Part shown: positions 1 through 64,000 of the stretch, in pieces | How positions within the stretch are numbered: position 1 is the first letter of the stretch | Layout: every line of letters begins with the position of its first letter | IMG/VR virus record: IMGVR_UViG_3300045988_175656 | DNA: 64,000 bases | Origin: a virus | Direction: 5' to 3' (one strand) | Position numbers and translations under genes: made by a program | Notes under the pieces: generated by a model | What the model saw: only the letters and a program-made list of their open reading frames with translations | Database searches by the model: none | What the model was told of the DNA's origin: nothing

Positions 1-1
1 A

Positions 2-616
2 GTTATTAATGTTGAAGGTAATTTAGCAAGTGTTGCTCAACAAGTACAAACTAATTTGGCTGGTGTTATGGTCAATGTTGAATCTAATTTAAGTTGTCAG
101 ATGTCTAATTCCACTTCTTCTATTAATGCTAATGTTGAAAAAGCCAAAGAAGAAATCATTGAGAAAATTGATGATATTGAATGTAGTGGTGGTTGCAGTG
201 TTACTAAAGAAGATTTAGAAAATGCTGTTACAGCGATTAATTGGCATAGTGATGAAAATCGAAACGCTATCATAGATAATGCTGAATCTAAAAAAGAAGA
301 AATTATTACTAGTGTTGTAGCTAACAAAGAAGATGCTGTTGTTAGAATTACTGCAAGTGTTAAGACTGAATCTGAAAAGGCTAAAGAACGTTTGGAACAA
401 ATTCGTTTAGAATTAATTGAAGCCATTAATAAGACTGGTCAATTAGTTGAACTTGGTTTTGGTAATCTAAATGAACAGATTATTGATAGTAAAGATGAAA
501 TAATTAGTGAAGTTAAAAATAATAGTGGTTTACCAATAACAGGTGGTGATGTTGAAGATGGTACAATCATTAATGATAATATGTCTTTACCTATTTTTGG
601 TAATGATATTGAATAA
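2..616 (+). CDS. C-terminal part of a fibre/structural protein (5' end outside window)
   Basis: The frame is open from the window edge (VINVEGNLASVAQQVQTNL precedes the TTG listed at 56). Composition is coiled-coil-like and Asn/Glu/Ile-rich, like the 26296..29262 fibre, and the ORF lies in the fibre gene block. Confidence 0.5.
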   Translation, partial: VINVEGNLASVAQQVQTNLAGVMVNVESNLSCQMSNSTSSINANVEKAKEEIIEKIDDIECSGGCSVTKEDLENAVTAINWHSDENRNAIIDNAESKKEEIITSVVANKEDAVVRITASVKTESEKAKERLEQIRLELIEAINKTGQLVELGFGNLNEQIIDSKDEIISEVKNNSGLPITGGDVEDGTIINDNMSLPIFGNDIE

Positions 617-640
617 TAATAAAATAATATTAAAATAAAA

Positions 641-862
641 ATGAATAGAGTTAATCCGTTTACTTGGGGTTATGATGAATTTGATAGATTTGAATCAATT
701 CCAAATCAATTTAATGCAACATACAAAGAAGTACCAGACAATGTTTTTGATAAAACTGAAAGAGAAGTATTTTTCAATGAAGATACTATTTTAGTTAGTC
801 CAAATATAGCTGCTGTGTGCGATATGGACAGTATATGTGATGCAGACCTTGCAATCGTATAA
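641..862 (+). CDS. hypothetical small protein
   Basis: 73-aa ATG ORF, co-oriented with and tightly spaced after the preceding gene, and followed by a hairpin terminator. Confidence 0.45.
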   Translation: MNRVNPFTWGYDEFDRFESIPNQFNATYKEVPDNVFDKTEREVFFNEDTILVSPNIAAVCDMDSICDADLAIV

Positions 863-888
863 TTAAGGAATTAAATATTAATAAGATG

Positions 889-925
889 GGCTTTATTGAA
901 TAAATTTTCAGTAAAGCCTTTTTTT
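889..925 (+). terminator. rho-independent terminator
   Basis: Stem ggcttta/taaagcc followed by a T-run (tttttttg). Confidence 0.5.
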
Positions 926-982
926 GTTATAAATGAGCTTTTTAAAAGAATATTTATATCTAAAAGACATATAATATAGATT

Positions 983-3900
983 ATGGCAAATAGAACACAA
1001 AAAATAACCCTATTGAATGATAGGGGAATAATGGGAGATAACAATCCAAGATTGCCAGACCCATCAAAGATTGACTATGGTCAGTTAGCCATTAATTATT
1101 CTAAAAGTAAAGAAACTTTAGCTATTAAGAATGATAATGATGAAATTGTTCAATTCAAAGATATTAAATACATTGAAAGTATAATTAACAATACTGTTGG
1201 TTCAATACAAGGTGGAGAAACTGATTCAATAAAGACTGTTATAACTGATAAAGTTATCACATCTGATTTGAAACTTTCATCTACGATTGATAATATGGTT
1301 GTAATCAATCCAGATGGTGTATATGTAACTCTTGATTTAACATATAATCAAGGTGAATTAGTTATTTCAGGTTCAAATGGATTGAAAAAAAGTGTTAATT
1401 TACCTTTAGAATCATTTTTATCTGATGGTCAATATTATGAATCATATACATATAATGGTGTAGTTTATAAACAAGTAATTGTTTTAACTGTTAGAAATGA
1501 AGCAGGTGAAGAACACCCAATCATTATTCCAGCTGGTTCATTGGTTAATGTTTACACATTTTATGGCGATGGTAAAGGTTTGGTAGTTACTGTTACTCCT
1601 TCAGGTAGTGGCGATTCAAACGATTATGATGTACAAATCACATTAAAAATTAACCCTTCTTCAAGTAATATATTAGTAAATGATGTTAATGGTTTATATG
1701 TAGAAGATTTCCGTCCATATATCGCAAAAGCAAAACAGGAAGCAATTGATACTGCTCACCAAGACGCAGTAAATATGGATAACATTGTAATTAAACATTG
1801 TGAAAAATTTGCAACACAAGAAGCCCAAGATGCTTACGATAGAGCAACACAATTTTTCTTAGAATGGTCAAATCAAATATTACATATTACAGGCGGTACA
1901 ATGTTAGGACCAATTGTATTTGTTAATAGTGGTTCAACTGTTGGTGGTACAATTTATCATGATGGTACAATTAACCAATATCTAAGTGGAGCAACTACTG
2001 AATATAACAGTGGTTCAACTCTTCATATTAAAGATGGTACTAATGTTATTTTTGATTGTGGAGTTGAAATAGAATGGTGTGGCGAAATTATTGATAAAGA
2101 TACAATTGACCAATGGAATGATATGATGCCAAAATCAGGTGGCACATTTTATGGACCTGTTATTTATGGAGAAAGAACGATTGATGGTGTTAAACATGTT
2201 TCATCAAATACTTTTGCAAGTGGAACAACTAATACATTTGCAAATGGTTCTGTTGAAAATTATAATAATGGTTCTCAAATAAATCATAATAATAATTCAA
2301 ATGAGAATTATAAATCGGGTGCTACTGTAACATATGAAAGTGGTTCTCAAATTGACCATGCTAATGGTTCAAATGAAAATCACAAAAGTGGTTCTATTGA
2401 CACTTATGAAGCTGGCTCAATCGTTAATTTTAGCGGTTCAACTAATTTTAAAAGTGGTTCTACAACAACATTTGAAAGCGGTTCTATATTAAATCATAAT
2501 AGTGGAGCAACCGAAAATTATGCTTCAGGTTCTACAACAAACCATAATAGTGGTTCAAATGACAACTATAAAAGTGGTTCAACATTAACACATGAAAGTG
2601 GTTCAAATGAAAATCATAATAGTGGTTCTACTGACACTTATTTAAGTGGTTCAAGTTTAGTTCATGCAGGTGGTTCTACTGAAGATTATAATAGTGGTGC
2701 AATTGAAAATTATAATACAGGTTCTCAGATAAATCATAACAGTGGTTCAAATGACAATTATAAAAATGGTTCAACACTAACACACGAAAGTGGCTCTACT
2801 GAAAACTATGGTGCTGGTTCAACAACTAATGTCAGTGGTAGCACAAATTACAAAAGTGGCTCAACACTAACACATGAAAGTGGCTCTACTGAAAATTATA
2901 ATGCTGGTTCTATTACAAATATAAGCGGTTCAACTAATTTTAAAAGTGGTTCTACAACAACATTTGAAAGTGGTTCAACAATAAACCATAATAGTGGAGC
3001 AACTGATACTTTCAAACAAGGTTCTACTGTTAATTTTCAAGGCGCATCAGTTCATAACAATACATCTACTGATGTGTATGGAACTGGTTCTCAATTGACA
3101 CATCAAAATGGTTCTGTTGAAAGTTATGAAAGTGGCTCTCAATTAACGCATAAAGATGGCACTAAAGAGAATCATGAAAGTGGTTCAACTGATACTTATG
3201 AACCTGGCTCAATTGTTAATTTTAGTGGAAATACAATTAATAACAATGACACCTCAATTAATAATGTTGATGTCACCGAGACTTATAATAGTGGTTCTAC
3301 AATAAGCAATAGTGGTGTTACAAATTATCAAAGTGGTTCAACAATAAACCATAATAATGGTTCAACTGAAACATTTAATAGTGGTTCTACATTACATGTT
3401 AAATCAGGAACAACGGTTACATTTGATTGTGGAGTTGATATTAATTGGTGTAGTGAAACTCTTGATGAAAACAAAATTAAGAAATGGGACACAACAACTC
3501 AATCAGCAGGTTTCAATACAACTAATGGTGCTTACATACCATCTTCTGAAAGGTTTACATCTGGTGCGACTACTGTATTAAGTGCGACTACTTTACTTGA
3601 TAAAGCTATTCAAACAGTTATTACATCAGCAGGTTTCAACAATGATGGAACTTATAATAAACCAAATTCTGGTAAAACAGGTTCTTATGTATCTGGTTCA
3701 ACATCTGTTAAAGGAGCATTAGAAGGATTAGATAATCATGCTGTAAATGTAAATAATTCAATTGGATTGAATCAAAATGGCACAATGCCATCATTTACAG
3801 GTAATTACACTTCAGGAGCAACTAACATTATTGATGCTATTAATAAACTTGATACTGAAATAAAACGTTTTGAAACAGAAGCAGGTAATAAATACATGCC

Positions 3901-4420
3901 ATATTCAGGTGGTACATTTGTAGGTGGAGTAACAGCAAGTACAGCAGCCCCATTTGTATTTAGTGGAACAGTGACTACACAAAATACTGTTACAATCAAT
4001 TCAGGTGAAACAGTAAACGGAACAATTACTGCTAATGGCACATTAAACTTCCCAAATACAGGGAATAACATTACAGGTAAAGGTAGTGCACATTTTGAAC
4101 AAGGTGGTTTCCAAGATTATTCTGACATCAGATTAAAGGAAAACATAAAAGATTTGGATATTACATTAGACCAAATTCAATCACTTTCATTAATATATTT
4201 TAATTATATTGGTAAAGAGAAAGAAAACATTGGCGTAATTGCTCAACAAGTAAAAGAAATTTGTCCTCAAATTGTATATGAAGATGAAAACGGTATGTTT
4301 GCTGTTGATTATAAATTCTTATCTGTAATTGCATTAAAAGGTGTTCAGTTGTTAACTTCTAAGTTAATGGAACAAGAAAATGATATTAAACAAATAAAAG
4401 AGTTATTAAAAATAAAATAA
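983..4420 (+). CDS. tail fibre/spike protein with beta-solenoid repeat core and C-terminal intramolecular chaperone (peptidase S74-type) domain
   Basis: 1145 aa. A long array of SGS-x-x-N-Y/H octapeptide-like repeats is followed by a C-terminus SDIRLKENI...IGVIAQQVKEI...AVDYKFL...coiled coil. This matches the S-D-x-R-x-K autoproteolytic chaperone signature of endosialidase and tail-spike C-termini. Confidence 0.85.
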   Translation: MANRTQKITLLNDRGIMGDNNPRLPDPSKIDYGQLAINYSKSKETLAIKNDNDEIVQFKDIKYIESIINNTVGSIQGGETDSIKTVITDKVITSDLKLSSTIDNMVVINPDGVYVTLDLTYNQGELVISGSNGLKKSVNLPLESFLSDGQYYESYTYNGVVYKQVIVLTVRNEAGEEHPIIIPAGSLVNVYTFYGDGKGLVVTVTPSGSGDSNDYDVQITLKINPSSSNILVNDVNGLYVEDFRPYIAKAKQEAIDTAHQDAVNMDNIVIKHCEKFATQEAQDAYDRATQFFLEWSNQILHITGGTMLGPIVFVNSGSTVGGTIYHDGTINQYLSGATTEYNSGSTLHIKDGTNVIFDCGVEIEWCGEIIDKDTIDQWNDMMPKSGGTFYGPVIYGERTIDGVKHVSSNTFASGTTNTFANGSVENYNNGSQINHNNNSNENYKSGATVTYESGSQIDHANGSNENHKSGSIDTYEAGSIVNFSGSTNFKSGSTTTFESGSILNHNSGATENYASGSTTNHNSGSNDNYKSGSTLTHESGSNENHNSGSTDTYLSGSSLVHAGGSTEDYNSGAIENYNTGSQINHNSGSNDNYKNGSTLTHESGSTENYGAGSTTNVSGSTNYKSGSTLTHESGSTENYNAGSITNISGSTNFKSGSTTTFESGSTINHNSGATDTFKQGSTVNFQGASVHNNTSTDVYGTGSQLTHQNGSVESYESGSQLTHKDGTKENHESGSTDTYEPGSIVNFSGNTINNNDTSINNVDVTETYNSGSTISNSGVTNYQSGSTINHNNGSTETFNSGSTLHVKSGTTVTFDCGVDINWCSETLDENKIKKWDTTTQSAGFNTTNGAYIPSSERFTSGATTVLSATTLLDKAIQTVITSAGFNNDGTYNKPNSGKTGSYVSGSTSVKGALEGLDNHAVNVNNSIGLNQNGTMPSFTGNYTSGATNIIDAINKLDTEIKRFETEAGNKYMPYSGGTFVGGVTASTAAPFVFSGTVTTQNTVTINSGETVNGTITANGTLNFPNTGNNITGKGSAHFEQGGFQDYSDIRLKENIKDLDITLDQIQSLSLIYFNYIGKEKENIGVIAQQVKEICPQIVYEDENGMFAVDYKFLSVIALKGVQLLTSKLMEQENDIKQIKELLKIK
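2204..3376 (+). repeat. degenerate ~24-nt (8-aa) tandem repeat array inside the fibre gene
   Basis: Iterated xSGSxxN(Y/H)/xSGSTxT(H/F)E units. There is a 47-nt exact duplicate (2432-2478 = 2924-2970). The array is bracketed by two copies of NSGSTLH(I/V)K.GT.V.FDCGV(E/D)I.WC (2006-2080 and 3377-3451). Confidence 0.85.
4121..4420 (+). other. S74-type intramolecular chaperone domain; predicted self-cleavage before Ser1047 (DY|SDIRLK)
   Basis: Ser and a Lys five residues downstream (SDIRLK), followed by a conserved hydrophobic core and a terminal coiled coil. Confidence 0.7.
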
Positions 4421-4421
4421 C

Positions 4422-7400
4422 ATGGCATATATAACACCAACGAATCCCAAATGGGCTACCTGGTATGATGTATCACAAGCCTTACAAGAGCGTACTGGAG
4501 ATTATACACAAGCTAATACTCAGTACGCTACAAAGGCGTATATAATTGCTAATTTTGATAATATTCATTTGGAAAAACTGAATACAACAAATAATTCAAT
4601 TGGTATTTCATACTTGAACACTCAATTTGTAAAATGGGCTGATGTTGAAGCAATCGAATATGTTTTTTATATAGATACAGTTGGTAATACTGCACAAACT
4701 GTAACTAAAGATTATTATGCTTATAGTCAAACATTTGTTATATATTCCTACAAAAATATATACAAAAATGGTACTTTAGTTACGAGTAATATTCCTGTTG
4801 CATGGCATTATAATTCATCTCAAACAGGATGGACTACTAATTCACCAACAGGCGGTACAGCTAGTGCAACAACTATTACACTTGCAATACCTGAGAATAA
4901 GACAACAGCACAAATCAATTATAATTGGAGTGCTATTCAAAATGAAGGTAGAACATCAGGGGCAAAATCTATTTCAATTCAATTTCAACATAAAGCCAAA
5001 TATGGTATAATTGCTTGGAATCCTTCAGGAGATATTTCAGTTGTATCTACTGCAACAACTGTTGATAAAGGAATTGTTGTAACAGGTAATTTCAATGATA
5101 ATATATCAGATAGCCAAGGTACTGATGCAGCAAACATATTAACTGCTGTAACAATTACAACAAGTGAAACATGGGTTACAGGTATTACATTCTCATTAAC
5201 CAATTCAAATTATAAGTTCCCAATGTGGACATCTGAAACGGCTGATAGAGTAACAACAATAACATTAACTGTAAATGACCCACGATTAACATTGAGTGGA
5301 CCGTCAACATTTAAAATAACACAAAAAATGCGTGTTGTTACATTTGATAATTTCAATTTTGAATTTTTACTAAATAATCCTTTATTTGGATGTATGGGTG
5401 GAACTAAAAATTATAAGATTATATCAACAGCTAATATGTATTATGATGGTACATTGCAAAATGTTGTGAATATGAAATATATTTTCCTTAATTATGATTC
5501 TTGGATAACAATTAATGACACACAAGAGTCTGAGAGAAGTGTGTTTAATGGTGCTAATTCTGGTAGTGGTACTGTAACAATTGGTGAAAACCCATATGAA
5601 GGTGTTGATAGATATGGTTATATTAATTTGAGACAAATCAATTCAGAAGGTCAACAGTTGAAGGAAGTAATTGTACAAGATATACCTTGCATGGTATATC
5701 ATTTTGATATATCTCCAACATCAATAACTGTACCTGGTCCAACAAGTGGAACCAGTGGAATAACAGTTACATCATATAAAATTATGAATGGTCATACAGA
5801 AAGCCCTATTCCTGTTGGTTATAAAGTCTCAACAGGTTCAAGTTGGCTAACAGTAACAGGAAATTCTTCACCAAGTGCAAGTGCAACAACTAATACAATT
5901 ACATATGCACAAAATCCAAGTACAGCAAGAAGTGCAATTGTTACATATACACAAGATGAAATAAATGAAGATGACTATGAATACAATAAACAATTAACTG
6001 TAAATCAAGAAGATGGTTTCATATATGTTTATAAATTTAGTATAAATGGCACTGAAGGAGCAACAACAACTCCAAGTCCTACTATTAATTTATCACAATT
6101 TGCATTTGGTGGTGGAAGTCAAACTGTGAGTCTTAAATCATATGCTGAAGTGCATATCGGTTCAGCAACAGGTACAATAGACCATTATGAAGCTATTAAT
6201 TGGAGTGAAACGACTTGTAATTGGCTAACTGTATCACCATCATCAGGTAATGGTACATCAAGTCCTACTGATAACACAACTGTTACAACAACTGCAAGTG
6301 CTCAATCAGATTCAAGTAGTGATAATAGTAGATGTTGTGATATTACATTTACACAAGCAACTAGTGGTAAAAAAGTAATTGTTCATGGATGTCAAGAAAA
6401 GAGTCAAACAGGCTATACTTATACATTTACAATTGATACAAGTAGTTTAAGTTTTGAAGCATGTTCTTCAACTTCAAAATCAGCTAATATTACATCATAT
6501 AGAGAAACTACAAGAAATGGCAGTATAATTTCTGGAAGTAGAGTTAATATTGGTTACAGTGTTAATACAGTATCATGGGCAACAGCTACTTCAAATAGTA
6601 GCCCAAGCGCAAATGTTACAAGTACAACTATTACAGCTAATTCTAACTCAAATAACACTTCATCAAGAAGTGGTACATTTACTTATACACAAAGTGGAAG
6701 TAATAGAACTGTTACTCTTGGGGTAAGTCAAGATGGTGCAACTTGTGCTGTTTATGACAGAGGACCTTTACAAGTGAATATTGGTGGTGGTTTTACAACT
6801 GCTGCAAGTACAAATGTAGCAAGTGGTTCAACTACAATTAATGTTAGTTTTAGTTCGCCACAATATTTAAGTCTTTGTGGTATTAGTACTAATACTAAAT
6901 GTTCTGATGGTATAGAAAGTTATAAAGTAGAGTCTAAACCATCATGGATTACAAGTAATATTGGTGACAATTATTCAACAGGTAATGATGTATTAACTGT
7001 TTCAAGTAGTGATGTTTCTTCAGAAAGAACTGGAACTGTTGTATATACAAATGGATATACAACTGCATCTGTAACAGTAACACAAGCACAAGGTTTAAGT
7101 TATACTTATTATTTCAAAGTAAATAATAAGGAATCAAGTAAAATTAATCCTGACCATGAAACAAGTAGTACATTATCATTTAGTAATACAGGTTCTTCAA
7201 CAACATTTACTGTTGAATCATATAGAGTAAACAGTATATCAGGAGCTAAAGAATATGTTGTTTCTGACACTATTCAAGGTCTTTTACCATCATACATTAG
7301 TTTAGTTGGTAGTGGTCCTGTTAATTACATAATGACTTACACAGTAACATTAACTGAAAATACTGATACAATTGGTCGTAACTATACATTACAATTTGTA

Positions 7401-8027
7401 CAAAACAATTCAGGTTATAGAGTTGATGTTCCATTAACTCAAAATGCTGCAACAATTGATTGTTTTATGGGTGTATGGAGACCTACTGTGGGTAGTATTC
7501 CAACATCAGGTGGTACAATAGAGTTTAAAATTGACTCTTATCAAACAGTTAATGGTAAACAAGGTGCTAATTCATCATGGACTGCAAGTGTATCAGGTTG
7601 TAGTGGAACATTAAATAGAACAAGTGGACCTGGTGGTACTGCTGATAATGATAGCAGTAATATAGTTATATTAACTGTTCCTTCAGGAGCTTCAAGATGT
7701 GATGGTACTGTAACAATAATAAATGCTTGTGGTCAAAGACTTGACTACCCATATTTCAGAATTGCTGGTGATGTTAAGTGGTCTGACCCTGCTGAAAATA
7801 CAACCAAATCAGTTAGTGCAGATGGTATTACATTTACTGCTTATGCTGATACAACAGGATTAACAGCAAGTGATTGTGAAGTAACTAAAAATCCGACATC
7901 TAATATTACTGTTGGTACGCCACAAGGAACTGGTACAGGAGCAAAAGCTGTGTGGGTTGAAATTACAGTTCCAGCTAACACTTCAACAGATAGTAGAAGT
8001 TGGGATATAACAATTGCCCCTAAATAA
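4422..8027 (+). CDS. large tail-associated protein built of tandem Ig-like/BACON-like beta-sandwich modules
   Basis: 1201 aa, Ser/Thr/Asn-rich. Module endings recur about 9 times and resemble BACON-domain C-termini (R.x.ITFTQ...V.V.Q..G): ITFTQATSGKKVIVHGCQE, GTFTYTQSGSNRTVTLGVSQDG, GTVVYTNGYTTASVTVTQAQG, SAIVTYTQDE...LTVNQEDG, YTLQFVQNNSGYRVDVPLTQNA. The start is coupled to the fibre stop (taacATG). Confidence 0.6.
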   Translation: MAYITPTNPKWATWYDVSQALQERTGDYTQANTQYATKAYIIANFDNIHLEKLNTTNNSIGISYLNTQFVKWADVEAIEYVFYIDTVGNTAQTVTKDYYAYSQTFVIYSYKNIYKNGTLVTSNIPVAWHYNSSQTGWTTNSPTGGTASATTITLAIPENKTTAQINYNWSAIQNEGRTSGAKSISIQFQHKAKYGIIAWNPSGDISVVSTATTVDKGIVVTGNFNDNISDSQGTDAANILTAVTITTSETWVTGITFSLTNSNYKFPMWTSETADRVTTITLTVNDPRLTLSGPSTFKITQKMRVVTFDNFNFEFLLNNPLFGCMGGTKNYKIISTANMYYDGTLQNVVNMKYIFLNYDSWITINDTQESERSVFNGANSGSGTVTIGENPYEGVDRYGYINLRQINSEGQQLKEVIVQDIPCMVYHFDISPTSITVPGPTSGTSGITVTSYKIMNGHTESPIPVGYKVSTGSSWLTVTGNSSPSASATTNTITYAQNPSTARSAIVTYTQDEINEDDYEYNKQLTVNQEDGFIYVYKFSINGTEGATTTPSPTINLSQFAFGGGSQTVSLKSYAEVHIGSATGTIDHYEAINWSETTCNWLTVSPSSGNGTSSPTDNTTVTTTASAQSDSSSDNSRCCDITFTQATSGKKVIVHGCQEKSQTGYTYTFTIDTSSLSFEACSSTSKSANITSYRETTRNGSIISGSRVNIGYSVNTVSWATATSNSSPSANVTSTTITANSNSNNTSSRSGTFTYTQSGSNRTVTLGVSQDGATCAVYDRGPLQVNIGGGFTTAASTNVASGSTTINVSFSSPQYLSLCGISTNTKCSDGIESYKVESKPSWITSNIGDNYSTGNDVLTVSSSDVSSERTGTVVYTNGYTTASVTVTQAQGLSYTYYFKVNNKESSKINPDHETSSTLSFSNTGSSTTFTVESYRVNSISGAKEYVVSDTIQGLLPSYISLVGSGPVNYIMTYTVTLTENTDTIGRNYTLQFVQNNSGYRVDVPLTQNAATIDCFMGVWRPTVGSIPTSGGTIEFKIDSYQTVNGKQGANSSWTASVSGCSGTLNRTSGPGGTADNDSSNIVILTVPSGASRCDGTVTIINACGQRLDYPYFRIAGDVKWSDPAENTTKSVSADGITFTAYADTTGLTASDCEVTKNPTSNITVGTPQGTGTGAKAVWVEITVPANTSTDSRSWDITIAPK

Positions 8028-8034
8028 TTTATAT

Positions 8035-8067
8035 AAAAAAAGGTGAAGAAAATTCTTCACCTTTTTA
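8035..8067. terminator. bidirectional rho-independent terminator between convergent blocks
   Basis: aaaaaaGGTGAAGAAaattCTTCACCttttt, with an A-run and a T-run flanking a perfect stem. Confidence 0.8.
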
Positions 8068-8070
8068 TTT

Positions 8071-11000
8071 TTATTGTTCAAGAAATTTTTCAAATTTCTC
8101 AATTCCACCTTTTTTCTTAACTAATTCAAGAAGTTTTTTCATTGTTTCGCTATCACTATCTTCATTATTATTTGAAGATATTTCAGCATGATTAGTTTCT
8201 TTTTCTTCAATTATTGTTGCACTTTTCAAATTATATTGCGCAACTTCAGTTGCATCCATTATAACTTGTGGTGTTTTATTTAACAATTTACAAATTTTAT
8301 TTTCAATATAGTTAAGTTCTGTTAACGCTGCTGATGGGTCAATCATACCTGCTGATGGAGAAATTTCAGTTTCAGATACAAATCCTAATTTATATTTTGC
8401 TCGTGTATAAGCAACATACATTAAATTTTGTTCTTGTTCTTTCTCCCAATCTTGGGTTGCAAGTCTGCTTGGCATTAATGTCTTGCATAAAATATAAACA
8501 TTATTTGCTTCAAGTCCTTTTGCTTTATGGATTGTTGATAAACAAACACCATCTGCACTTTCAGCAAACACATTTTCAATTCTATCATGTAAATCTCTTG
8601 CTGATGTTAAACCTTCAGCAAGAATTTCAAGAGCTTTAATTGAATCATATTTGTTCATAATTTGATTAGAAAGGGTTGCATCTTCTAAATCCATTCCTCT
8701 TTTAATCATAAGGCGGTTTCTTTCTTCAAATAAGTCATCATAAAGTCTTGCAAATACGCCATCTTTTTGTAAACTAACATTCAACACTATTTGTTCAGTC
8801 TTATCAACCATTCTTAGCAGATTTAAGCCAATATCTTGTCCTCTGACATAGGATTTAACACCCATGCGAAGATAACGCATATAAAGCTTTATAAGTGGCA
8901 TTTTTGTGCGACATAAGACCATATCTCCATCATGTATATCTTTTATTGATACATTATGAACAATTTCTCCATCAGGTGCTCCTTCTCTACATTCCATTGT
9001 GTCAACAAACTGATTAGCCAAGTTAACAACTTTTTTAGGGCAACGATAGGAAATTGGTAAAGGTAATGTTGTGGTATTAGGTAAATTTTGTAATTTCGCA
9101 AAACTTTCAGCATCCGCTCCAGCGAAAGAATAGATGGATTGCTTTTTGTCGCCGACAGCAATAAACCTAGTGCCACGTCTAAAACATCTTAAAAATAATT
9201 CTCGTTGTGCTGCATTTAAATCTTGGCAATTATGTACAATAAATCCTTCATTATTAGTTTCACACTTTGTATTCCAACTACCACTTGTTATAATAAAATT
9301 ATGATTATCTTCAACTTCAATATCATAAACAATTTCTTTTTTTGATAACATTTTCATTGAGGTAATTGGCATACCACCAAGTTCACTTGAAGTATTATCC
9401 CATTTATAAGTGTTTACTAAATGTTTAAAATCATCATGTATTTTATATTGTAAGCATTTGTTAATATATGGGGCAAACATTTCACTTAATTTATAAGAAT
9501 CTTTGACACCAATACTAATATAAAAATACTCTTTATTTGAAGTGGATGATTTAGATAGATGTTTAGAAACGCATTCAATACCAAAAAATTTAATTCTTTT
9601 TATTAATAAATCAATCAATTCTTCGTTATGTACACATGAGTATAATCTCATAGTACCATTTTTATCATAGCTTCCATTATCTTGGTAATTAATTGCTAAC
9701 TGTTTAATAGTTAAATTATTAATAATTTCTTTTTTATCTAAATCATTGTTAGGAATACAATATCCTAATGTTGAAAATGCATATGCATTTTTTTCACTAA
9801 AGCCATTTTTTTCAATGTGTCTTATTTCACTAATATCCTGATTAAACATATTGCATTTCCATTCAATATATTCTTTTTGTTCTTCTCCATGAATAAATTT
9901 GCATCTAAAAACCCCATTTGACAATTTATTCAGCGAACCATCTCCTATGACTGATGCTTTAAATAAATCCAATTGGTATGGATTCAGAAACCCATGATAA
10001 GGCTGGTGTTTAGTTGATGATAATATATAATCGCCAACTGTTAACTCAGAAATATATTGATAACCATTTAATGTTAAAAAACGTTCATTTGGTGTACATT
10101 TGATTTTTCTTTTTCCACCTACAATAATTTCTATTAAATCACGCTCTCCCTTATTAAAGACGTTTAATATTTTTTTATCTTCAAATTTTTGTGTTTTCTC
10201 ATTAAATGATTTAACTAATGGTAATGGTTTATTATTAATAAATCTATTATATAAATCACCAATTTTTAATTTGCCATAAGTTGTAGAAATCCTTTGTTCA
10301 TATGGAAAGCACTCGTCAATAAAAATATAATCATATTGTAAACCAATTGGATTTAGTGTTAATTCATATGGTAGCCATACCATATCCGTAAAATCAATTG
10401 AGGTTGTATTTTCTCTCCCCCATTTCATTACATTAAGAACTGCATTACACTCATCATCTATAATTGGAATATCATGTCTTGCTGATACTTGTAGTAAATC
10501 TTTTTCACATTGTGCAAGGTTATATCTTCCCAAATCACATAATTGAATCACATTATCAGTATATTGTTGCATCAATTTTGTAGTCATTTTATCAAAATCA
10601 GCAGAAGATAATTGTTTTATATTCTTCTTGATAAAAGTGCGATATTTGTATTCATCAATCTCAATATTAGTACCAAGATTTCTTCGTATCATTAAGAATC
10701 CAAGACTATGTAATGTTTTTACTTGAACATTTTTGACACCTTCAAGTTTCTTTTCCAATTCTTTAACAATTTCTTTATTAAAGGCAATAAACAATGCATT
10801 GCAAGTGGGTGGTATAAGTTTTACTGCATTTACAATTGTAGATGTGTTATGTGTGATTGTGAAATCAGATAGCAAAAAACGTCCATTACCATCCAATGTA
10901 AACCCATAATAATCACCCTCACCAATTTTATCAATTCTAAAACCAACATGGCAAACATTTTTATTTATTAAACGTTTGTCAGCTTTTTTATAATCAGTTA

Positions 11001-12054
11001 CAACTGGTATTTTTTCTATATCACCACTAATTGTTATATTATGATATGATTTAATAACACCATTATTATGACATTTTTTATTTTTTATTTTATCATAAGC
11101 TGAAAAACCTAAACTACGGCACAGAAATAAAATATCTTTGGCTAACATGTCAAATTTAGTTGAAATAAAATAATTTTTCTTTTTATAATAGCCATCAGAA
11201 TCAATTAAGCCAGCTAAAAGTTTTAATCTAACTTCTTCCGTGTTTATTAAATAATTTTTTAAAATGAATTTTTCATTGTTAATTGAACTACTCCTAACAA
11301 ATCGTCTAAACGAATTATATTTATGTTTATTATTAGTTAAAATATTTATTTTTGGGCATTTGTTTCTATATTTTTTAATATCAATATAATTTTCATTTGG
11401 TATTGTTTTTTCAATTTCATTTATAACATTTTCATTAATGTTAGTTATTAATGATTGATTAGTAGTGCCATCTCCAAGCCACATACCATATAACCAAGGG
11501 TCAATATCAATTGCATTCTCCCTAAATTTAACTCCTGTTTTTAGCAGTTTATACATTCTAAAATCACCATCAGTATGATGTGTATTCCCAATAATATTAT
11601 TGTTTTCTAACTCATTAATAGGTATATCAACAGTAATAAATTTACCTTTATTATGTTTATTACCAGAAATATATTTTGATAAAGTTAAAATATGAGCATC
11701 ATTACACACCCAAGCATCTCCTTTTTTTGGTTGTATTTTTCTTAATTGTCCATAACCTTTAGTTACAGACAATACAGTTCTTGGAGTTGAGTCATCACCC
11801 ATCAATTTATCGCCAACAATAATATCTTGTACTTTTTTTATAGAGCCATCATACATTAATATCTCAGTATCTACACCAAGACATTTTCCTGAACCAGCAA
11901 GAGCATTAATAACCGAATTTCCATTTCCATGTTGAATAAAGTCAAAAATATCTTGTTGATATTTACTTGGAATAAATCCAGACATTATTTGTGCAGGTTC
12001 TACTATTTTCGTTTTTCTTCCTCTTTTCTTCTTTGGTAATTCTTCTTCTTTCAT
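8071..12054 (-). CDS. UvrD/Rep/PcrA-like SF1 DNA helicase precursor carrying two inteins
   Basis: Extein motifs are AGSGK|TST (Walker A, split), FIAFNKEIVKEL, KTLHSLG, IFIDE|CQDLN (motif II, split), VGDKKQSIYSFAGA, ISYRCP, STIHKAKGLE and YVAYTRAK. 1327 aa minus 346 minus 361 leaves a 620-aa mature helicase. Confidence 0.9.
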   Translation of the reverse strand: MKEEELPKKKRGRKTKIVEPAQIMSGFIPSKYQQDIFDFIQHGNGNSVINALAGSGKCLGVDTEILMYDGSIKKVQDIIVGDKLMGDDSTPRTVLSVTKGYGQLRKIQPKKGDAWVCNDAHILTLSKYISGNKHNKGKFITVDIPINELENNNIIGNTHHTDGDFRMYKLLKTGVKFRENAIDIDPWLYGMWLGDGTTNQSLITNINENVINEIEKTIPNENYIDIKKYRNKCPKINILTNNKHKYNSFRRFVRSSSINNEKFILKNYLINTEEVRLKLLAGLIDSDGYYKKKNYFISTKFDMLAKDILFLCRSLGFSAYDKIKNKKCHNNGVIKSYHNITISGDIEKIPVVTDYKKADKRLINKNVCHVGFRIDKIGEGDYYGFTLDGNGRFLLSDFTITHNTSTIVNAVKLIPPTCNALFIAFNKEIVKELEKKLEGVKNVQVKTLHSLGFLMIRRNLGTNIEIDEYKYRTFIKKNIKQLSSADFDKMTTKLMQQYTDNVIQLCDLGRYNLAQCEKDLLQVSARHDIPIIDDECNAVLNVMKWGRENTTSIDFTDMVWLPYELTLNPIGLQYDYIFIDECFPYEQRISTTYGKLKIGDLYNRFINNKPLPLVKSFNEKTQKFEDKKILNVFNKGERDLIEIIVGGKRKIKCTPNERFLTLNGYQYISELTVGDYILSSTKHQPYHGFLNPYQLDLFKASVIGDGSLNKLSNGVFRCKFIHGEEQKEYIEWKCNMFNQDISEIRHIEKNGFSEKNAYAFSTLGYCIPNNDLDKKEIINNLTIKQLAINYQDNGSYDKNGTMRLYSCVHNEELIDLLIKRIKFFGIECVSKHLSKSSTSNKEYFYISIGVKDSYKLSEMFAPYINKCLQYKIHDDFKHLVNTYKWDNTSSELGGMPITSMKMLSKKEIVYDIEVEDNHNFIITSGSWNTKCETNNEGFIVHNCQDLNAAQRELFLRCFRRGTRFIAVGDKKQSIYSFAGADAESFAKLQNLPNTTTLPLPISYRCPKKVVNLANQFVDTMECREGAPDGEIVHNVSIKDIHDGDMVLCRTKMPLIKLYMRYLRMGVKSYVRGQDIGLNLLRMVDKTEQIVLNVSLQKDGVFARLYDDLFEERNRLMIKRGMDLEDATLSNQIMNKYDSIKALEILAEGLTSARDLHDRIENVFAESADGVCLSTIHKAKGLEANNVYILCKTLMPSRLATQDWEKEQEQNLMYVAYTRAKYKLGFVSETEISPSAGMIDPSAALTELNYIENKICKLLNKTPQVIMDATEVAQYNLKSATIIEEKETNHAEISSNNNEDSDSETMKKLLELVKKKGGIEKFEKFLEQ
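9229..10311 (-). mobile_element. intein 2 (361 aa) with LAGLIDADG-type endonuclease, inserted in helicase motif II (DExx)
   Basis: Begins with Cys582 after FIDE (CFPYEQRIS...), has block F/G VYDIEVEDNHNFI...GFIVHN, and is followed by +1 Cys. Endonuclease motifs are KASVIGDGSL and LAINYQDNGSY. Splicing restores FIDECQDLN. Confidence 0.8.
10846..11883 (-). mobile_element. intein 1 (346 aa) with LAGLIDADG homing endonuclease, inserted in the helicase P-loop
   Basis: Begins with Cys58 directly after GSGK (CLGVDTEILMYDGS) and ends ...FTITHN followed by +1 Thr. It has LAGLIDADG-type motifs WLYGMWLGDGT and LLAGLIDSDGYY. Splicing restores GSGKTST. Confidence 0.85.
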
Positions 12055-12073
12055 TTTATCAAAATTTAAATTA

Positions 12074-12096
12074 CAAATATATTTTATGCAAATATA
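12074..12096 (-). promoter_or_regulatory. two tandem Bacteroidota-type -7 boxes (TATATTTG) upstream of the helicase gene
   Basis: The reverse complement reads tcgTATATTTGcataaaaTATATTTGtaat, 20-35 nt upstream of the ATG at 12054. It matches the TAnnTTTG consensus. Confidence 0.65.
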
Positions 12097-12120
12097 CGAT
12101 TTTTTTGTATAATATACAAT

Positions 12121-12156
12121 TAAAAAAGGTTAAGAATTTCACAACCCCTAACCTTT
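12121..12156 (-). terminator. rho-independent terminator (minus strand)
   Basis: Stem aaaggtta/taaccttt followed by a T-run on the minus strand, downstream of 12189..12677. Confidence 0.45.
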
Positions 12157-12188
12157 AAGAACCATAGAATTCACAAGAATAATTATTT

Positions 12189-12677
12189 TTAGTTTTTACT
12201 AAAAAGTTTCATAAACGAATCAATTGCTTCAGGGTTAGTGTCAAACATATTGACAAAGATTTCCAAAGCTTCTTTCAATCTTGGATTATCTGAAATAATA
12301 ATTCCGCACCCAAAAGATTCATTATCATTTTCCTCTTTTTCTTGTTTTTCATTTTCAATTTGTCTAGCTTCAGTAAGTAGATTTTCTTCTGATGTACCAG
12401 AACCTAAATGAAGCGGAGAAACACTAGCAGGAATTACTTGTACTGCTAAATCAAGTGCAATAATAATTGCTGACAGTTCATCCATTGTAATCATATCTGA
12501 TTTTCCTGACATAATATCTTCAAGAATATCTTCTTCAATAGGCATAATCTTGCATAATGTTTGGAAACTAATATCATTTTTAGTCATGAAATCTTCCAAA
12601 ATCATAGCAATACTTTCTTTTGCTTTATTAGCCCATTCATGGGCAATAACAGCTAATTCAAAACTATTTTTTACCAT
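12189..12677 (-). CDS. hypothetical protein
   Basis: 162-aa ORF with its own TAnnTTTG promoter and a downstream hairpin. No motif recognised. Confidence 0.6.
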   Translation of the reverse strand: MVKNSFELAVIAHEWANKAKESIAMILEDFMTKNDISFQTLCKIMPIEEDILEDIMSGKSDMITMDELSAIIIALDLAVQVIPASVSPLHLGSGTSEENLLTEARQIENEKQEKEENDNESFGCGIIISDNPRLKEALEIFVNMFDTNPEAIDSFMKLFSKN

Positions 12678-12714
12678 TTTATATTTTATTAATTAGTTAA
12701 TACTATTTCTAATG

Positions 12715-12722
12715 CAAATATA
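12715..12722 (-). promoter_or_regulatory. Bacteroidota-type -7 promoter box (ttcgTATATTTGcat)
   Basis: Exact copy of the recurring GTATATTTGCA element, oriented toward 12677. Confidence 0.65.
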
Positions 12723-12770
12723 CGAATAATCTAATATATTCGCAAAATATAATCCTTAAAATAACTTAAA

Positions 12771-13442
12771 TTATTCTAATTCTTTCCAGTTATTAGGATA
12801 TTTTTCTTTTAATTTATTTATCCACCAATTAGTTTTCACTTTAACCATTGGCAATCGTTGACCTTTAAGCATAGTAGTTCTTTTACAAACCACACCTTCT
12901 TTTACTGTTGGATATAAACAATCAGGTTTAGTCCAATCATTTTCATTAATAGATTGAATAAATTCTTGGGTGAGAGAACCTTTATAAATTATTTCGGGCA
13001 ATTTAATTCCTGTATTATCAAATAATTCATAAAATGTTTTTGGTTCAAGATAGCCTTTCTTTTTTAAAAATACATCAATTAAGGTTAATGTCATTTCATC
13101 ACCTTCTTGATGGAAGCCACAAAATGAATTTTCTCCACTGTATTCAAAATAGAAATGGATTTCATCAATACTATTAAAGACACCTTTCTTTTTAGAATTT
13201 TCTTTAATAATATTTTTGATTATTTCTTCATATTTTTCTTTAAATATTTTAACGCAATTACCAAACTGTTCATGTGTTTCATCAACAATCATCTTTTTTG
13301 AACCAAATGCAATAAATTCTTTAGTTCTAGCATTATATCTTGCAACAAAATTTTGTCCATCAATTTTATTTTCAGCGATAATCATATCATTATCTAATGT
13401 ATGGTCATACTTCTGATTTTCGAAGCTCGGATAATGTCTCAT
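12771..13442 (-). CDS. RNA ligase-family nucleotidyltransferase (Rnl2/DRB0094-like)
   Basis: Covalent nucleotidyltransferase motifs appear in order: I ENKIDGQNF, III FYFEYSGENSF, IV LTLIDVF, V KEGVVCKR...MVKVKT. Confidence 0.6.
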   Translation of the reverse strand: MRHYPSFENQKYDHTLDNDMIIAENKIDGQNFVARYNARTKEFIAFGSKKMIVDETHEQFGNCVKIFKEKYEEIIKNIIKENSKKKGVFNSIDEIHFYFEYSGENSFCGFHQEGDEMTLTLIDVFLKKKGYLEPKTFYELFDNTGIKLPEIIYKGSLTQEFIQSINENDWTKPDCLYPTVKEGVVCKRTTMLKGQRLPMVKVKTNWWINKLKEKYPNNWKELE

Positions 13443-13680
13443 TATTTTTTTGTTTTATTAAGTTTAAATAATATTCTTTAGCATCGTAATATGTTTTATC
13501 ATATATTTCTTCAAGACCTTTATCACATTTTTTATTAGAGAAATCCATTACATTAAATATTATATAAGCACTTCTCAAAAATTTATCTAACACTTCAATG
13601 TCATCAATAAAAACATGATGTAAACATAAAAGATTTCTAAATGCAAGTAATTCTTGTTTACTATATTTTAATTCTTCCAT
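13405..13680 (-). CDS. hypothetical protein
   Basis: The ORF is trimmed to Met10 (ATG 13680), one nt after the coaD-like stop. It overlaps the downstream gene start, in operon-style packing. Confidence 0.45.
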   Translation of the reverse strand: MEELKYSKQELLAFRNLLCLHHVFIDDIEVLDKFLRSAYIIFNVMDFSNKKCDKGLEEIYDKTYYDAKEYYLNLIKQKNNETLSELRKSEV

Positions 13681-13681
13681 A

Positions 13682-14224
13682 TTATTCAAAAGTATTATAA
13701 TATTCACTCATGTCTAAAATATTATATCCTTTAGGAAATAATGACATAGCTTCTTCTTCTTTTATATTTTTAAGAAGTTCTCTTACAATTGTTGAGGATG
13801 CTATAATTGATGGGTCATTCATCAAAAATAATGTTTCAATTTTGCCAAATTTTTTGTTGAAATCTGCAATAGATTTTTCATACTCAAAATCTATTGTATT
13901 TCTAATCCCTCTTAAAATAAAATCAGCTTTTATTTTATTTGCATAGTCATATGTCAAATTATCATAAGTACATATATTAAATTTACACATATTACATATT
14001 TCAGGATGAAATTGTGGAAATAATCGTGCCCATTTTTTCAATGCTTCATATCTTTCTTCTACTGGGAAGTAGCCTTTTTTATTTGGATTTATTGCCACAG
14101 CTATATCAAATTCAATCTTTTCATTGGTAGAAATTGCATTCTTAAAAATATTAATTGTCCTTAAAATTAAATTTTCATGACCAATTGTAAAAGGGTCAAA
14201 TGACCCAGGAAAAAATATCTTCAT
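13682..14224 (-). CDS. coaD: phosphopantetheine adenylyltransferase-like cytidylyltransferase
   Basis: N-terminal FPGSFDPFTIGHENLI (the (T/H)xGH motif), VAINPNKKGYFPVEER, ILRGIRNTIDFEYE and ASSTIVRELL (ISSTxxRE-type) follow the PPAT signature throughout. Confidence 0.75.
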   Translation of the reverse strand: MKIFFPGSFDPFTIGHENLILRTINIFKNAISTNEKIEFDIAVAINPNKKGYFPVEERYEALKKWARLFPQFHPEICNMCKFNICTYDNLTYDYANKIKADFILRGIRNTIDFEYEKSIADFNKKFGKIETLFLMNDPSIIASSTIVRELLKNIKEEEAMSLFPKGYNILDMSEYYNTFE

Positions 14225-14226
14225 AA

Positions 14227-14574
14227 TTATTCAAAATTTATTGGTCTCCAAGCAACCACTTTATATTCTTCATCATCATTAAGTCCATATACATATAAAC
14301 CACTACGCCATAAAAACACTTCTTCATCTGTATTATAGAAATGGTCTTTGCAATATCTTCCTATTTTTGCTATATGTTTATTAGGTTTTTTAACATTTTC
14401 AAGTACCATAATAACAAATTTATTAAAGAATCCATTTTCTTCTGAAGGAGGTTCATCTTTGACTTCTGTAAAATCATTACAGAAGTCAAAAGTGGCATTC
14501 ATCGCTTCTTCGACATTAGTGTTATTCAAATTATTTTTAATATATTCTTTAATAAAATCTTTTCTATTTTTCAT
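14227..14574 (-). CDS. hypothetical protein
   Basis: 115-aa ORF within a tightly packed minus-strand operon. Confidence 0.55.
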   Translation of the reverse strand: MKNRKDFIKEYIKNNLNNTNVEEAMNATFDFCNDFTEVKDEPPSEENGFFNKFVIMVLENVKKPNKHIAKIGRYCKDHFYNTDEEVFLWRSGLYVYGLNDDEEYKVVAWRPINFE

Positions 14575-15208
14575 CTATTTCCCATGAATAAGGTTGTTTA
14601 ATTCTTAGCTCTCTTAATTTATCCCTCACTGAAAGATAAAACTTACGATTTATTTTAGCTGAATAGCCAATTTTGAAATAAGGTGAACATACATTATAAA
14701 ATCTTGACATAAACGTATTATAATTACCTTTGTCTTTTAATTTGGAAATAAATTCGTTAATGGCACTAACCAATGATGTTGAAATTGATAACTTATATTT
14801 GCTTTTATCTAAAACAGATAAAATCATTGCTTTAGTAATATAATATTGAGTTTCTTCAAAATCATCACCTTCTTTATCATACCAATATTCACAACATGGG
14901 CTTCTTCTACCTTTTTCATCCAAACGTTCATAATAAAAAGAATCAGACATACGTTCTCTTGTACCTAAATCTTCTATTTTAATATCTTCATCTGTTTCCC
15001 ATGCTTTATCATACACTTCTTTTGACCACCAAATAAGATTATTAGTGGTTTTAGGTTCTCCATCAAAACTTAAATCATGTAAATTACATGTACAACCACG
15101 ATTAACACAATCATCGCAATACCATCTTTGACCATCACCAGATGGCATATATGTCCATGTTGCAAGTTTTCCACACTTACAACATTTTCTATATCTTTTT
15201 TTCATCAT
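14564..15208 (-). CDS. hypothetical protein with N-terminal Cys-rich zinc-ribbon-like motif
   Basis: CCKCGKLATW...WYCDDCVNRGCTC, with CxxC pairs. Confidence 0.55.
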   Translation of the reverse strand: MMKKRYRKCCKCGKLATWTYMPSGDGQRWYCDDCVNRGCTCNLHDLSFDGEPKTTNNLIWWSKEVYDKAWETDEDIKIEDLGTRERMSDSFYYERLDEKGRRSPCCEYWYDKEGDDFEETQYYITKAMILSVLDKSKYKLSISTSLVSAINEFISKLKDKGNYNTFMSRFYNVCSPYFKIGYSAKINRKFYLSVRDKLRELRIKQPYSWEIDEK

Positions 15209-15398
15209 TATTAAAACCTATTGTTGGGGCTTCATTAATTACTTGCCAAGGCATATAAATCATATTTGGCAAAGGTATATCTTCAGCCTTGTTTAACACT
15301 ATAATTTCTTCAGTCACCTCTTCTTCAATCATTGGGTAACTATCAGGGATAAAATATTTTTCTGCATTGTTCATGACATTATATTTTTGGTTATACAT
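15189..15398 (-). CDS. hypothetical small protein
   Basis: 69-aa ORF, first gene after a TAnnTTTG promoter. The start could instead be Met9. Confidence 0.45.
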   Translation of the reverse strand: MYNQKYNVMNNAEKYFIPDSYPMIEEEVTEEIIVLNKAEDIPLPNMIYMPWQVINEAPTIGFNNDEKKI

Positions 15399-15411
15399 TA
15401 GTTTTACAATG

Positions 15412-15419
15412 CAAATATA
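15412..15419 (-). promoter_or_regulatory. Bacteroidota-type promoter: -7 TATATTTG with a -33 TTTG (15440-15443) 20 nt upstream
   Basis: The minus strand reads cTTTTGgagttctcgttttttattcgTATATTTGcat. The -33 element lies in the loop of the upstream terminator hairpin. Confidence 0.7.
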
Positions 15420-15422
15420 CGA

Positions 15423-15455
15423 ATAAAAAACGAGAACTCCAAAAGAATTCTCGTT
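15423..15455 (-). terminator. rho-independent terminator of the thyA operon
   Basis: Stem aacgagaa/ttctcgtt followed by T6 on the minus strand. It is part of a 45-bp cassette repeated at 55893-55937. Confidence 0.75.
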
Positions 15456-15479
15456 AATTTATGTTATTTATAAGATATT

Positions 15480-16643
15480 TTATAAACCAGTTGATAATGG
15501 TGCTTTTAAAACGCCTTGTGATACATAATTTTCTATTTTAATATCCTCAAATTCAAATTCATTAATAGTTTTGACTTTAGGATTTAAGTATAATGTTGGT
15601 GAATCAAGTACATCTCTTGAAATTAATTCTTTGGCTTGTTCTAAATGATTTAAATATAAATGAGTGTCACCACCATTAAATATTAAATCACCAACAGACA
15701 TATTACAAACATGGGCAATCATATGTGTTAGTAATGCATATGAAGCGATATTAAATGGTAAGCCTAAAAATGAATCAACACTTCTTTGATACCATGAGCA
15801 TGATAATTCTCTTGTTGGTATATTTTCCTCTTCTAAAAGATAGTCATATTCACCATTATAAGTATGTTGATTTGTTTGACCATAAACATCAAGATGTGGG
15901 TAAGAGAAATTATCATTATCAATTTCTTCATCTTTAAATTTATTATAGTATAACTCCCAACGTTCAGTATTTGACAATTCTCTTGTATAGAATTGGAAAA
16001 GTATATGACAAGGTGGTAATGCCACTTCATTTAATACATCAGGATTATACGCAATACATAACATTCTTCTATCATCAGGATTGGTTTTTAATGTATCAAT
16101 AATGTTTTGAATTTGGTCAGTATTACTACTGCCAAATCGTCTCCATTGTTTACCATATACATCTCCTAAATCTCCATATTCATAAAATTTTATTAAAGAA
16201 TCATTCTCTATATATTTAAATTTATGCCCATTTTTACATCTTGATAAAAAAACATTCTTATTCGCTTTTTCCATATAATTATAAAAATGTTCAACACCAT
16301 TATAATCCACAACTGTTAAAATACCACTTGTACCAATAATAGAATTATGTTTATCTATTAATTCACAATACCATCTATAAGCATCATCATTCCAAATATT
16401 AACTTCATTATCAACAAGATATTTAATATTTGTATCTCCACTCAGAAACCAAAGCAATTCGTGTATAATTCCTTTAGTGAACATTTTTTTTGTTGTTAAG
16501 AGTGGAAATCCTTTTCGTAAATCAATTTTCATATGTGTTCCAAAAATTGATTTAGTTCCTGTTCCTGTACGGTCTTTTTTTACATTTCCGTTTTCAAGAA
16601 TGTTTTTCAACAAATCTTGATATTGTTTATCTACACTATTCAT
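15480..16643 (-). CDS. thyA: thymidylate synthase (ThyA family) with two large insertions; a dUMP hydroxymethylase function is not excluded
   Basis: ThyA signatures present: DRTGTGTKSIFG, HELLWFLSGDTN, GDLGDVYGKQWR, NPDDRRM, ALPPCHILFQFY, YQRSVDSFLGLPFNIASYALL, GDTHLYLNH. The protein is 387 aa against about 264-320 aa for typical ThyA. Confidence 0.85.
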   Translation of the reverse strand: MNSVDKQYQDLLKNILENGNVKKDRTGTGTKSIFGTHMKIDLRKGFPLLTTKKMFTKGIIHELLWFLSGDTNIKYLVDNEVNIWNDDAYRWYCELIDKHNSIIGTSGILTVVDYNGVEHFYNYMEKANKNVFLSRCKNGHKFKYIENDSLIKFYEYGDLGDVYGKQWRRFGSSNTDQIQNIIDTLKTNPDDRRMLCIAYNPDVLNEVALPPCHILFQFYTRELSNTERWELYYNKFKDEEIDNDNFSYPHLDVYGQTNQHTYNGEYDYLLEEENIPTRELSCSWYQRSVDSFLGLPFNIASYALLTHMIAHVCNMSVGDLIFNGGDTHLYLNHLEQAKELISRDVLDSPTLYLNPKVKTINEFEFEDIKIENYVSQGVLKAPLSTGL

Positions 16644-16936
16644 TATTCAGCTTTGATATAAGTTTTATTAAAAATATCACTTCGGCATGGATAAAATTCT
16701 CCTTCAACACCTTTTATAATATAATCACCAAATGATGCTTTCATATTCCCTTCTAATGTAGGAATTTCAAAACCACCTTTAGCTTTAACATCGTTAATGG
16801 TTGCCATCTGTCCAAACATAGAGGTTTCCATTCCAATATTAAAAACAAATTCAATACATTCTTTAATTGAATCATCATTATCTAATAACTGTACAGCTTC
16901 AATTGTTACTGGTCTTTTTGTATATTTTTCAATCAT
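16643..16936 (-). CDS. small phage protein, PGDYG-domain-like
   Basis: The C-terminal FGDYIIKGVEGEFYPCRSDIFNKTY resembles the PGDYG motif family. Low-certainty recollection. Confidence 0.4.
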   Translation of the reverse strand: MIEKYTKRPVTIEAVQLLDNDDSIKECIEFVFNIGMETSMFGQMATINDVKAKGGFEIPTLEGNMKASFGDYIIKGVEGEFYPCRSDIFNKTYIKAE

Positions 16937-17403
16937 TTTATTTTAAAATTAAGTTTAAGTAATGTTTCAAAATTGGCATCATTCATAATAAAATCATTTT
17001 CATTTTCAAGAATAATTTTATTATATTCAGTTTCTTCATTTATATCATTAATAAAACGTTCAAAACTATTATTAACAAATTCAATAAATTTATCTGAGTT
17101 ACCTCTATCTTTGTATATTTTAAGAAATTCTTTTTTCCTTTTTTTAGATGGATAATATAAAGTAAAATGGATTTTATTTTCAACTAACGCATTTCTAACA
17201 CTTTGTTGTGATGATACGAATATAATATCAGCTTTATCCATGTTTTCTTTTATATATTCAATATAATTAGAAGGAAAATCAGCTTTATCAAAACTAGAAC
17301 AATCTAAATCCAGAATTGTCAATTTTTTGTTAAGTAATGTATAAGTAGTGGATTTCCCTACACCTGGGAAACCACTAATTATAATAGCTTTTTTCTTATC
17401 CAT
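16933..17403 (-). CDS. P-loop NTPase/kinase (adenylate-kinase-like fold)
   Basis: Walker A IISGFPGVGKST at the N-terminus of a 156-aa protein, with LDLD as a possible Walker B. Confidence 0.55.
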   Translation of the reverse strand: MDKKKAIIISGFPGVGKSTTYTLLNKKLTILDLDCSSFDKADFPSNYIEYIKENMDKADIIFVSSQQSVRNALVENKIHFTLYYPSKKRKKEFLKIYKDRGNSDKFIEFVNNSFERFINDINEETEYNKIILENENDFIMNDANFETLLKLNFKIK

Positions 17404-17414
17404 CTTGTTTTTAT

Positions 17415-17879
17415 TTAAAAGTTAATTTTAGATAAAATTGATTCAATTAATATTTGGTCTTTTTTATCTTGTGAATATAATGGCTCTAATGTTTTCTTAT
17501 ATTCAGTAAGTTCTTTAACTCTTTGTGTATAAAGAATTTTTCTTATAAAATACATAAGGTCATCCTGCCAATCACTTATTGAAAACCCATTCCATGTAAA
17601 TGGAACAATCTTAAAGTCTGGAATTGAAGCAGCAACGATTTTTGTTGCATTTTCATAATCTTCAGATTTACGATTAACAAATGCAATCATTTTTACAAGC
17701 TCACTAATATCATTAATGATTCGTATGTTAATACCTTCACCTGTTGAAGTTCTATCTTGATAACTGAATCTACAATTTGTCTTAGGAGTATAAGCAGATG
17801 GTTTTAACTCTTTTTCAATTCGTGCTAATTCTTTTTCAATTTTATCTGTTGCAGTTGAAATTATTAAATCTTTTTCCAT
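17415..17879 (-). CDS. hypothetical protein
   Basis: 154-aa ORF in an operon. Confidence 0.55.
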   Translation of the reverse strand: MEKDLIISTATDKIEKELARIEKELKPSAYTPKTNCRFSYQDRTSTGEGINIRIINDISELVKMIAFVNRKSEDYENATKIVAASIPDFKIVPFTWNGFSISDWQDDLMYFIRKILYTQRVKELTEYKKTLEPLYSQDKKDQILIESILSKINF

Positions 17880-17898
17880 ATTTTATTATATTATTTTA

Positions 17899-19167
17899 TT
17901 ATTTAAAATTTTCGATTAATGAAAAATTTCTATAATCATATTGCATTGGAAATTCATCACCATTTTTCATTTTAACCCATATACTATATTGATATTTCAT
18001 TCTTTCAATTATTAAATTTGTTTTTTCTTCAGGAAAAACAAATTCTTGAAAACCATCATTATAATTACCCCATGTTGATTTTCTTTGTGAGTATTTATAT
18101 TGGTATTCAAATTCTTTATTATTATTTGTTAGCCGATTTACTTTAGTTATATAAAATTTATATTTTTTGGTCGCTTTTTCTTGAAATTCATCATATGTCA
18201 TATTTACTTTTTCAACATATGATAATTGACTCCACGTTTTATTGTTCAATAGTCTTTCTATATCAACTCGTACATCAATAATTTCGCCATTTTCGGTCTC
18301 ATATAAAATATTACATTGCCCATAAACATCCCAATAACGATTTTTTTCACCTTTTACTATGAATAATTTATCTATTTGGTCTGCTTCACCATGAAATGTA
18401 TGTAAAAATTTTTCTTTATAATCTTCCACTTCAGATAGTGATAAAATATTTTCATCTACTAAATGATATAAAGATGTTAAAGATGAATAACCATAAAAAT
18501 GTTTTTTATTAATATCAACAAAAGTTGGTACTACTTTACTAACAAGTTTATAGTTGTAATTATTACCTTTACAATCAATTGCCATACCAGCAAAACCATG
18601 CCATGTCATTTTTCCAATATATACTAAATTGTCTGAAATATCTTTACTATTTGGCACTTTGCCTTTGTATGAAGCTCCAATTTTTAAGGATTTCATAGTT
18701 ATTTTTTCAGTACTATCAATTAATTGTTTTGACATTTTATAATCAAGTGAATCAACAGGAAGCAATACTAAATCTTTGCCTGACCATGCATATACAAATT
18801 TACCTTCTAATCCTTTACCTTTACTTGATGTACATTCTTGAAGAATATATAAAAGATTTTCAATATTGATTTCAAATTCAAAATCTCGTGGGTCATAAAC
18901 ACGACAATATGTTTGTCTATGATTCCAACCAGTTGAATATCCACCAGCTTTTTTGTTGAGAACAAATCCTTCAGTTGGTACATTATCAAGTTCAAGTGGA
19001 GTGATTTTTTTATCTCTCCACCCTTCCCATGATGTTTCTTTAGCTAATTGTCCTTTTTTATTAATATATGTAACATATGATAATTTACCTGTGTAAGTAT
19101 CACCTCTTTTTTGAAACCCAACTTTAATTTTATCGGGTATATTTAATTTTTGATTTATTTCTGCCAT
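17899..19167 (-). CDS. hypothetical protein
   Basis: 422-aa ORF. No motif recognised. Confidence 0.6.
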   Translation of the reverse strand: MAEINQKLNIPDKIKVGFQKRGDTYTGKLSYVTYINKKGQLAKETSWEGWRDKKITPLELDNVPTEGFVLNKKAGGYSTGWNHRQTYCRVYDPRDFEFEINIENLLYILQECTSSKGKGLEGKFVYAWSGKDLVLLPVDSLDYKMSKQLIDSTEKITMKSLKIGASYKGKVPNSKDISDNLVYIGKMTWHGFAGMAIDCKGNNYNYKLVSKVVPTFVDINKKHFYGYSSLTSLYHLVDENILSLSEVEDYKEKFLHTFHGEADQIDKLFIVKGEKNRYWDVYGQCNILYETENGEIIDVRVDIERLLNNKTWSQLSYVEKVNMTYDEFQEKATKKYKFYITKVNRLTNNNKEFEYQYKYSQRKSTWGNYNDGFQEFVFPEEKTNLIIERMKYQYSIWVKMKNGDEFPMQYDYRNFSLIENFK

Positions 19168-19172
19168 AAAAT

Positions 19173-19937
19173 TTATACTACTGTTTTAATAATTAAATTA
19201 TCTCTTTCATCTTTAGTTTTAGTTCCACCCCAAAAAGCTTCACCTGATGAAATTATATAACTATCATTATATTCATCTTTGAAACATAATGTATCTTCAT
19301 AGAGAAATAATCCATGTGGATATTCCCCAAGATACATCTCCTTACCATTCTTAAAATTTAATTTAATTTCATCATGCCAACAATCTTCTTTTTTAAGTTC
19401 TTCAACAGCATCTTTTATTTTTTTGAAAATTGAAAAAATATCTAAATCACTAGTATTAACAACTACAAAACTAAATGCTCTTTGAGTAAAAGAATCATAT
19501 CCAAGAAGTTTATCCCATTTTTTACGTCTATTATTCCATTCCCTATTTGAAATATTATCAGGTTTATCACATTGATTTTGGTAATGATAATCTTCAACAA
19601 ATGGTTCTATCATTTCAAAATATTCTTTCTGATGGTCAGCAAAATAATAGCCATAAACATAACCATTTTTCTCTGGTATTAGCGAAATTGTAAAATTGAA
19701 ATTAATACTTAATAATGTTCTACAATCAGAGTTTAAATCAGTTACTAACGCTTTGTATATCTTATGACAATCAGCACCAATAAGATTATTTAGAATAATA
19801 AATGATTTTATTTCTTCAATAGTTAAAAGCTCATTAGCTATTTTAACAGCATCTTTTCTAATTGAAATTAATTGTTGTAATATGTCGCCCATATTACGGG
19901 ATTTAAAACGAATCCCATTATATAATTTTGTACTCAT
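19173..19937 (-). CDS. hypothetical protein
   Basis: 254-aa ORF. No motif recognised. Confidence 0.6.
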   Translation of the reverse strand: MSTKLYNGIRFKSRNMGDILQQLISIRKDAVKIANELLTIEEIKSFIILNNLIGADCHKIYKALVTDLNSDCRTLLSINFNFTISLIPEKNGYVYGYYFADHQKEYFEMIEPFVEDYHYQNQCDKPDNISNREWNNRRKKWDKLLGYDSFTQRAFSFVVVNTSDLDIFSIFKKIKDAVEELKKEDCWHDEIKLNFKNGKEMYLGEYPHGLFLYEDTLCFKDEYNDSYIISSGEAFWGGTKTKDERDNLIIKTVV

Positions 19938-19939
19938 AT

Positions 19940-21910
19940 CTAATTAAAATAATCATAAGTTACTATTTGTTTGTTTAACTTTTTGGCTGTTGTTGTCTTA
20001 GATGATTTGCTTTCAATATCATCAGTAACCAAATAATCACAATCTTTTACTGATACTTCATCAACAACATATTCTTTATTTTCCAAGAATTTAATAAATT
20101 CCCCCTTAGATGAAAAATTGAATTTTTTTGGTGAACCAGTTAAACATAATTTAATTATATTACCTTCTCTTTTTTTAACAAATTCAATAGGAAGTCCATG
20201 CATTACAATATCTTCACATAAATTGTTAAATGTTGTTAATTTAGAGTGGTCATTATCATTTTTATCCCATCCATACACAACTTTCTTTTCCAACCCAGTA
20301 AAAGAATAATCAACTCCTGATAACTTCTTGGCGATTTCTTTAACAGTTTTCCCACCAATAGACATACCATCTAAAGACATGAAACTAATCACTTGTTCAA
20401 CAGTTAATTTTTTAAGATTATTTAATTGTTTAACAAAGTTTTCAAGTATTTTTCCTTCTTTCATTCCACAATCAATTAAATAATCAGTTGTAACATCGCC
20501 ATCATCATGATTTGTTATATAAAATGAAGCAGGTTCTTTAACTTTATTAAATAATTCTTCTAAAAAAGCATCTCCAACCCCATCCAATTCAAGAACATTC
20601 ATTGAGTTAATGAATTTAAATAATTTTTTACCTTCACAATCATCATTAGGACAATGTAAATGAGTATTATTAACAATTTCTAATTGAGAACCACAATGAG
20701 GGCATACAGTTGGCATCTCAAACGTTTCAATTGCTGGGACATCAACTGATGTAATCTGTGGAATAATATCACCTGATTTAACTAATGTTACAATTGCGCC
20801 TACACCAATTTTATTATCAATAATATATTTGTAATTATAACCACTAGTTTTTGATACTATTGACCCATCAAGTTCTACTGGTTTAAGCAAAACAACAGGT
20901 GTAAAATTTCCTGTTTTCCCCATTTTAATTTCAAAGCCTTCAACAGATGTTGAAGCATTTTCAGGTTTAAACTTAATTGCTAACGCCCATTTAGGGTGAT
21001 GTGCAGTTTCTCCAACATAATCACGTTGTGAAGAATTTATTTTAGCCACCATACCATCTAAACGATATGGACTTTCATTATGTTTAAAATCTTCATATTC
21101 TTTAAAGACTCTTTCAAACTTTTCTTTACTCATACTAAGATGTTCATAATTTAAACATAAATCTTTGTAATGAGCAAATCCCCAGTTTCTAATATCATTA
21201 ATATCCCAATAAATTATTTTACCATTTGATAACACTTCATGCATTTCAACAGGTATCAAATGAATTTCTGATATTTGTTCTAAAGTTGCGTCATCATTAT
21301 TTAACAATCCAGCAACATAGTTTCTTTCATTAGAAAATCTTTTAGCATTTTCTTCTTCAGTCAATTCAGGCAAACGGGCATATTTTTCAGCAAATATTCT
21401 TTTTTCAATAACAGCTTCACATCTTACTTCTACAATATTATCAGTAATAGGTATTGATAAAGGAATTTGTGTTTTATCTATTCTTGATAAATAATCTCTA
21501 CCAAGAATACCATCACCTCGTGATAACGCCTTTGTTAAAATACCATTTTCATATACTAAATTAACAGCATTTCCATCAAGTTTTTGAGACCATTCAATTG
21601 TCACTAAATCTTTACCAATAACAGATTTGATATTATCATACCAAGCTTTAAATAATTCCCAAGGTGCTTCACCTGTTGATTTGTCAGCCTGTATTTTTTC
21701 CAATGAACCCATTTTAGATGGATGTGGAAACTTAGCTTTTCTATCCCAAGAACCAACTTTCTTGACAACTTCTGAACCATTATCTTTTAACCATTGTTCA
21801 AGTTCATCAAATGCACTATCTTCCATTATTGGTTCTTCATTATAATACATCTCCTTCGCTTTAATATATAAAGCTTCTCTTTCTGCTAATTTATCAATAT
21901 TCATCATCAC
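19940..21910 (-). CDS. ligA: NAD-dependent DNA ligase
   Basis: Domain Ia YYNEEPIMEDSAFDEL, adenylation motif WSQKLDGNAV, Cys4 zinc finger CPHCGSQLE...HCPNDDC, and length and tail consistent with HhH/BRCT-like domains. Confidence 0.9.
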   Translation of the reverse strand: MMMNIDKLAEREALYIKAKEMYYNEEPIMEDSAFDELEQWLKDNGSEVVKKVGSWDRKAKFPHPSKMGSLEKIQADKSTGEAPWELFKAWYDNIKSVIGKDLVTIEWSQKLDGNAVNLVYENGILTKALSRGDGILGRDYLSRIDKTQIPLSIPITDNIVEVRCEAVIEKRIFAEKYARLPELTEEENAKRFSNERNYVAGLLNNDDATLEQISEIHLIPVEMHEVLSNGKIIYWDINDIRNWGFAHYKDLCLNYEHLSMSKEKFERVFKEYEDFKHNESPYRLDGMVAKINSSQRDYVGETAHHPKWALAIKFKPENASTSVEGFEIKMGKTGNFTPVVLLKPVELDGSIVSKTSGYNYKYIIDNKIGVGAIVTLVKSGDIIPQITSVDVPAIETFEMPTVCPHCGSQLEIVNNTHLHCPNDDCEGKKLFKFINSMNVLELDGVGDAFLEELFNKVKEPASFYITNHDDGDVTTDYLIDCGMKEGKILENFVKQLNNLKKLTVEQVISFMSLDGMSIGGKTVKEIAKKLSGVDYSFTGLEKKVVYGWDKNDNDHSKLTTFNNLCEDIVMHGLPIEFVKKREGNIIKLCLTGSPKKFNFSSKGEFIKFLENKEYVVDEVSVKDCDYLVTDDIESKSSKTTTAKKLNKQIVTYDYFN

Positions 21911-22430
21911 TATTTAAATTTGGTATTTCTATTTTAGTAATATCGGCTCTTATGTTCAAAGCTTTTAATAATTGGAAGATTGAAATCTTATTTTCAACAC
22001 CTTCAAATACAACTTTATCTTCAAACAACAATTTAACATTACCATTTGATTCATCTAATTCAACATGATAAATGGTATTGTTGGTTTCTTCAACAGGTTT
22101 ATTTCTTTCTTCTATAATCATCAAACGACTATTCTCCAATTCATTCAAATCAGTATCAGGTAAACGAACTACATTGTGTTTAGGATTACCATTTACATCT
22201 TTAACAATAATATATTTGTTTAATGCTTTACCTTGTGACAAATCACTCCTAAACATCAAATAATCATTTACATCTATTTTTTCATAAAGATAGCTTCTTC
22301 CACCTTTGAATACTATTTTCAAATCCTTCAAATCATTATCTTTATCATAACACTCTGAATATAAGACATTTGAACTATCATACCATGTATAATCTACATT
22401 ATCTTTATATATGTTTAAAATTGCACTCAT
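21894..22430 (-). CDS. KTSC-domain-like protein
   Basis: SSNVLYSECYD...LKIVFKGGRSYLYEKIDVNDYLMF...SQGKALNKYI follows the KTSC pattern. It is the first gene after a promoter. Confidence 0.45.
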   Translation of the reverse strand: MSAILNIYKDNVDYTWYDSSNVLYSECYDKDNDLKDLKIVFKGGRSYLYEKIDVNDYLMFRSDLSQGKALNKYIIVKDVNGNPKHNVVRLPDTDLNELENSRLMIIEERNKPVEETNNTIYHVELDESNGNVKLLFEDKVVFEGVENKISIFQLLKALNIRADITKIEIPNLNSDDEY

Positions 22431-22450
22431 ATTTTATTCTTTAGTCAATG

Positions 22451-22458
22451 CAAATATA
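22451..22458 (-). promoter_or_regulatory. Bacteroidota-type -7 promoter box (gtcgTATATTTGcat)
   Basis: Recurring GTATATTTGCA element 21 nt upstream of the ATG at 22430, within a divergent intergenic region. Confidence 0.65.
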
Positions 22459-22555
22459 CGACTTATTTTTTATATTTCCCACATAATTCAATATTTTAGG
22501 TCATTATCTTTACTTTTTAACCATTTTTATGTATATTGTAATAAAAAATTAGAAT

Positions 22556-25027
22556 ATGAATCCAATAAACAAATCTTTCTCAGATGATTTGACTAATATT
22601 TTAAAATATATAGAAACCACATTAATCAATGAGTTTCCCTCAAAAAACATAGTATCTGAATATTTCATTGTAGGAGTATTAGAAAATAAAAATTGTCTTG
22701 CTTATGCTGCATTAGAAGAATGCTTAATGACAGAAATCATCAAAAGTATTGTTGATGAATATAGTTACTATTTAAGCCAAAATCCGACTCCATTAAACCA
22801 GTTTGATATACCAAGATTTAGTGAAAATTTTAATGAATATATAATTCAGGCTAATGTTGAAAGAGTAAAACACAATCATGAAAAGGTCAATACATTACAT
22901 ATGATATTATCTATGTTATTTATTGATGGAAAAATAAAAGAAATGTTTAGTAAAGTTGGCTTAACATATGATATGTTTGAAAATTATATTATGAACAATA
23001 ACCTTGTTGAAGAAGTTGAAACAAAGCCAAAACAACTACCAGCAAAGGTTAAAAGTATAAGTTCATCTCAAATATTGAAAGCGAGAAAAGCACAAAAAAC
23101 CACATTAATTGATACATATTCACAAAATCTTAATGATTTGGCTTCAAAAGGCAAAATTGATAAAATTGTTGGAAGAGAAAAAGAAATTGGACAAATGTTT
23201 AATATTCTTGGTCGAAGAAATAAAAACAACTTAATATTAGTTGGAAATGGCGGTGTTGGTAAAACAGCTATTTGTCGCCATTTGGCTAATTTGATTGTTG
23301 AGAAAAAAGCTCCTGTGGCTTATCATAAGAAAAAAATTGTTCAAATGGATATTTCAGCAATGATTGCAGGTGCTAATTTCAGAGGAATGTTTGAAGAACG
23401 CTTGAAAGGGTTTTTAGAAGAAGTAAAAAATGATAAAAATTACATAATTTTTATTGATGATATTCATAATGCTTTAAGTGAAAAAAACCAAGCAGGAGAT
23501 GTAAATGTCGCATCTATGTTAAACAATGTATTAATTGATGGTGATATTCAAGTAATTGGAACGACTAATTTTAAAGATTATAAAAACACAATAGAAAATA
23601 ACAGTTCATTATCAAGACGTTTTCAGAAAATTGTTATTGAGCCATCATCTATTAACGAATCTATAACTATTCTTAATGGTTGTAAAGAGTATTATGAAAC
23701 ATATCATAATGTAAAATATACCAATGAAGCTATTAAATCATGTGTATTATTAGCAAACAGATATATTTCAGATAGAAACCTTCCTGATTCTGCAATAGAT
23801 TTACTTGATGAATCAGCATCTAGGGTTGTTCTGAAAATTAAAGACACACCTGAAATAACTAATATTAAAGAAGAATTATTAAGAATTAAAGATGAAAAAA
23901 GAAAAATTCTTAGTAATGAAACTTATGAAGGTATTTCTGATTTAAATGCTAAAGAAAACACACTAAAAATTAAATTGTCATTATTAGAAAAAAATAATCG
24001 TTATAATACAGAACAAAGAACTGTATATGATAATGATGTTTGTGAATTAGTATCAGAAAAAACATCAATACCTATCACTAAATTAAGCACAACAGAAAAA
24101 TCATCATTGAAAAATATTAATGAAATATTAAAAAGTAGCATTATTGGACAAGATGATGCTATTGATAAAATTTGTCAAGTTGTTAAAAGAAATAGAGTTG
24201 GATTGTCAAATAAAAATAAGCCTATTGTAATGTTTTTAGGTGGTCCTACTGGTGTTGGAAAAACATTAATAGCTAAAAAACTATCTAAAGAAGTTTTTGG
24301 TGATGAAAAATATTTGGTTAGACTTGATATGTCTGAATATGCTGAAAAAAGTTCTATTACTAAATTGATTGGTTCTGCACCTGGATATGTTGGTTATGAT
24401 AACGGTGGTCAACTGACTGAAATCATTAAAAATAAAAAATATTGTGTGCTATTATTAGATGAAATTGAAAAAGCAAATCAAGAAATCTATAATGTATTTT
24501 TACAATTGTTTGATGAAGGTTGTTTAACAGATAATACAGGGGCTAAAATTGATTTTAAAAATGTAATAATTCTATTAACATCAAATACAGGAGCAAAACA
24601 AGTATCAGATTTTGGTGGTGGCTTAGGGTTAGTAAGAAATGAACAAATTAATACAAAAACAATCATTCAAAAAGAATTAAAAAAGAAATTCCCACCTGAA
24701 TTTATTAATCGTATTGACGATATTATTTATTTCAATAAATTAACAGATGATAATATTAAAGACATTATTCGTTTGGAATTACATAATCTTGATAATAGAT
24801 TAATTGAAATCGGATTTTCATTAGAAAATGAATTTTATAACGAAACATTTGTGAATTTTTTGTTTGATAAAATAAAAGACCAATCAGAATATGGTGCTAG
24901 ACCTGTATTAAGAATTATTCAAGAGTTTCTTGAAAATCCTATTACTGATTTAATGTTAGACATGGATGATGATGAAGTTAATGGCGATAATGTAATAATA
25001 TTAAAAACTGAAAATTTTATTAAATAA
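22556..25027 (+). CDS. ClpA/ClpB/ClpC-family double-ring AAA+ unfoldase
   Basis: Clp_N-like N-terminus. D1 has GREKEIGQM...LVGNGGVGKTAI and Walker B IIFIDDIH. A short middle region follows. D2 has FLGGPTGVGKTL, LLLDEIEKA, LTSNTG and PEFINRID. Confidence 0.85.
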   Translation: MNPINKSFSDDLTNILKYIETTLINEFPSKNIVSEYFIVGVLENKNCLAYAALEECLMTEIIKSIVDEYSYYLSQNPTPLNQFDIPRFSENFNEYIIQANVERVKHNHEKVNTLHMILSMLFIDGKIKEMFSKVGLTYDMFENYIMNNNLVEEVETKPKQLPAKVKSISSSQILKARKAQKTTLIDTYSQNLNDLASKGKIDKIVGREKEIGQMFNILGRRNKNNLILVGNGGVGKTAICRHLANLIVEKKAPVAYHKKKIVQMDISAMIAGANFRGMFEERLKGFLEEVKNDKNYIIFIDDIHNALSEKNQAGDVNVASMLNNVLIDGDIQVIGTTNFKDYKNTIENNSSLSRRFQKIVIEPSSINESITILNGCKEYYETYHNVKYTNEAIKSCVLLANRYISDRNLPDSAIDLLDESASRVVLKIKDTPEITNIKEELLRIKDEKRKILSNETYEGISDLNAKENTLKIKLSLLEKNNRYNTEQRTVYDNDVCELVSEKTSIPITKLSTTEKSSLKNINEILKSSIIGQDDAIDKICQVVKRNRVGLSNKNKPIVMFLGGPTGVGKTLIAKKLSKEVFGDEKYLVRLDMSEYAEKSSITKLIGSAPGYVGYDNGGQLTEIIKNKKYCVLLLDEIEKANQEIYNVFLQLFDEGCLTDNTGAKIDFKNVIILLTSNTGAKQVSDFGGGLGLVRNEQINTKTIIQKELKKKFPPEFINRIDDIIYFNKLTDDNIKDIIRLELHNLDNRLIEIGFSLENEFYNETFVNFLFDKIKDQSEYGARPVLRIIQEFLENPITDLMLDMDDDEVNGDNVIILKTENFIK

Positions 25028-25035
25028 TAATGAAA

Positions 25036-25066
25036 AACGAGAAATAGTTGGCATTTCTCGTTTTTT
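25036..25066 (+). terminator. rho-independent terminator
   Basis: 10-bp stem aacgagaaat/atttctcgtt followed by T6. Confidence 0.8.
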
Positions 25067-25071
25067 AATTG

Positions 25072-25079
25072 TATATTTG
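25072..25079 (+). promoter_or_regulatory. Bacteroidota-type -7 promoter box (attgTATATTTGcaa), plus strand
   Basis: The only plus-strand copy of the element. It lies directly after the terminator and 72 nt upstream of 25151. Confidence 0.6.
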
Positions 25080-25150
25080 CAAGGTTTTAAAAGTAAAATG
25101 GCACAAAGAGTCATTAAATAATATTTATATTTAATAGAAAATATATAATA

Positions 25151-25528
25151 ATGGGTAAAAAAATAATAATTTCTGAAAATATTGAGAACTTATTCATTCA
25201 ATTAGCTTTGAATGAAGCGTTTTATCCAGAAGCTAATAAAGTGCTTATAATTAAAAATTATTTAGATAAAAACTTTATTAAATCCACTATTGATGATATA
25301 GATAACAATGGTTATCCAATCAAGACAAGAGTAGTTAGTATGAAAAATAGTAATGGAGATGCATTAAATACAATGACAACATCTCAGTTATTTTATTTGA
25401 TACAAGATAAATTTAAAAATATTTATCACAACAAAGAACAAAGAGATAAGTTAATCAAACAAGTTATCAAAGATTGGTGTGATGGGAAAATAAGTCGAGA
25501 AGGTATGCTATCAGTAAATTCTTATTAA
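25151..25528 (+). CDS. hypothetical protein
   Basis: 125-aa ORF downstream of the promoter. Confidence 0.55.
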   Translation: MGKKIIISENIENLFIQLALNEAFYPEANKVLIIKNYLDKNFIKSTIDDIDNNGYPIKTRVVSMKNSNGDALNTMTTSQLFYLIQDKFKNIYHNKEQRDKLIKQVIKDWCDGKISREGMLSVNSY

Positions 25529-25613
25529 TAATAAGGAAGTTTTGGCTGCTCTCCCAAAGAAAGCAGCCATTGTTATGTTTACACATGACATCTTCCACAC
25601 TAAATATAAATTA

Positions 25614-26048
25614 ATGCAAAAACTAAAACACATTTTATTAATTACTTTAATTGTTACTTGTTGTTCTTTAAAAGGACAATGTATTGAAAAAAATTTCGAT
25701 TGGAATAATGTAATATCAGCAATCGCTTATACAGAAAGTCGTTATGACCCTAATGCGGTATCAAAAACAGGAAATCATGTTGGATATTTACAAATATCAA
25801 AAATAATGATACGAGATTGCAATCGAATACTTGGTTATAACAAATATACTTATAAAGACAGATATAGTATTGAAAAATCCAAAGAAATTTTCCACTTAAT
25901 ACAAAAAACTTATAATCCGACAAATAATGTTGAAAAAGCTATAAGAATGTGGAATGGGGGTACTGGTTTTACCAAAGATGGTACTGAAGCGTATTATCAA
26001 AGAGTAAAAAGAAAATTAAATGCGTTAGAAAAGAGCAGGGATGAATAA
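25614..26048 (+). CDS. SLT-domain lytic transglycosylase (putative endolysin) with signal/lipoprotein-like N-terminus
   Basis: Catalytic-Glu motif AYTESRYDPNAVS...GYLQIS. I chose the ATG at 25614, which gives MQKLKHILLITLIVTCCSLKGQC (a signal-anchor or lipobox-like segment). The ORF track starts at a TTG at 25542. Confidence 0.65.
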   Translation: MQKLKHILLITLIVTCCSLKGQCIEKNFDWNNVISAIAYTESRYDPNAVSKTGNHVGYLQISKIMIRDCNRILGYNKYTYKDRYSIEKSKEIFHLIQKTYNPTNNVEKAIRMWNGGTGFTKDGTEAYYQRVKRKLNALEKSRDE

Positions 26049-26064
26049 TCCTTGCTTTTTTTTA
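26034..26064 (+). terminator. rho-independent terminator with the stop codon in the loop
   Basis: Stem agcaggg/ccttgct (one G-U pair) followed by T8. Confidence 0.5.
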
Positions 26065-26107
26065 TTTATTTGCACCATTTTTTTGATATTTATAATAAAC
26101 AGAAATC

Positions 26108-26272
26108 ATGGAAAAAACTTTTAATGAAATTGAACAAATTGCAGAAGAAAAAGGTATCTTATTGGATGGGTGTGGTACAGATGTAAGATATTATACTTTT
26201 GGTGTATTTGTTGATTTGTGTGATTTAGATTATAAGGAACCAGAAATCCCTGATGATATGTTTACTAATTAA
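26108..26272 (+). CDS. hypothetical 54-aa protein (below ORF-track cutoff)
   Basis: My own translation is MEKTFNEIEQIAEEKGILLDGCGTDVRYYTFGVFVDLCDLDYKEPEIPDDMFTN. It fills an otherwise empty 250-nt gap. Confidence 0.3.
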   Translation: MEKTFNEIEQIAEEKGILLDGCGTDVRYYTFGVFVDLCDLDYKEPEIPDDMFTN

Positions 26273-26295
26273 TAAATATTAAAAAATAATATACA

Positions 26296-29262
26296 ATGAT
26301 TGAAACAACTGAAAAACTTGTCGGTATAAAACAAGTATTACTACCTGAGTTTAAAGCAGCCGAAGAAGCTGGCACAACCAAAGGTTATATGTGGTTTGTT
26401 AGAGATAACAATATTACATTACATAACTATATCTATTTAGGCTCTCGTTTATATGGAGAAGCTGAAATTGAAGTTCCATTTGATAGTGTAATAACAAACA
26501 TTTTATCAGACAATTCAATAGTTGTAACAAAAACTTCTTCAGAAGAAGGAACAACAGTCGAATTGAAAATTAATTTAGACCCTAATGGTGGATTAACTCT
26601 TACTGAAAATGGTTTGCAAGTAGATATGTCTAAATTTATTTCTCAATCTGAATTAGACAAAGTAAAAGACGATATTAAAACTGTTAATGACAATTTAGTA
26701 ACTTCAATAAATACAATCAACCAAAATGTAGCTGATGGTTTCAACACTATTAATGGTGGTATTGAAAATGAAATTAAACCTGCAATAGCAGAAGCTAAGA
26801 AATTAACAGTTGATGAAACTGAAAGAGCACTTACTGCTGAAACTAATTTACAAACTAACATCAATGTTGAAACTACTGAAAGAAAAATTGATGTAGCAAA
26901 TTTACAAGGAAATATCAATATTGAGACTGAAAGGGCACTTGCTGCTGAAGCTGCATTAGCTGAAAAAGTAAAAGAAGTTGATGTTGATGAAATTAAAGCT
27001 GATATTAAAACAGTTAATGATAATTTAGTGACTGCTGTTAATACAATTAATCAAAATATGGCTGATGGTTTCAATACTATTAATGGTGGTATTGATAATG
27101 AAATAAGACCTGAATTAGCAAAAGCTGTTAAATATCAAGAATTTGATACTAATAGAAAAACTATTCAATTAGCTAACTTTGATACACTTTCAGGTATCAT
27201 GACTGATGGTGAGGGTGTGAATTTAGCAATGGTATCTAAATGGGATAAAGCTGACTTTGGTTCTACCAAACTTCCATTTAATATGAATGGTTCAGAAGAA
27301 AGACCAACATATAATGATACAAAAGAAGTTGCATTAATGGATGATATTAATAGTGAAATAACAAATGAATCTGACCGTGTTAATGCAATGATTGATGTTA
27401 TCAATGAAAGTATTAAAACAGTTAACGATAATTTGGTAGATGCTGTTAATACTATCAATGGCGGTATTGATAATGAAATAAGACCTGCTATTGAAGATTT
27501 AAAAGAAAACAAAGTTTCTTATGTAGAAGCCGAAAAAGAAGGTAAAAAATATAAAGTTATTCAATTGGATAATTATGCTAATTTAGTTGGTGAAGGTACT
27601 GATGAATTATCTGGTCAAACATTCAACATTGGTATGGTTTCTAAATGGAATAAAATTGATTTAGGTAGTGCATCATTAGAAATTAATTTAAATGGTAAAG
27701 CTAATAGACCAACATATAATGATACAAAAGAAATTGCATTAATAGAAGATGTTAATGGAAAAATTTCTTCTGTTGAATTAGTTCAAGATGTTGATAATCA
27801 ATTACATTATGAATTAATGGTTGATGGAGTTGTAAAAGGAGATATTAACATTCCTAAAGACCAATTCTTAAAAAATGTTGAATATGATGATACAACTAAA
27901 GAATTAGTATTTACATTTGATACAACTGATGGCGAAAAAGTGACAAAAGTTAATATTGGAGAATTAGTTGATACATACGAAGCAGGAAATGGTTTAGAAT
28001 TAAATGGAAACATATTTTCAATAAAATTAGACCCATCATCTCAATCATATATACAAGTAACTTCAGATGGTATTAAAATTATCGCTATTGATGAAGCAAT
28101 TTCAGAAATAAATGGAAAAATTACTGCTGAAGAAACACGTGCAAGTGGTGTTGAAGCTAAGTTAAGAACTGATGTTGATTATGAACATGAGAGAGCATTA
28201 GAAGCTGAAGCAAATATTAATAATGCTTTGGAAACAAAAGTAACTTGGGATGAAAGTAAATCTAAAATTGTATTACCTTCAGGTGGTCAAATAGTTGGTA
28301 CTAAATATGGCACAGATGGTAGTAATCCTGCTGATGGTGCAACTATTGCTCAATTAAGTCAATATGATATAATGGATTTTGGTTCTTCAAAATATCCATT
28401 AAACTTAAATGTACCAGCTGGTGTTAGAGTAACAGTTCAAGAACAAGGTCAATCAGGTGAAAATGCTAACAAAGTAGCTTATTTAAGTGATGTTGAGATT
28501 AAAGTTGATAAAGTAGATGGTAAAGGTTTATCAGAAGAAGATTTTACAACTGCATTAAAAACAAAACTTGAAGGTTTAAGTAATTATGATGATACAGATA
28601 TTAAAAATGATATAACATCATTAGATACTGCATATAAAACGGCTGATACAGCATTAGAAGAGAAAATCACTGCTAATGAACAAGCAATTGCAACTAAAGT
28701 TGATAAAGTAGATGGTATGGGTCTTTCGCAAGAAAGCTTCACAACTGTTGAAAAAACTAAACTTGAAGGGTTAAGTAATTATGATGATACTGCAATTAAA
28801 GCAAGTGTTGAAGAAAATAAAACTAACATTGCAGGCGTTAGAAGTGATTTAACTGCTGAAACAACTTTACAAGCCCAAAATTATGCAACTTTAACCAGAG
28901 ATTTAGGTTCTGAAATAACAAGAGCAACAAATAGAGAAAATACTATTGAAACAGCCGTTAATAACATAATAAACAATGGTTTAGCTTTACAAAATGGTAA
29001 ATCTATTACTGCATATCCAAATCCATCAGGTTCTAGCTCTCCTGTTGAAATATTAACAATTACATCTGGAAATGTTGTTAATGTTGGTTCTAATATTGGA
29101 ATTTTAGAGTTGGAAAGTAAAGGTGATATTGTAGCTATTTTAGATGGCGAAAGAAAAACAGTTGCAATTAAAGAAGATGTAGATAATTTAATTACTACCT
29201 TACAAACTACTATTGCTGCATTAACTACAAGAGTAGAAGCTTTAGAAGCTAAAAATCCTTAA
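26296..29262 (+). CDS. long tail fibre with coiled-coil segments and internal duplications
   Basis: 988 aa with three copies of IKTVNDNLV..VNTIN...INGGI(E/D)NEI(K/R)P, two copies of MVSKW(D/N)K.D(F/L)GS...RPTYNDTKE(V/I)AL, and two copies of VDKVDG.GLS.E.FTT..KTKLEGLSNYDDT, a motif common in phage fibres. Confidence 0.8.
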   Translation: MIETTEKLVGIKQVLLPEFKAAEEAGTTKGYMWFVRDNNITLHNYIYLGSRLYGEAEIEVPFDSVITNILSDNSIVVTKTSSEEGTTVELKINLDPNGGLTLTENGLQVDMSKFISQSELDKVKDDIKTVNDNLVTSINTINQNVADGFNTINGGIENEIKPAIAEAKKLTVDETERALTAETNLQTNINVETTERKIDVANLQGNINIETERALAAEAALAEKVKEVDVDEIKADIKTVNDNLVTAVNTINQNMADGFNTINGGIDNEIRPELAKAVKYQEFDTNRKTIQLANFDTLSGIMTDGEGVNLAMVSKWDKADFGSTKLPFNMNGSEERPTYNDTKEVALMDDINSEITNESDRVNAMIDVINESIKTVNDNLVDAVNTINGGIDNEIRPAIEDLKENKVSYVEAEKEGKKYKVIQLDNYANLVGEGTDELSGQTFNIGMVSKWNKIDLGSASLEINLNGKANRPTYNDTKEIALIEDVNGKISSVELVQDVDNQLHYELMVDGVVKGDINIPKDQFLKNVEYDDTTKELVFTFDTTDGEKVTKVNIGELVDTYEAGNGLELNGNIFSIKLDPSSQSYIQVTSDGIKIIAIDEAISEINGKITAEETRASGVEAKLRTDVDYEHERALEAEANINNALETKVTWDESKSKIVLPSGGQIVGTKYGTDGSNPADGATIAQLSQYDIMDFGSSKYPLNLNVPAGVRVTVQEQGQSGENANKVAYLSDVEIKVDKVDGKGLSEEDFTTALKTKLEGLSNYDDTDIKNDITSLDTAYKTADTALEEKITANEQAIATKVDKVDGMGLSQESFTTVEKTKLEGLSNYDDTAIKASVEENKTNIAGVRSDLTAETTLQAQNYATLTRDLGSEITRATNRENTIETAVNNIINNGLALQNGKSITAYPNPSGSSSPVEILTITSGNVVNVGSNIGILELESKGDIVAILDGERKTVAIKEDVDNLITTLQTTIAALTTRVEALEAKNP

Positions 29263-29462
29263 TTAAGATTATATAAATAATAAAGAGGGTAATCGAAACT
29301 AATTCTTTTACCCTCTTTTCTATTATACGCCTTTTTATTTTTATGGGGACGGTCTTTTGCTACCCACCGTCCACCATTTCTTTCTAGTTCTTCTTCTCTT
29401 GAAGCTTTTCTGTTAGCTTTAACATAATCTTCAATAGTTCCAATTTTAGTTTTTGCTTTCAT
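29259..29462 (-). CDS. hypothetical small basic protein
   Basis: 67 aa, Lys/Arg-rich. The 3' end runs through the 29282-29318 hairpin, so this is uncertain. Confidence 0.4.
   Translation of the reverse strand: MKAKTKIGTIEDYVKANRKASREEELERNGGRWVAKDRPHKNKKAYNRKEGKRISFDYPLYYLYNLN
29282..29318. terminator. hairpin terminator after the fibre gene (possibly bidirectional)
   Basis: Stem aaagagggtaa/ttaccctcttt followed by a short T-run. Confidence 0.55.
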
Positions 29463-29489
29463 ATTAATAGTTTTATATCATATAAATAA

Positions 29490-30098
29490 TTATATTTTTA
29501 CTTTATAAAACTTTGAAAGATAATCATCAAGTCTTAAATGATGACTAAATGCCCATTTATGCGAATAAAACCAATCAAAATCAGATGTTAATGTTTTACG
29601 TTTATCTTTTTTAAAGATTTTTTCCCACCATTTTAGACCTGTAATTTTTCCAATATACATCCAATTAACAAGTTCAATTTCATCTTTTTCGCCACCAATA
29701 GCTTTCTCCAAAGAAAAATCTTCTTTGTCATCTGCAAAATAACCAAAATGTGCACTAACATTTTGTCTATTTTCTGCTGGGTCAGAATTAACTTTCAACA
29801 ATATAAGTTTTTTCTTATCACCAATAAAGCCTGTTTCTTCTTTTAATTCTCTAAGAACAGCATCTTCCAAAGTTTCATTAAAATCAAGATAGCCACATGG
29901 TACACAGAAATGACCAACATAATCTGCTGCGCCTTTTCCACGTTTTTCAGTTAACACAAATAGTTTGCCATCAACCTCTTTAAACACATACCCAACTACC
30001 GCCATTGCACGAGAAATCCAATAAATTTTACCTTCAACTTTAACTGGAAAATTTTGGTTTTCTGACAATGTTTTTTCAATTCTTGTTCCTTCTTTCAT
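29490..30098 (-). CDS. Nudix hydrolase
   Basis: Canonical Nudix box GYLDFNETLEDAVLRELKEETGF (Gx5Ex7REUxEExGU). Confidence 0.85.
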   Translation of the reverse strand: MKEGTRIEKTLSENQNFPVKVEGKIYWISRAMAVVGYVFKEVDGKLFVLTEKRGKGAADYVGHFCVPCGYLDFNETLEDAVLRELKEETGFIGDKKKLILLKVNSDPAENRQNVSAHFGYFADDKEDFSLEKAIGGEKDEIELVNWMYIGKITGLKWWEKIFKKDKRKTLTSDFDWFYSHKWAFSHHLRLDDYLSKFYKVKI

Positions 30099-30099
30099 G

Positions 30100-30222
30100 T
30101 TAATATTTATTAATTAATGTTTCTAATATTTCAAACCAATAGCATTTATTAGTTTTTTCATCCATTATCAGAAATGGCATCATTCCAATAACAGTTATTA
30201 CCATAATAATTGTGATAAGCAT
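30100..30222 (-). CDS. possible 40-aa single-TM peptide (below ORF-track cutoff)
   Basis: My own translation is MLITIIMVITVIGMMPFLIMDEKTNKCYWFEILETLINKY. It fills the gap between the channel and Nudix genes. Confidence 0.25.
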   Translation of the reverse strand: MLITIIMVITVIGMMPFLIMDEKTNKCYWFEILETLINKY

Positions 30223-30235
30223 CCATAAAGCAATA

Positions 30236-31039
30236 CTAATCGTTATTCCCAAACTTCTCATTTTGCTTTTTAATCATTTCTTTTAATTCTTGTAATTCTT
30301 TCATTACATTGTCATTATTATCAACAGCTAATTCATCTGTAAATGACGATGTAACAAAACTCATGCCAAACATGCCACCAATCAACACTATCAAACAAAA
30401 TGCAATTTTACTAATTGTTCCTATTAGTGGCGATGTGTTGTCAGCAATTGCGTTAGGTATATCATACCACCCTTCAATTGTAAACATTCTAAATACAGTA
30501 TATATGGATTCAATTGGATTACCAAAATATTCAGGAGCAATTTTAGAATATAAACTTGATAATATAATTGATATAATAAATATTAGTATGAATATTCCAA
30601 CAATTACACCAATACTAGCTCTAAACGCAATTTTAAGATTCAATAATAATCTTTCATAATTCGGTATTGCTCTGAATAATCTTGTACATTTAAAAATCCT
30701 AACTGTTCTTAATACCAAGAGATAATCCATTCTTTCTAAATAAGAACCAAAAAACAATGGTAATAAACTAATAACAACCAATATAAAATCAAATGTGTTT
30801 ATATGTTTTTTAAAAAACCGTTTTCCATATATTTTTACTTTAATAGCAATTTCGATTCCAAATATTATTGTTAAAATCAAATCAATAGTAACCATTCTAT
30901 CGTGTAACCACAATGGAATACTACTGAATGCCAATAAAAATGTAACAAAACAGTTAATAACTATTAACCATGTTATATTATTATCATTCAGAAAAAACGA
31001 ATATATATTCTTTATTATTTTTAGTTTCATATTTGTCAT
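30236..31039 (-). CDS. BacNaV-type voltage-gated cation channel (6-TM, Ion_trans family)
   Basis: Six hydrophobic segments. S4 is VLRTVRIFKCTRLFRAI, with a basic residue every third position. The P-loop APEYFGNPIESIYTVFRMFTIEGWYD is comparable with NaChBac SPEYFGN...VVTLESWAS. A C-terminal coiled coil follows, and the 267-aa length is close to NaChBac. Confidence 0.8.
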   Translation of the reverse strand: MTNMKLKIIKNIYSFFLNDNNITWLIVINCFVTFLLAFSSIPLWLHDRMVTIDLILTIIFGIEIAIKVKIYGKRFFKKHINTFDFILVVISLLPLFFGSYLERMDYLLVLRTVRIFKCTRLFRAIPNYERLLLNLKIAFRASIGVIVGIFILIFIISIILSSLYSKIAPEYFGNPIESIYTVFRMFTIEGWYDIPNAIADNTSPLIGTISKIAFCLIVLIGGMFGMSFVTSSFTDELAVDNNDNVMKELQELKEMIKKQNEKFGNND

Positions 31040-31052
31040 TATTAAAACAATG

Positions 31053-31060
31053 CAAATATA
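31053..31060 (-). promoter_or_regulatory. Bacteroidota-type -7 promoter box (tatTATATTTGcat) for the channel gene
   Basis: TAnnTTTG 14 nt upstream of the ATG at 31039. Confidence 0.6.
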
Positions 31061-31103
31061 ATACTAATTTCTATAAAACCAAAAAATTAATATCTAATAA
31101 ATG

Positions 31104-32030
31104 TTAATCCATAAACATTTTAAGATTTTCAACAATATATGGATTATATAATTCAATATCAGGCATTTCTTCTTTTGTTCTTGTCACGCCATATAATGTA
31201 GTGTGTATAATATCATATAAATGTTGATTATTACTATGATAATGAATGAAACCATTTGTCTTATCAATAGCTCCATATTCCAAAAGAATACCTGCTGCCA
31301 TAGCAGTCTTACACTTTTCCGTAGTAAAAGCATAATTAAAACCCATAAATATACGACTATCCCCCATAATTGGGTTTTCAATCGCATCAAGACATGGAGA
31401 TAAACCTAAAACCTTGACCATTTCAATTCTCCAATATTCTCTTAACTTATTTATTTCCATATCATTGATTATAATTCTATTATAATCAAAATCATACCAT
31501 TTTAATCCTGTTTCAGAATCATGGTTTGAAATATTCATATTAGTTGGTCTTAGTATGAAATAAACATCCGCACCAAGTTCTTCCAATGCTTTCTTTTCGT
31601 TTGGAAAACGGCAATCATCAACAATTATTATTTTATCAGTTGATTGGTATTCTTTAATTTCGTTAACTAATGTATCAACATGCCAATTAGGTTCAAATTT
31701 TCTAATAAGATTAGTTCCAATTATTTGAAGCATCATTCTAACTGATGTAAAAGTTGTACCATTAATTATTTCTCTTATTGATTTTTCATCAATATTTGTT
31801 CTTTTATTGATTATTCTAATCCACCTTATATCAGGAACTATTGAAAACTTATTAGGAATATTCTTTATTTCATTTAATTCATCATATGTTATGTTTAACA
31901 GTTCAGCACATAAGTTCTTCAACGCATTACCAAAACTAAAAACACTTACATTTTCAAAATTTTCTATACATACAGAAGCTAACTCTGATTTTCCAGACTG
32001 TTTACGTCCAGCAAGCCCAATTATTCTCAT
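31104..32030 (-). CDS. deoxynucleoside monophosphate kinase-like P-loop protein with C-terminal extension
   Basis: MRIIGLAGRKQSGKSELA (Walker A) and IIVDDCRFPNEKKALEELGA, as in phage dNMP kinases. The start is moved to Met16 because the TAnnTTTG box at 32044-32051 lies inside the longer ORF. Confidence 0.55.
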   Translation of the reverse strand: MRIIGLAGRKQSGKSELASVCIENFENVSVFSFGNALKNLCAELLNITYDELNEIKNIPNKFSIVPDIRWIRIINKRTNIDEKSIREIINGTTFTSVRMMLQIIGTNLIRKFEPNWHVDTLVNEIKEYQSTDKIIIVDDCRFPNEKKALEELGADVYFILRPTNMNISNHDSETGLKWYDFDYNRIIINDMEINKLREYWRIEMVKVLGLSPCLDAIENPIMGDSRIFMGFNYAFTTEKCKTAMAAGILLEYGAIDKTNGFIHYHSNNQHLYDIIHTTLYGVTRTKEEMPDIELYNPYIVENLKMFMD

Positions 32031-32043
32031 ATTTTCTTTTTTG

Positions 32044-32051
32044 CAAATATA
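32044..32051 (-). promoter_or_regulatory. Bacteroidota-type -7 promoter box (gttGTATATTTGCAaaa)
   Basis: 14 nt upstream of the ATG at 32030, the same spacing as at 15412 and 31053. Confidence 0.6.
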
Positions 32052-32123
32052 CAACCTAAAATAATATTTTACCAATGTTTTTAATTTTTTTTAAAATATT
32101 TATGAGTAAAATAAGAACCAATA

Positions 32124-32492
32124 ATGAAAAAATTTGTAGAATATATCAAATTGTTAATAAAATCAAATAATGGAGATTCAAGTAAAAGTTTTTTTCTTGT
32201 ATCAGTTACATTAACAGGTATTTTATTGCTATTGATATGTGGGTTAGTTTTAATCATTGATGTTTGTTGTACTGGATACATTATAACTGATTTATATGGA
32301 GTAGCAACAGTCATTGCTTCTATCGCATCATTATTTGGTGCTGTTGGATGGACTAAAGTTGCAGGAGAAAAACGTTTTTATGATTACAAAAAATATTATC
32401 CAGAAGAAAAACAGAGTTTAAATAATAAATCTTCTAATGATAGCATATGTGTTAAACCATCTGAAGATGATATTGAAAATGCATTAAAATAA
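32124..32492 (+). CDS. two-TM membrane protein (holin-like or exclusion-type)
   Basis: FFLVSVTLTGILLLLICGLVLII and YGVATVIASIASLFGAVGW are followed by a charged tail. This is a plus-strand islet inside a minus-strand block. Confidence 0.5.
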   Translation: MKKFVEYIKLLIKSNNGDSSKSFFLVSVTLTGILLLLICGLVLIIDVCCTGYIITDLYGVATVIASIASLFGAVGWTKVAGEKRFYDYKKYYPEEKQSLNNKSSNDSICVKPSEDDIENALK

Positions 32493-32493
32493 T

Positions 32494-32643
32494 ATGGCTA
32501 AGAAAAAAGTTAAAAGTATAAAAGTGTATGTAAATGGAAAATGGGAAAATGTTTTAAACCAAAAAATCTACAAAGATGGAAAATGGCTTACATTTACAAC
32601 TGATAGTGGCATTAATAAAGATGGTATATGGTATGTATTATAA
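32494..32643 (+). CDS. hypothetical 49-aa protein (below ORF-track cutoff)
   Basis: My own translation is MAKKKVKSIKVYVNGKWENVLNQKIYKDGKWLTFTTDSGINKDGIWYVL. The start is 1 nt after the previous stop, and the ORF ends at the terminator. Confidence 0.3.
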   Translation: MAKKKVKSIKVYVNGKWENVLNQKIYKDGKWLTFTTDSGINKDGIWYVL

Positions 32644-32670
32644 AAAAAGGGAGAAGTTATTCTCCCTTTT
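32642..32670. terminator. bidirectional terminator
   Basis: aaaaaaAGGGAGAAgttaTTCTCCCTttt. The thioredoxin stop codon lies in the loop. Confidence 0.75.
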
Positions 32671-32968
32671 GATTTAATGTTGTATCTATAAAATTAGTAA
32701 TTTTGTTTTTATCAGCCCCACCAACCATTTTACCAACTTCATTTAAATCATCATCAACAATAATTAATGTTGGTATATTTCTTATACTATATTTAGCACA
32801 TAAATCATTTGGGGTAATATTGAACTTTTCAATTAGATTTTCATCTTCAATATCAATTTCAATAAAATCAATATTCTTATATTTTTCATTTTTTGAGACC
32901 TCTTCAAAAATTGGTTTCATCATTTTACATGGCATACACCATTGTGCTGAGAATTTTAATATATTCAT
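32657..32968 (-). CDS. trxA: thioredoxin
   Basis: Active site WCMPC in FSAQWCMPCKMMKP; 103 aa; cis-Pro region IRNIPTLII. Confidence 0.85.
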   Translation of the reverse strand: MNILKFSAQWCMPCKMMKPIFEEVSKNEKYKNIDFIEIDIEDENLIEKFNITPNDLCAKYSIRNIPTLIIVDDDLNEVGKMVGGADKNKITNFIDTTLNQKGE

Positions 32969-33207
32969 TTCTTTTTATACTTTATATTTTTATTATTTAA
33001 ATGTTTATTCATGTTACTTATTGCGAATAATGCTAATCTATCAACTAAATACGCTTCTGTAATTTCATCTATTTCAAAATTATTTTTAGCATGAACTCTT
33101 AACCAATCTACATAAGATGGATTAATATCAATTGCATCTTGTATTGTATGATGTTTATACTTTCCGATTAGCATTTTATCTTTTAAATTATATTTACACA
33201 ATGCCAT
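32965..33207 (-). CDS. small protein with GKYKG-type (DUF3820-like) motif
   Basis: IGKYKHHTIQDAIDINPSYVDWL resembles the FGKYKG...dp.Yl.Wl motif. Low-certainty recollection. Confidence 0.4.
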   Translation of the reverse strand: MALCKYNLKDKMLIGKYKHHTIQDAIDINPSYVDWLRVHAKNNFEIDEITEAYLVDRLALFAISNMNKHLNNKNIKYKKK

Positions 33208-33209
33208 TA

Positions 33210-33581
33210 TTATATATCTTCTTCAGAAAGTTCAAAATCATCATCAAAATCATCATCCACTGATTCATCATTATCAGAATCAATTGTTAAAAGCTTAGGG
33301 TTATCTTTAATTATAAGTTCATTAATTAATGTTGTTGCGTCTATGGTATCAATTTCTAATTTTTTAGTCAATTCACTATTATCATGTTCAACAATACTAC
33401 AAATTGTTGAAACAGAATGAATTGATTTTTTAATACCTGCCTGTTCCAACACTTCATCAGAAAAGTTAAAACCTTCTTTTATCAATCTAAATATACACTT
33501 TTTATCATTTGAAAGTATTTTAGAAACTTTTTTTCCCTTATACTCACCCTTATCTATTATTGAATTTATTTCTAATTTCAT
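33210..33581 (-). CDS. hypothetical protein, paralogue A (acidic tail)
   Basis: Shares GEYKGKKVSKILS...LIKEGFNFSDEVLEQAGIK with the next gene. Confidence 0.55.
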   Translation of the reverse strand: MKLEINSIIDKGEYKGKKVSKILSNDKKCIFRLIKEGFNFSDEVLEQAGIKKSIHSVSTICSIVEHDNSELTKKLEIDTIDATTLINELIIKDNPKLLTIDSDNDESVDDDFDDDFELSEEDI

Positions 33582-33718
33582 AAATTTTTTTTATATTAAA
33601 TATTACCCATATTACGTTAATCTTCATAATATGATTGGTTATCATCATATTTTTCTTTTAAATTTTGATATAACTCTGATTCAAAATCATCTTATACATA
33701 TTCTCCACATGGTAGGCT

Positions 33719-34075
33719 TCAATCAAAATTATAGCCCATTTCATCTTCTTCACTAAGACTATCAGGAAAATGCTTGTTATCAATATTCTTTTTGAAATCG
33801 TTCAAAACTGTTGTCCCAATAGGTCTATTATGAATAATATCTTCTAAACATGGTTTATCATGGGAAATATAAATTACATTTACATTATCAATACCAAATA
33901 ATATGTTTTTTGATTCTGATTTAATACCAGCTCTATCAAGAACCTCTTTATCAAACAAATACCCTTTATTACATAAATTAAGAATATTCGTCCTATTATC
34001 TGATAATACTTCTCTTACAGTTTGATATTCAAATTCACCATCAAGAATATCATCCATATAATATATCTTATTCAT
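33719..34075 (-). CDS. hypothetical protein, paralogue B
   Basis: GEFEYQTVREVLS...LCNKGYLFDKEVLDRAGIK is collinear with 33210..33581. Confidence 0.55.
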   Translation of the reverse strand: MNKIYYMDDILDGEFEYQTVREVLSDNRTNILNLCNKGYLFDKEVLDRAGIKSESKNILFGIDNVNVIYISHDKPCLEDIIHNRPIGTTVLNDFKKNIDNKHFPDSLSEEDEMGYNFD

Positions 34076-34076
34076 A

Positions 34077-34352
34077 TTATTTTTTTAATGTTTTCAATTT
34101 AATAATATCACCAATAGGAAAAGTATTTTGTTTTGGTCTGTGCTTTATTTTTGTTTTACGAGAAAGGAATAATGGGATTGTGACTACTGAATATGATGTA
34201 TAATAAGCTTCTTTAGATGCTGTTTTCTCATAGTTTTGTAAATACTTTTTAGCATTTTCTTTCATATCAAATGCTGCAAGTATAGAATACCAAACTCCAT
34301 CCTCATTGTATTCTCCATATTCTTTTTTAACAACTGCATAAATTTTGTTCAT
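34077..34352 (-). CDS. hypothetical protein
   Basis: 91-aa ORF abutting its neighbours. Confidence 0.5.
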   Translation of the reverse strand: MNKIYAVVKKEYGEYNEDGVWYSILAAFDMKENAKKYLQNYEKTASKEAYYTSYSVVTIPLFLSRKTKIKHRPKQNTFPIGDIIKLKTLKK

Positions 34353-34802
34353 TTATAATAATTTTAAATGTTTTGTGAACTTATCAATTTCTTCACTCAC
34401 CCAAGGACCAATACCAATGCAGGTTTTTGTTTTTACACCATGAAATTCAGTTAAACCATTATCTTCAATCATTACAATTGGAATTTCGGGAGCTTCTTTT
34501 TTAATGTTATTATATAGAGAAACTAATTCATCCTCATTATCAACACAAAGACATATTTTAGTAAAAATACCATCTAACCATGAAGATAGTATCTTATCTT
34601 CTTTATCCATATCATCACCACTATTCTTATAAGTTAATAGATAATTAGTGAATTTATCATTAGCTTTATCTTTAGTAAACATTGTTAATAATGCCCCTAA
34701 TGAAGCGTGAGCACCTTGGCTTACCATTTTCCCTTTACGCATACCTAAATCTTTGCGTAAAACAATAACTTGTTTACAATTTACCAATGTATTCTGCTCC
34801 AT
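34353..34802 (-). CDS. peptidyl-tRNA hydrolase, PTH2 (archaeal/eukaryotic) type
   Basis: VIVLRKDLGMRKGKMVSQGAHAS, ...IEDNGLTEF...KTCIGIGPW... and the C-terminal FTKHLKLL follow the PTH2 signature (DL.MgKGK.aAQ..HA; D.G.T; GP; T..LKLl). Confidence 0.7.
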   Translation of the reverse strand: MEQNTLVNCKQVIVLRKDLGMRKGKMVSQGAHASLGALLTMFTKDKANDKFTNYLLTYKNSGDDMDKEDKILSSWLDGIFTKICLCVDNEDELVSLYNNIKKEAPEIPIVMIEDNGLTEFHGVKTKTCIGIGPWVSEEIDKFTKHLKLL

Positions 34803-35115
34803 ATTGTTTAGTATCTATTTCTTCAAATTTGAAATTTATTACATCTTGTTTAAATTGTTCCAATGCTTTTTCCATTTCATTAAATACTTCTCTTTTTTTA
34901 ATGTTTGTCACTGTGTTAATAGTTTCAATTCCACGATATAATTTACTGATTACTAAATCAGGCAATAATTCAATACCATCAACAGCACTTCTCAAAAGTT
35001 TTGCAGCAGTTTCATTGTTATCTTTTGTAAATTTTAGTTCTACAATAAAACTTTCATTTTCAGGAAAATAGCCCATTAATGTGTTATTCCTATCATTTTT
35101 TACATTTTTTTCCAT
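34774..35115 (-). CDS. hypothetical protein
   Basis: 113-aa ORF with a 29-nt overlap with the PTH2 gene. Confidence 0.5.
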   Translation of the reverse strand: MEKNVKNDRNNTLMGYFPENESFIVELKFTKDNNETAAKLLRSAVDGIELLPDLVISKLYRGIETINTVTNIKKREVFNEMEKALEQFKQDVINFKFEEIDTKQYGAEYIGKL

Positions 35116-35213
35116 ACATTAACATATATTTAATATTAGATGCTACTACTTTATTTGTGTTAAGCTGTTAATATGTAATTAAGCTACCTTATAATAGTTA
35201 AGTAGCATCTTTT

Positions 35214-36296
35214 TTATTCATTCAAATTATACACCTTATCAAGCATTGATATTATCATATCTTTTGTAATATGAATATTTTTTGTATCTGACATATCAGG
35301 TGCTTCATACATTATATCAGTTAAAATTATTTCTAAAATAGAACGTAATCCACGTGCGCCTAATTTCAGTTTTAAAGCTGTTTTAGCTATTTCTTTCAAA
35401 GCTTCTTTATCAAATGATATGTTTATACCATCGACAGATAAAAGTTTCTTAAATTGCTTTAAAATTGCATTTTTTGGCTCTGAAATAATTTTGATTAAAT
35501 CTTCTTCAGTCAAAGGATTTGTATAAGTAATTACAGGGAAACGTCCTATTAGTTCAGGAATTAACCCAAATGAACGTAAATCTTGTGAAGTCACTTGTTT
35601 AAGAATATTTCCTTCTATTTCTTTTTGTTTTTCCGTTTTATTTTTAAAACCTATTGAATTAACATTTAAGCGTTTCTTTATGTTTTGTTCAAGCCCCACA
35701 AATGCACCAAGACCAATTATAAGAATATTTTTTGTATTAACATAGGTCAATGGGATTTCAGGATGTTTTCTTCCGCCTTTAGGTGGCACACCAACCACAT
35801 TACCTTCTACTATTTTTAATAATGCTTGCTGTACACCTTCTCCACTTACATCACGAGTAATAGAAGGATTATCACTTTTGCGAGCAATTTTATCAATTTC
35901 ATCAATAACAATAATACCTCTTTCTGCTAAAGCAACATTATAATCAGCTTTTTGTAGTAGACCAACAACAATTGTTTCTACATCATCACCTACATATCCA
36001 GCTTCAGTCAATGTTGTGGCATCTGCTATATAACAAGGAAGTCCCAGCATTTCAGCTATTGTTTTGACTAGAAATGTTTTACCTGTTCCTGTTTCACCTG
36101 CCATAATGATATTAGATTTTTCTACTTGTATATCTGCAAACTCTCCATCGTTACCAATACCTTCATCATTCATCAAGATACGCTTTAGATGATTATATAT
36201 TGCCACAGACAATATTTTCTTTGCGTCATCTTGCCCAATAACATACTGGTCTAAGTATTCTTTAATCTCACGAGGTGTTTTATCCATCTTAATCAT
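35214..36296 (-). CDS. clpX: ClpX-like AAA+ unfoldase lacking the N-terminal zinc-binding domain
   Basis: Starts at the equivalent of the E. coli ClpX linker ([21 protein letters not shown]). It has Walker [11 protein letters not shown], pore loop AGYVGDDVE, Walker [12 protein letters not shown] loop NSIGFKN and sensor-2 GARGLRS. Confidence 0.85.
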
Positions 36297-36329
36297 ATCT
36301 TAAAATCGTTTTAAATTTGAATTACGATG

Positions 36330-36337
36330 CAAATATA
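36330..36337 (-). promoter_or_regulatory. Bacteroidota-type -7 promoter box (atagTATATTTGcat) for clpX-like operon
   Basis: Recurring element 34 nt upstream of the ATG at 36296. Confidence 0.6.
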
Positions 36338-36360
36338 CTATTTATTTTTCATTAATCCAA

Positions 36361-37227
36361 ATGGATAATAGAAAAATTTTGGGTATTTATGGTATATTAA
36401 TCTGTTTTACAATGAGAAAAGTAATTTTTAATAAGGATTATTTAACAATATTAAAAGAAAATTTACAGGAAAACCTATATGATGAAGTATCAATGAGCGA
36501 TATTAATCTCAATCCACTTGAACCAAAGCCACAACTTAATCCAAAATTTTGGATTAACGGAAAACTTAATTCAAAAGTGAGATTAAAATTAATGGATATT
36601 GCTGACGATTTCATTCAGACACTCAATGTTAAATGGGTAAAACCACTTGATATTGTGTTTACAGGTTCATTAGCTAATTATAATTGGACAAAATATTCTG
36701 ATATAGATGTACATGTAATTATGAATTATAAAGATGTGTATGAAAATATAGAGTTTGTAAAAGAATATTTTGAAATGAAAAAATATTCTTGGATGCAAGA
36801 CCATGACAATTTGAGAATATATGGCTTTCCAATCGAGTTATATGTTGAAAATTCAAATGATGCTGCTAATTCAAGTGGGGTTTATTCACTTGAAAAAAAC
36901 AAATGGGTTGTTGAACCAAAACCATTTAATGATAATGAATTTGATGAACAATATGTAAAGAAAACTGCTGCCAAGTTAATGACTCAGGTTGATGAACTAT
37001 CTGATATGATTGATGAAACTGATGATGATTACAAAATTGATATATTATCAAAAAAAGTTAAAAGATTAAATGATAAGGTAAAATTCATCAGACAAAAGTC
37101 TTTAAAGAAAGATGGTGAGATGGGAAATGGAAATATTATTTATAAAGTAATGAGAAATGCTGGATATATAGATAAGTTATGGGATTTAAAGTCAAAAACT
37201 TATGATAAATTAAATTCATTAAAATAA
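36361..37227 (+). CDS. Pol-beta-superfamily nucleotidyltransferase-fold protein
   Basis: The minimal NTase motif is FTGSLANYNWTKYSDIDVHV (G-S, 10 residues, D-x-D), with a later acidic strand PIELYVE. The start could instead be Met18 (36412). Confidence 0.45.
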   Translation: MDNRKILGIYGILICFTMRKVIFNKDYLTILKENLQENLYDEVSMSDINLNPLEPKPQLNPKFWINGKLNSKVRLKLMDIADDFIQTLNVKWVKPLDIVFTGSLANYNWTKYSDIDVHVIMNYKDVYENIEFVKEYFEMKKYSWMQDHDNLRIYGFPIELYVENSNDAANSSGVYSLEKNKWVVEPKPFNDNEFDEQYVKKTAAKLMTQVDELSDMIDETDDDYKIDILSKKVKRLNDKVKFIRQKSLKKDGEMGNGNIIYKVMRNAGYIDKLWDLKSKTYDKLNSLK

Positions 37228-37295
37228 TGAAATATTTATATTTAAAATAAACTAATTATATTATACTGTATAATAGAAAAAAATTTATATACAAA

Positions 37296-38942
37296 ATGAC
37301 GATATATGAATCACAAATAGAGAAAATGAAAAATCTTATGAGCTATGGTTTGGTGAATGAAAACAAACCAAGTATCAATAAGACAGTTGTTGAATACCAT
37401 GTTGAAGGTGCAGATGGTAAAACTTATGGAATTATTAGAGAAAATCATAAATTCTATATCAAAACAGCCCCTAAAAAAGATACTGAAGTTTTAGCTGAAG
37501 ATTATGACTATATAGGTGGATTTATGAACCGTGCTGCTAACGAATTTAATAGTTATGCATTAGCTTCTAAACAATTAGAAATGAAATTAATGTCTTTAAA
37601 TGAAGCATATTCTTCAAGAAAACCAATTGCTGAACAATTCAAACCTGTTGAAAAAGCTGAATGGGTTATTGAAGAAACTAAAGAAATGCAAAGCGAAATT
37701 GACCGCCAAAGACAAATTATGCGTAATGCAGCAGGTATTTTAAATGAAGATGCAAAAATACCTATGAATCGTGAAGTTCCTGAAGCACCTGCTACTAACC
37801 CTTCTGACAAAACTAAAAATGGTCCATTCACAGAAAAAGCAACAGCCAAAGGTGATAAAGATTCGGTTAGACCATCTAACAATCATGTAGCAGCAGGTAA
37901 ACCTTTTGATAAATCTGAAACAGTATCAGATAGTGATATGGAATCAGACAAAAATCCTAAAGGTGGTGCAGATACAAACTCTCCACATACGGAAGCTGCT
38001 AAATATGTTCCTGCTGGTTCAGTTGCAAACCAAAAACCAAAAGGTGCAAAAGCTGTTAAAATGAATGAAGGACATAAAGTAAAAGTTACTGAAGAACAAG
38101 TTTTAACATGGAACAAAAACAAAGATTATTTGGATAAAGCTAAAGGAACTGAAATTGGTAGTTCAGCACCATTTTGTGATGAATTAGGTCAAGAAAGTAA
38201 TCAAACTGAAGCTGATACTGAAAAAATTCAAGAATCTGATGGAGCAATGCACACAGAAGGAGATAACATCAACAAACCAAAACCAGGAAACGGAGAAATT
38301 GGTAGTTCTGAGCCATTTGATAAAAAAGTTAATGAAGGTGACGATAATGATGACGAAGATTTGAACGAAGATATTCATATGAATGAAGATATGCCTTTCC
38401 CAGGTGTTGATTATACACAAGATGATTTGTCAGAAGATGATGTTGAAAACTTTGCTGGAATGCCTGATGAATATCAAGATTATGGAACACAATTTGACCA
38501 TGCATGGGAAGCATTTATACAACAAAACCCACAATTTGCTAAAGTTCAAAAACCTCAAATGCCAAGTGATAATGCTTTTGACTCTGAATATTCAAATGCT
38601 CAAAACTTACCTTGGGAAAGCAAACAGAAAAAAGGTAAAGTTGTTAAAGAGGAAAGTGAAACTGTGTTAGATGATTTTGGTAAACACCCTGCTTATCAAA
38701 AAACGGTAATGACATTACCACCTAATAAAGAAGTTGCTCCTAATGGAGCAAAAGATTGGAATGATAAATCAGTTGACGGTGACAAACCATATGGTTTAAA
38801 AATTGGTAGTTCAGCACCTTTTGATGATATTGTTAAAGTAATTACTGATTCTGTAATGAAAAAATTAAGTCAAATGAAATTGACTGCAAGCAACAATTCA
38901 GAAAAAGGAAATACTGATGAACAAGGTGAAAAAAAAAAGTAA
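37296..38942 (+). CDS. acidic, largely low-complexity virion/head-associated protein
   Basis: 548 aa with three IGSS(A/E)PF(C/D) motifs. It ends in an A10 run immediately before the stop. First large gene of the head module. Confidence 0.6.
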   Translation: MTIYESQIEKMKNLMSYGLVNENKPSINKTVVEYHVEGADGKTYGIIRENHKFYIKTAPKKDTEVLAEDYDYIGGFMNRAANEFNSYALASKQLEMKLMSLNEAYSSRKPIAEQFKPVEKAEWVIEETKEMQSEIDRQRQIMRNAAGILNEDAKIPMNREVPEAPATNPSDKTKNGPFTEKATAKGDKDSVRPSNNHVAAGKPFDKSETVSDSDMESDKNPKGGADTNSPHTEAAKYVPAGSVANQKPKGAKAVKMNEGHKVKVTEEQVLTWNKNKDYLDKAKGTEIGSSAPFCDELGQESNQTEADTEKIQESDGAMHTEGDNINKPKPGNGEIGSSEPFDKKVNEGDDNDDEDLNEDIHMNEDMPFPGVDYTQDDLSEDDVENFAGMPDEYQDYGTQFDHAWEAFIQQNPQFAKVQKPQMPSDNAFDSEYSNAQNLPWESKQKKGKVVKEESETVLDDFGKHPAYQKTVMTLPPNKEVAPNGAKDWNDKSVDGDKPYGLKIGSSAPFDDIVKVITDSVMKKLSQMKLTASNNSEKGNTDEQGEKKK

Positions 38943-39013
38943 GTGAGAATATTAGTGAAAAAAAAGTACTAAAAATTAAAACTGATAAAAAAGAAGAAGT
39001 ACCCCAAGGTGGT

Positions 39014-39619
39014 ATGATGAACAATCAGATGCCACCTATGGATAATCCTCAACCACAAATGGATAATCAAATGCCACCAATGAATGATATGGGTGGAGAA
39101 CAAGGTAATGATGAACAATTTGATGCTGATTTTGATGCTGGTGTAGAAGCTGATGAAAACAGTGACCCAAAAAGATATATTCAACAATTAGCAGGTAAAT
39201 TGAGCCAATCATTAAGAAAATATAATGAAGGTTTACCCAATCCAGATGTGGACTTAAACAAATATGTGGCAGGTATGGCTAATGATGCAGCAGTGGAAGG
39301 TTTATCACCTGAAGATGTTGAAGAAATCATAAATAAAATAAAATCAGATGAAAATTCTGATTCTGAAAATCAAGAAACGCCACAGGATAATGTAGATACA
39401 CCACCAATGGACAATAATCAGGATATGAGCCAAAGTCCTGAAATACCACCAATGGAAAATAAAAAATCTACAAAAAAGTTAACTGAAAATTTAGAATCAT
39501 ATATTGATGAAATAGTTAATGATATTATTTCACAAAAACCTAATAATGTAAATAATGATAAAATCAAAGTTAACAAAAGTTTTAAAACTAAACCTTACAC
39601 TTCACCAATGTTTAAATAA
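39014..39619 (+). CDS. acidic PPM(D/E)N-repeat protein; possibly the -1 frame extension of 37296..38942
   Basis: Its frame is open back to 38930, inside the A10 run of the upstream gene. Confidence 0.5.
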   Translation: MMNNQMPPMDNPQPQMDNQMPPMNDMGGEQGNDEQFDADFDAGVEADENSDPKRYIQQLAGKLSQSLRKYNEGLPNPDVDLNKYVAGMANDAAVEGLSPEDVEEIINKIKSDENSDSENQETPQDNVDTPPMDNNQDMSQSPEIPPMENKKSTKKLTENLESYIDEIVNDIISQKPNNVNNDKIKVNKSFKTKPYTSPMFK

Positions 39620-39636
39620 AAATTAAGATAAATTAT

Positions 39637-39676
39637 TAAAATCACCAAATATTCTTTATTTGGTGATTTTATTTTT
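39637..39676 (+). terminator. rho-independent terminator
   Basis: Perfect 10-bp stem atcaccaaat/atttggtgat followed by a T-rich tail. Confidence 0.75.
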
Positions 39677-39719
39677 TAGATTATTTGTAAGATAATTATA
39701 TATAAATTACATTATTGCA

Positions 39720-40313
39720 ATGAGAAAAATTAAAATAACTAAAGAGCAACATGAATTGGCTATTAAGGAAGCTGTAAGTTTAACTGTTAATACAGGGTCA
39801 ACAAATGGCAATATAAATCAAGCTATACAAAATACAAAACGTGACGCACAAAGAGATGGCATTAACCCAAATAAAGTAGGATATAATATACCAGCACAAG
39901 AAAGTGTTGTTGTTTCTAAAAAGGCTATAAAAGAAATGCGTATAAAAAACCTTTTAAAAAATGCAACAGTTTTAACCAAAAAAGAAATTAGTGAAAAAAT
40001 TAATGGTAAGTTAAATGAAAGCTCTGATTCTATTATGTATAGTGACTTGATTAATAGTGAAGTTATGAGTTTATCAGACGAAATTAAACAAGCAAAAGAA
40101 AATTATACTAATGCAATTAGCATGTTTTTCGATACATTATTTAAACAAGGACGTGATATGAAAACGATAAATAAAATTATTAGTATGGCTGATTTAACAA
40201 AATACATCCCAAAGGCTGAAATTAATCGCAAAGAATCCGAATTTAAAAATGCTCAAAACATGGCTAAACAAAATATTAAAGACCAACAAAAAGAAGTTAA
40301 ACAAGGTGTATGA
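39720..40313 (+). CDS. hypothetical protein
   Basis: 197-aa ORF whose stop overlaps the next start (ATGA). Confidence 0.55.
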   Translation: MRKIKITKEQHELAIKEAVSLTVNTGSTNGNINQAIQNTKRDAQRDGINPNKVGYNIPAQESVVVSKKAIKEMRIKNLLKNATVLTKKEISEKINGKLNESSDSIMYSDLINSEVMSLSDEIKQAKENYTNAISMFFDTLFKQGRDMKTINKIISMADLTKYIPKAEINRKESEFKNAQNMAKQNIKDQQKEVKQGV

Positions 40314-41512
40314 AAAAAATAATAGTTAAACAAAATATGCTTATTGAAGGTTTGATTAATGATAACAAAGATGATATTAAATTACCAAAACATTTAGTAA
40401 AATCTTTGTCAAACCATAAGACATCTTTAGGAGACCACCCATCGTTTCCACCTGAAGATGAAGATTGTTTTGACTACAAAATCGTTAATAAAAGATTCAA
40501 GCATTTATACGATGAACTGAGTAAATTTGATGACATTGGAGAACTAAGTGAAGAGAATTTAACAAATGTCCTTGGCAAATTAGTACATGAATGTCAAAAG
40601 ATTGAAAAACCTTTAAAAGATAACTTGGAAAAGCTATGTACTAATTTAGTAAATGATTTGTTTAATATACCTAAAGATTCTATATCTTTTAGTTGTGAAT
40701 TAGTGGATAGAATAGATAATTCTGGAAAAAGATTAACACCTGAAAAAACTGATGATATTGAAGTAGATGGTGTTGAAGATTTAGATAGATTATCTAAAGA
40801 GGTTTATAAAAGACGTTTAGTTAATTCGTTAATACAAGGGGCAGCACTTAAATATTCAAGTGATATTCAAGCATTTGTTAAAGACATATATGCGTTGAAT
40901 TATAAATTGCCAACATTATATGAAAAAATAACTAAAATAAACAGTTTTTTATTATTTTTTAAAGCTGATATTGATGATGAAAAGTCAAGAACTGATGCTG
41001 GTAATGTAGATGTTCATCTTGGTAATGATGTTGAACAAGCTACCATTGAAGCGAAAGGCATTATATTTCCAATTCTTTTAAACGAATCATTTAGAGGGTT
41101 TTTAGAATTGTTTGCTGCACATGGTTTACCTGAGAAAAGAGAGGACGCTTTGTATGTCATTAAAAAATCTGATTTTTTACTAGCTGAACCTTGGGACATG
41201 AGATTAGGATATTCATTATGGGAAATGGTTAGTGATATAATAAAAGTTGATTCATTTGACCCAGTTGAAGTTGGAATACCATTTATTTTTACAGAATTAG
41301 TTTCATTACCTGCTGATGAATTCCATCAATTTATGAAAGAAATTTTTGCAAAGACAAAAAAAGGTAAAGAAGCAATGAGAGAAATGATTCAATTTATATT
41401 ACATGAAAAAGAAAAAGATGATTTTGATGCATATTTAGATGATAAAAACAGTCAAGTTGCTGTTATTGGAGATGATGAATGTTTTCTACCTGAAGAACTT
41501 GATTATATTTAA
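40310..41512 (+). CDS. hypothetical protein
   Basis: 400-aa ORF upstream of terL, followed by a terminator. Confidence 0.6.
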   Translation: MKKIIVKQNMLIEGLINDNKDDIKLPKHLVKSLSNHKTSLGDHPSFPPEDEDCFDYKIVNKRFKHLYDELSKFDDIGELSEENLTNVLGKLVHECQKIEKPLKDNLEKLCTNLVNDLFNIPKDSISFSCELVDRIDNSGKRLTPEKTDDIEVDGVEDLDRLSKEVYKRRLVNSLIQGAALKYSSDIQAFVKDIYALNYKLPTLYEKITKINSFLLFFKADIDDEKSRTDAGNVDVHLGNDVEQATIEAKGIIFPILLNESFRGFLELFAAHGLPEKREDALYVIKKSDFLLAEPWDMRLGYSLWEMVSDIIKVDSFDPVEVGIPFIFTELVSLPADEFHQFMKEIFAKTKKGKEAMREMIQFILHEKEKDDFDAYLDDKNSQVAVIGDDECFLPEELDYI

Positions 41513-41523
41513 AATACTGATTA

Positions 41524-41552
41524 ATAGAGGGTATAGAAGCCCTCTATTTTAT
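41524..41552 (+). terminator. rho-independent terminator
   Basis: Stem atagaggg/ccctctat followed by a T-run. Confidence 0.65.
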
Positions 41553-41599
41553 TTATATGGGTATTGTTAACTATTTATATAAATAAAAATATAAATATT

Positions 41600-43492
41600 A
41601 TGGTTTCATTACAACAAATACAAACCGAATACATAAAAAGTTATACAGATAAAACACGTAAATATTTTATCGAAAATTTTCTATCAACATTTGATGCTGA
41701 TAGAAGAAAATCTGTACCATTTAAATTATTTCCAAGACAAATTGAATTTTTAAAAAGTATAGTAAAATACCCTAATTCTATTGCTATTAAACATAGACAG
41801 GCAGGTATTACAACAGTTTCTAGCGCATGGGTAACAGCACAAATAGTTTTTGCTAGTAAAGATGCTCCTGAAACTGTATTATGTATTGGTAATAAACTTG
41901 ATATTTCTCAACAATTAGTGACAAAAATTGGTGATTTCTTAGACCAAGTTCCAAGATATTTCTGGGGAGATGAATTTTATTCACCAGACCCTAAAAGTGA
42001 GAAAAATAAAAAATCCATTTATGAGATTAGAAATAAGTCTGAACTTCAACTATTTAATGGCTGTAAAGTTGTTGCCCGTTCTTCAGGCGAAAATGCTGCT
42101 CGTGGTATATCGGCTGTTTCTATATTAATTTTTGACGAAGCAGCATTTATTGAAAATGGACTTTCTGTTTATGCACAAGCTGTTGCTGCAACTGCATCAG
42201 TAAGAGATGCAAAAATCATTATGGTATCAACGCCAAATGGTAAAGACCAACTTTATTATCGTACTTATTCCAAAGCATTAGAAAAGAAGAATAATTATAA
42301 TGCAGTAGAATTTAAGTGGTTTCAAGACCTTCGTTATAACCGTAACTTAAAATGGTATAAGAAAGATAAAGAAACTGGCGAATTTGAATGGATTAAAGAA
42401 GAAACAATAGATGCTGAAGGAAATATAAGATATAATGAAGAAAGATGGCGTGAATTAGAAAAAAATGGTTGGATTCCAACATCTCCTTGGTATGAAAATA
42501 TGTGTCAGAGTTTCAATGGTGATGAAATGAAAATTGCACAAGAATTAAATGTATCTTTCTTGGGTTCATCTGATAATGTTATTGCACCTGAAGTAATAGA
42601 GTTTCAACTTAATAATAATGTGGTTTACTTACCTGATGATTGGAATTTAAAAGACCCGTTTGTTGAAGAAACTTGGATTTGGAAAGACCCAATACCAGGA
42701 CACAGATATATTTGTGCAGTAGATGCTTCTCGTGGTGATGCTGCGGATAAAACAGCTATTGAAATTATTGATATAGATGCTAAAGATGAAAATGGTAATC
42801 CATATTTTGACCAAGTTCTTGAATATAATGGTAAAAGAACAGGTGATGAAATTGGTGAAATTGTATTTAATTATGCAACTGCTTATAATAACGCTTTAGT
42901 AGTAATAGATTGTGTTGGTGGTACAGGTGATGCAGCAGTATTAACATTAATGCGGTTAAAATACCCTAATTTATATTATGATGACCCATCATTGAAAACC
43001 TACATGATTCAAAGAAAATATAGTGAGTATAATCTTAAAGATACTGATAGACTTCCTGGTTTCCATCAATCATCTGTTCGTTATCAGATGTTAAGTAATT
43101 TTGTTACAATGGTTAAAAATAATTCATTTAGGGTTAGGTCTATTCGTGTTATTAATGAAATGGAAACATGGATTTTCAAAGGTGAAGCAAGACGTATTGA
43201 CCATATGGATGGTTGTCATGATGATACATTAACATGCATTGCGATGGCATTATTTGTACTACAATTTTCATTCTTTAAAATGGAAGATACTAAGAAAAAA
43301 GATGCTGTAATTCTAAAATCATGGGTTGTTAACAATAATATTAATTCAATAAAACGCCCAACAATAGATAATAAATCTGTTTCAATTGCCCCTGATAGAA
43401 TTTTGCCATTTTATAATAAAAAGACTTTAGACCAAAAATCTAATAAAGTAAGTGGAACTTATATGTGGCTTATTGGAAGTATAAAAAGATAA
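41600..43492 (+). CDS. terL: terminase large subunit
   Basis: Deviant Walker A IKHRQAGITT (K-x-RQ-x-G-x-T type), Walker B ILIFDEAAFI, coupling motif VSTPNG, and nuclease acidic residues CAVDASRGD and DGCHDDTL. I use the ATG at 41600 instead of the TTG at 41564. Confidence 0.85.
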   Translation: MVSLQQIQTEYIKSYTDKTRKYFIENFLSTFDADRRKSVPFKLFPRQIEFLKSIVKYPNSIAIKHRQAGITTVSSAWVTAQIVFASKDAPETVLCIGNKLDISQQLVTKIGDFLDQVPRYFWGDEFYSPDPKSEKNKKSIYEIRNKSELQLFNGCKVVARSSGENAARGISAVSILIFDEAAFIENGLSVYAQAVAATASVRDAKIIMVSTPNGKDQLYYRTYSKALEKKNNYNAVEFKWFQDLRYNRNLKWYKKDKETGEFEWIKEETIDAEGNIRYNEERWRELEKNGWIPTSPWYENMCQSFNGDEMKIAQELNVSFLGSSDNVIAPEVIEFQLNNNVVYLPDDWNLKDPFVEETWIWKDPIPGHRYICAVDASRGDAADKTAIEIIDIDAKDENGNPYFDQVLEYNGKRTGDEIGEIVFNYATAYNNALVVIDCVGGTGDAAVLTLMRLKYPNLYYDDPSLKTYMIQRKYSEYNLKDTDRLPGFHQSSVRYQMLSNFVTMVKNNSFRVRSIRVINEMETWIFKGEARRIDHMDGCHDDTLTCIAMALFVLQFSFFKMEDTKKKDAVILKSWVVNNNINSIKRPTIDNKSVSIAPDRILPFYNKKTLDQKSNKVSGTYMWLIGSIKR

Positions 43493-43536
43493 CTATTTAC
43501 TTAATAATATAATAAAATTATTTTATAATAAAAAAG

Positions 43537-45582
43537 ATGCCTAAAACACCTACAATATATCAAAAGTTGACCAAAGCCATGTTTGGTGGTGGTGTTCAAT
43601 TAAATAATTCTGATATGAATCAAAGTAAAAATGTAACTGTAAATTCATATCATATGAGTCCTAATTCTGATGATATTATATTCAGAACAAAAGATAAAGA
43701 AGAATACGAACAACAATTATTACAAAAGAAACAACAGAAATTATTAAATAATATGTGGGTTAAAGCTAATGTTCAATTAGCTAATAATTCATTAATGGGA
43801 CTAAACCCAATTAGAATGATGTATCGAGATGCTGACTTGATGGATGGTTTTCCAGAAATAGGTGCTGCATTAGATATTGTTGCTGAAGAATCTTGTGTGA
43901 TTAATGATAAATCAAATATTATTAATGTAACTTCTAAATCTGAACGTATTAAATCTATTTTAGAAGATTTATTTGTAAATCGTTTAGATATTCATGTTAT
44001 GTTGCCAATGATATGTCGTTCAATGTGTAAATATGGTAATAATTTTATGTTACTTAATGTTAATGACCAAAATGGCGTTATGGGATGGAAACAATTACCT
44101 GTATATGAAATGGAAAGATATGAATATGGAATGAATAACCCATATTCAACAACAAATTTAAATACTGATATTGGAGATGTTGATACATCAACTAAATTTG
44201 TTTGGGTTGGTCAAAATGAATACATTCCTTATCGAAATTGGCAGGTTGCTCATTTTAGATTACTTTATGATTCATTGTTTTTACCATATGGTATATCATA
44301 TTTAAACAAAGCCAGAAGACATTGGAGAATGTTATCTTTAATGGAAGATATGATGTTAATTTATCGTTTAGAACGTTCTGTTGAAAGACGTGTATATAAA
44401 ATATTTGTTGGAAATATTGATGATGCTGATGTACCTGCTTATGTTAATCAAATTGCTGATAATTTCAAACGTACCCCAATTGTAGACCCTGCAACTGGTC
44501 AAGTTGATTTAAGAAAAAATATTCTTGATGTTTCACAAGATATTTTCATTCCTGTTAGAGATGAAGCTGCGCCAAATCCAATTGACACACTACCAGCAGC
44601 ACAAAATTTAACAGCAATGGATGATATTAAATTTGTTCAAAATAAAGTATTAACAGCATTAAGAATGCCTAAAACATTTCTTAATTTTGAAGAAACAGCA
44701 GGAGATGGTAAAAACCTTTCATTAATGGATATTAGATTTACAAGAACTATATCTCGTATTCAACAAGCCTTGTTAATGGAATTAACTAAGATTGCTACAA
44801 TTCACCTATATTTATTAGGTTTTACTGATGATTTAACAAATTTTAATTTAACAATGAACAATCCATCTTCACAGGCTGAAATGATGGAAATTGAAAATCT
44901 AAGTAAAAAAATACAAGCGGCACAGATGGCTGTTGCTGACCCTGGAAATGGTATTCCAATTATGTCTTGGACAGGTGCATTAAAGAAAATTATGAAATGG
45001 GATGATAATGAAATTAGCGAAAACTTAAAAGAAATAAGACTTGAAAGGGCATTAGCAATGGAATTAATTAAAACATCTCAAATTATTAAGAAAACAGGTC
45101 TATTTGACCCAGTTGACCGATTATATGGAGAACCTGGTGCTGAATATTCTGAAGGTAATCCTGAAGAAGAAGGTATGGCAGGTGAAGCTGGTGGAAGTGC
45201 AGGTGGAACACCTGATTTTGGTGGCGATATTAGCGGTGGAATTGGTGATATGGAAGGTGAAGATGTAGGACAAGAAGGAGAAATGCCAATGACTGATGCT
45301 ATGAAAGATGAAAGTGGTAACAATGCTAATGTACAAGAGCCTAATCTTGGAGAAATGATTACCAAACATTTAAGTGGCACTTTACTATCAGAAAAGAAAA
45401 GAGTAATGGAAGATATTAAGAAAAAACAAGAAAAATATTATAACATATATTTAGACCATTTATATAAGAAAGAAACAATAAAAGAAGAAAAAGAAAGAAC
45501 TCCTATTATTGATAAAACTTTTTTAGTAAATCAAGAGCTTAATGATATTGCTGAGGAACTAGAGAAACATATAAACAAATAA
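43537..45582 (+). CDS. portal protein
   Basis: 681 aa, immediately after terL in a T4-like gene order, with an acidic/Gly-rich C-terminal tail. The assignment rests on position and size only. Confidence 0.6.
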   Translation: MPKTPTIYQKLTKAMFGGGVQLNNSDMNQSKNVTVNSYHMSPNSDDIIFRTKDKEEYEQQLLQKKQQKLLNNMWVKANVQLANNSLMGLNPIRMMYRDADLMDGFPEIGAALDIVAEESCVINDKSNIINVTSKSERIKSILEDLFVNRLDIHVMLPMICRSMCKYGNNFMLLNVNDQNGVMGWKQLPVYEMERYEYGMNNPYSTTNLNTDIGDVDTSTKFVWVGQNEYIPYRNWQVAHFRLLYDSLFLPYGISYLNKARRHWRMLSLMEDMMLIYRLERSVERRVYKIFVGNIDDADVPAYVNQIADNFKRTPIVDPATGQVDLRKNILDVSQDIFIPVRDEAAPNPIDTLPAAQNLTAMDDIKFVQNKVLTALRMPKTFLNFEETAGDGKNLSLMDIRFTRTISRIQQALLMELTKIATIHLYLLGFTDDLTNFNLTMNNPSSQAEMMEIENLSKKIQAAQMAVADPGNGIPIMSWTGALKKIMKWDDNEISENLKEIRLERALAMELIKTSQIIKKTGLFDPVDRLYGEPGAEYSEGNPEEEGMAGEAGGSAGGTPDFGGDISGGIGDMEGEDVGQEGEMPMTDAMKDESGNNANVQEPNLGEMITKHLSGTLLSEKKRVMEDIKKKQEKYYNIYLDHLYKKETIKEEKERTPIIDKTFLVNQELNDIAEELEKHINK

Positions 45583-45596
45583 CTAAACTAATAAAT

Positions 45597-45630
45597 AAAA
45601 GCCTATGTAACAGTAGGCTTTTATTATTTT
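45597..45630 (+). terminator. rho-independent terminator
   Basis: Stem aaaagccta/taggctttt followed by a T-rich tail. Confidence 0.65.
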
Positions 45631-45662
45631 GGATTAATATTTATATTAAAAAATAATTTATT

Positions 45663-46622
45663 ATGAACGAAAATTTGCAGAAAGCAGAAGAATTAATGAA
45701 ACAAGCATTAATTGCTTATCATAATGGAAATTTTGAGCAAGGAGATTTATTAAGACAAAAATCTAATGAATTATTTGATTTAGGAAAAAATGATATAGAA
45801 AATACACAAAATAATATCAGTAGTTTATACGGAGAAAATAAAAACTTTGGTATCATTCATAAAGTATTTGAAAGCAATTCACCTGAATTATATAAATCAA
45901 AAAGTGGACGTAAAGTGATTGCTTCTTATATTAAGACAATCAAAGAAGATAAAAATCTTTTATCTCAATTTCAATTATATAATACATTGTATAATGTACA
46001 TGATTTAGCTGATAGTGAAAAATTTGTCAATGAAGCTTTATCTATAATTCCAAATCTTAAATTAAATGATGTATTAGAATCAAATCAAAAATTAATTGAT
46101 ATTATACAAAAAAATAATTTAAACGAAGAAATTGAAATTGATGATAAAACTGAAAATTTATTTGAATCAATTGAATATGTGATAACAAATAAAAAAACTT
46201 TCAAAACATTAGCTGGCTACATTAATGCAACAAGTAATATCACATCTTTTATTAATGAAAATAAAAACAACAATAGTAATTTAATTGATGAAAACCAAGA
46301 TATTGATATTACATTAGATGGTTTCTTACATGAAATGGAAGAAAAATATAGTAATGTACTAACTGAAGAAGAAAAAACATTTGTACAAGAATTGGTTGAT
46401 GCTAAATCAGATTCAAAAACTGAAAAACAAAAAAAGATATTTACCAAATGCAAAAATGAAGCTTTAGAAGCTATTAATGACGTTCTAAGAGAAGCTGAAG
46501 GTAATGTTAAGGAAAAACTATTATCTATCAAAGAACGTGTTTTAAATAGAGAATTTAGCGAATCTTCTTTAGTAAAAGATGTAGCTGAAATGTTAGAAAT
46601 AAAAGACACATTAAGCGAATAG
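45663..46622 (+). CDS. hypothetical head-module protein
   Basis: 319-aa ORF. No motif recognised. Confidence 0.55.
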   Translation: MNENLQKAEELMKQALIAYHNGNFEQGDLLRQKSNELFDLGKNDIENTQNNISSLYGENKNFGIIHKVFESNSPELYKSKSGRKVIASYIKTIKEDKNLLSQFQLYNTLYNVHDLADSEKFVNEALSIIPNLKLNDVLESNQKLIDIIQKNNLNEEIEIDDKTENLFESIEYVITNKKTFKTLAGYINATSNITSFINENKNNNSNLIDENQDIDITLDGFLHEMEEKYSNVLTEEEKTFVQELVDAKSDSKTEKQKKIFTKCKNEALEAINDVLREAEGNVKEKLLSIKERVLNREFSESSLVKDVAEMLEIKDTLSE

Positions 46623-46626
46623 TAAT

Positions 46627-48354
46627 ATGACAGCATATGAACGTTTTCAAAAAGACCAGACATTTCGTTATAGAATTATCGGAATGTTAGCTCAACAAGG
46701 GTATATCTTTCATGGCACTAATGAAAAATTTGATGCTTTTGATTCAAATCAAATTAAGGGTGGTAGTAGAGGAAGAGAGGGATATGGAGCATATTTCACT
46801 AATGAAGCTTACAAAGCTGAAGAATATGGTAACGAATTTGTGATATTATCAACTAAAGGTATGAATATTGTTGATAGTAATAATACCTTTAGCCAATTAA
46901 ATATTATATCACCATATGACATAAGAAATAGAATTGAACAATTAAATTATCAATTGGATTATGTTAGAAATAATCGTAATTATAATGCCATTAATAATGA
47001 AATTGAACAATATAAAACTTATTTAAATAAGTTATTATCAGGTATTGCCTATAATGATTATGAATTATTATCAACATATGACTTTAAACCATTAAACGGT
47101 GATTCAACAATCTATAAAATTTTGTCTTTTGCTTATACTAAATTATCTTCAACAGGTATGAAAAGCATTAGTCAAATATTACTTAATATGGGAATTGATG
47201 GTTATATTATTGGAAATGTTTATGTTATCATCAATTTTGAAAAATTAAATAATAATATTGTTAAAGATAAAGAAAGTCTTATCAATAGTATGATAAATGA
47301 AAATAAAATGAAAAAAGTTGTTACTTTAAAAAGAAAAGATGTAAATGAAATGGTAGAATCTATTATTTCTAGAATATTGATGGAGAATAGTAATGAATGT
47401 GGAATGGCTGAAGCTGATAATCCAGATACTTCATCTGAAGAAAGAAGAGATAATAATTCACATTATGCTGTTGATAAAAACGGCAAAATATTAATGGGAT
47501 GGGACCACGGAGATAAAGAGCCTGACCAATTAAAAAAATATCCAGAAAATTACTTTTGGAAAGATGTAAAAGATTTAGGAGTTGACCCTTATAGTGTTAA
47601 AATACATACTAAAGGATGGTTGGAAAAACATGGTTTAGACCCAAATAATGAAAATAATTGGGATAGAACACATACATCAAACAAAGGTAGCGTTGATTTC
47701 AATGAAGGTGATGAAAAAGAAGATTTATTAAAAAAAGCTGATAACGCACATTCTTGGAATAAATTTGACCGTATGGTAGCCAATAATAGCACCAAAAATA
47801 GGGGGAAAGTAAGTCCAACCAACCATTATGGAGATGAAAATTTGAATGTTCATGATGACAAAGGTAAAATGGCTATGGCAGTCATGCATCCCTCTCCTGT
47901 TATATCTAATATGGCAAAGAAAATGACTGGCTCAACAATGAATTCAATTGAGAACGAAGGTGTAAATGAGGAATTACATGATGTTATACACAAAGAAGGA
48001 GATGATTGGAAAATTAGAGGACATAAAGGAAAAGGGGACAATGAAAAAGATGGTGATTGGAAAGCAAATTACAAATCAAAAGCATCTGCTGAAGCCGCAT
48101 TAAGAGGTTATTTTGCACAAAAAGAATCAAAAAATAAAAAAGGTAATAAAATAGATGAAGCCACATATGATATGACTGACAATGGAGATGAACAATCAGC
48201 ATTGTTAAAAGAAATATCTAAATTATGTGATTTTGGTATTGATATGACTGAAAAAGGAAATGTAACTTCTGCTGGTGGCGCATTTATTCAAATAAAAGAA
48301 TTGGCTCATAAAATTTATTTGTCTAATAAAGATAATGCAGTTTATTCATATTAA
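46627..48354 (+). CDS. head-module protein with N-terminal ADP-ribosyltransferase-like (H-Y-E clade) motifs
   Basis: YIFHGTNEKF...GREGYGAYFTNEAYKAEEYG resembles the PARP/ART H-G-[ST] and G-x-G-x-Y-F-[AT] motifs. The rest is a charged, low-complexity region. Confidence 0.35.
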   Translation: MTAYERFQKDQTFRYRIIGMLAQQGYIFHGTNEKFDAFDSNQIKGGSRGREGYGAYFTNEAYKAEEYGNEFVILSTKGMNIVDSNNTFSQLNIISPYDIRNRIEQLNYQLDYVRNNRNYNAINNEIEQYKTYLNKLLSGIAYNDYELLSTYDFKPLNGDSTIYKILSFAYTKLSSTGMKSISQILLNMGIDGYIIGNVYVIINFEKLNNNIVKDKESLINSMINENKMKKVVTLKRKDVNEMVESIISRILMENSNECGMAEADNPDTSSEERRDNNSHYAVDKNGKILMGWDHGDKEPDQLKKYPENYFWKDVKDLGVDPYSVKIHTKGWLEKHGLDPNNENNWDRTHTSNKGSVDFNEGDEKEDLLKKADNAHSWNKFDRMVANNSTKNRGKVSPTNHYGDENLNVHDDKGKMAMAVMHPSPVISNMAKKMTGSTMNSIENEGVNEELHDVIHKEGDDWKIRGHKGKGDNEKDGDWKANYKSKASAEAALRGYFAQKESKNKKGNKIDEATYDMTDNGDEQSALLKEISKLCDFGIDMTEKGNVTSAGGAFIQIKELAHKIYLSNKDNAVYSY

Positions 48355-48386
48355 AAAAAAATCTTTAAAACTATTGACTTTTTTGA

Positions 48387-48415
48387 TTTTTAACATATAT
48401 TATATATGTTAAAAA
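48387..48415. repeat. perfect 29-bp palindrome
   Basis: tttttaacatatat-t-atatatgttaaaaa, with 14-bp arms around a single central T. It lies between the stop at 48354 and the start at 48427. Confidence 0.9.
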
Positions 48416-48426
48416 TATATTAAGAA

Positions 48427-48867
48427 ATGAAACGTTTAAATAAAGAATATAATATGGATATTAATCCAAGTTTTAAAACTAAATATGGTTCAACGAATCA
48501 TAAAAAACCAGAGGTGATATATATTGTTGGGAATACATATATATCACCTTCTTTTGAGTCTAATGATTATGTAAGTGAAGTTAATGAATTAAAAACTTCA
48601 TATAATAAATTGGTTAGTGAATTAATATCTGAGTATAGTTCAATATTTGATAAAAACTGTATATTTGATATTGATGTGTGCGATAATAGAATAAAAAAGG
48701 GCAAAAAAACATTTTTAACTTTTGAATTATATCTTAAACAAAAAGATTGTAAACAATTGCCTGAAATAGAATCAATAATTAAAAACATATCCATTAATTT
48801 AACTTACAACTTTAAAGAAAAACTATACACTAAAAATTTCTTATGTTTTAGAAATAAAAAATCTTAA
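48427..48867 (+). CDS. hypothetical protein
   Basis: 146-aa ORF. Confidence 0.5.
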   Translation: MKRLNKEYNMDINPSFKTKYGSTNHKKPEVIYIVGNTYISPSFESNDYVSEVNELKTSYNKLVSELISEYSSIFDKNCIFDIDVCDNRIKKGKKTFLTFELYLKQKDCKQLPEIESIIKNISINLTYNFKEKLYTKNFLCFRNKKS

Positions 48868-48994
48868 AATGTTTGCATTTTAGAAAAAAATTTATATAAC
48901 TATATACTAGTTTTATATATTATAATATATTATATAATATACTAGTAATACTATTTATTTTGATAAAAACAAATTTTTTATCTTAATATTATTT

Positions 48995-49020
48995 AAAAGC
49001 CTGATATATATCAGGCTTTT
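48995..49020 (+). terminator. rho-independent terminator
   Basis: Stem aaaagcctgata/tatcaggctttt. Confidence 0.65.
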
Positions 49021-49059
49021 GTAATTTTACAAATATATTTATTGTTAAAAAATACTTTA

Positions 49060-49776
49060 ATGAATAATAAAATAGAGCTTATAGAAATAAAGAGAAATCA
49101 AACAGGTTCAGGTATTCTAATTGAAAACGATGGATATATATCTGCATCAATAGATGGTAACAAAAGATTGTTTGAAACTTTAAGAGAGGGCTTTGAAAAT
49201 AATAATGAATGGAAAGTTCCTAATCCTTTTATTGTTAGTGCTGTATTCCAAAAATATGGTATTAAAAATGCTAATGGTAGAATTTATCCTGAACAAGTAT
49301 TAAAAAGACAAGTTGATGAATATTTGTCTAAAATAAGAGATAACAGTTCATTTGGGGAACTTAATCATCCTTCTTCTTCATCAATTGATGGTGGAAGAAT
49401 TTCTCATATTATACGTGAACTTCACTGGGAAGGTCATACTTTAGTTGGTAAAATTGAATTACACTTATCCCCTGGATATATTAAATTTGGTGTTATTTCA
49501 ACTATGGGTGATATGGCTGCAAACTTATTACTTTCAGGCTATAAAATTGGTGTATCATCAAGAGGTGTTGGTTCTGTTGACCAAAACAGAATGGGACAAT
49601 ATGTTGTTGGAGATGATTTTGAACTTGTATGTTGGGATATTGTTACTGACCCTTCAACACCTGGAGCGTGGATTGCTCCTGATATGGCAGATTTAAAGCC
49701 TTATATGGAAAATAAAACCGATAAAGATATATCACTTTTAGAAAAGATTGATAAAATCAGTTCTTTACTGTTGTAA
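49060..49776 (+). CDS. T4 gp21-like prohead core protease
   Basis: NGRIYPEQVLKRQV, FGELNHP, IGVSSRGVGSV and DPSTPGAWI parallel the T4 gp21 blocks as I recall them (RLYP..., GELNHP, GVSSRGLGS, PSAPDAWV). I chose the ATG at 49060 over the TTG at 49042. Confidence 0.8.
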   Translation: MNNKIELIEIKRNQTGSGILIENDGYISASIDGNKRLFETLREGFENNNEWKVPNPFIVSAVFQKYGIKNANGRIYPEQVLKRQVDEYLSKIRDNSSFGELNHPSSSSIDGGRISHIIRELHWEGHTLVGKIELHLSPGYIKFGVISTMGDMAANLLLSGYKIGVSSRGVGSVDQNRMGQYVVGDDFELVCWDIVTDPSTPGAWIAPDMADLKPYMENKTDKDISLLEKIDKISSLLL

Positions 49777-49850
49777 TGGAATCTAAATCAATACTTTCAA
49801 AAAAGAAAGAATATTTATTATTAAAATAAAATAGTTAATTCATTTCGAAA

Positions 49851-51362
49851 ATGAAAAAAGAATCTAAAATAAGAAGCCCATTTGTAAAAAATGTAATGGA
49901 AGATAGAGAAAAAATGGAAAGTATCATTCGTGAAACTACTAAATCTTCTTTACATGGTATATTGGAAGAAGCTGTAAAAAACGAACTAAATAACTTAATC
50001 AACGAAGCTGATGAAAGTGATTATGAAGAACAAGAAGTAGATGATACTGTCACTACTACTGATAATGATTCTGATGACTCTATTGAAACATCAACTGAAA
50101 CAGATTTCGACACTACAACTGATGATGGTGACACTGAAGGTATGGAAGGTGGCGAAGAAGAATTCGGTTTTGATGACGCTGAAGGTGTCGATGACAATGG
50201 CGAAGATGAATGGAGTCAATTTGATGATTATAAAGGAGAAGATGGCACGTATGACTTCACACAAGCAGATAGTGATACATTCATAAAAGTTTATAAACTT
50301 TTAAAAGATGATGACCAAGTAGCTATTCAGAAAGATGAAAGTGGAAATACTCATATTACTGATAATGAAACTGGTAGTGAATACATGATTGTATCAGATG
50401 ATAGTGCTGCTGAAGGAATGGAAAGTGGAGAAGGATTAGAAGGAACAGAAGAAGCCTTTACAACTGATGATGCTGAAGGTGAAACTTATTCTATGGATGA
50501 CATTGCTAGTCAAGAAAGTGATGATGACATGGATGAAGAAACTGTTTTTGAAATTGCATTACATGATGATGACGATGAAGAAGTAAACGAAGAAAATTTA
50601 GGTTACACAACAGATTATCAAAAGAAAACTGCAATGACAACTCCAAGTAATGCTGAACCTGCTAAAGCATCACAAACTTACTCAATGGATAAAGGTGTTC
50701 CAACTGGAACTGAAAAACCTTGGGTTGGTAATGCAGGAAATATGAAACCTTTTGATGAAGAAGATGAAACTAAAGAGGATGAAGATAATATTAATGAAGA
50801 AGATGAACAAGTAGAAGAAGGTACTAATGTTGGTGGTTTTGTGCAACAAAATACGACTAGTAAATCACATGTTCCTAATTCGTCTGGCAGAAGTGCTAGA
50901 AATGCAAGTATTGCAGGTAAAAAAGTAAAAAGTACTGCTCAACCTCGTTATTCTGGAGTTGCTGAAGATGTAATGCGTAAAGCAAATGCAATCTGGGAAG
51001 AAAACAAACAACTTAAAAAAGAATTAGTTTCAATCAAAGAATCATTGAAAGAAGCTGTTGTGTTAAACTATAATTTAGGTCAAATTACTAAATTATTTAC
51101 AGAAAATACAACAACAAGAGAAGAAAAAATCAATATAATTAAACGTTTTGGTAGCGAAGCAAAATCTGTTGAAGATAGTAAAAAGTTATACGAATCTGTT
51201 TCAAGAGAATTGAAAAAAGTGAACCAATTAAATGGTGTTAATAATATTGATAAACAGTTAAGTGAATCTAAAAGTACTAATTTATTGGTAGAAACACCAA
51301 TTTATCAATCGGATGACCTTACTGAATCGTTAAATTTAATGAAACGTCTTAATAATTTATAA
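49851..51362 (+). CDS. scaffolding (prohead core) protein
   Basis: Extremely acidic D/E-rich centre with a helical C-terminus. It lies between the protease and the major capsid protein, like T4 gp22. Confidence 0.65.
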   Translation: MKKESKIRSPFVKNVMEDREKMESIIRETTKSSLHGILEEAVKNELNNLINEADESDYEEQEVDDTVTTTDNDSDDSIETSTETDFDTTTDDGDTEGMEGGEEEFGFDDAEGVDDNGEDEWSQFDDYKGEDGTYDFTQADSDTFIKVYKLLKDDDQVAIQKDESGNTHITDNETGSEYMIVSDDSAAEGMESGEGLEGTEEAFTTDDAEGETYSMDDIASQESDDDMDEETVFEIALHDDDDEEVNEENLGYTTDYQKKTAMTTPSNAEPAKASQTYSMDKGVPTGTEKPWVGNAGNMKPFDEEDETKEDEDNINEEDEQVEEGTNVGGFVQQNTTSKSHVPNSSGRSARNASIAGKKVKSTAQPRYSGVAEDVMRKANAIWEENKQLKKELVSIKESLKEAVVLNYNLGQITKLFTENTTTREEKINIIKRFGSEAKSVEDSKKLYESVSRELKKVNQLNGVNNIDKQLSESKSTNLLVETPIYQSDDLTESLNLMKRLNNL

Positions 51363-51433
51363 TTAATAGATGAATTTCTGAAATTTAACTAATATTTATA
51401 TTTAAAAATAACTAAAATACAAATTCTAATATA

Positions 51434-53395
51434 ATGAGAGAATTTTTAGCAAGTGGTGCAGTCGGTAAAATCGAATACGATGCACAAAAGAAAATTAGAC
51501 AAGATATTCAAGAAAGATGGGAACGCTTAGGATTCGTTGATGGATTGCAAGGTCACATTAAAGAAAACATTGCAACTCTATACGAAAATGAAGCAAAACA
51601 CTTAATATATGAAGCAACTGCTTCTGATAACTCAGGTTCTTTTGAAACTGTTGTATTCCCTATCATCAGACGTGTATTCTCTAAACTTTTAGCGAATGAC
51701 ATTGTTTCTGTACAAGCAATGAACTTACCAATCGGTAAATTGTTCTTCATTTTACCTGTTACTTCAGAAAGACAATGGGATTACCAAGTTCCTGGTCAAA
51801 TTACTGATGGTGACACAGGTTCTCATGTAGGTTTAATGGGTTATGACCGTGTAGATAGAAATTTAGACGGTGCTGTTACTCCACGTTATTACTTACCTGA
51901 TGAAGTAGTTCAAGGTATTGAAAGTAAATGGGTTGATATGGTAACTGGTACTGAATATGCAACTGTTGAAGCAGGTGTAGCAGCAGGTGTTCCAGCAACT
52001 CGTTTAAGAAAAGTTGGTCCTGAAGTTACTCAATACATGAAAAAAACCTTATATGATTTATTCTATAATGACTTCTTGTTTGATAACTCAAAAGGTAAAA
52101 TCACAATTAAAGTTGGTGGTGCTGTTCCTGTAATATTGAACGCAGCTGGTGAATTTGATTTAGCTAACATAGCAACTTACCCAACTAACGGTTTAGATGG
52201 CTCTTTAAGAAATATTATATTAAAAGTTACAGGATTTAGTTCATTTAATGCAGGTCGTTTAACAGGTCCTGATGGTAATGAAATGGACACTGAAGCTTTC
52301 TTAGCTTCTTTAAAAGTAGTATCTCAAAAAGCTATTGCTGATGCAGACGACAAAGGTTATTCAACTTTTGCTGCATATGAATCAATTCCATTTAGATTAA
52401 TGACTCAAAAATATGGTGCAGGTATTGTTGATTATACTTCAATATGTGATGCCAAAGGTGAATTATTCTTGGAATTAGATTTAACAAAACCAGTTAAAGA
52501 CCAAGGTAAAACTTTAGATGGCTATATTGGTGTTAACCCTAACGCATTTTCAGGTGTAACAGGTGCAACAGAAGAAGAAATGGCAGCAGCTATTAAAGAT
52601 TTATTTAAAATCGCTTGGGCACAATATGATTCATTAGAATTAGAAACTGAAATTGGTGAAGTATCTTTCAAATTAGATTCTGTAACTGTATCAGTTGAAG
52701 AAAGAAAATTAAGAGCTACTTGGTCTCCTGAATTAGCACAAGACGTTTCTGCATTCCACAATATTGATGCTGAAGCTGAATTAACAGCTATCTTATCAGA
52801 ACAAATTGCAGCAGAAGTTGACCGTGAAATCTTACGTGACTTGCGTAAAGCTGCTCCTTGGCAAGCTCGTTGGGATGTAAATGGTTGGAAACGTCAAGCA
52901 GCGTTCTCTACTAACTACACTCAAAAAGACTGGAACCAAGAGTTAGTGACTAAAATCAATCAGATTTCAGCACAAATCCAAAAATCAACATTGAGAGGTG
53001 GAGCTAACTTCATTGTTGTTTCTTCAGAAATTTCAGCATTGTTCAATAACTTAGAATACTTCCACGTAACTGATGCATCTGCTGAATCTGACCAATACAA
53101 CATGGGTATTGAAAGAATTGGTTCATTACAAGGTCGTTACCAAGTAATTGTTGACCCATATTCTCCACACTGGTCTATGATTATTGGACACCACGGTAAA
53201 TCATTGTTAGATACAGGTTATATCTACGCACCATATGTACCTATGGCTTTAACTCCAACAATGTATAACCCATTCAACTTTGCTCCAATCAAAGGTATTG
53301 TAACTCGTTATGCTAAGAAATTAGTAAACAACCGTTACTATGGACATATTAAAGTTGATGGTTTAACTACTTGGAACATCAATGAATTAAGATAA
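51434..53395 (+). CDS. major capsid protein, T4 gp23-like
   Basis: FPIIRRVFSKLLANDIVSVQAMNLPIGKLFF parallels T4 gp23 MGMVRRAIPNLIAFDICGVQPMNSPTGQVFAL. Codon usage looks typical of a highly expressed gene, a strong terminator follows, and the gene sits after the protease and scaffold. Confidence 0.85.
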   Translation: MREFLASGAVGKIEYDAQKKIRQDIQERWERLGFVDGLQGHIKENIATLYENEAKHLIYEATASDNSGSFETVVFPIIRRVFSKLLANDIVSVQAMNLPIGKLFFILPVTSERQWDYQVPGQITDGDTGSHVGLMGYDRVDRNLDGAVTPRYYLPDEVVQGIESKWVDMVTGTEYATVEAGVAAGVPATRLRKVGPEVTQYMKKTLYDLFYNDFLFDNSKGKITIKVGGAVPVILNAAGEFDLANIATYPTNGLDGSLRNIILKVTGFSSFNAGRLTGPDGNEMDTEAFLASLKVVSQKAIADADDKGYSTFAAYESIPFRLMTQKYGAGIVDYTSICDAKGELFLELDLTKPVKDQGKTLDGYIGVNPNAFSGVTGATEEEMAAAIKDLFKIAWAQYDSLELETEIGEVSFKLDSVTVSVEERKLRATWSPELAQDVSAFHNIDAEAELTAILSEQIAAEVDREILRDLRKAAPWQARWDVNGWKRQAAFSTNYTQKDWNQELVTKINQISAQIQKSTLRGGANFIVVSSEISALFNNLEYFHVTDASAESDQYNMGIERIGSLQGRYQVIVDPYSPHWSMIIGHHGKSLLDTGYIYAPYVPMALTPTMYNPFNFAPIKGIVTRYAKKLVNNRYYGHIKVDGLTTWNINELR

Positions 53396-53415
53396 TCTTA
53401 ATTGCATATACACAG

Positions 53416-53446
53416 AAAAAGGCTTAGAATATTCTAAGCCTTTTTT
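53416..53446 (+). terminator. strong rho-independent terminator after the capsid gene
   Basis: Stem ggcttagaat/attctaagcc followed by T6. Confidence 0.8.
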
Positions 53447-53478
53447 ATTTTAATGTGTGTTTTAATATTTATTAATAA

Positions 53479-53928
53479 ATGATTTATAATAACATGAAAA
53501 GTATTAAATTAACTAAAAAAGACATAAAACAGATTGCAGAATCTTGTGTTAAAAATATATTAAAAGAAGATTTTTTTCAAAATAATATGAATAACCAATA
53601 TGATAATGATGAAGAAGAGTTTGAAACAGATAATGAACCTTATTTTAGTCAACAAGATAATCATAGAAACATTCTAATTTATTTAAATAATATTTGTAAG
53701 GGGATAGGTGGTAGTACTGATTATTATGATGGATATTATGTACTTAATGAAAAAGAAGATTTAATACAAATTATGTTAAGTTTTAATCCTAATAATGGTG
53801 AATTATATGTGTATGATGTGGAAATTGCTAAAAATATTGGCAATGAAATACCAGAAACTATTAATGCGTTCAATTGGGGTAGTAAAGCACTTACATTGTT
53901 ATCAACAAAACCATTTAAAGCACAATAA
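53479..53928 (+). CDS. hypothetical protein
   Basis: 149-aa ORF. The start may instead be Met6 (53494). Confidence 0.5.
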   Translation: MIYNNMKSIKLTKKDIKQIAESCVKNILKEDFFQNNMNNQYDNDEEEFETDNEPYFSQQDNHRNILIYLNNICKGIGGSTDYYDGYYVLNEKEDLIQIMLSFNPNNGELYVYDVEIAKNIGNEIPETINAFNWGSKALTLLSTKPFKAQ

Positions 53929-53958
53929 AAAAGGTGAGAATTAATTCTCACCTTTTTT
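53926..53958. terminator. bidirectional terminator
   Basis: aaaaaAGGTGAGAAttaaTTCTCACCTttttt. The stop codon of the minus-strand gene lies in the loop. Confidence 0.75.
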
Positions 53959-54210
53959 ACTTTTTATCCACATATTATGAAGTTGGTCTATGGTATAGTT
54001 TTGTGGATATTTTAAACCATATGGAGCAAATGCCCATATTTCTCCATCATTAGGATAATAATAAAAATCACATCCTTCACAATACCAACAATCTTTTTCT
54101 GATTTAAAACTGCCATCAATCCAACATTTTTGCAAATATGCATTTTCTTCAATTTTCAGAGATTCTTTTTTTGAACATAATTTTTTCATATTCTTTTTCA
54201 GCTTGTGCAA
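53941..54210 (-). CDS. hypothetical Cys-containing small protein
   Basis: 89-aa ORF that overlaps the upstream gene by 62 nt (less if Met8 is the start). Confidence 0.45.
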   Translation of the reverse strand: MHKLKKNMKKLCSKKESLKIEENAYLQKCWIDGSFKSEKDCWYCEGCDFYYYPNDGEIWAFAPYGLKYPQNYTIDQLHNMWIKSKKGEN

Positions 54211-55045
54211 TTATTATGTGAAAATATAAAGCACCATAACCTAAATTACCAATTATATCCTTTTTGATATATTCATATGAGCCATCATCATTGATAATTT
54301 TCTCTTCACCTGGATAATAATCATACCAATTACATGTAACATATTTATATCCTTTTTTCAAAGGAATATAAATTCTTTTAAATGTTTCTTCATATTTTTG
54401 ATTATGTTGATAATCAAGAGTACCAACTCTATTAGAATCCCATGAATGTTTTTCCCCATATGGAACATGATATACAGGGAGTTTTATAACCTCTCCTTTG
54501 TATATAACATAAAAATCATTAATATATCTAATACTTTTTGCTATACCAATTAATTCCCCATTTGGTTTTTCTCTGACTTTTCCAAATATAGGTATTTCTC
54601 TTGTTTCATTCCAATTTAATTGTTTATATGTAAATTGTACATATTCTTTATAATCACGTTTATTCCATTTGTTATAACAGAGAATATTATATTCATTCAC
54701 ATAAAATCCAAATATTTTACCATATCTGTATAAATCCCATGAGTATGAATGTATTGGTTTAACATATTCATTCCATTTATCAAACATTTCTTTGGCATTT
54801 CTAAAATGTAATTTAGAAAATTTATTAAATACTTCGTCAACATTTTTACCAACATTTTTTAAAAGAAAACGTTCAATATAATTGTTGATTTTTTTATTGA
54901 AATACCAATATTCGTCATCCCATTTTGATATGTAAGAACCTTTACTAAATGGTATAAATTTAGCATGATTCTTTTTAACATAAGCTCTGTTGTACTTATA
55001 GCCACGACCTTTATAATTGGTCTTAATTTTAAAATTTTTTATCAT
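54149..55045 (-). CDS. hypothetical protein
   Basis: 298-aa Tyr/Lys/Trp-rich ORF. Confidence 0.55.
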   Translation of the reverse strand: MIKNFKIKTNYKGRGYKYNRAYVKKNHAKFIPFSKGSYISKWDDEYWYFNKKINNYIERFLLKNVGKNVDEVFNKFSKLHFRNAKEMFDKWNEYVKPIHSYSWDLYRYGKIFGFYVNEYNILCYNKWNKRDYKEYVQFTYKQLNWNETREIPIFGKVREKPNGELIGIAKSIRYINDFYVIYKGEVIKLPVYHVPYGEKHSWDSNRVGTLDYQHNQKYEETFKRIYIPLKKGYKYVTCNWYDYYPGEEKIINDDGSYEYIKKDIIGNLGYGALYFHIIIAQAEKEYEKIMFKKRISEN

Positions 55046-55114
55046 ATTCTTCTAAGTTAAATGTTAATTTTACCTAGAAGTGATAGTGTTTTATTAGTAA
55101 TTTTTTATTCATAT

Positions 55115-55630
55115 TTATTTATTCATTAGTGCATAAATTATTCCTTTGCGGAAATCAACAGAATTAATTGTTTTTCTTGCTACATCATGCCGACATTCAG
55201 TACCAGAAATTCTTTCTGTTGAAACTAATTCTGATGATGGATATTTACCACCATTTTGATGATACGTTTCCAAGAAGCTATCACGACTACCATAAACAGT
55301 TATTTTATCAAAAGAAGTTGTAATACTTTCTATTTGGTCATCAAGATTTCTAACCCATTCCTCATTTGAATCTCTATCTTTTATAAATAGAACTTTAACA
55401 TTTGGAAATACTGTTGTTATCATTTCTTGTCTTGCATCAAATGGTAAAGGGTTTGAAATTGTAAGTTCATTATTCTTTGGTATTCCTAAGAACAAATAAA
55501 CTTTTTCATGTCTATCAATTACAGACTGAATCAAATCATGATGCATACGATGCAATTCAGGGACTTGAAATCTTCCAACTATAACTCCCACATTAAATTC
55601 TTTAAACCTTAATTCATCTCTTGTTTCCAT
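55115..55630 (-). CDS. NadM/archaeal-type nicotinamide-nucleotide adenylyltransferase-like cytidylyltransferase
   Basis: VGRFQVPELHRMHHDLI is a variant of the GRFQPxHxGH motif. NPLPFDARQEMI and RISGTECRHD (ISxTxxR) are also present, and the 171-aa length is typical of NadM. Confidence 0.6.
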   Translation of the reverse strand: METRDELRFKEFNVGVIVGRFQVPELHRMHHDLIQSVIDRHEKVYLFLGIPKNNELTISNPLPFDARQEMITTVFPNVKVLFIKDRDSNEEWVRNLDDQIESITTSFDKITVYGSRDSFLETYHQNGGKYPSSELVSTERISGTECRHDVARKTINSVDFRKGIIYALMNK

Positions 55631-55631
55631 A

Positions 55632-55871
55632 TTATTTAATTAATTCGTCAACCACTGATTTTGCTTCAATATATTGTGCATTATTAAATTCAACAACAGT
55701 TTTATCCCACAAATCTTTAGGAATTAACACTGTATTACTTAATAATTCATACATATGCTCAATTAAAATCATGATTGAACAATGTTCAGCATCAAATTTA
55801 TAATCTATATTATGAGTTTTCATTATATCTCCAATATAATTCATTTTATTCACTAAATCATGATTAACCAT
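55632..55871 (-). CDS. hypothetical small protein
   Basis: The start is moved to Met12 because the promoter box at 55894-55901 lies inside the longer ORF. Confidence 0.45.
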   Translation of the reverse strand: MVNHDLVNKMNYIGDIMKTHNIDYKFDAEHCSIMILIEHMYELLSNTVLIPKDLWDKTVVEFNNAQYIEAKSVVDELIK

Positions 55872-55893
55872 ATTTTCATTTTTAATGTTTGTG

Positions 55894-55901
55894 CAAATAT
55901 A
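55894..55901 (-). promoter_or_regulatory. Bacteroidota-type promoter (-7 TATATTTG; -33 TTTG in the terminator loop)
   Basis: Part of the 45-bp cassette that is 44/45 identical to 15411-15455. Confidence 0.7.
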
Positions 55902-55904
55902 CAA

Positions 55905-55937
55905 ATAAAAAACGAGAACTCCAAAAGAATTCTCGTT
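55905..55937 (-). terminator. rho-independent terminator after phoH
   Basis: Same hairpin as at 15423-15455 (aacgagaa/ttctcgtt followed by a T-run). Confidence 0.75.
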
Positions 55938-55954
55938 TATTTTTTAACTTCTTA

Positions 55955-56746
55955 TTATTTTTCGTCCCATCTATCAAGAATTTTTGATATGATTGGGTTT
56001 CTAACTATTTCATCTTTAGTAAACTGCATACTTCCAACATCTTCCAAATCACTAAGCTTATCAATAGCATATTTTAAACCACAATCTGATGCACCTTTCT
56101 TTATATCTTTATTATCAATTTGGTCTAAATCCCCATCAAATATGTATTTAGAATTATCACCAATTCTTGTTAATAAAGTTTTAAATGCTGATTTTGGTAA
56201 ATTTTGACTTTCCTCTATCAATACAACAGCATTATCAATTGTTAAACCTCTCAAAAAAGAAACACACATGATTTCAAGTAATCCACATTTTTGTAGTTCT
56301 TTAACAACTTCTTTACCATTATTACCAGCCGCATTTAATATTTTTTCCATTGTGTATATATGGGCTTGTGCATAAGGCATGATTTTTTCTTCAATAGTTC
56401 CTTTCAAAAAACCAATTTCTAAATCAGATTGAACAGTTGGTACAACGATTATAATTTTTTTATAAGCATTATCACCTTTTAATAATTCCAAAGCTGTTGC
56501 TAATGCTACATAACTTTTACCTGTACCTGCTGCACCTGCACAAAATGTTACTTCTTTTGATTTAATCAAATTATGTAAAAGTTTTTGTGATTGATTTTTA
56601 CATTTAAGGTTAACTTTGTAATTTAAGGCTTTTGAACAATTGGTGTAGGAACTTTCGCCCCTATCTTCAGCACCATATGCCATTTTTGAGTTGATAAGCT
56701 CCAAGTCAGCTTCATCAAGACCTTTCAGGTTTTTTTTACGACCCAT
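55955..56746 (-). CDS. phoH: PhoH-like ATPase
   Basis: Walker A CAGAAGTGKSY, Walker B VVLIEESQN, and FDGDLDQID typical of PhoH. Confidence 0.85.
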   Translation of the reverse strand: MGRKKNLKGLDEADLELINSKMAYGAEDRGESSYTNCSKALNYKVNLKCKNQSQKLLHNLIKSKEVTFCAGAAGTGKSYVALATALELLKGDNAYKKIIIVVPTVQSDLEIGFLKGTIEEKIMPYAQAHIYTMEKILNAAGNNGKEVVKELQKCGLLEIMCVSFLRGLTIDNAVVLIEESQNLPKSAFKTLLTRIGDNSKYIFDGDLDQIDNKDIKKGASDCGLKYAIDKLSDLEDVGSMQFTKDEIVRNPIISKILDRWDEK

Positions 56747-56769
56747 AGTTTTTAAATTATTCTTTATTA

Positions 56770-56815
56770 TTAAAAAAAAGAAAAAGGCGCAATGATAACA
56801 TTATCATTACACCTT
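56770..56815 (-). terminator. rho-independent terminator (strand-specific because of G-U pairs)
   Basis: On the minus-strand RNA the stem is aaggtgtaatgataa/ttatcattgcgcctt with two G-U pairs, followed by a long T-run. The plus-strand RNA would have C-A mismatches instead. Confidence 0.65.
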
Positions 56816-56887
56816 TATAATATAATATGTATGTTTTACAATTTCAATTGCTTTCATAGATTTTTATACTTCTTTTATTAATAAATA

Positions 56888-58315
56888 TCATGTATAAACT
56901 TCGGTTACATCATTAATTATATCAAAAGATAAAATATTTTCAAAGTGTTTCACTTCCATATTTGAATATATTTTAATGTCTATTTTATATCTATTTGGTA
57001 ATAAATCATTTGTGTTAATTAACAAATAATTATGATTCCAACATCTCTCTAATTTTTGCCATGAAATGACATCCAATTCTCTCACACCATCATTTACATA
57101 TAATCTGTATTCCATATTATCAATTATTTGTAATTGATTTGTTGTATAAGGTATTCTTGCTTCAACTATAACTTTTCTAATATCTCCACGTTTAATTTTT
57201 TCATCATAGTTAATACCTCTGATAGATGGTACATATTGTTTTGGTAATTGGTCTCCATTTCCAAATTGATAAAAATCAAATTCAGATAAAGTAACAAAAT
57301 CAAGTTCTACATCTTTTAATTTTTTTCCTTTATATATAAGATTAGTCCAAGTATCATATACCATTTCTTTATTTCCATAATCTTCTGAAGATAATTCTAA
57401 CTCAATATAATATACACCCTTTGTCGCTTGTTTAGAAGCGATTTCTGACCCGTTTACACTACAAATGGGTAGTTCATCCAAATTAGTAGGAAAACCGCCT
57501 ACATTCGAGTAAAAATACAATCTATTAGGTTTATCCAAATAAAATGTTGCTCTATCATCAGAAATCACTTCATTGTATGTTGTTTCTACATAAGGTTCAA
57601 AAAATGTATTAGTAAATTGTGTGAAAAAGCCAACATATTGTGTGAATTCCTTTTCTGTTAATTCAAGAGTTGGAGAAAAAGCTATTCCAATACCATAATT
57701 TTCAAGTTCACCTGTGATATATTTATTAAAAGTTTCTGTAATGTCTAAATTTATATTTTCATTACCAAAATCAAAATGTGAAACACCAATTATAATATTA
57801 CTTTTATTTCCATCTTTTGATGAAAATTTATCTAATTCTATTGAAAGTTTGTTTGTTGTATATATTCCTTCAGTTTCCCATAAAAAGCCATTTTTTGCTT
57901 GATACCAATTAGAACCATCTGTTGAAAGAGAATTATGTGAGCCAATATACAAATCTTCCACATAATCAAACCCTCTACCATTATCCCATGTTTGTGGGAT
58001 TAAAAAAAATATTAAATCAAATGATACTGCTCTTTCTTTTTTGCTATTAAATGTTGATGATAACATTTTTTTATCAAATGTGGAAGCATCTATTGAACCA
58101 CAGTTAACCATTTTTAATACATGTTTAAGTTTTGAAATATCAGGGTAGGTTTTATCACACACCAAATCCTTCACTTTATTGTGGTCAAAGTGAAGGATTA
58201 TTCTGGTTAGTAGTTTTGAATAGTTAAGTTCTGCAACAGGGTTTAAACCTGTATTTACAGGACTGTCTTTGATTATTGTGTTGCAACGGTCTAAAAACGT
58301 TTTAGTAACTATCAT
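56888..58315 (-). CDS. hypothetical virion (baseplate/tail region) protein
   Basis: 475-aa ORF adjacent to the spike gene. No motif recognised. Confidence 0.55.
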   Translation of the reverse strand: MIVTKTFLDRCNTIIKDSPVNTGLNPVAELNYSKLLTRIILHFDHNKVKDLVCDKTYPDISKLKHVLKMVNCGSIDASTFDKKMLSSTFNSKKERAVSFDLIFFLIPQTWDNGRGFDYVEDLYIGSHNSLSTDGSNWYQAKNGFLWETEGIYTTNKLSIELDKFSSKDGNKSNIIIGVSHFDFGNENINLDITETFNKYITGELENYGIGIAFSPTLELTEKEFTQYVGFFTQFTNTFFEPYVETTYNEVISDDRATFYLDKPNRLYFYSNVGGFPTNLDELPICSVNGSEIASKQATKGVYYIELELSSEDYGNKEMVYDTWTNLIYKGKKLKDVELDFVTLSEFDFYQFGNGDQLPKQYVPSIRGINYDEKIKRGDIRKVIVEARIPYTTNQLQIIDNMEYRLYVNDGVRELDVISWQKLERCWNHNYLLINTNDLLPNRYKIDIKIYSNMEVKHFENILSFDIINDVTEVYT

Positions 58316-58351
58316 TATTGTAAATTTTATATTCTTATTTACAATAAATAG

Positions 58352-59233
58352 TTAATTTACTTTGATTGAAGTCGATAACATCTCATTAAAATTAAATGTG
58401 GATGCATTTGTTAAAATTGTGTTGTTTGTTGGTGGGTCCATTGGAAATGCATGGCTATGTGTCATAAACGCATTTAAAAATAGTTTTAAAAATTGAACTA
58501 AAGTATCGCCATATACTACTGGATGGGCAGAATCTAATATTTTTAATAATTCTTCATCACTTATTAAACTTGTTGCATCAGTTAAATTAAAATTATCTCT
58601 AGATATATGACTTAATAAATTGATTTTATCAGCAACAACATTAATTGCACTCCCAAATTCTTCTTTATTTGTTTTTAGTTTACCTTGTATATATTTCATT
58701 TGAATATAGGCTGGGTTAAGTTTGTTAAAAAATAAGTTATTTGGTTGTGCTGCTGTTGGTGATTCTTTAAACCCACAACGAATTCTCATTTCATTATCTT
58801 TCATAATAATATCACAATTCTGCCTACCTTGTATTGCAATATCCCCATATTCAGGTAAAGTACCATTAATTTGTGGATTCATTGATGGTGCTTCAGCAGG
58901 TGATATTACTTGATTTCCTTCAAGTAATGAAACCGCAGAGAAATTAAATGGGTCTTTGTTGAGCATTTGAGGTTGAGAAATAACAGGACCTATGTAATAT
59001 CTGTTTCCACTTTTATCGCCTTGATTAGCTAATATAACAAAAACACATTCTCCTATTTTGGGAGTTACATGTAGCATTTTTGGAATTAAAGGAAATGCAT
59101 AAGGTAAATCTTTATCCAAAGTAATATCATTATCTTCAGGGGTTAATCTAATTTTTATTCTTAACCCATCTGTGTCATCAATAATTGATTTTACTTCACA
59201 TAATCTTACAATTGATGTATCGTTTGTTGCCAT
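58352..59233 (-). CDS. baseplate central spike/hub protein (gp5/gpV-like OB-fold)
   Basis: The N-terminal pattern RLCEVKSI...GLRIKIRL...PYAFPLIP...PKIGECVFVI...GD...YIGPV is typical of gpV/VgrG OB-folds. The C-terminal THSHAF (HxH) resembles spike apex metal sites. Confidence 0.5.
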   Translation of the reverse strand: MATNDTSIVRLCEVKSIIDDTDGLRIKIRLTPEDNDITLDKDLPYAFPLIPKMLHVTPKIGECVFVILANQGDKSGNRYYIGPVISQPQMLNKDPFNFSAVSLLEGNQVISPAEAPSMNPQINGTLPEYGDIAIQGRQNCDIIMKDNEMRIRCGFKESPTAAQPNNLFFNKLNPAYIQMKYIQGKLKTNKEEFGSAINVVADKINLLSHISRDNFNLTDATSLISDEELLKILDSAHPVVYGDTLVQFLKLFLNAFMTHSHAFPMDPPTNNTILTNASTFNFNEMLSTSIKVN

Positions 59234-59410
59234 TTATTCCTTTTTTAAACGTTTATTAAGGATATTTTCAATATCCATGTATTCTTTTTCCAATTCTTCC
59301 AGATGAAGCATATATTTAGCTACAAACAATTTTGTTTCATCAAATTCTGTTTGTAGTTCTTCTTGTCTTTTTTTCAATTCGGCATTGGTAGCCAAGTTTA
59401 AATTTTCCAT
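59234..59410 (-). CDS. possible 58-aa coiled-coil protein (below ORF-track cutoff)
   Basis: My own translation is MENLNLATNAELKKRQEELQTEFDETKLFVAKYMLHLEELEKEYMDIENILNKRLKKE. There is a TAATG stop/start overlap with the upstream gene, and the ORF abuts the spike start. Confidence 0.35.
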   Translation of the reverse strand: MENLNLATNAELKKRQEELQTEFDETKLFVAKYMLHLEELEKEYMDIENILNKRLKKE

Positions 59411-59805
59411 TATCTTACTATACCATTAGTTACTGTTGGAGTTGTGTTTGTTGAAAACACTGATACTGGTCCACCTGCATTTGCACCAGTACCAAAACTT
59501 GTTAAAACCCCTGGTGGGATTGCCACATCAACTCTTGCATTATTTTTAATTTCATTAACAATTTCTTCAGCCAAAATTCTCACAAAAGCAGTGACTTTAT
59601 TTTGGGAACCATCATCTAATGCATCTGTATTAATTCCAGCTTCAGGTAATCTTCTTATAATAGCTGCTGCTAATGCTATGGCAGACATGCCAGGACGTTG
59701 CATAATAGAACACACCATAATTAATGGTGGTATGGATATTAATGCAGGTCTAACAAAATCAAATGCAGCACCAATACCGTCAGCTATTGTTTGTATCCAG
59801 CTCAT
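59410..59805 (-). CDS. hypothetical Ala/Gly/Pro-rich protein (baseplate region)
   Basis: 131-aa ORF co-oriented with its neighbours. Locally higher GC also opens a spurious antisense ORF. Confidence 0.55.
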   Translation of the reverse strand: MSWIQTIADGIGAAFDFVRPALISIPPLIMVCSIMQRPGMSAIALAAAIIRRLPEAGINTDALDDGSQNKVTAFVRILAEEIVNEIKNNARVDVAIPPGVLTSFGTGANAGGPVSVFSTNTTPTVTNGIVR

Positions 59806-59817
59806 ATATTATTATAT

Positions 59818-61461
59818 TTAACATTCATTTATTATTGGTTGGGTTTCAGTCTGAACAATATCAGCATAATCCACATTATCCATATTCCAATCTTGTGTTC
59901 CACCACGTTTTAAACGACAAGCTTTGATTAATTGTTCGATTAATGTTTTATAATATTGAACACTTTCAACAACCATTTTAGCTGATAACATTTCAATCAA
60001 TGGTTGTAATAGTTCCATTAAATAATCAAGTAAAAATTTAATAATCAAATCACGTATCATACGAATAATTTGTATTAACATATTTTTACTCATAGCAATA
60101 AAAGATTTAACATCAGGCATTCCAGGAATCCCCATAAGTTTAAAATTTATTGCCAACAACAAATATAATTTAGGTGATATTAATGAACTAACAATCACAC
60201 TTGTTAATTCATTAATAATATTATCAATAAAATTCATTTGAACATTGAAATTCAAATTGTTTTTTTCATCTTCATATGTTGTTGATAATGTTTTAGATAT
60301 TTCAGTTAATGCTCCTTCAATAATTGTTTTTTGTTCTTCCAGTGAAGCAGCTTCACTTATCCCATTTAAACTATTTAAAATATCTTCTGGATTAATTGTT
60401 ATACTATTGTTCTGTTCTCCATTTATTGAAAATAAACCTGCATGTACCAATTCTGCTTTCTCTAACGTACTATTATATTTTTCATTAGAGAATGTAAAAA
60501 AACAATCACTTACTTCACTGTCATCAGTTTCAACAACGCTTTTAACAATTTCGCTTACTTCATATTTAATTAATTGTTGGTTAAATGTTAATGACATATC
60601 AATTGATAATGCATTTGTTAATTTATCCAACAATTGCGCTGCTACAACTTTTGAATCAAATAGTTTGATGGAAGATACATAATCATAATTAAATTGTATT
60701 AATGTTCTTTTTCTATAATAATTTTTTTTGTAGTTATCAGGTACTAAATCACCTGGTAATGCAGGTTTTTTTGTTGTGTCCCCTAACATAACATGAATAA
60801 TGTTATTGTATGGTACTTGTAAATATCCTTGACTCCAATCACTGTTTTTCAATCCTGATGAACGTTCTATATATTCTATTGTTATAATAGGTCTTGTATC
60901 ATCATCGCTTAATGATTGTGTGCTTTTCTTGCTTCTTTTCAACCTATTATCCCAAATAACTCTCCCATTAGATTTGTTGATAACATACCAAAGAAATGCA
61001 TTAAAATCTAATGAACCAACAACTTCTGCTGCTGAATTCATTCCATCACACCCAAAATAAAAATATTTACCAATTTTAGGGTCTAATGGATTTGCTAAAA
61101 GCTGACCTGTTATATCAATTTGTGATAAATCAAAACAAATACCTTCTTTAATCAAATCTTCACTAATAAATGGGTTTATGGAACATGATATGAAATCTTT
61201 AATATTAGCAATTAAAATACCTTTAATAGCATATTCAATCCCATCCAATTCATATGTAATAAATTTGGATAAAACATTAATTAACCTATCATAACCACCA
61301 GCACTTTTTAACAAATCCATTAGAAAATCAAATGGATTCGTTGAAGCATTAATAGAAATAAATGAATCTGTTGTAGAAAGATTCGGATATTTTTCTAATA
61401 TTGTTTGTGCTGCTGCTATGGTAGCAAACGCATATGCTTTAGCTTTTTTTAAATTTGCCAT
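59818..61461 (-). CDS. hypothetical large virion protein
   Basis: 547-aa ORF within the structural gene run. Confidence 0.6.
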   Translation of the reverse strand: MANLKKAKAYAFATIAAAQTILEKYPNLSTTDSFISINASTNPFDFLMDLLKSAGGYDRLINVLSKFITYELDGIEYAIKGILIANIKDFISCSINPFISEDLIKEGICFDLSQIDITGQLLANPLDPKIGKYFYFGCDGMNSAAEVVGSLDFNAFLWYVINKSNGRVIWDNRLKRSKKSTQSLSDDDTRPIITIEYIERSSGLKNSDWSQGYLQVPYNNIIHVMLGDTTKKPALPGDLVPDNYKKNYYRKRTLIQFNYDYVSSIKLFDSKVVAAQLLDKLTNALSIDMSLTFNQQLIKYEVSEIVKSVVETDDSEVSDCFFTFSNEKYNSTLEKAELVHAGLFSINGEQNNSITINPEDILNSLNGISEAASLEEQKTIIEGALTEISKTLSTTYEDEKNNLNFNVQMNFIDNIINELTSVIVSSLISPKLYLLLAINFKLMGIPGMPDVKSFIAMSKNMLIQIIRMIRDLIIKFLLDYLMELLQPLIEMLSAKMVVESVQYYKTLIEQLIKACRLKRGGTQDWNMDNVDYADIVQTETQPIINEC

Positions 61462-61462
61462 A

Positions 61463-61870
61463 TTAATTTAATTTATATTCTTCTGTTGTTGGATTATTTT
61501 CAACGGATTGCATGGCTTTTTTAATTTCATCCCAATTCAGACCGCCAACTGCTGTATTAGCAGCATTTTCATTAACACTTTTTTCAATATCACCATTATA
61601 CTTCAATATATCACCCATGAATTTAGCAATTTCAAGTTTTCTTCCAATTGCCTTATCTTTATTAGCAATAAAATCATTCATTGCTTTGGCATATTTAGTT
61701 TTAGCATCAGTAATTTCATTTGCAAGTATGGTAGATTGAGAAAGTTTGTTCATTTCTTCTTGAATAGTAACAATCTGTTGACATGCTTGATTATACGTTT
61801 CTTGAAGTAATTCTTCTACTTTTTCAACTGAATTTAATTTAACTTTATATCTTTTAGGTGTAACTCCCAT
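61463..61870 (-). CDS. hypothetical helical protein
   Basis: 135-aa ORF, 1 nt from the next gene. Confidence 0.55.
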   Translation of the reverse strand: MGVTPKRYKVKLNSVEKVEELLQETYNQACQQIVTIQEEMNKLSQSTILANEITDAKTKYAKAMNDFIANKDKAIGRKLEIAKFMGDILKYNGDIEKSVNENAANTAVGGLNWDEIKKAMQSVENNPTTEEYKLN

Positions 61871-61910
61871 TTTTTTTATATTTTTTAATAAATAGTAATA
61901 TTTACATATT

Positions 61911-62639
61911 TTAGTTTAATAAACCTTCTTTTGTGTTGAAATAGATGTGTTTAAATTTTTTCATACCATCTCTAATTTCTTTAGTTGATAATAAGGTGGT
62001 TTCTTTTAAAAAGTATAGAATGGATGATTTATTAAATTTGTTACTCCCCATATGAGCCATAATATCTTGCCAATTCATCAATAAATCCAATAATGAATGC
62101 CCTATTTTGATTTCATTTTCTGTTAGTTCATGTATCTTATCAGGAAGAAGCATTTGTTGCATTTCCTCAATAGTTTCGTTAATTAGTTCTGTATTGAACG
62201 TTACCAATGAATCGTTATCAGAATAAGAAAATTTTGAATCCTCATTTAACTCGTTAGCCATATCATCATAAGATGCATTCCTTTTTTGGTTTTTTGTAAA
62301 TTGATTAATTTTATATATTAAGTAGTTTTTACAAATAGTTCCACAATATGAGTAGGCTTTTTTACCAGTAGTAACATCAAAATTACTAATTTTAGTTAAC
62401 ATAAATGATAGAGTATCATTAAAAGTATCTGTAAACTCTTCAGATGGTGTAAACAGATTATATCGTCTAATGATAGATTCTATCATTTTAGTAAATGCAG
62501 GTAATAACTTAGCATTAAAAATTCTATCCTTTTCTTCTTGATTTTCACAATTCATATAATCAACAAAAGCCTGTTCTTCTTCTTCATAAAAATAGCCTGT
62601 TCTTTTTTCGGTACTCGGTTTTCTTCCTCGTTTTCCCAT
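61911..62639 (-). CDS. T4 gp55-like late sigma factor
   Basis: ...MIESIIRRYNLF...LTKISNFDVTTGKKAYSYCGTICKNYLIYKINQFTKNQK parallels T4 gp55 ...[34 protein letters not shown] (sigma region-2-like). The comparison is from memory. Confidence 0.5.
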   Translation of the reverse strand: MGKRGRKPSTEKRTGYFYEEEEQAFVDYMNCENQEEKDRIFNAKLLPAFTKMIESIIRRYNLFTPSEEFTDTFNDTLSFMLTKISNFDVTTGKKAYSYCGTICKNYLIYKINQFTKNQKRNASYDDMANELNEDSKFSYSDNDSLVTFNTELINETIEEMQQMLLPDKIHELTENEIKIGHSLLDLLMNWQDIMAHMGSNKFNKSSILYFLKETTLLSTKEIRDGMKKFKHIYFNTKEGLLN

Positions 62640-62755
62640 TTTGTTGCTTATATATTTTTAGCAACATCGTATTATCATTTATATCTTAATAATTTAAGAT
62701 TCATTCCTTTTAACAATAAAATAATTGTTCTTTTCCTTTAAAATGATGTTATTTA

Positions 62756-63214
62756 TTATTTTAATTTATCAATTAGATATTCTGATAATGCTGTACAAAT
62801 TTCAGATTCTAAATCAATTTTCTCCTTATTTAAAAGGTCAAATATTCCTCTATCTTTATTTTGCTCAATAATTTTTTCCACATCATTATTAACATATTTT
62901 TGTACATCTTTACATTTAGAATTAAGTACATATTTTGTTAACATTCTACAATCAAATTTAATTGGAACTTCAGATGCTAATTTTCTTATAACATTAAAAA
63001 TAATAGCTTCAAAACATTCATTTGTATCATCTTCATTATCATATATTAAATAATGACCCATATTTTCAAAATTTATCGCTAATATTTCTTTTTTATCTTC
63101 AGGAATCCCATTTAAATATCCTAATGCATCCCATTTTTCTACAATTTCTTTAATTGTTCCATTGTTGATAGAGATTTCAAATATTAATTTTACCCTGGGT
63201 CTATGTAATTTCAT
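62756..63214 (-). CDS. hypothetical protein
   Basis: 152-aa ORF whose start overlaps the upstream stop. Confidence 0.5.
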   Translation of the reverse strand: MKLHRPRVKLIFEISINNGTIKEIVEKWDALGYLNGIPEDKKEILAINFENMGHYLIYDNEDDTNECFEAIIFNVIRKLASEVPIKFDCRMLTKYVLNSKCKDVQKYVNNDVEKIIEQNKDRGIFDLLNKEKIDLESEICTALSEYLIDKLK

Positions 63215-64000
63215 TATTTTAATTCATTAATTTCATTATTTTCAAGTTCCATATTGGGTAATTTTTTTCTATCTTCTTTAAATGGATATTCTCTTTTTGC
63301 TAAGTTATACCAAGCAATACCTTCATTTGCATCAATAGTTGTTGTATATTGAGCCATTAAACTACCTTCTCTATTCAAAATATGCATATATCCAAATTTG
63401 GGTACTACATATATCTTCAATCCTTTATATGTTGCTCTTAATAAAAATTCATACCAGAATGCAACTTTTATTGATGGTTTTAGTCCACCAATTTTAATGA
63501 AGTCATTAACATCAAAAATAGCACCTGTCATATTAAAATCATATTTTGTTTCAAGACATTCACTATCAATAACACCAAGCTCATTCGAAAATGCACTAGC
63601 CCATACAATTTCATTACCAAATGAAATTAATTCTCCATTCTCGCTATTTCTATATTCGTTTAATGGCAAACAAATATTAATAGATGGGTCACAATTAAGA
63701 TACTGTGCCGCATTTTTAAACCATTTAGGTGCATAAGCATCATCAAATTCTAAAATAGAAAAATATTTAGTTTTACAGTTAGCTGCACCAAGATTAATTT
63801 GAGAACAGAAATCTGTTTCGCCATCATTTGATAGAATATCAATTCCTTTTACTTTACTTATTTTATTTTTTATTAATGAAACAATATCATTTTTTGCTAC
63901 AACGATAATAGATGTATTGTTATCATCATTTTCTTGTCTTTTAACACTTTCAATTGCATTCATTAATGAATTGCCAATAGTGTCATCATATTCATGTAAT
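63214..64000 (-). CDS. family-2-like glycosyltransferase (5' end outside window)
   Basis: The frame stays open past the listed ATG to the window edge (LHEYDDTIGNSLMNAIESVKRQ...). ...AIESVKRQ...IIVVAKND... and the FSILEFDDAY (DxD) pattern are GT2-like. Confidence 0.45.
   Translation of the reverse strand, partial: LHEYDDTIGNSLMNAIESVKRQENDDNNTSIIVVAKNDIVSLIKNKISKVKGIDILSNDGETDFCSQINLGAANCKTKYFSILEFDDAYAPKWFKNAAQYLNCDPSINICLPLNEYRNSENGELISFGNEIVWASAFSNELGVIDSECLETKYDFNMTGAIFDVNDFIKIGGLKPSIKVAFWYEFLLRATYKGLKIYVVPKFGYMHILNREGSLMAQYTTTIDANEGIAWYNLAKREYPFKEDRKKLPNMELENNEINELK

Follow-up and report, generated by a model that had tools for sequence, protein, structure and literature searches.

Na/Ca-type voltage-gated channels underlie electrical signalling, and their role in bacteria is scarcely described. 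Among viruses, Kcv and related proteins of chloroviruses and other algal viruses are tetrameric P-loop K+ channels through which these viruses of eukaryotes alter the membrane potential of the host. Kcv itself consists of little more than a 2TM K+ pore, has a TxGYG-type filter and lacks a voltage sensor. Phages change the membrane potential of their hosts through holins and pinholins, membrane proteins that form non-selective holes triggered by accumulation. We found no published description of a voltage-gated channel in a virus of bacteria in the literature searched. CavMr of Meiothermus ruber, a member of the AnclNav group, is the one native voltage-gated Ca2+ channel of prokaryotes that has been characterised (Shimomura et al. 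2020, PMC7041947). In CavMr and in NavPp, the Gly at filter position 4 is the key determinant of Ca2+ selectivity; the changes G4D and G4S drop PCa/PNa to ~8-12, and V6T also lowers selectivity (PMC7041947). Moving the CavMr filter into NavPp yields a PCa/PNa of 215, and swapping filters between CavMr and NavAb yields no current (PMC7041947).

We analysed a window of 64,000 nucleotides from the virus record IMGVR_UViG_3300045988_175656, in which a 267-aa open reading frame lies on the minus strand exactly as first quoted in an earlier note on this DNA. We propose that the product of this frame is probably a working voltage-gated cation channel of the BacNaV superfamily, with a single 6TM domain, and that a jumbo-phage lineage, most likely infecting Bacteroidota, has long carried the gene; the proposed effect is a depolarisation-triggered influx of Ca2+ or other cations. 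The gene, its parts and its neighbours are:

31104..32030, minus strand: dNMP kinase (deoxynucleoside monophosphate kinase), the upstream neighbour (Pfam DNMK, phrog_139, synteny)
31051..31083, minus strand: promoter, with -33 TTTG, a 19-nt spacer and -7 TATATTTGCA (motif enrichment in the window)
30236..31039, minus strand: channel coding sequence, 267 aa (open reading frame, Ion_trans, NavMs match, AF2, Foldseek, dN/dS)
30668..30985, minus strand: voltage-sensor domain S1-S4, residues 19-124, with N29, D53, F60, E63, K67 and D84 (AF2 helices, NavAb residue map)
30671..30709, minus strand: S4 gating charges R111, R114, K117 and R120, plus R123 (alignment to NavAb, NavMs, NaChBac and CavMr)
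30332..30619, minus strand: pore domain with S5, P1 helix, filter, P2 helix and S6, residues 141-236 (AF2 helices, Foldseek matches to BacNaV pores)
30461..30481, minus strand: selectivity filter T187-I-E189-G190-W191-Y-D193 (column-for-column alignment with CavMr TLEGWVD and NavAb TLESWSM)
30248..30331, minus strand: predicted C-terminal neck with a short putative coiled coil, residues 237-264 (AF2 helix, heptad pattern)
30100..30261, minus strand: single-pass membrane open reading frame of 53 aa, overlapping the 3' end of the channel gene by 26 nt
29490..30098, minus strand: NUDIX hydrolase, the downstream neighbour (Pfam NUDIX, phrog_1198, synteny)

The Pfam search proposed in the earlier note matched Ion_trans (PF00520) over residues 23-229 with a score of 73.4 bits, against a gathering threshold of 25 (E=2e-20). 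A phmmer search of PDB sequences retrieved NavMs at E=4e-22, and also NavAb, NaChBac and CaV3. The AF2 monomer model (pLDDT 87.9) displays a 6TM architecture made of an S1-S4 sensor, an S4-S5 linker and an S5-P1-filter-P2-S6 pore, with helices at residues 128-164, 175-185, 188-200 and from 204 onward. Foldseek aligned this model to NavMs, NavAb, CavAb and CatSper with TM 0.6-0.76, and of its best 50 PDB matches one is a CatSper chain and nearly all others are BacNaV structures or chimeras built on BacNaV. Homologues of the protein carry the JGI annotation voltage-gated sodium channel. Together, the Ion_trans match, BacNaV matches at E~1e-22 and the fit to solved BacNaV structures uphold the BacNaV-type identity claimed for this gene. 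A PHROGs search gave a weak match only, to phrog_7872 (no function assigned, E=4e-6), and none to a lysis family; no viral structure in BFVD matched at E<=1e-3.

Mapping residues onto reference channels shows that both the voltage sensor and the pore are complete, as had been proposed. N29, D53, F60, E63, K67 and D84 map to NavAb N25, N49, F56, E59, R63 and D80 and do not vary within the phage clade; they include the charge-transfer Phe (F60) and the acidic countercharges of S2/S3 (E63, D84). R111, R114, K117 and R120 align with NavAb R99, R102, R105 and R108 (R1-R4), R123 is additional, and all are invariant in the phage clade; across 64 homologues R114 is invariant and R111 at least 90% conserved. 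These are the five basic residues at every third position that the earlier note had read in S4. The segment it quoted, VLRTVRIFKCTRLFRAI, spans residues 109-125 and nt 30665-30715, so that the 30668-30718 it gave is shifted by one codon. The S1 acidic residue is lost, NavAb E32 being Leu36 here, and a Cys that follows K3 in S4 occurs in the phage clade but not in cellular homologues.

The filter TIEGWYD (residues 187-193) falls inside the interval 30461-30484 first given for it. Five of its seven positions, Gly4 among them, are identical to CavMr 183-TLEGWVD-189, and Gly4 and the acidic position 7 support the earlier description of an E-G-W-x-D filter as CaV-like; the best functional comparator, however, is CavMr and not the engineered NaChBac/CavAb mutants. 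E189 and W191 are invariant and G190 is at least 90% conserved among the 64 homologues, and all three are invariant in the phage clade. Like CavMr, the phage protein is a single-domain 6TM channel with the pattern T-(L/I)-E-G-W-x-D and a Glu ring in the same column. Unlike CavMr, it is phage-encoded, has Tyr instead of Val at position 6 and Ser for the S6 Asn, and in the alignment has nothing that corresponds to the long insertion between P2 and S6 of CavMr and NavPp. NavMs, NavAb and NaChBac give the best sequence and structure matches, with the same sensor charges and countercharges and a C-terminal helix modelled like their neck; they are Na+-selective channels with the filters TLESWSM or TLESWAS, whereas TIEGWYD predicts a preference for Ca2+. 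This filter sits in a scaffold different from that of CavMr, since the two proteins share only 19% identity overall and the AnclNav clade does not include this family. The PEYFGN motif before the P helix is common to the phage channel and the Bacillus BacNaV group, and the NaChBac stretch SPEYFGN...TLESWAS, as given in the earlier note, agrees with the published sequence set. In S6, Ser227 occupies the NavAb N211 position in the query, in 14/14 phage-clade sequences and in 54/55 cellular family members; Asn at this position is common to NavAb, CavMr and NaChBac and is regarded as general to Na/Ca channels. A Gly replaces NavAb T206 in the family.

The C-terminus is one unbroken predicted helix in the monomer model (residues 204-264, pLDDT 78-93). 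Its best heptad register places hydrophobic residues at 5/8 of the a/d positions, a short pattern, and the modelled helix looks like a BacNaV tetramerisation neck. The putative tetramer would resemble Kcv in being a virus-encoded P-loop cation channel, and differs from it in its 6TM build, T-x-E-G-W filter and Na/Ca type. Fold and sequence are unrelated to those of holins and pinholins, and the phage channel is predicted to be a gated, selective pore.

The phage copies of the channel form one clade, with bootstrap values of 1.00 and 0.93 in two trees. Every family member separates from the 30 published reference sequences at 100% bootstrap (neighbour-joining only), and the family, drawn mainly from Bacteroidota, constitutes a clade of its own beside the three published BacNaV groups. 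Membership of the AnclNav/CavMr clade is ruled out by the neighbour-joining phylogeny, and the family does not fall in the NavAb-like or Bacillus BacNaV groups, its clade being separate and its position 4 Gly and not Ser. We found more than 555 homologues in species-representative genomes, mostly of Bacteroidota; cellular relatives are at most 44% identical to the phage channel, and the nearest belong to Prevotella and other Bacteroidales. Chromosomal channels of the type T-(I/V)-E-G-W-(Y/F/N)-(D/E), such as P0032 from a Bacteroidales MAG and the Prevotella homologues L031, L046 and L071, have the same filter, 'IP' after the filter and the S6 Gly and Ser, and are, on this sequence evidence, the likely source of the phage gene. 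The cellular genes stand in housekeeping contexts, and some adjoin HSDR_N genes and DarT/Macro.

A second viral clade of the channel (clade B) is present. Several short IMG/VR 'viral' contigs (L019-L022, L024) carry homologues that nest within cellular clades; these contigs are probably host fragments. Among GenBank phages, megablast of the 10-kb region returned only a weak 175-bp DNA match, tblastn of the channel only one partial protein match (MT835812.1), and the clade-B query none. MT835812.1 is an UNVERIFIED record in which a NavAb-like gene of bacterial origin, its filter degenerate, lies among housekeeping genes, and we rejected it as a phage homologue. With no credible GenBank-phage homologue and none in the literature searched, the earlier statement that no characterised phage Na/Ca-type channel is known stands.

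The window, from an uncultured giant phage, encodes TerL, portal, capsid and tail fibres, its GC content is uniform, and it contains no tRNAs. The same dNMP kinase-channel-NUDIX arrangement was seen in at least 10 independent assemblies (IMG/VR, Logan, ENA, JGI), among them L007, L008, L011, L108, L109 and L110, and is kept even where core proteins have diverged between phages to ~50% identity. L007 and L011 share about 20 collinear genes at 35-65% identity. Five related loci come from IMG/VR, 4/5 of them on contigs of 215-380 kb. These hallmark genes, the uniform GC, the recurrent synteny and the collinear core genes all argue for the phage origin assumed in the earlier note. dN/dS of the channel is 0.014-0.11 at dS 0.12-1.0, all copies examined are free of stops and frameshifts, and the channel is 97% identical where neighbouring genes are at 57-94%. 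Roughly 12 loci form the basis of this claim of retention; a search with one ClpB-like anchor protein recovered no contigs beyond the four already known, and a profile of this anchor added at least four loci, those listed either being without the syntenic region or ending before reaching it. Together the data show a channel gene that a jumbo-phage lineage has long inherited vertically and under strong constraint, and not a recent capture. The phage host is probably a Bacteroidota of the gut or rumen, because the nearest cellular channel homologues come from Prevotella and other Bacteroidales and the nearest TerL in GenBank from a Flavobacterium phage.

The TATATTTG element noted upstream of the gene is present at 31053-31060 (-), with a gap to the ATG of 13 nt and not 14. 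The bare motif TAnnTTTG is not enriched (116 found vs 132 expected) and thus gives no evidence of a promoter on its own. The claim of an own, host-type promoter holds once the motif is extended: TATATTTGCA occurs 9 times in the window vs 1.1 expected, and TTTG-N18-21-TATATTTGCA 5 times vs 0.05 expected, the channel site among them. All sites of this class in the window precede same-strand non-structural genes, and the dNMP kinase has its own promoter at 32042-32051. The -33/-7 motif is presumably of the Bacteroidota sigma-A consensus type. From the promoter class and the neighbouring genes we infer that host RNA polymerase transcribes the channel with early/middle nucleotide-metabolism genes. 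An alternative start, Met4 at nt 31030, would give 264 aa, and close orthologues are called from it; the 13-nt spacing from motif to ATG is found at three genes, so Met1 is favoured.

The overlapping 53-aa reading frame is 58-96% conserved in L001, L003-L005, L108 and L109, is called as a gene in the last two, is frameshifted in L002 and is absent from more distant relatives. It matches no family and is possibly an accessory gene of the channel. PADLOC returned no match for this reading frame, the channel, two cellular homologues or their HSDR_N neighbours. An SLT lysin lies ~4 kb from the channel, and no holin was identified, leaving the idea of a role in lysis timing without specific support.

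We propose that four subunits would assemble in the host cytoplasmic membrane into a channel that stays shut at resting potential and opens upon depolarisation. Ca2+, or cations among which Ca2+ is preferred, would then pass inward through four Glu189 and four Asp193 residues, Gly190 being placed as it is in CavMr and in CaV domains I/III. The most likely consequence for the phage, and the weakest step of the scheme, would be a depolarisation-triggered Ca2+ or cation influx. This influx could amplify or lock in a depolarisation caused, for example, by a superinfecting phage, a membrane-targeting defence system or the firing of a holin; such roles in infection are speculation. We advance only tentatively the bolder reading, which we find plausible but short of even odds: that Bacteroidota jumbo phages encode a working Ca2+-selective voltage-gated channel, the first known from a prokaryotic virus, which turns depolarisation into a Ca2+ influx controlling the infected cell, and that the family is a fourth BacNaV clade with a CaV domain I/III filter, acquired by phages at least twice independently.

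The breadth of the family in the likely host phylum, its housekeeping contexts there and its JGI label, together with the position of the phage gene among metabolic genes (DNMK, NUDIX, ThyA, thioredoxin), could also mean that the phage copy, much like an auxiliary metabolic gene, substitutes for the host channel and maintains cation homeostasis (a Na+ or Ca2+ cycle) after host expression is shut off, in which case it may be Na+-selective. We consider such a replacement unlikely. Gly4 with an acidic position 7 is the CavMr/CaV signature and not TLESW, and the cellular family is itself without an established physiological role. Moreover, the phage clade is of long standing and no cellular copy exceeds 44% identity to it, which argues against a simple spare host gene.

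More doubtful still is a protein that keeps the fold and does not conduct in vivo; it might instead sense voltage or lipids, or poison the homologous host channel by joining its subunits as a decoy or inhibitor. Departures from reference BacNaVs (Ser for NavAb N211, Gly for T206, loss of E32) and the phage-clade S4 Cys would fit it, and cellular homologues beside HSDR_N and DarT/Macro hint at a defence island that a phage copy could counter. Yet the S6 and E32 differences are common to cellular homologues, PADLOC shows no known defence family, and the invariant E189, G190, W191 and gating charges of the phage clade, under strong purifying selection, are expected for a working pore and sensor. 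Phage genomes do acquire host genes, and both the short contigs nesting in cellular clades and the single GenBank 'phage' match, a bacterial carry-over, illustrate how a host-derived assembly chimera, or a recently captured, decaying moron without function, might arise. For the present gene such an origin is effectively refuted: the same locus recurs across the independent assemblies at uniform GC, phage genes near the channel have promoters of its class, the phage copies are monophyletic and have diverged as far as the core genes have, and the low dN/dS and intact frames speak against decay.

The retention of this predicted voltage-gated channel under strong constraint suggests that voltage-dependent cation entry matters during infection. 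If true, the Ca2+ influx could serve superinfection exclusion, evasion of membrane-depolarising abortive infection or sharper lysis timing, and phage knockouts would offer a genetic handle on bacterial membrane-potential and Ca2+ physiology. Small (264-267 aa), AT-rich and putatively homotetrameric, with a CaV-like filter and many natural variants in the family, among them a G4S form and a clade that has no acid at position 7, these proteins form a comparative set for Ca2+ selectivity and may serve as a compact Ca2+-channel tool. If this is true, the list of virus-encoded channels, with its minimal K+ pores and viroporins, would gain a complete voltage-gated channel.

The channel gene that the earlier note had described as a 267-aa ORF is present in the window, and the note's coordinates are correct to within one codon.

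30236-31039, minus strand: channel ORF, encoding the 267-aa protein

A profile search, which the note had proposed as a check, returned Pfam Ion_trans (PF00520) over residues 23-229 (E=2e-20), scoring 73.4 bits where the gathering cutoff is 25. Searching all PDB sequences with phmmer gave 122 matches, the best being NavMs (E~4e-22), followed by NavAb, NaChBac, CavAb variants and CaV3 domains. An AlphaFold2 model built from 64 homologues reached a mean pLDDT of 87.9, with every segment at 50 or above, and Foldseek aligned it to NavMs, NavAb, CavAb, NaChBac chimeras and a CatSper subunit (probability 1.00, TM 0.6-0.76). The NaChBac stretch SPEYFGN...TLESWAS, as the note gives it, agrees with the published sequences of Shimomura et al. 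2020. Our confidence that the phage protein is a BacNaV-type channel is high.

Residues were placed on NavAb numbering through an alignment with 30 published BacNaV sequences. R1-R4 are matched in S4 by R111, R114, K117 and R120, with R123 as an additional charge. The charge-transfer Phe is F60 (NavAb F56), the intracellular negative cluster consists of E63 and D84 (NavAb E59, D80), D53 occupies the position of NavAb N49, where NaChBac also has Asp, and K67 and N29 match NavAb R63 and N25. All of these voltage-sensor residues are invariant in 14/14 phage-clade sequences. Compared with NavAb, the family departs at three positions, with Leu36 in place of the S1 acid E32, Gly222 in place of T206 and Ser227 in place of the S6 Asn N211. 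In the model a single unbroken helix runs from S6 to residue 264, with a short heptad pattern that is hydrophobic at 5/8 a/d positions, and appears to resemble the BacNaV neck and coiled coil. Directly after the third S4 charge stands a cysteine, C118 (nt 30686-30688; RxxRxxKCxR), found in the inspected members of phage clade A (the query and the homologous proteins P0012, P0016 and P0017) and at the related locus L023; in the cellular homologues that were inspected, this position is A, S, F or I.

The filter T187-I-E189-G190-W191-Y192-D193 pairs column by column with NavAb TLESWSM and CavMr TLEGWVD, and is of the type seen in CavMr and in CaV domains I/III, in agreement with the CaV-like filter claimed earlier. 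All recovered homologues, phage and cellular, carry T/S-(I/V)-E-G-W-(Y/F/N)-(D/E) followed by "IP", apart from a single G-to-S variant and the members of a second viral clade. In a neighbour-joining tree the family separates from 30 published references (Bacillus, NavAb-like and AnclNav groups) at 100% bootstrap, and the channel is 26% identical to NavMs and 19% to CavMr. Therefore, it belongs to a distinct BacNaV clade outside the AnclNav group.

The Ca2+ selectivity of CavMr (183-TLEGWVD-189) depends chiefly on Gly4; with G4S or G4D, PCa/PNa falls to about 8-12, V6T reduces selectivity, and NavPp carrying the CavMr filter reaches a PCa/PNa of 215 (PMC7041947). Because its filter is of this type and retains Gly4, the phage channel is predicted to prefer Ca2+. 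Our confidence in this prediction is moderate, since the CavMr-type filter sits on a different scaffold, position 6 is Tyr whereas CavMr has Val, and filter swaps between the distant scaffolds of CavMr and NavAb gave no current (PMC7041947). P0017, a phage-clade protein representing a cluster of 29 sequences, is a natural Gly-to-Ser variant (TIESWYE); the equivalent G4S abolished monovalent-cation discrimination in CavMr.

The window encodes a large terminase, portal, major head protein, tail fibres and NAD-dependent ligase, as well as ThyA, a ClpB-like ATPase, a dNMP kinase and a NUDIX hydrolase, and its GC content is even (25-33%), with no GC island around the channel. Independent assemblies from Logan, ENA and IMG/VR repeat the gene order dNMP kinase-channel-NUDIX, which holds even where channel identity falls to 48-51%, at L007 (233-kb contig) and L011 (with terminase). 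Phage channels form one clade in neighbour-joining trees (bootstrap 1.00 with 99 taxa, 0.93 with 187). By these observations the channel is a phage gene and not host carry-over, in line with the earlier phage-encoded reading. Copies at 97-99% identity lie on four IMG/VR contigs of 215-380 kb and one shorter contig, so the carrier is a jumbo phage.

L007 and L011 share about 20 collinear genes with the window at 35-65% identity (TerL 59%, channel 50%, ClpB-like 50%, ThyA 48%). The channel has thus diverged in step with core genes, which argues for vertical inheritance. At L114, another related locus, the channel is 97% identical, NUDIX 86%, dNMP kinase 73% and ThyA 70%. Channel pairs with dS of 0.12-1.0 have dN/dS of 0.014-0.11 (Nei-Gojobori); judged by substitution pattern, the gene is functional and tightly constrained. 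In the diverged relatives L007 (6368-7687), L008 (139-1458) and L011 (11464-13092), TnpB/IS605 OrfB (Cas12f1-like_TNB) genes have inserted close to the channel locus, each time at a different point. A 311-aa call on a 1.5-kb ENA contig (P0062) joins the C-terminal quarter of the channel (99% identity) to a SAM methyltransferase, probably through an error of assembly or gene calling.

Scanning IMG/VR with a profile turned up further copies. L023, whose 400-kb contig comes from the sample that also yielded the window, groups with the phage clade (85% bootstrap) and likewise has the S4 "K-C" motif. A second viral clade, with 100% bootstrap, is made up of L025, L026 and L027 (contigs of 47-189 kb, each with its channel at ~6001-6780); the filter there is S/TVEGWN-S/T, which has no position-7 acid. 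Their neighbours (Thg1, sigma factor, DUF723/DUF4379/DUF5889) are typical of huge phages, and we regard these contigs as putative phages. Large phages would therefore have acquired the channel at least twice. The short "viral" contigs L019-L022 and L024 fall within cellular clades and are probably host fragments. In L023 (2774-6756) and L026 (154-kb contig) the channel is preceded by an OmpA-domain or substrate-binding protein, an ABC permease (domain confirmed in L023 alone) and an ABC ATPase. Two cellular homologues, L012 (10001-13738) and L111 (6828-8798), directly adjoin an HSDR_N/HSDR_N_2-domain gene; in L012, DarT and a Macro-domain (DarG-like) gene come next. Such neighbours suggest that some cellular members reside in defence islands. 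PADLOC profiles gave no match on the cellular channel/HSDR_N genes.

The earlier note had assigned the channel its own host-type TAnnTTTG promoter. The bare motif is not enriched in the window (116 found, 132 expected), whereas the extended form TATATTTGCA occurs 9 times against 1.1 expected, a count reached in 0/100 shuffles. With TTTG 18-21 nt upstream, 5 were found against 0.05 expected, including the channel's site.

31051-31083, minus strand: channel promoter (TTTG plus TATATTTGCA), of the enriched motif class
12087, 12713, 15410, 22449, 25072(+), 31051, 32042, 36328, 55892: promoter-like copies of (G)TATATTTGCA, n=9

Several copies have TTTG 19-20 nt upstream. All nine sites stand before non-structural genes of the same strand, among them those for the helicase, the ThyA and ligase blocks, the channel, the dNMP kinase and the AAA ATPase. 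Two of them lie in ~41-nt copies that differ at a single base (15410-15450 and 55892-55932), and the 32042 site places the start of the dNMP kinase at ATG 32030 rather than TTG 32075. We take TTTG-N19-21-TAnnTTTG to be the Bacteroides/Bacteroidota sigma-A -33/-7 consensus. Cellular relatives of the channel are mostly Bacteroidota, the nearest being Prevotella and other Bacteroidales, and the nearest cultured TerL is from a Flavobacterium phage (28% identity). From promoter class, relatives and TerL we infer a Bacteroidota host, whose RNA polymerase would transcribe the channel ahead of late genes.

The earlier note knew of no characterised phage voltage-gated Na/Ca-type channel, and our survey points the same way. 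A full-text search of open-access literature, which could miss a paper in a subscription journal, gave nothing relevant on phage voltage-gated or ion channels. The words channel, calcium and sodium are absent from two 2026 publications, a review of jumbo phages and a large-scale genomic survey of them, and from the huge-phage paper of 2020. No credible homologue was found among 50,697 GenBank phage records, nor any structural match in BFVD at E<=1e-3. One GenBank candidate, L120 (MT835812.1, 'UNVERIFIED Bacteriophage sp.', human faeces), has a NavAb-like ORF (2839-3543) with a degenerate filter lacking TLESW; by eye, from translations, its neighbours resemble bacterial housekeeping genes, and it looks like bacterial carry-over. 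A homologue on a phage-like contig was automatically annotated "voltage-gated sodium channel", and the channel weakly matches phrog_7872 (function unknown). Phage channel sequences are thus deposited in databases, yet undescribed.

Three other genes of the window deserve mention.

30100-30261, minus strand: 53-aa single-pass membrane ORF, overlapping the channel stop by 26 nt
8071-12054, minus strand: 1327-aa protein with N-terminal matches to terminase-large-subunit-type ATPase profiles and a C-terminal DNA helicase (phrog_1967)
32124-32492, plus strand: 122-aa hydrophobic ORF, on the opposite strand and adjoining the dNMP kinase

The 53-aa ORF, 58-96% conserved in closer relatives and thus evolving faster than the channel, is frameshifted in L002, a related locus, and absent in more distant ones. 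It has no family match; it may serve as an accessory subunit, or be a small membrane protein with no relation to the channel. The 1327-aa protein is distinct from the true TerL (41564-43492). The 122-aa ORF is 57% conserved in L007 and L011 and weakly matches phrog_944 'membrane protein' (host-takeover category).

By family knowledge, four identical subunits would form a tetramer in the inner membrane, closed at the bacterial resting potential and opening upon depolarisation, with inward flux of Ca2+ or other cations. Speculatively, a channel of this behaviour might amplify or latch a depolarisation of the host membrane, whether from superinfection, from abortive-infection effectors that target the membrane, or from the firing of holins. 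No holin was found; an SLT lysin lies ~4 kb away. Alternatively, the phage channel may substitute for the host's own channel or interfere with it. Our confidence in any specific infection role is low. The earlier interpretation is borne out and sharpened. Our data show a BacNaV-type gene that is intact, under constraint and passed down among phages, with a promoter of its own and a CaV-type filter. We regard its family as a separate BacNaV clade with a CaV-like filter, stably carried by jumbo phages.
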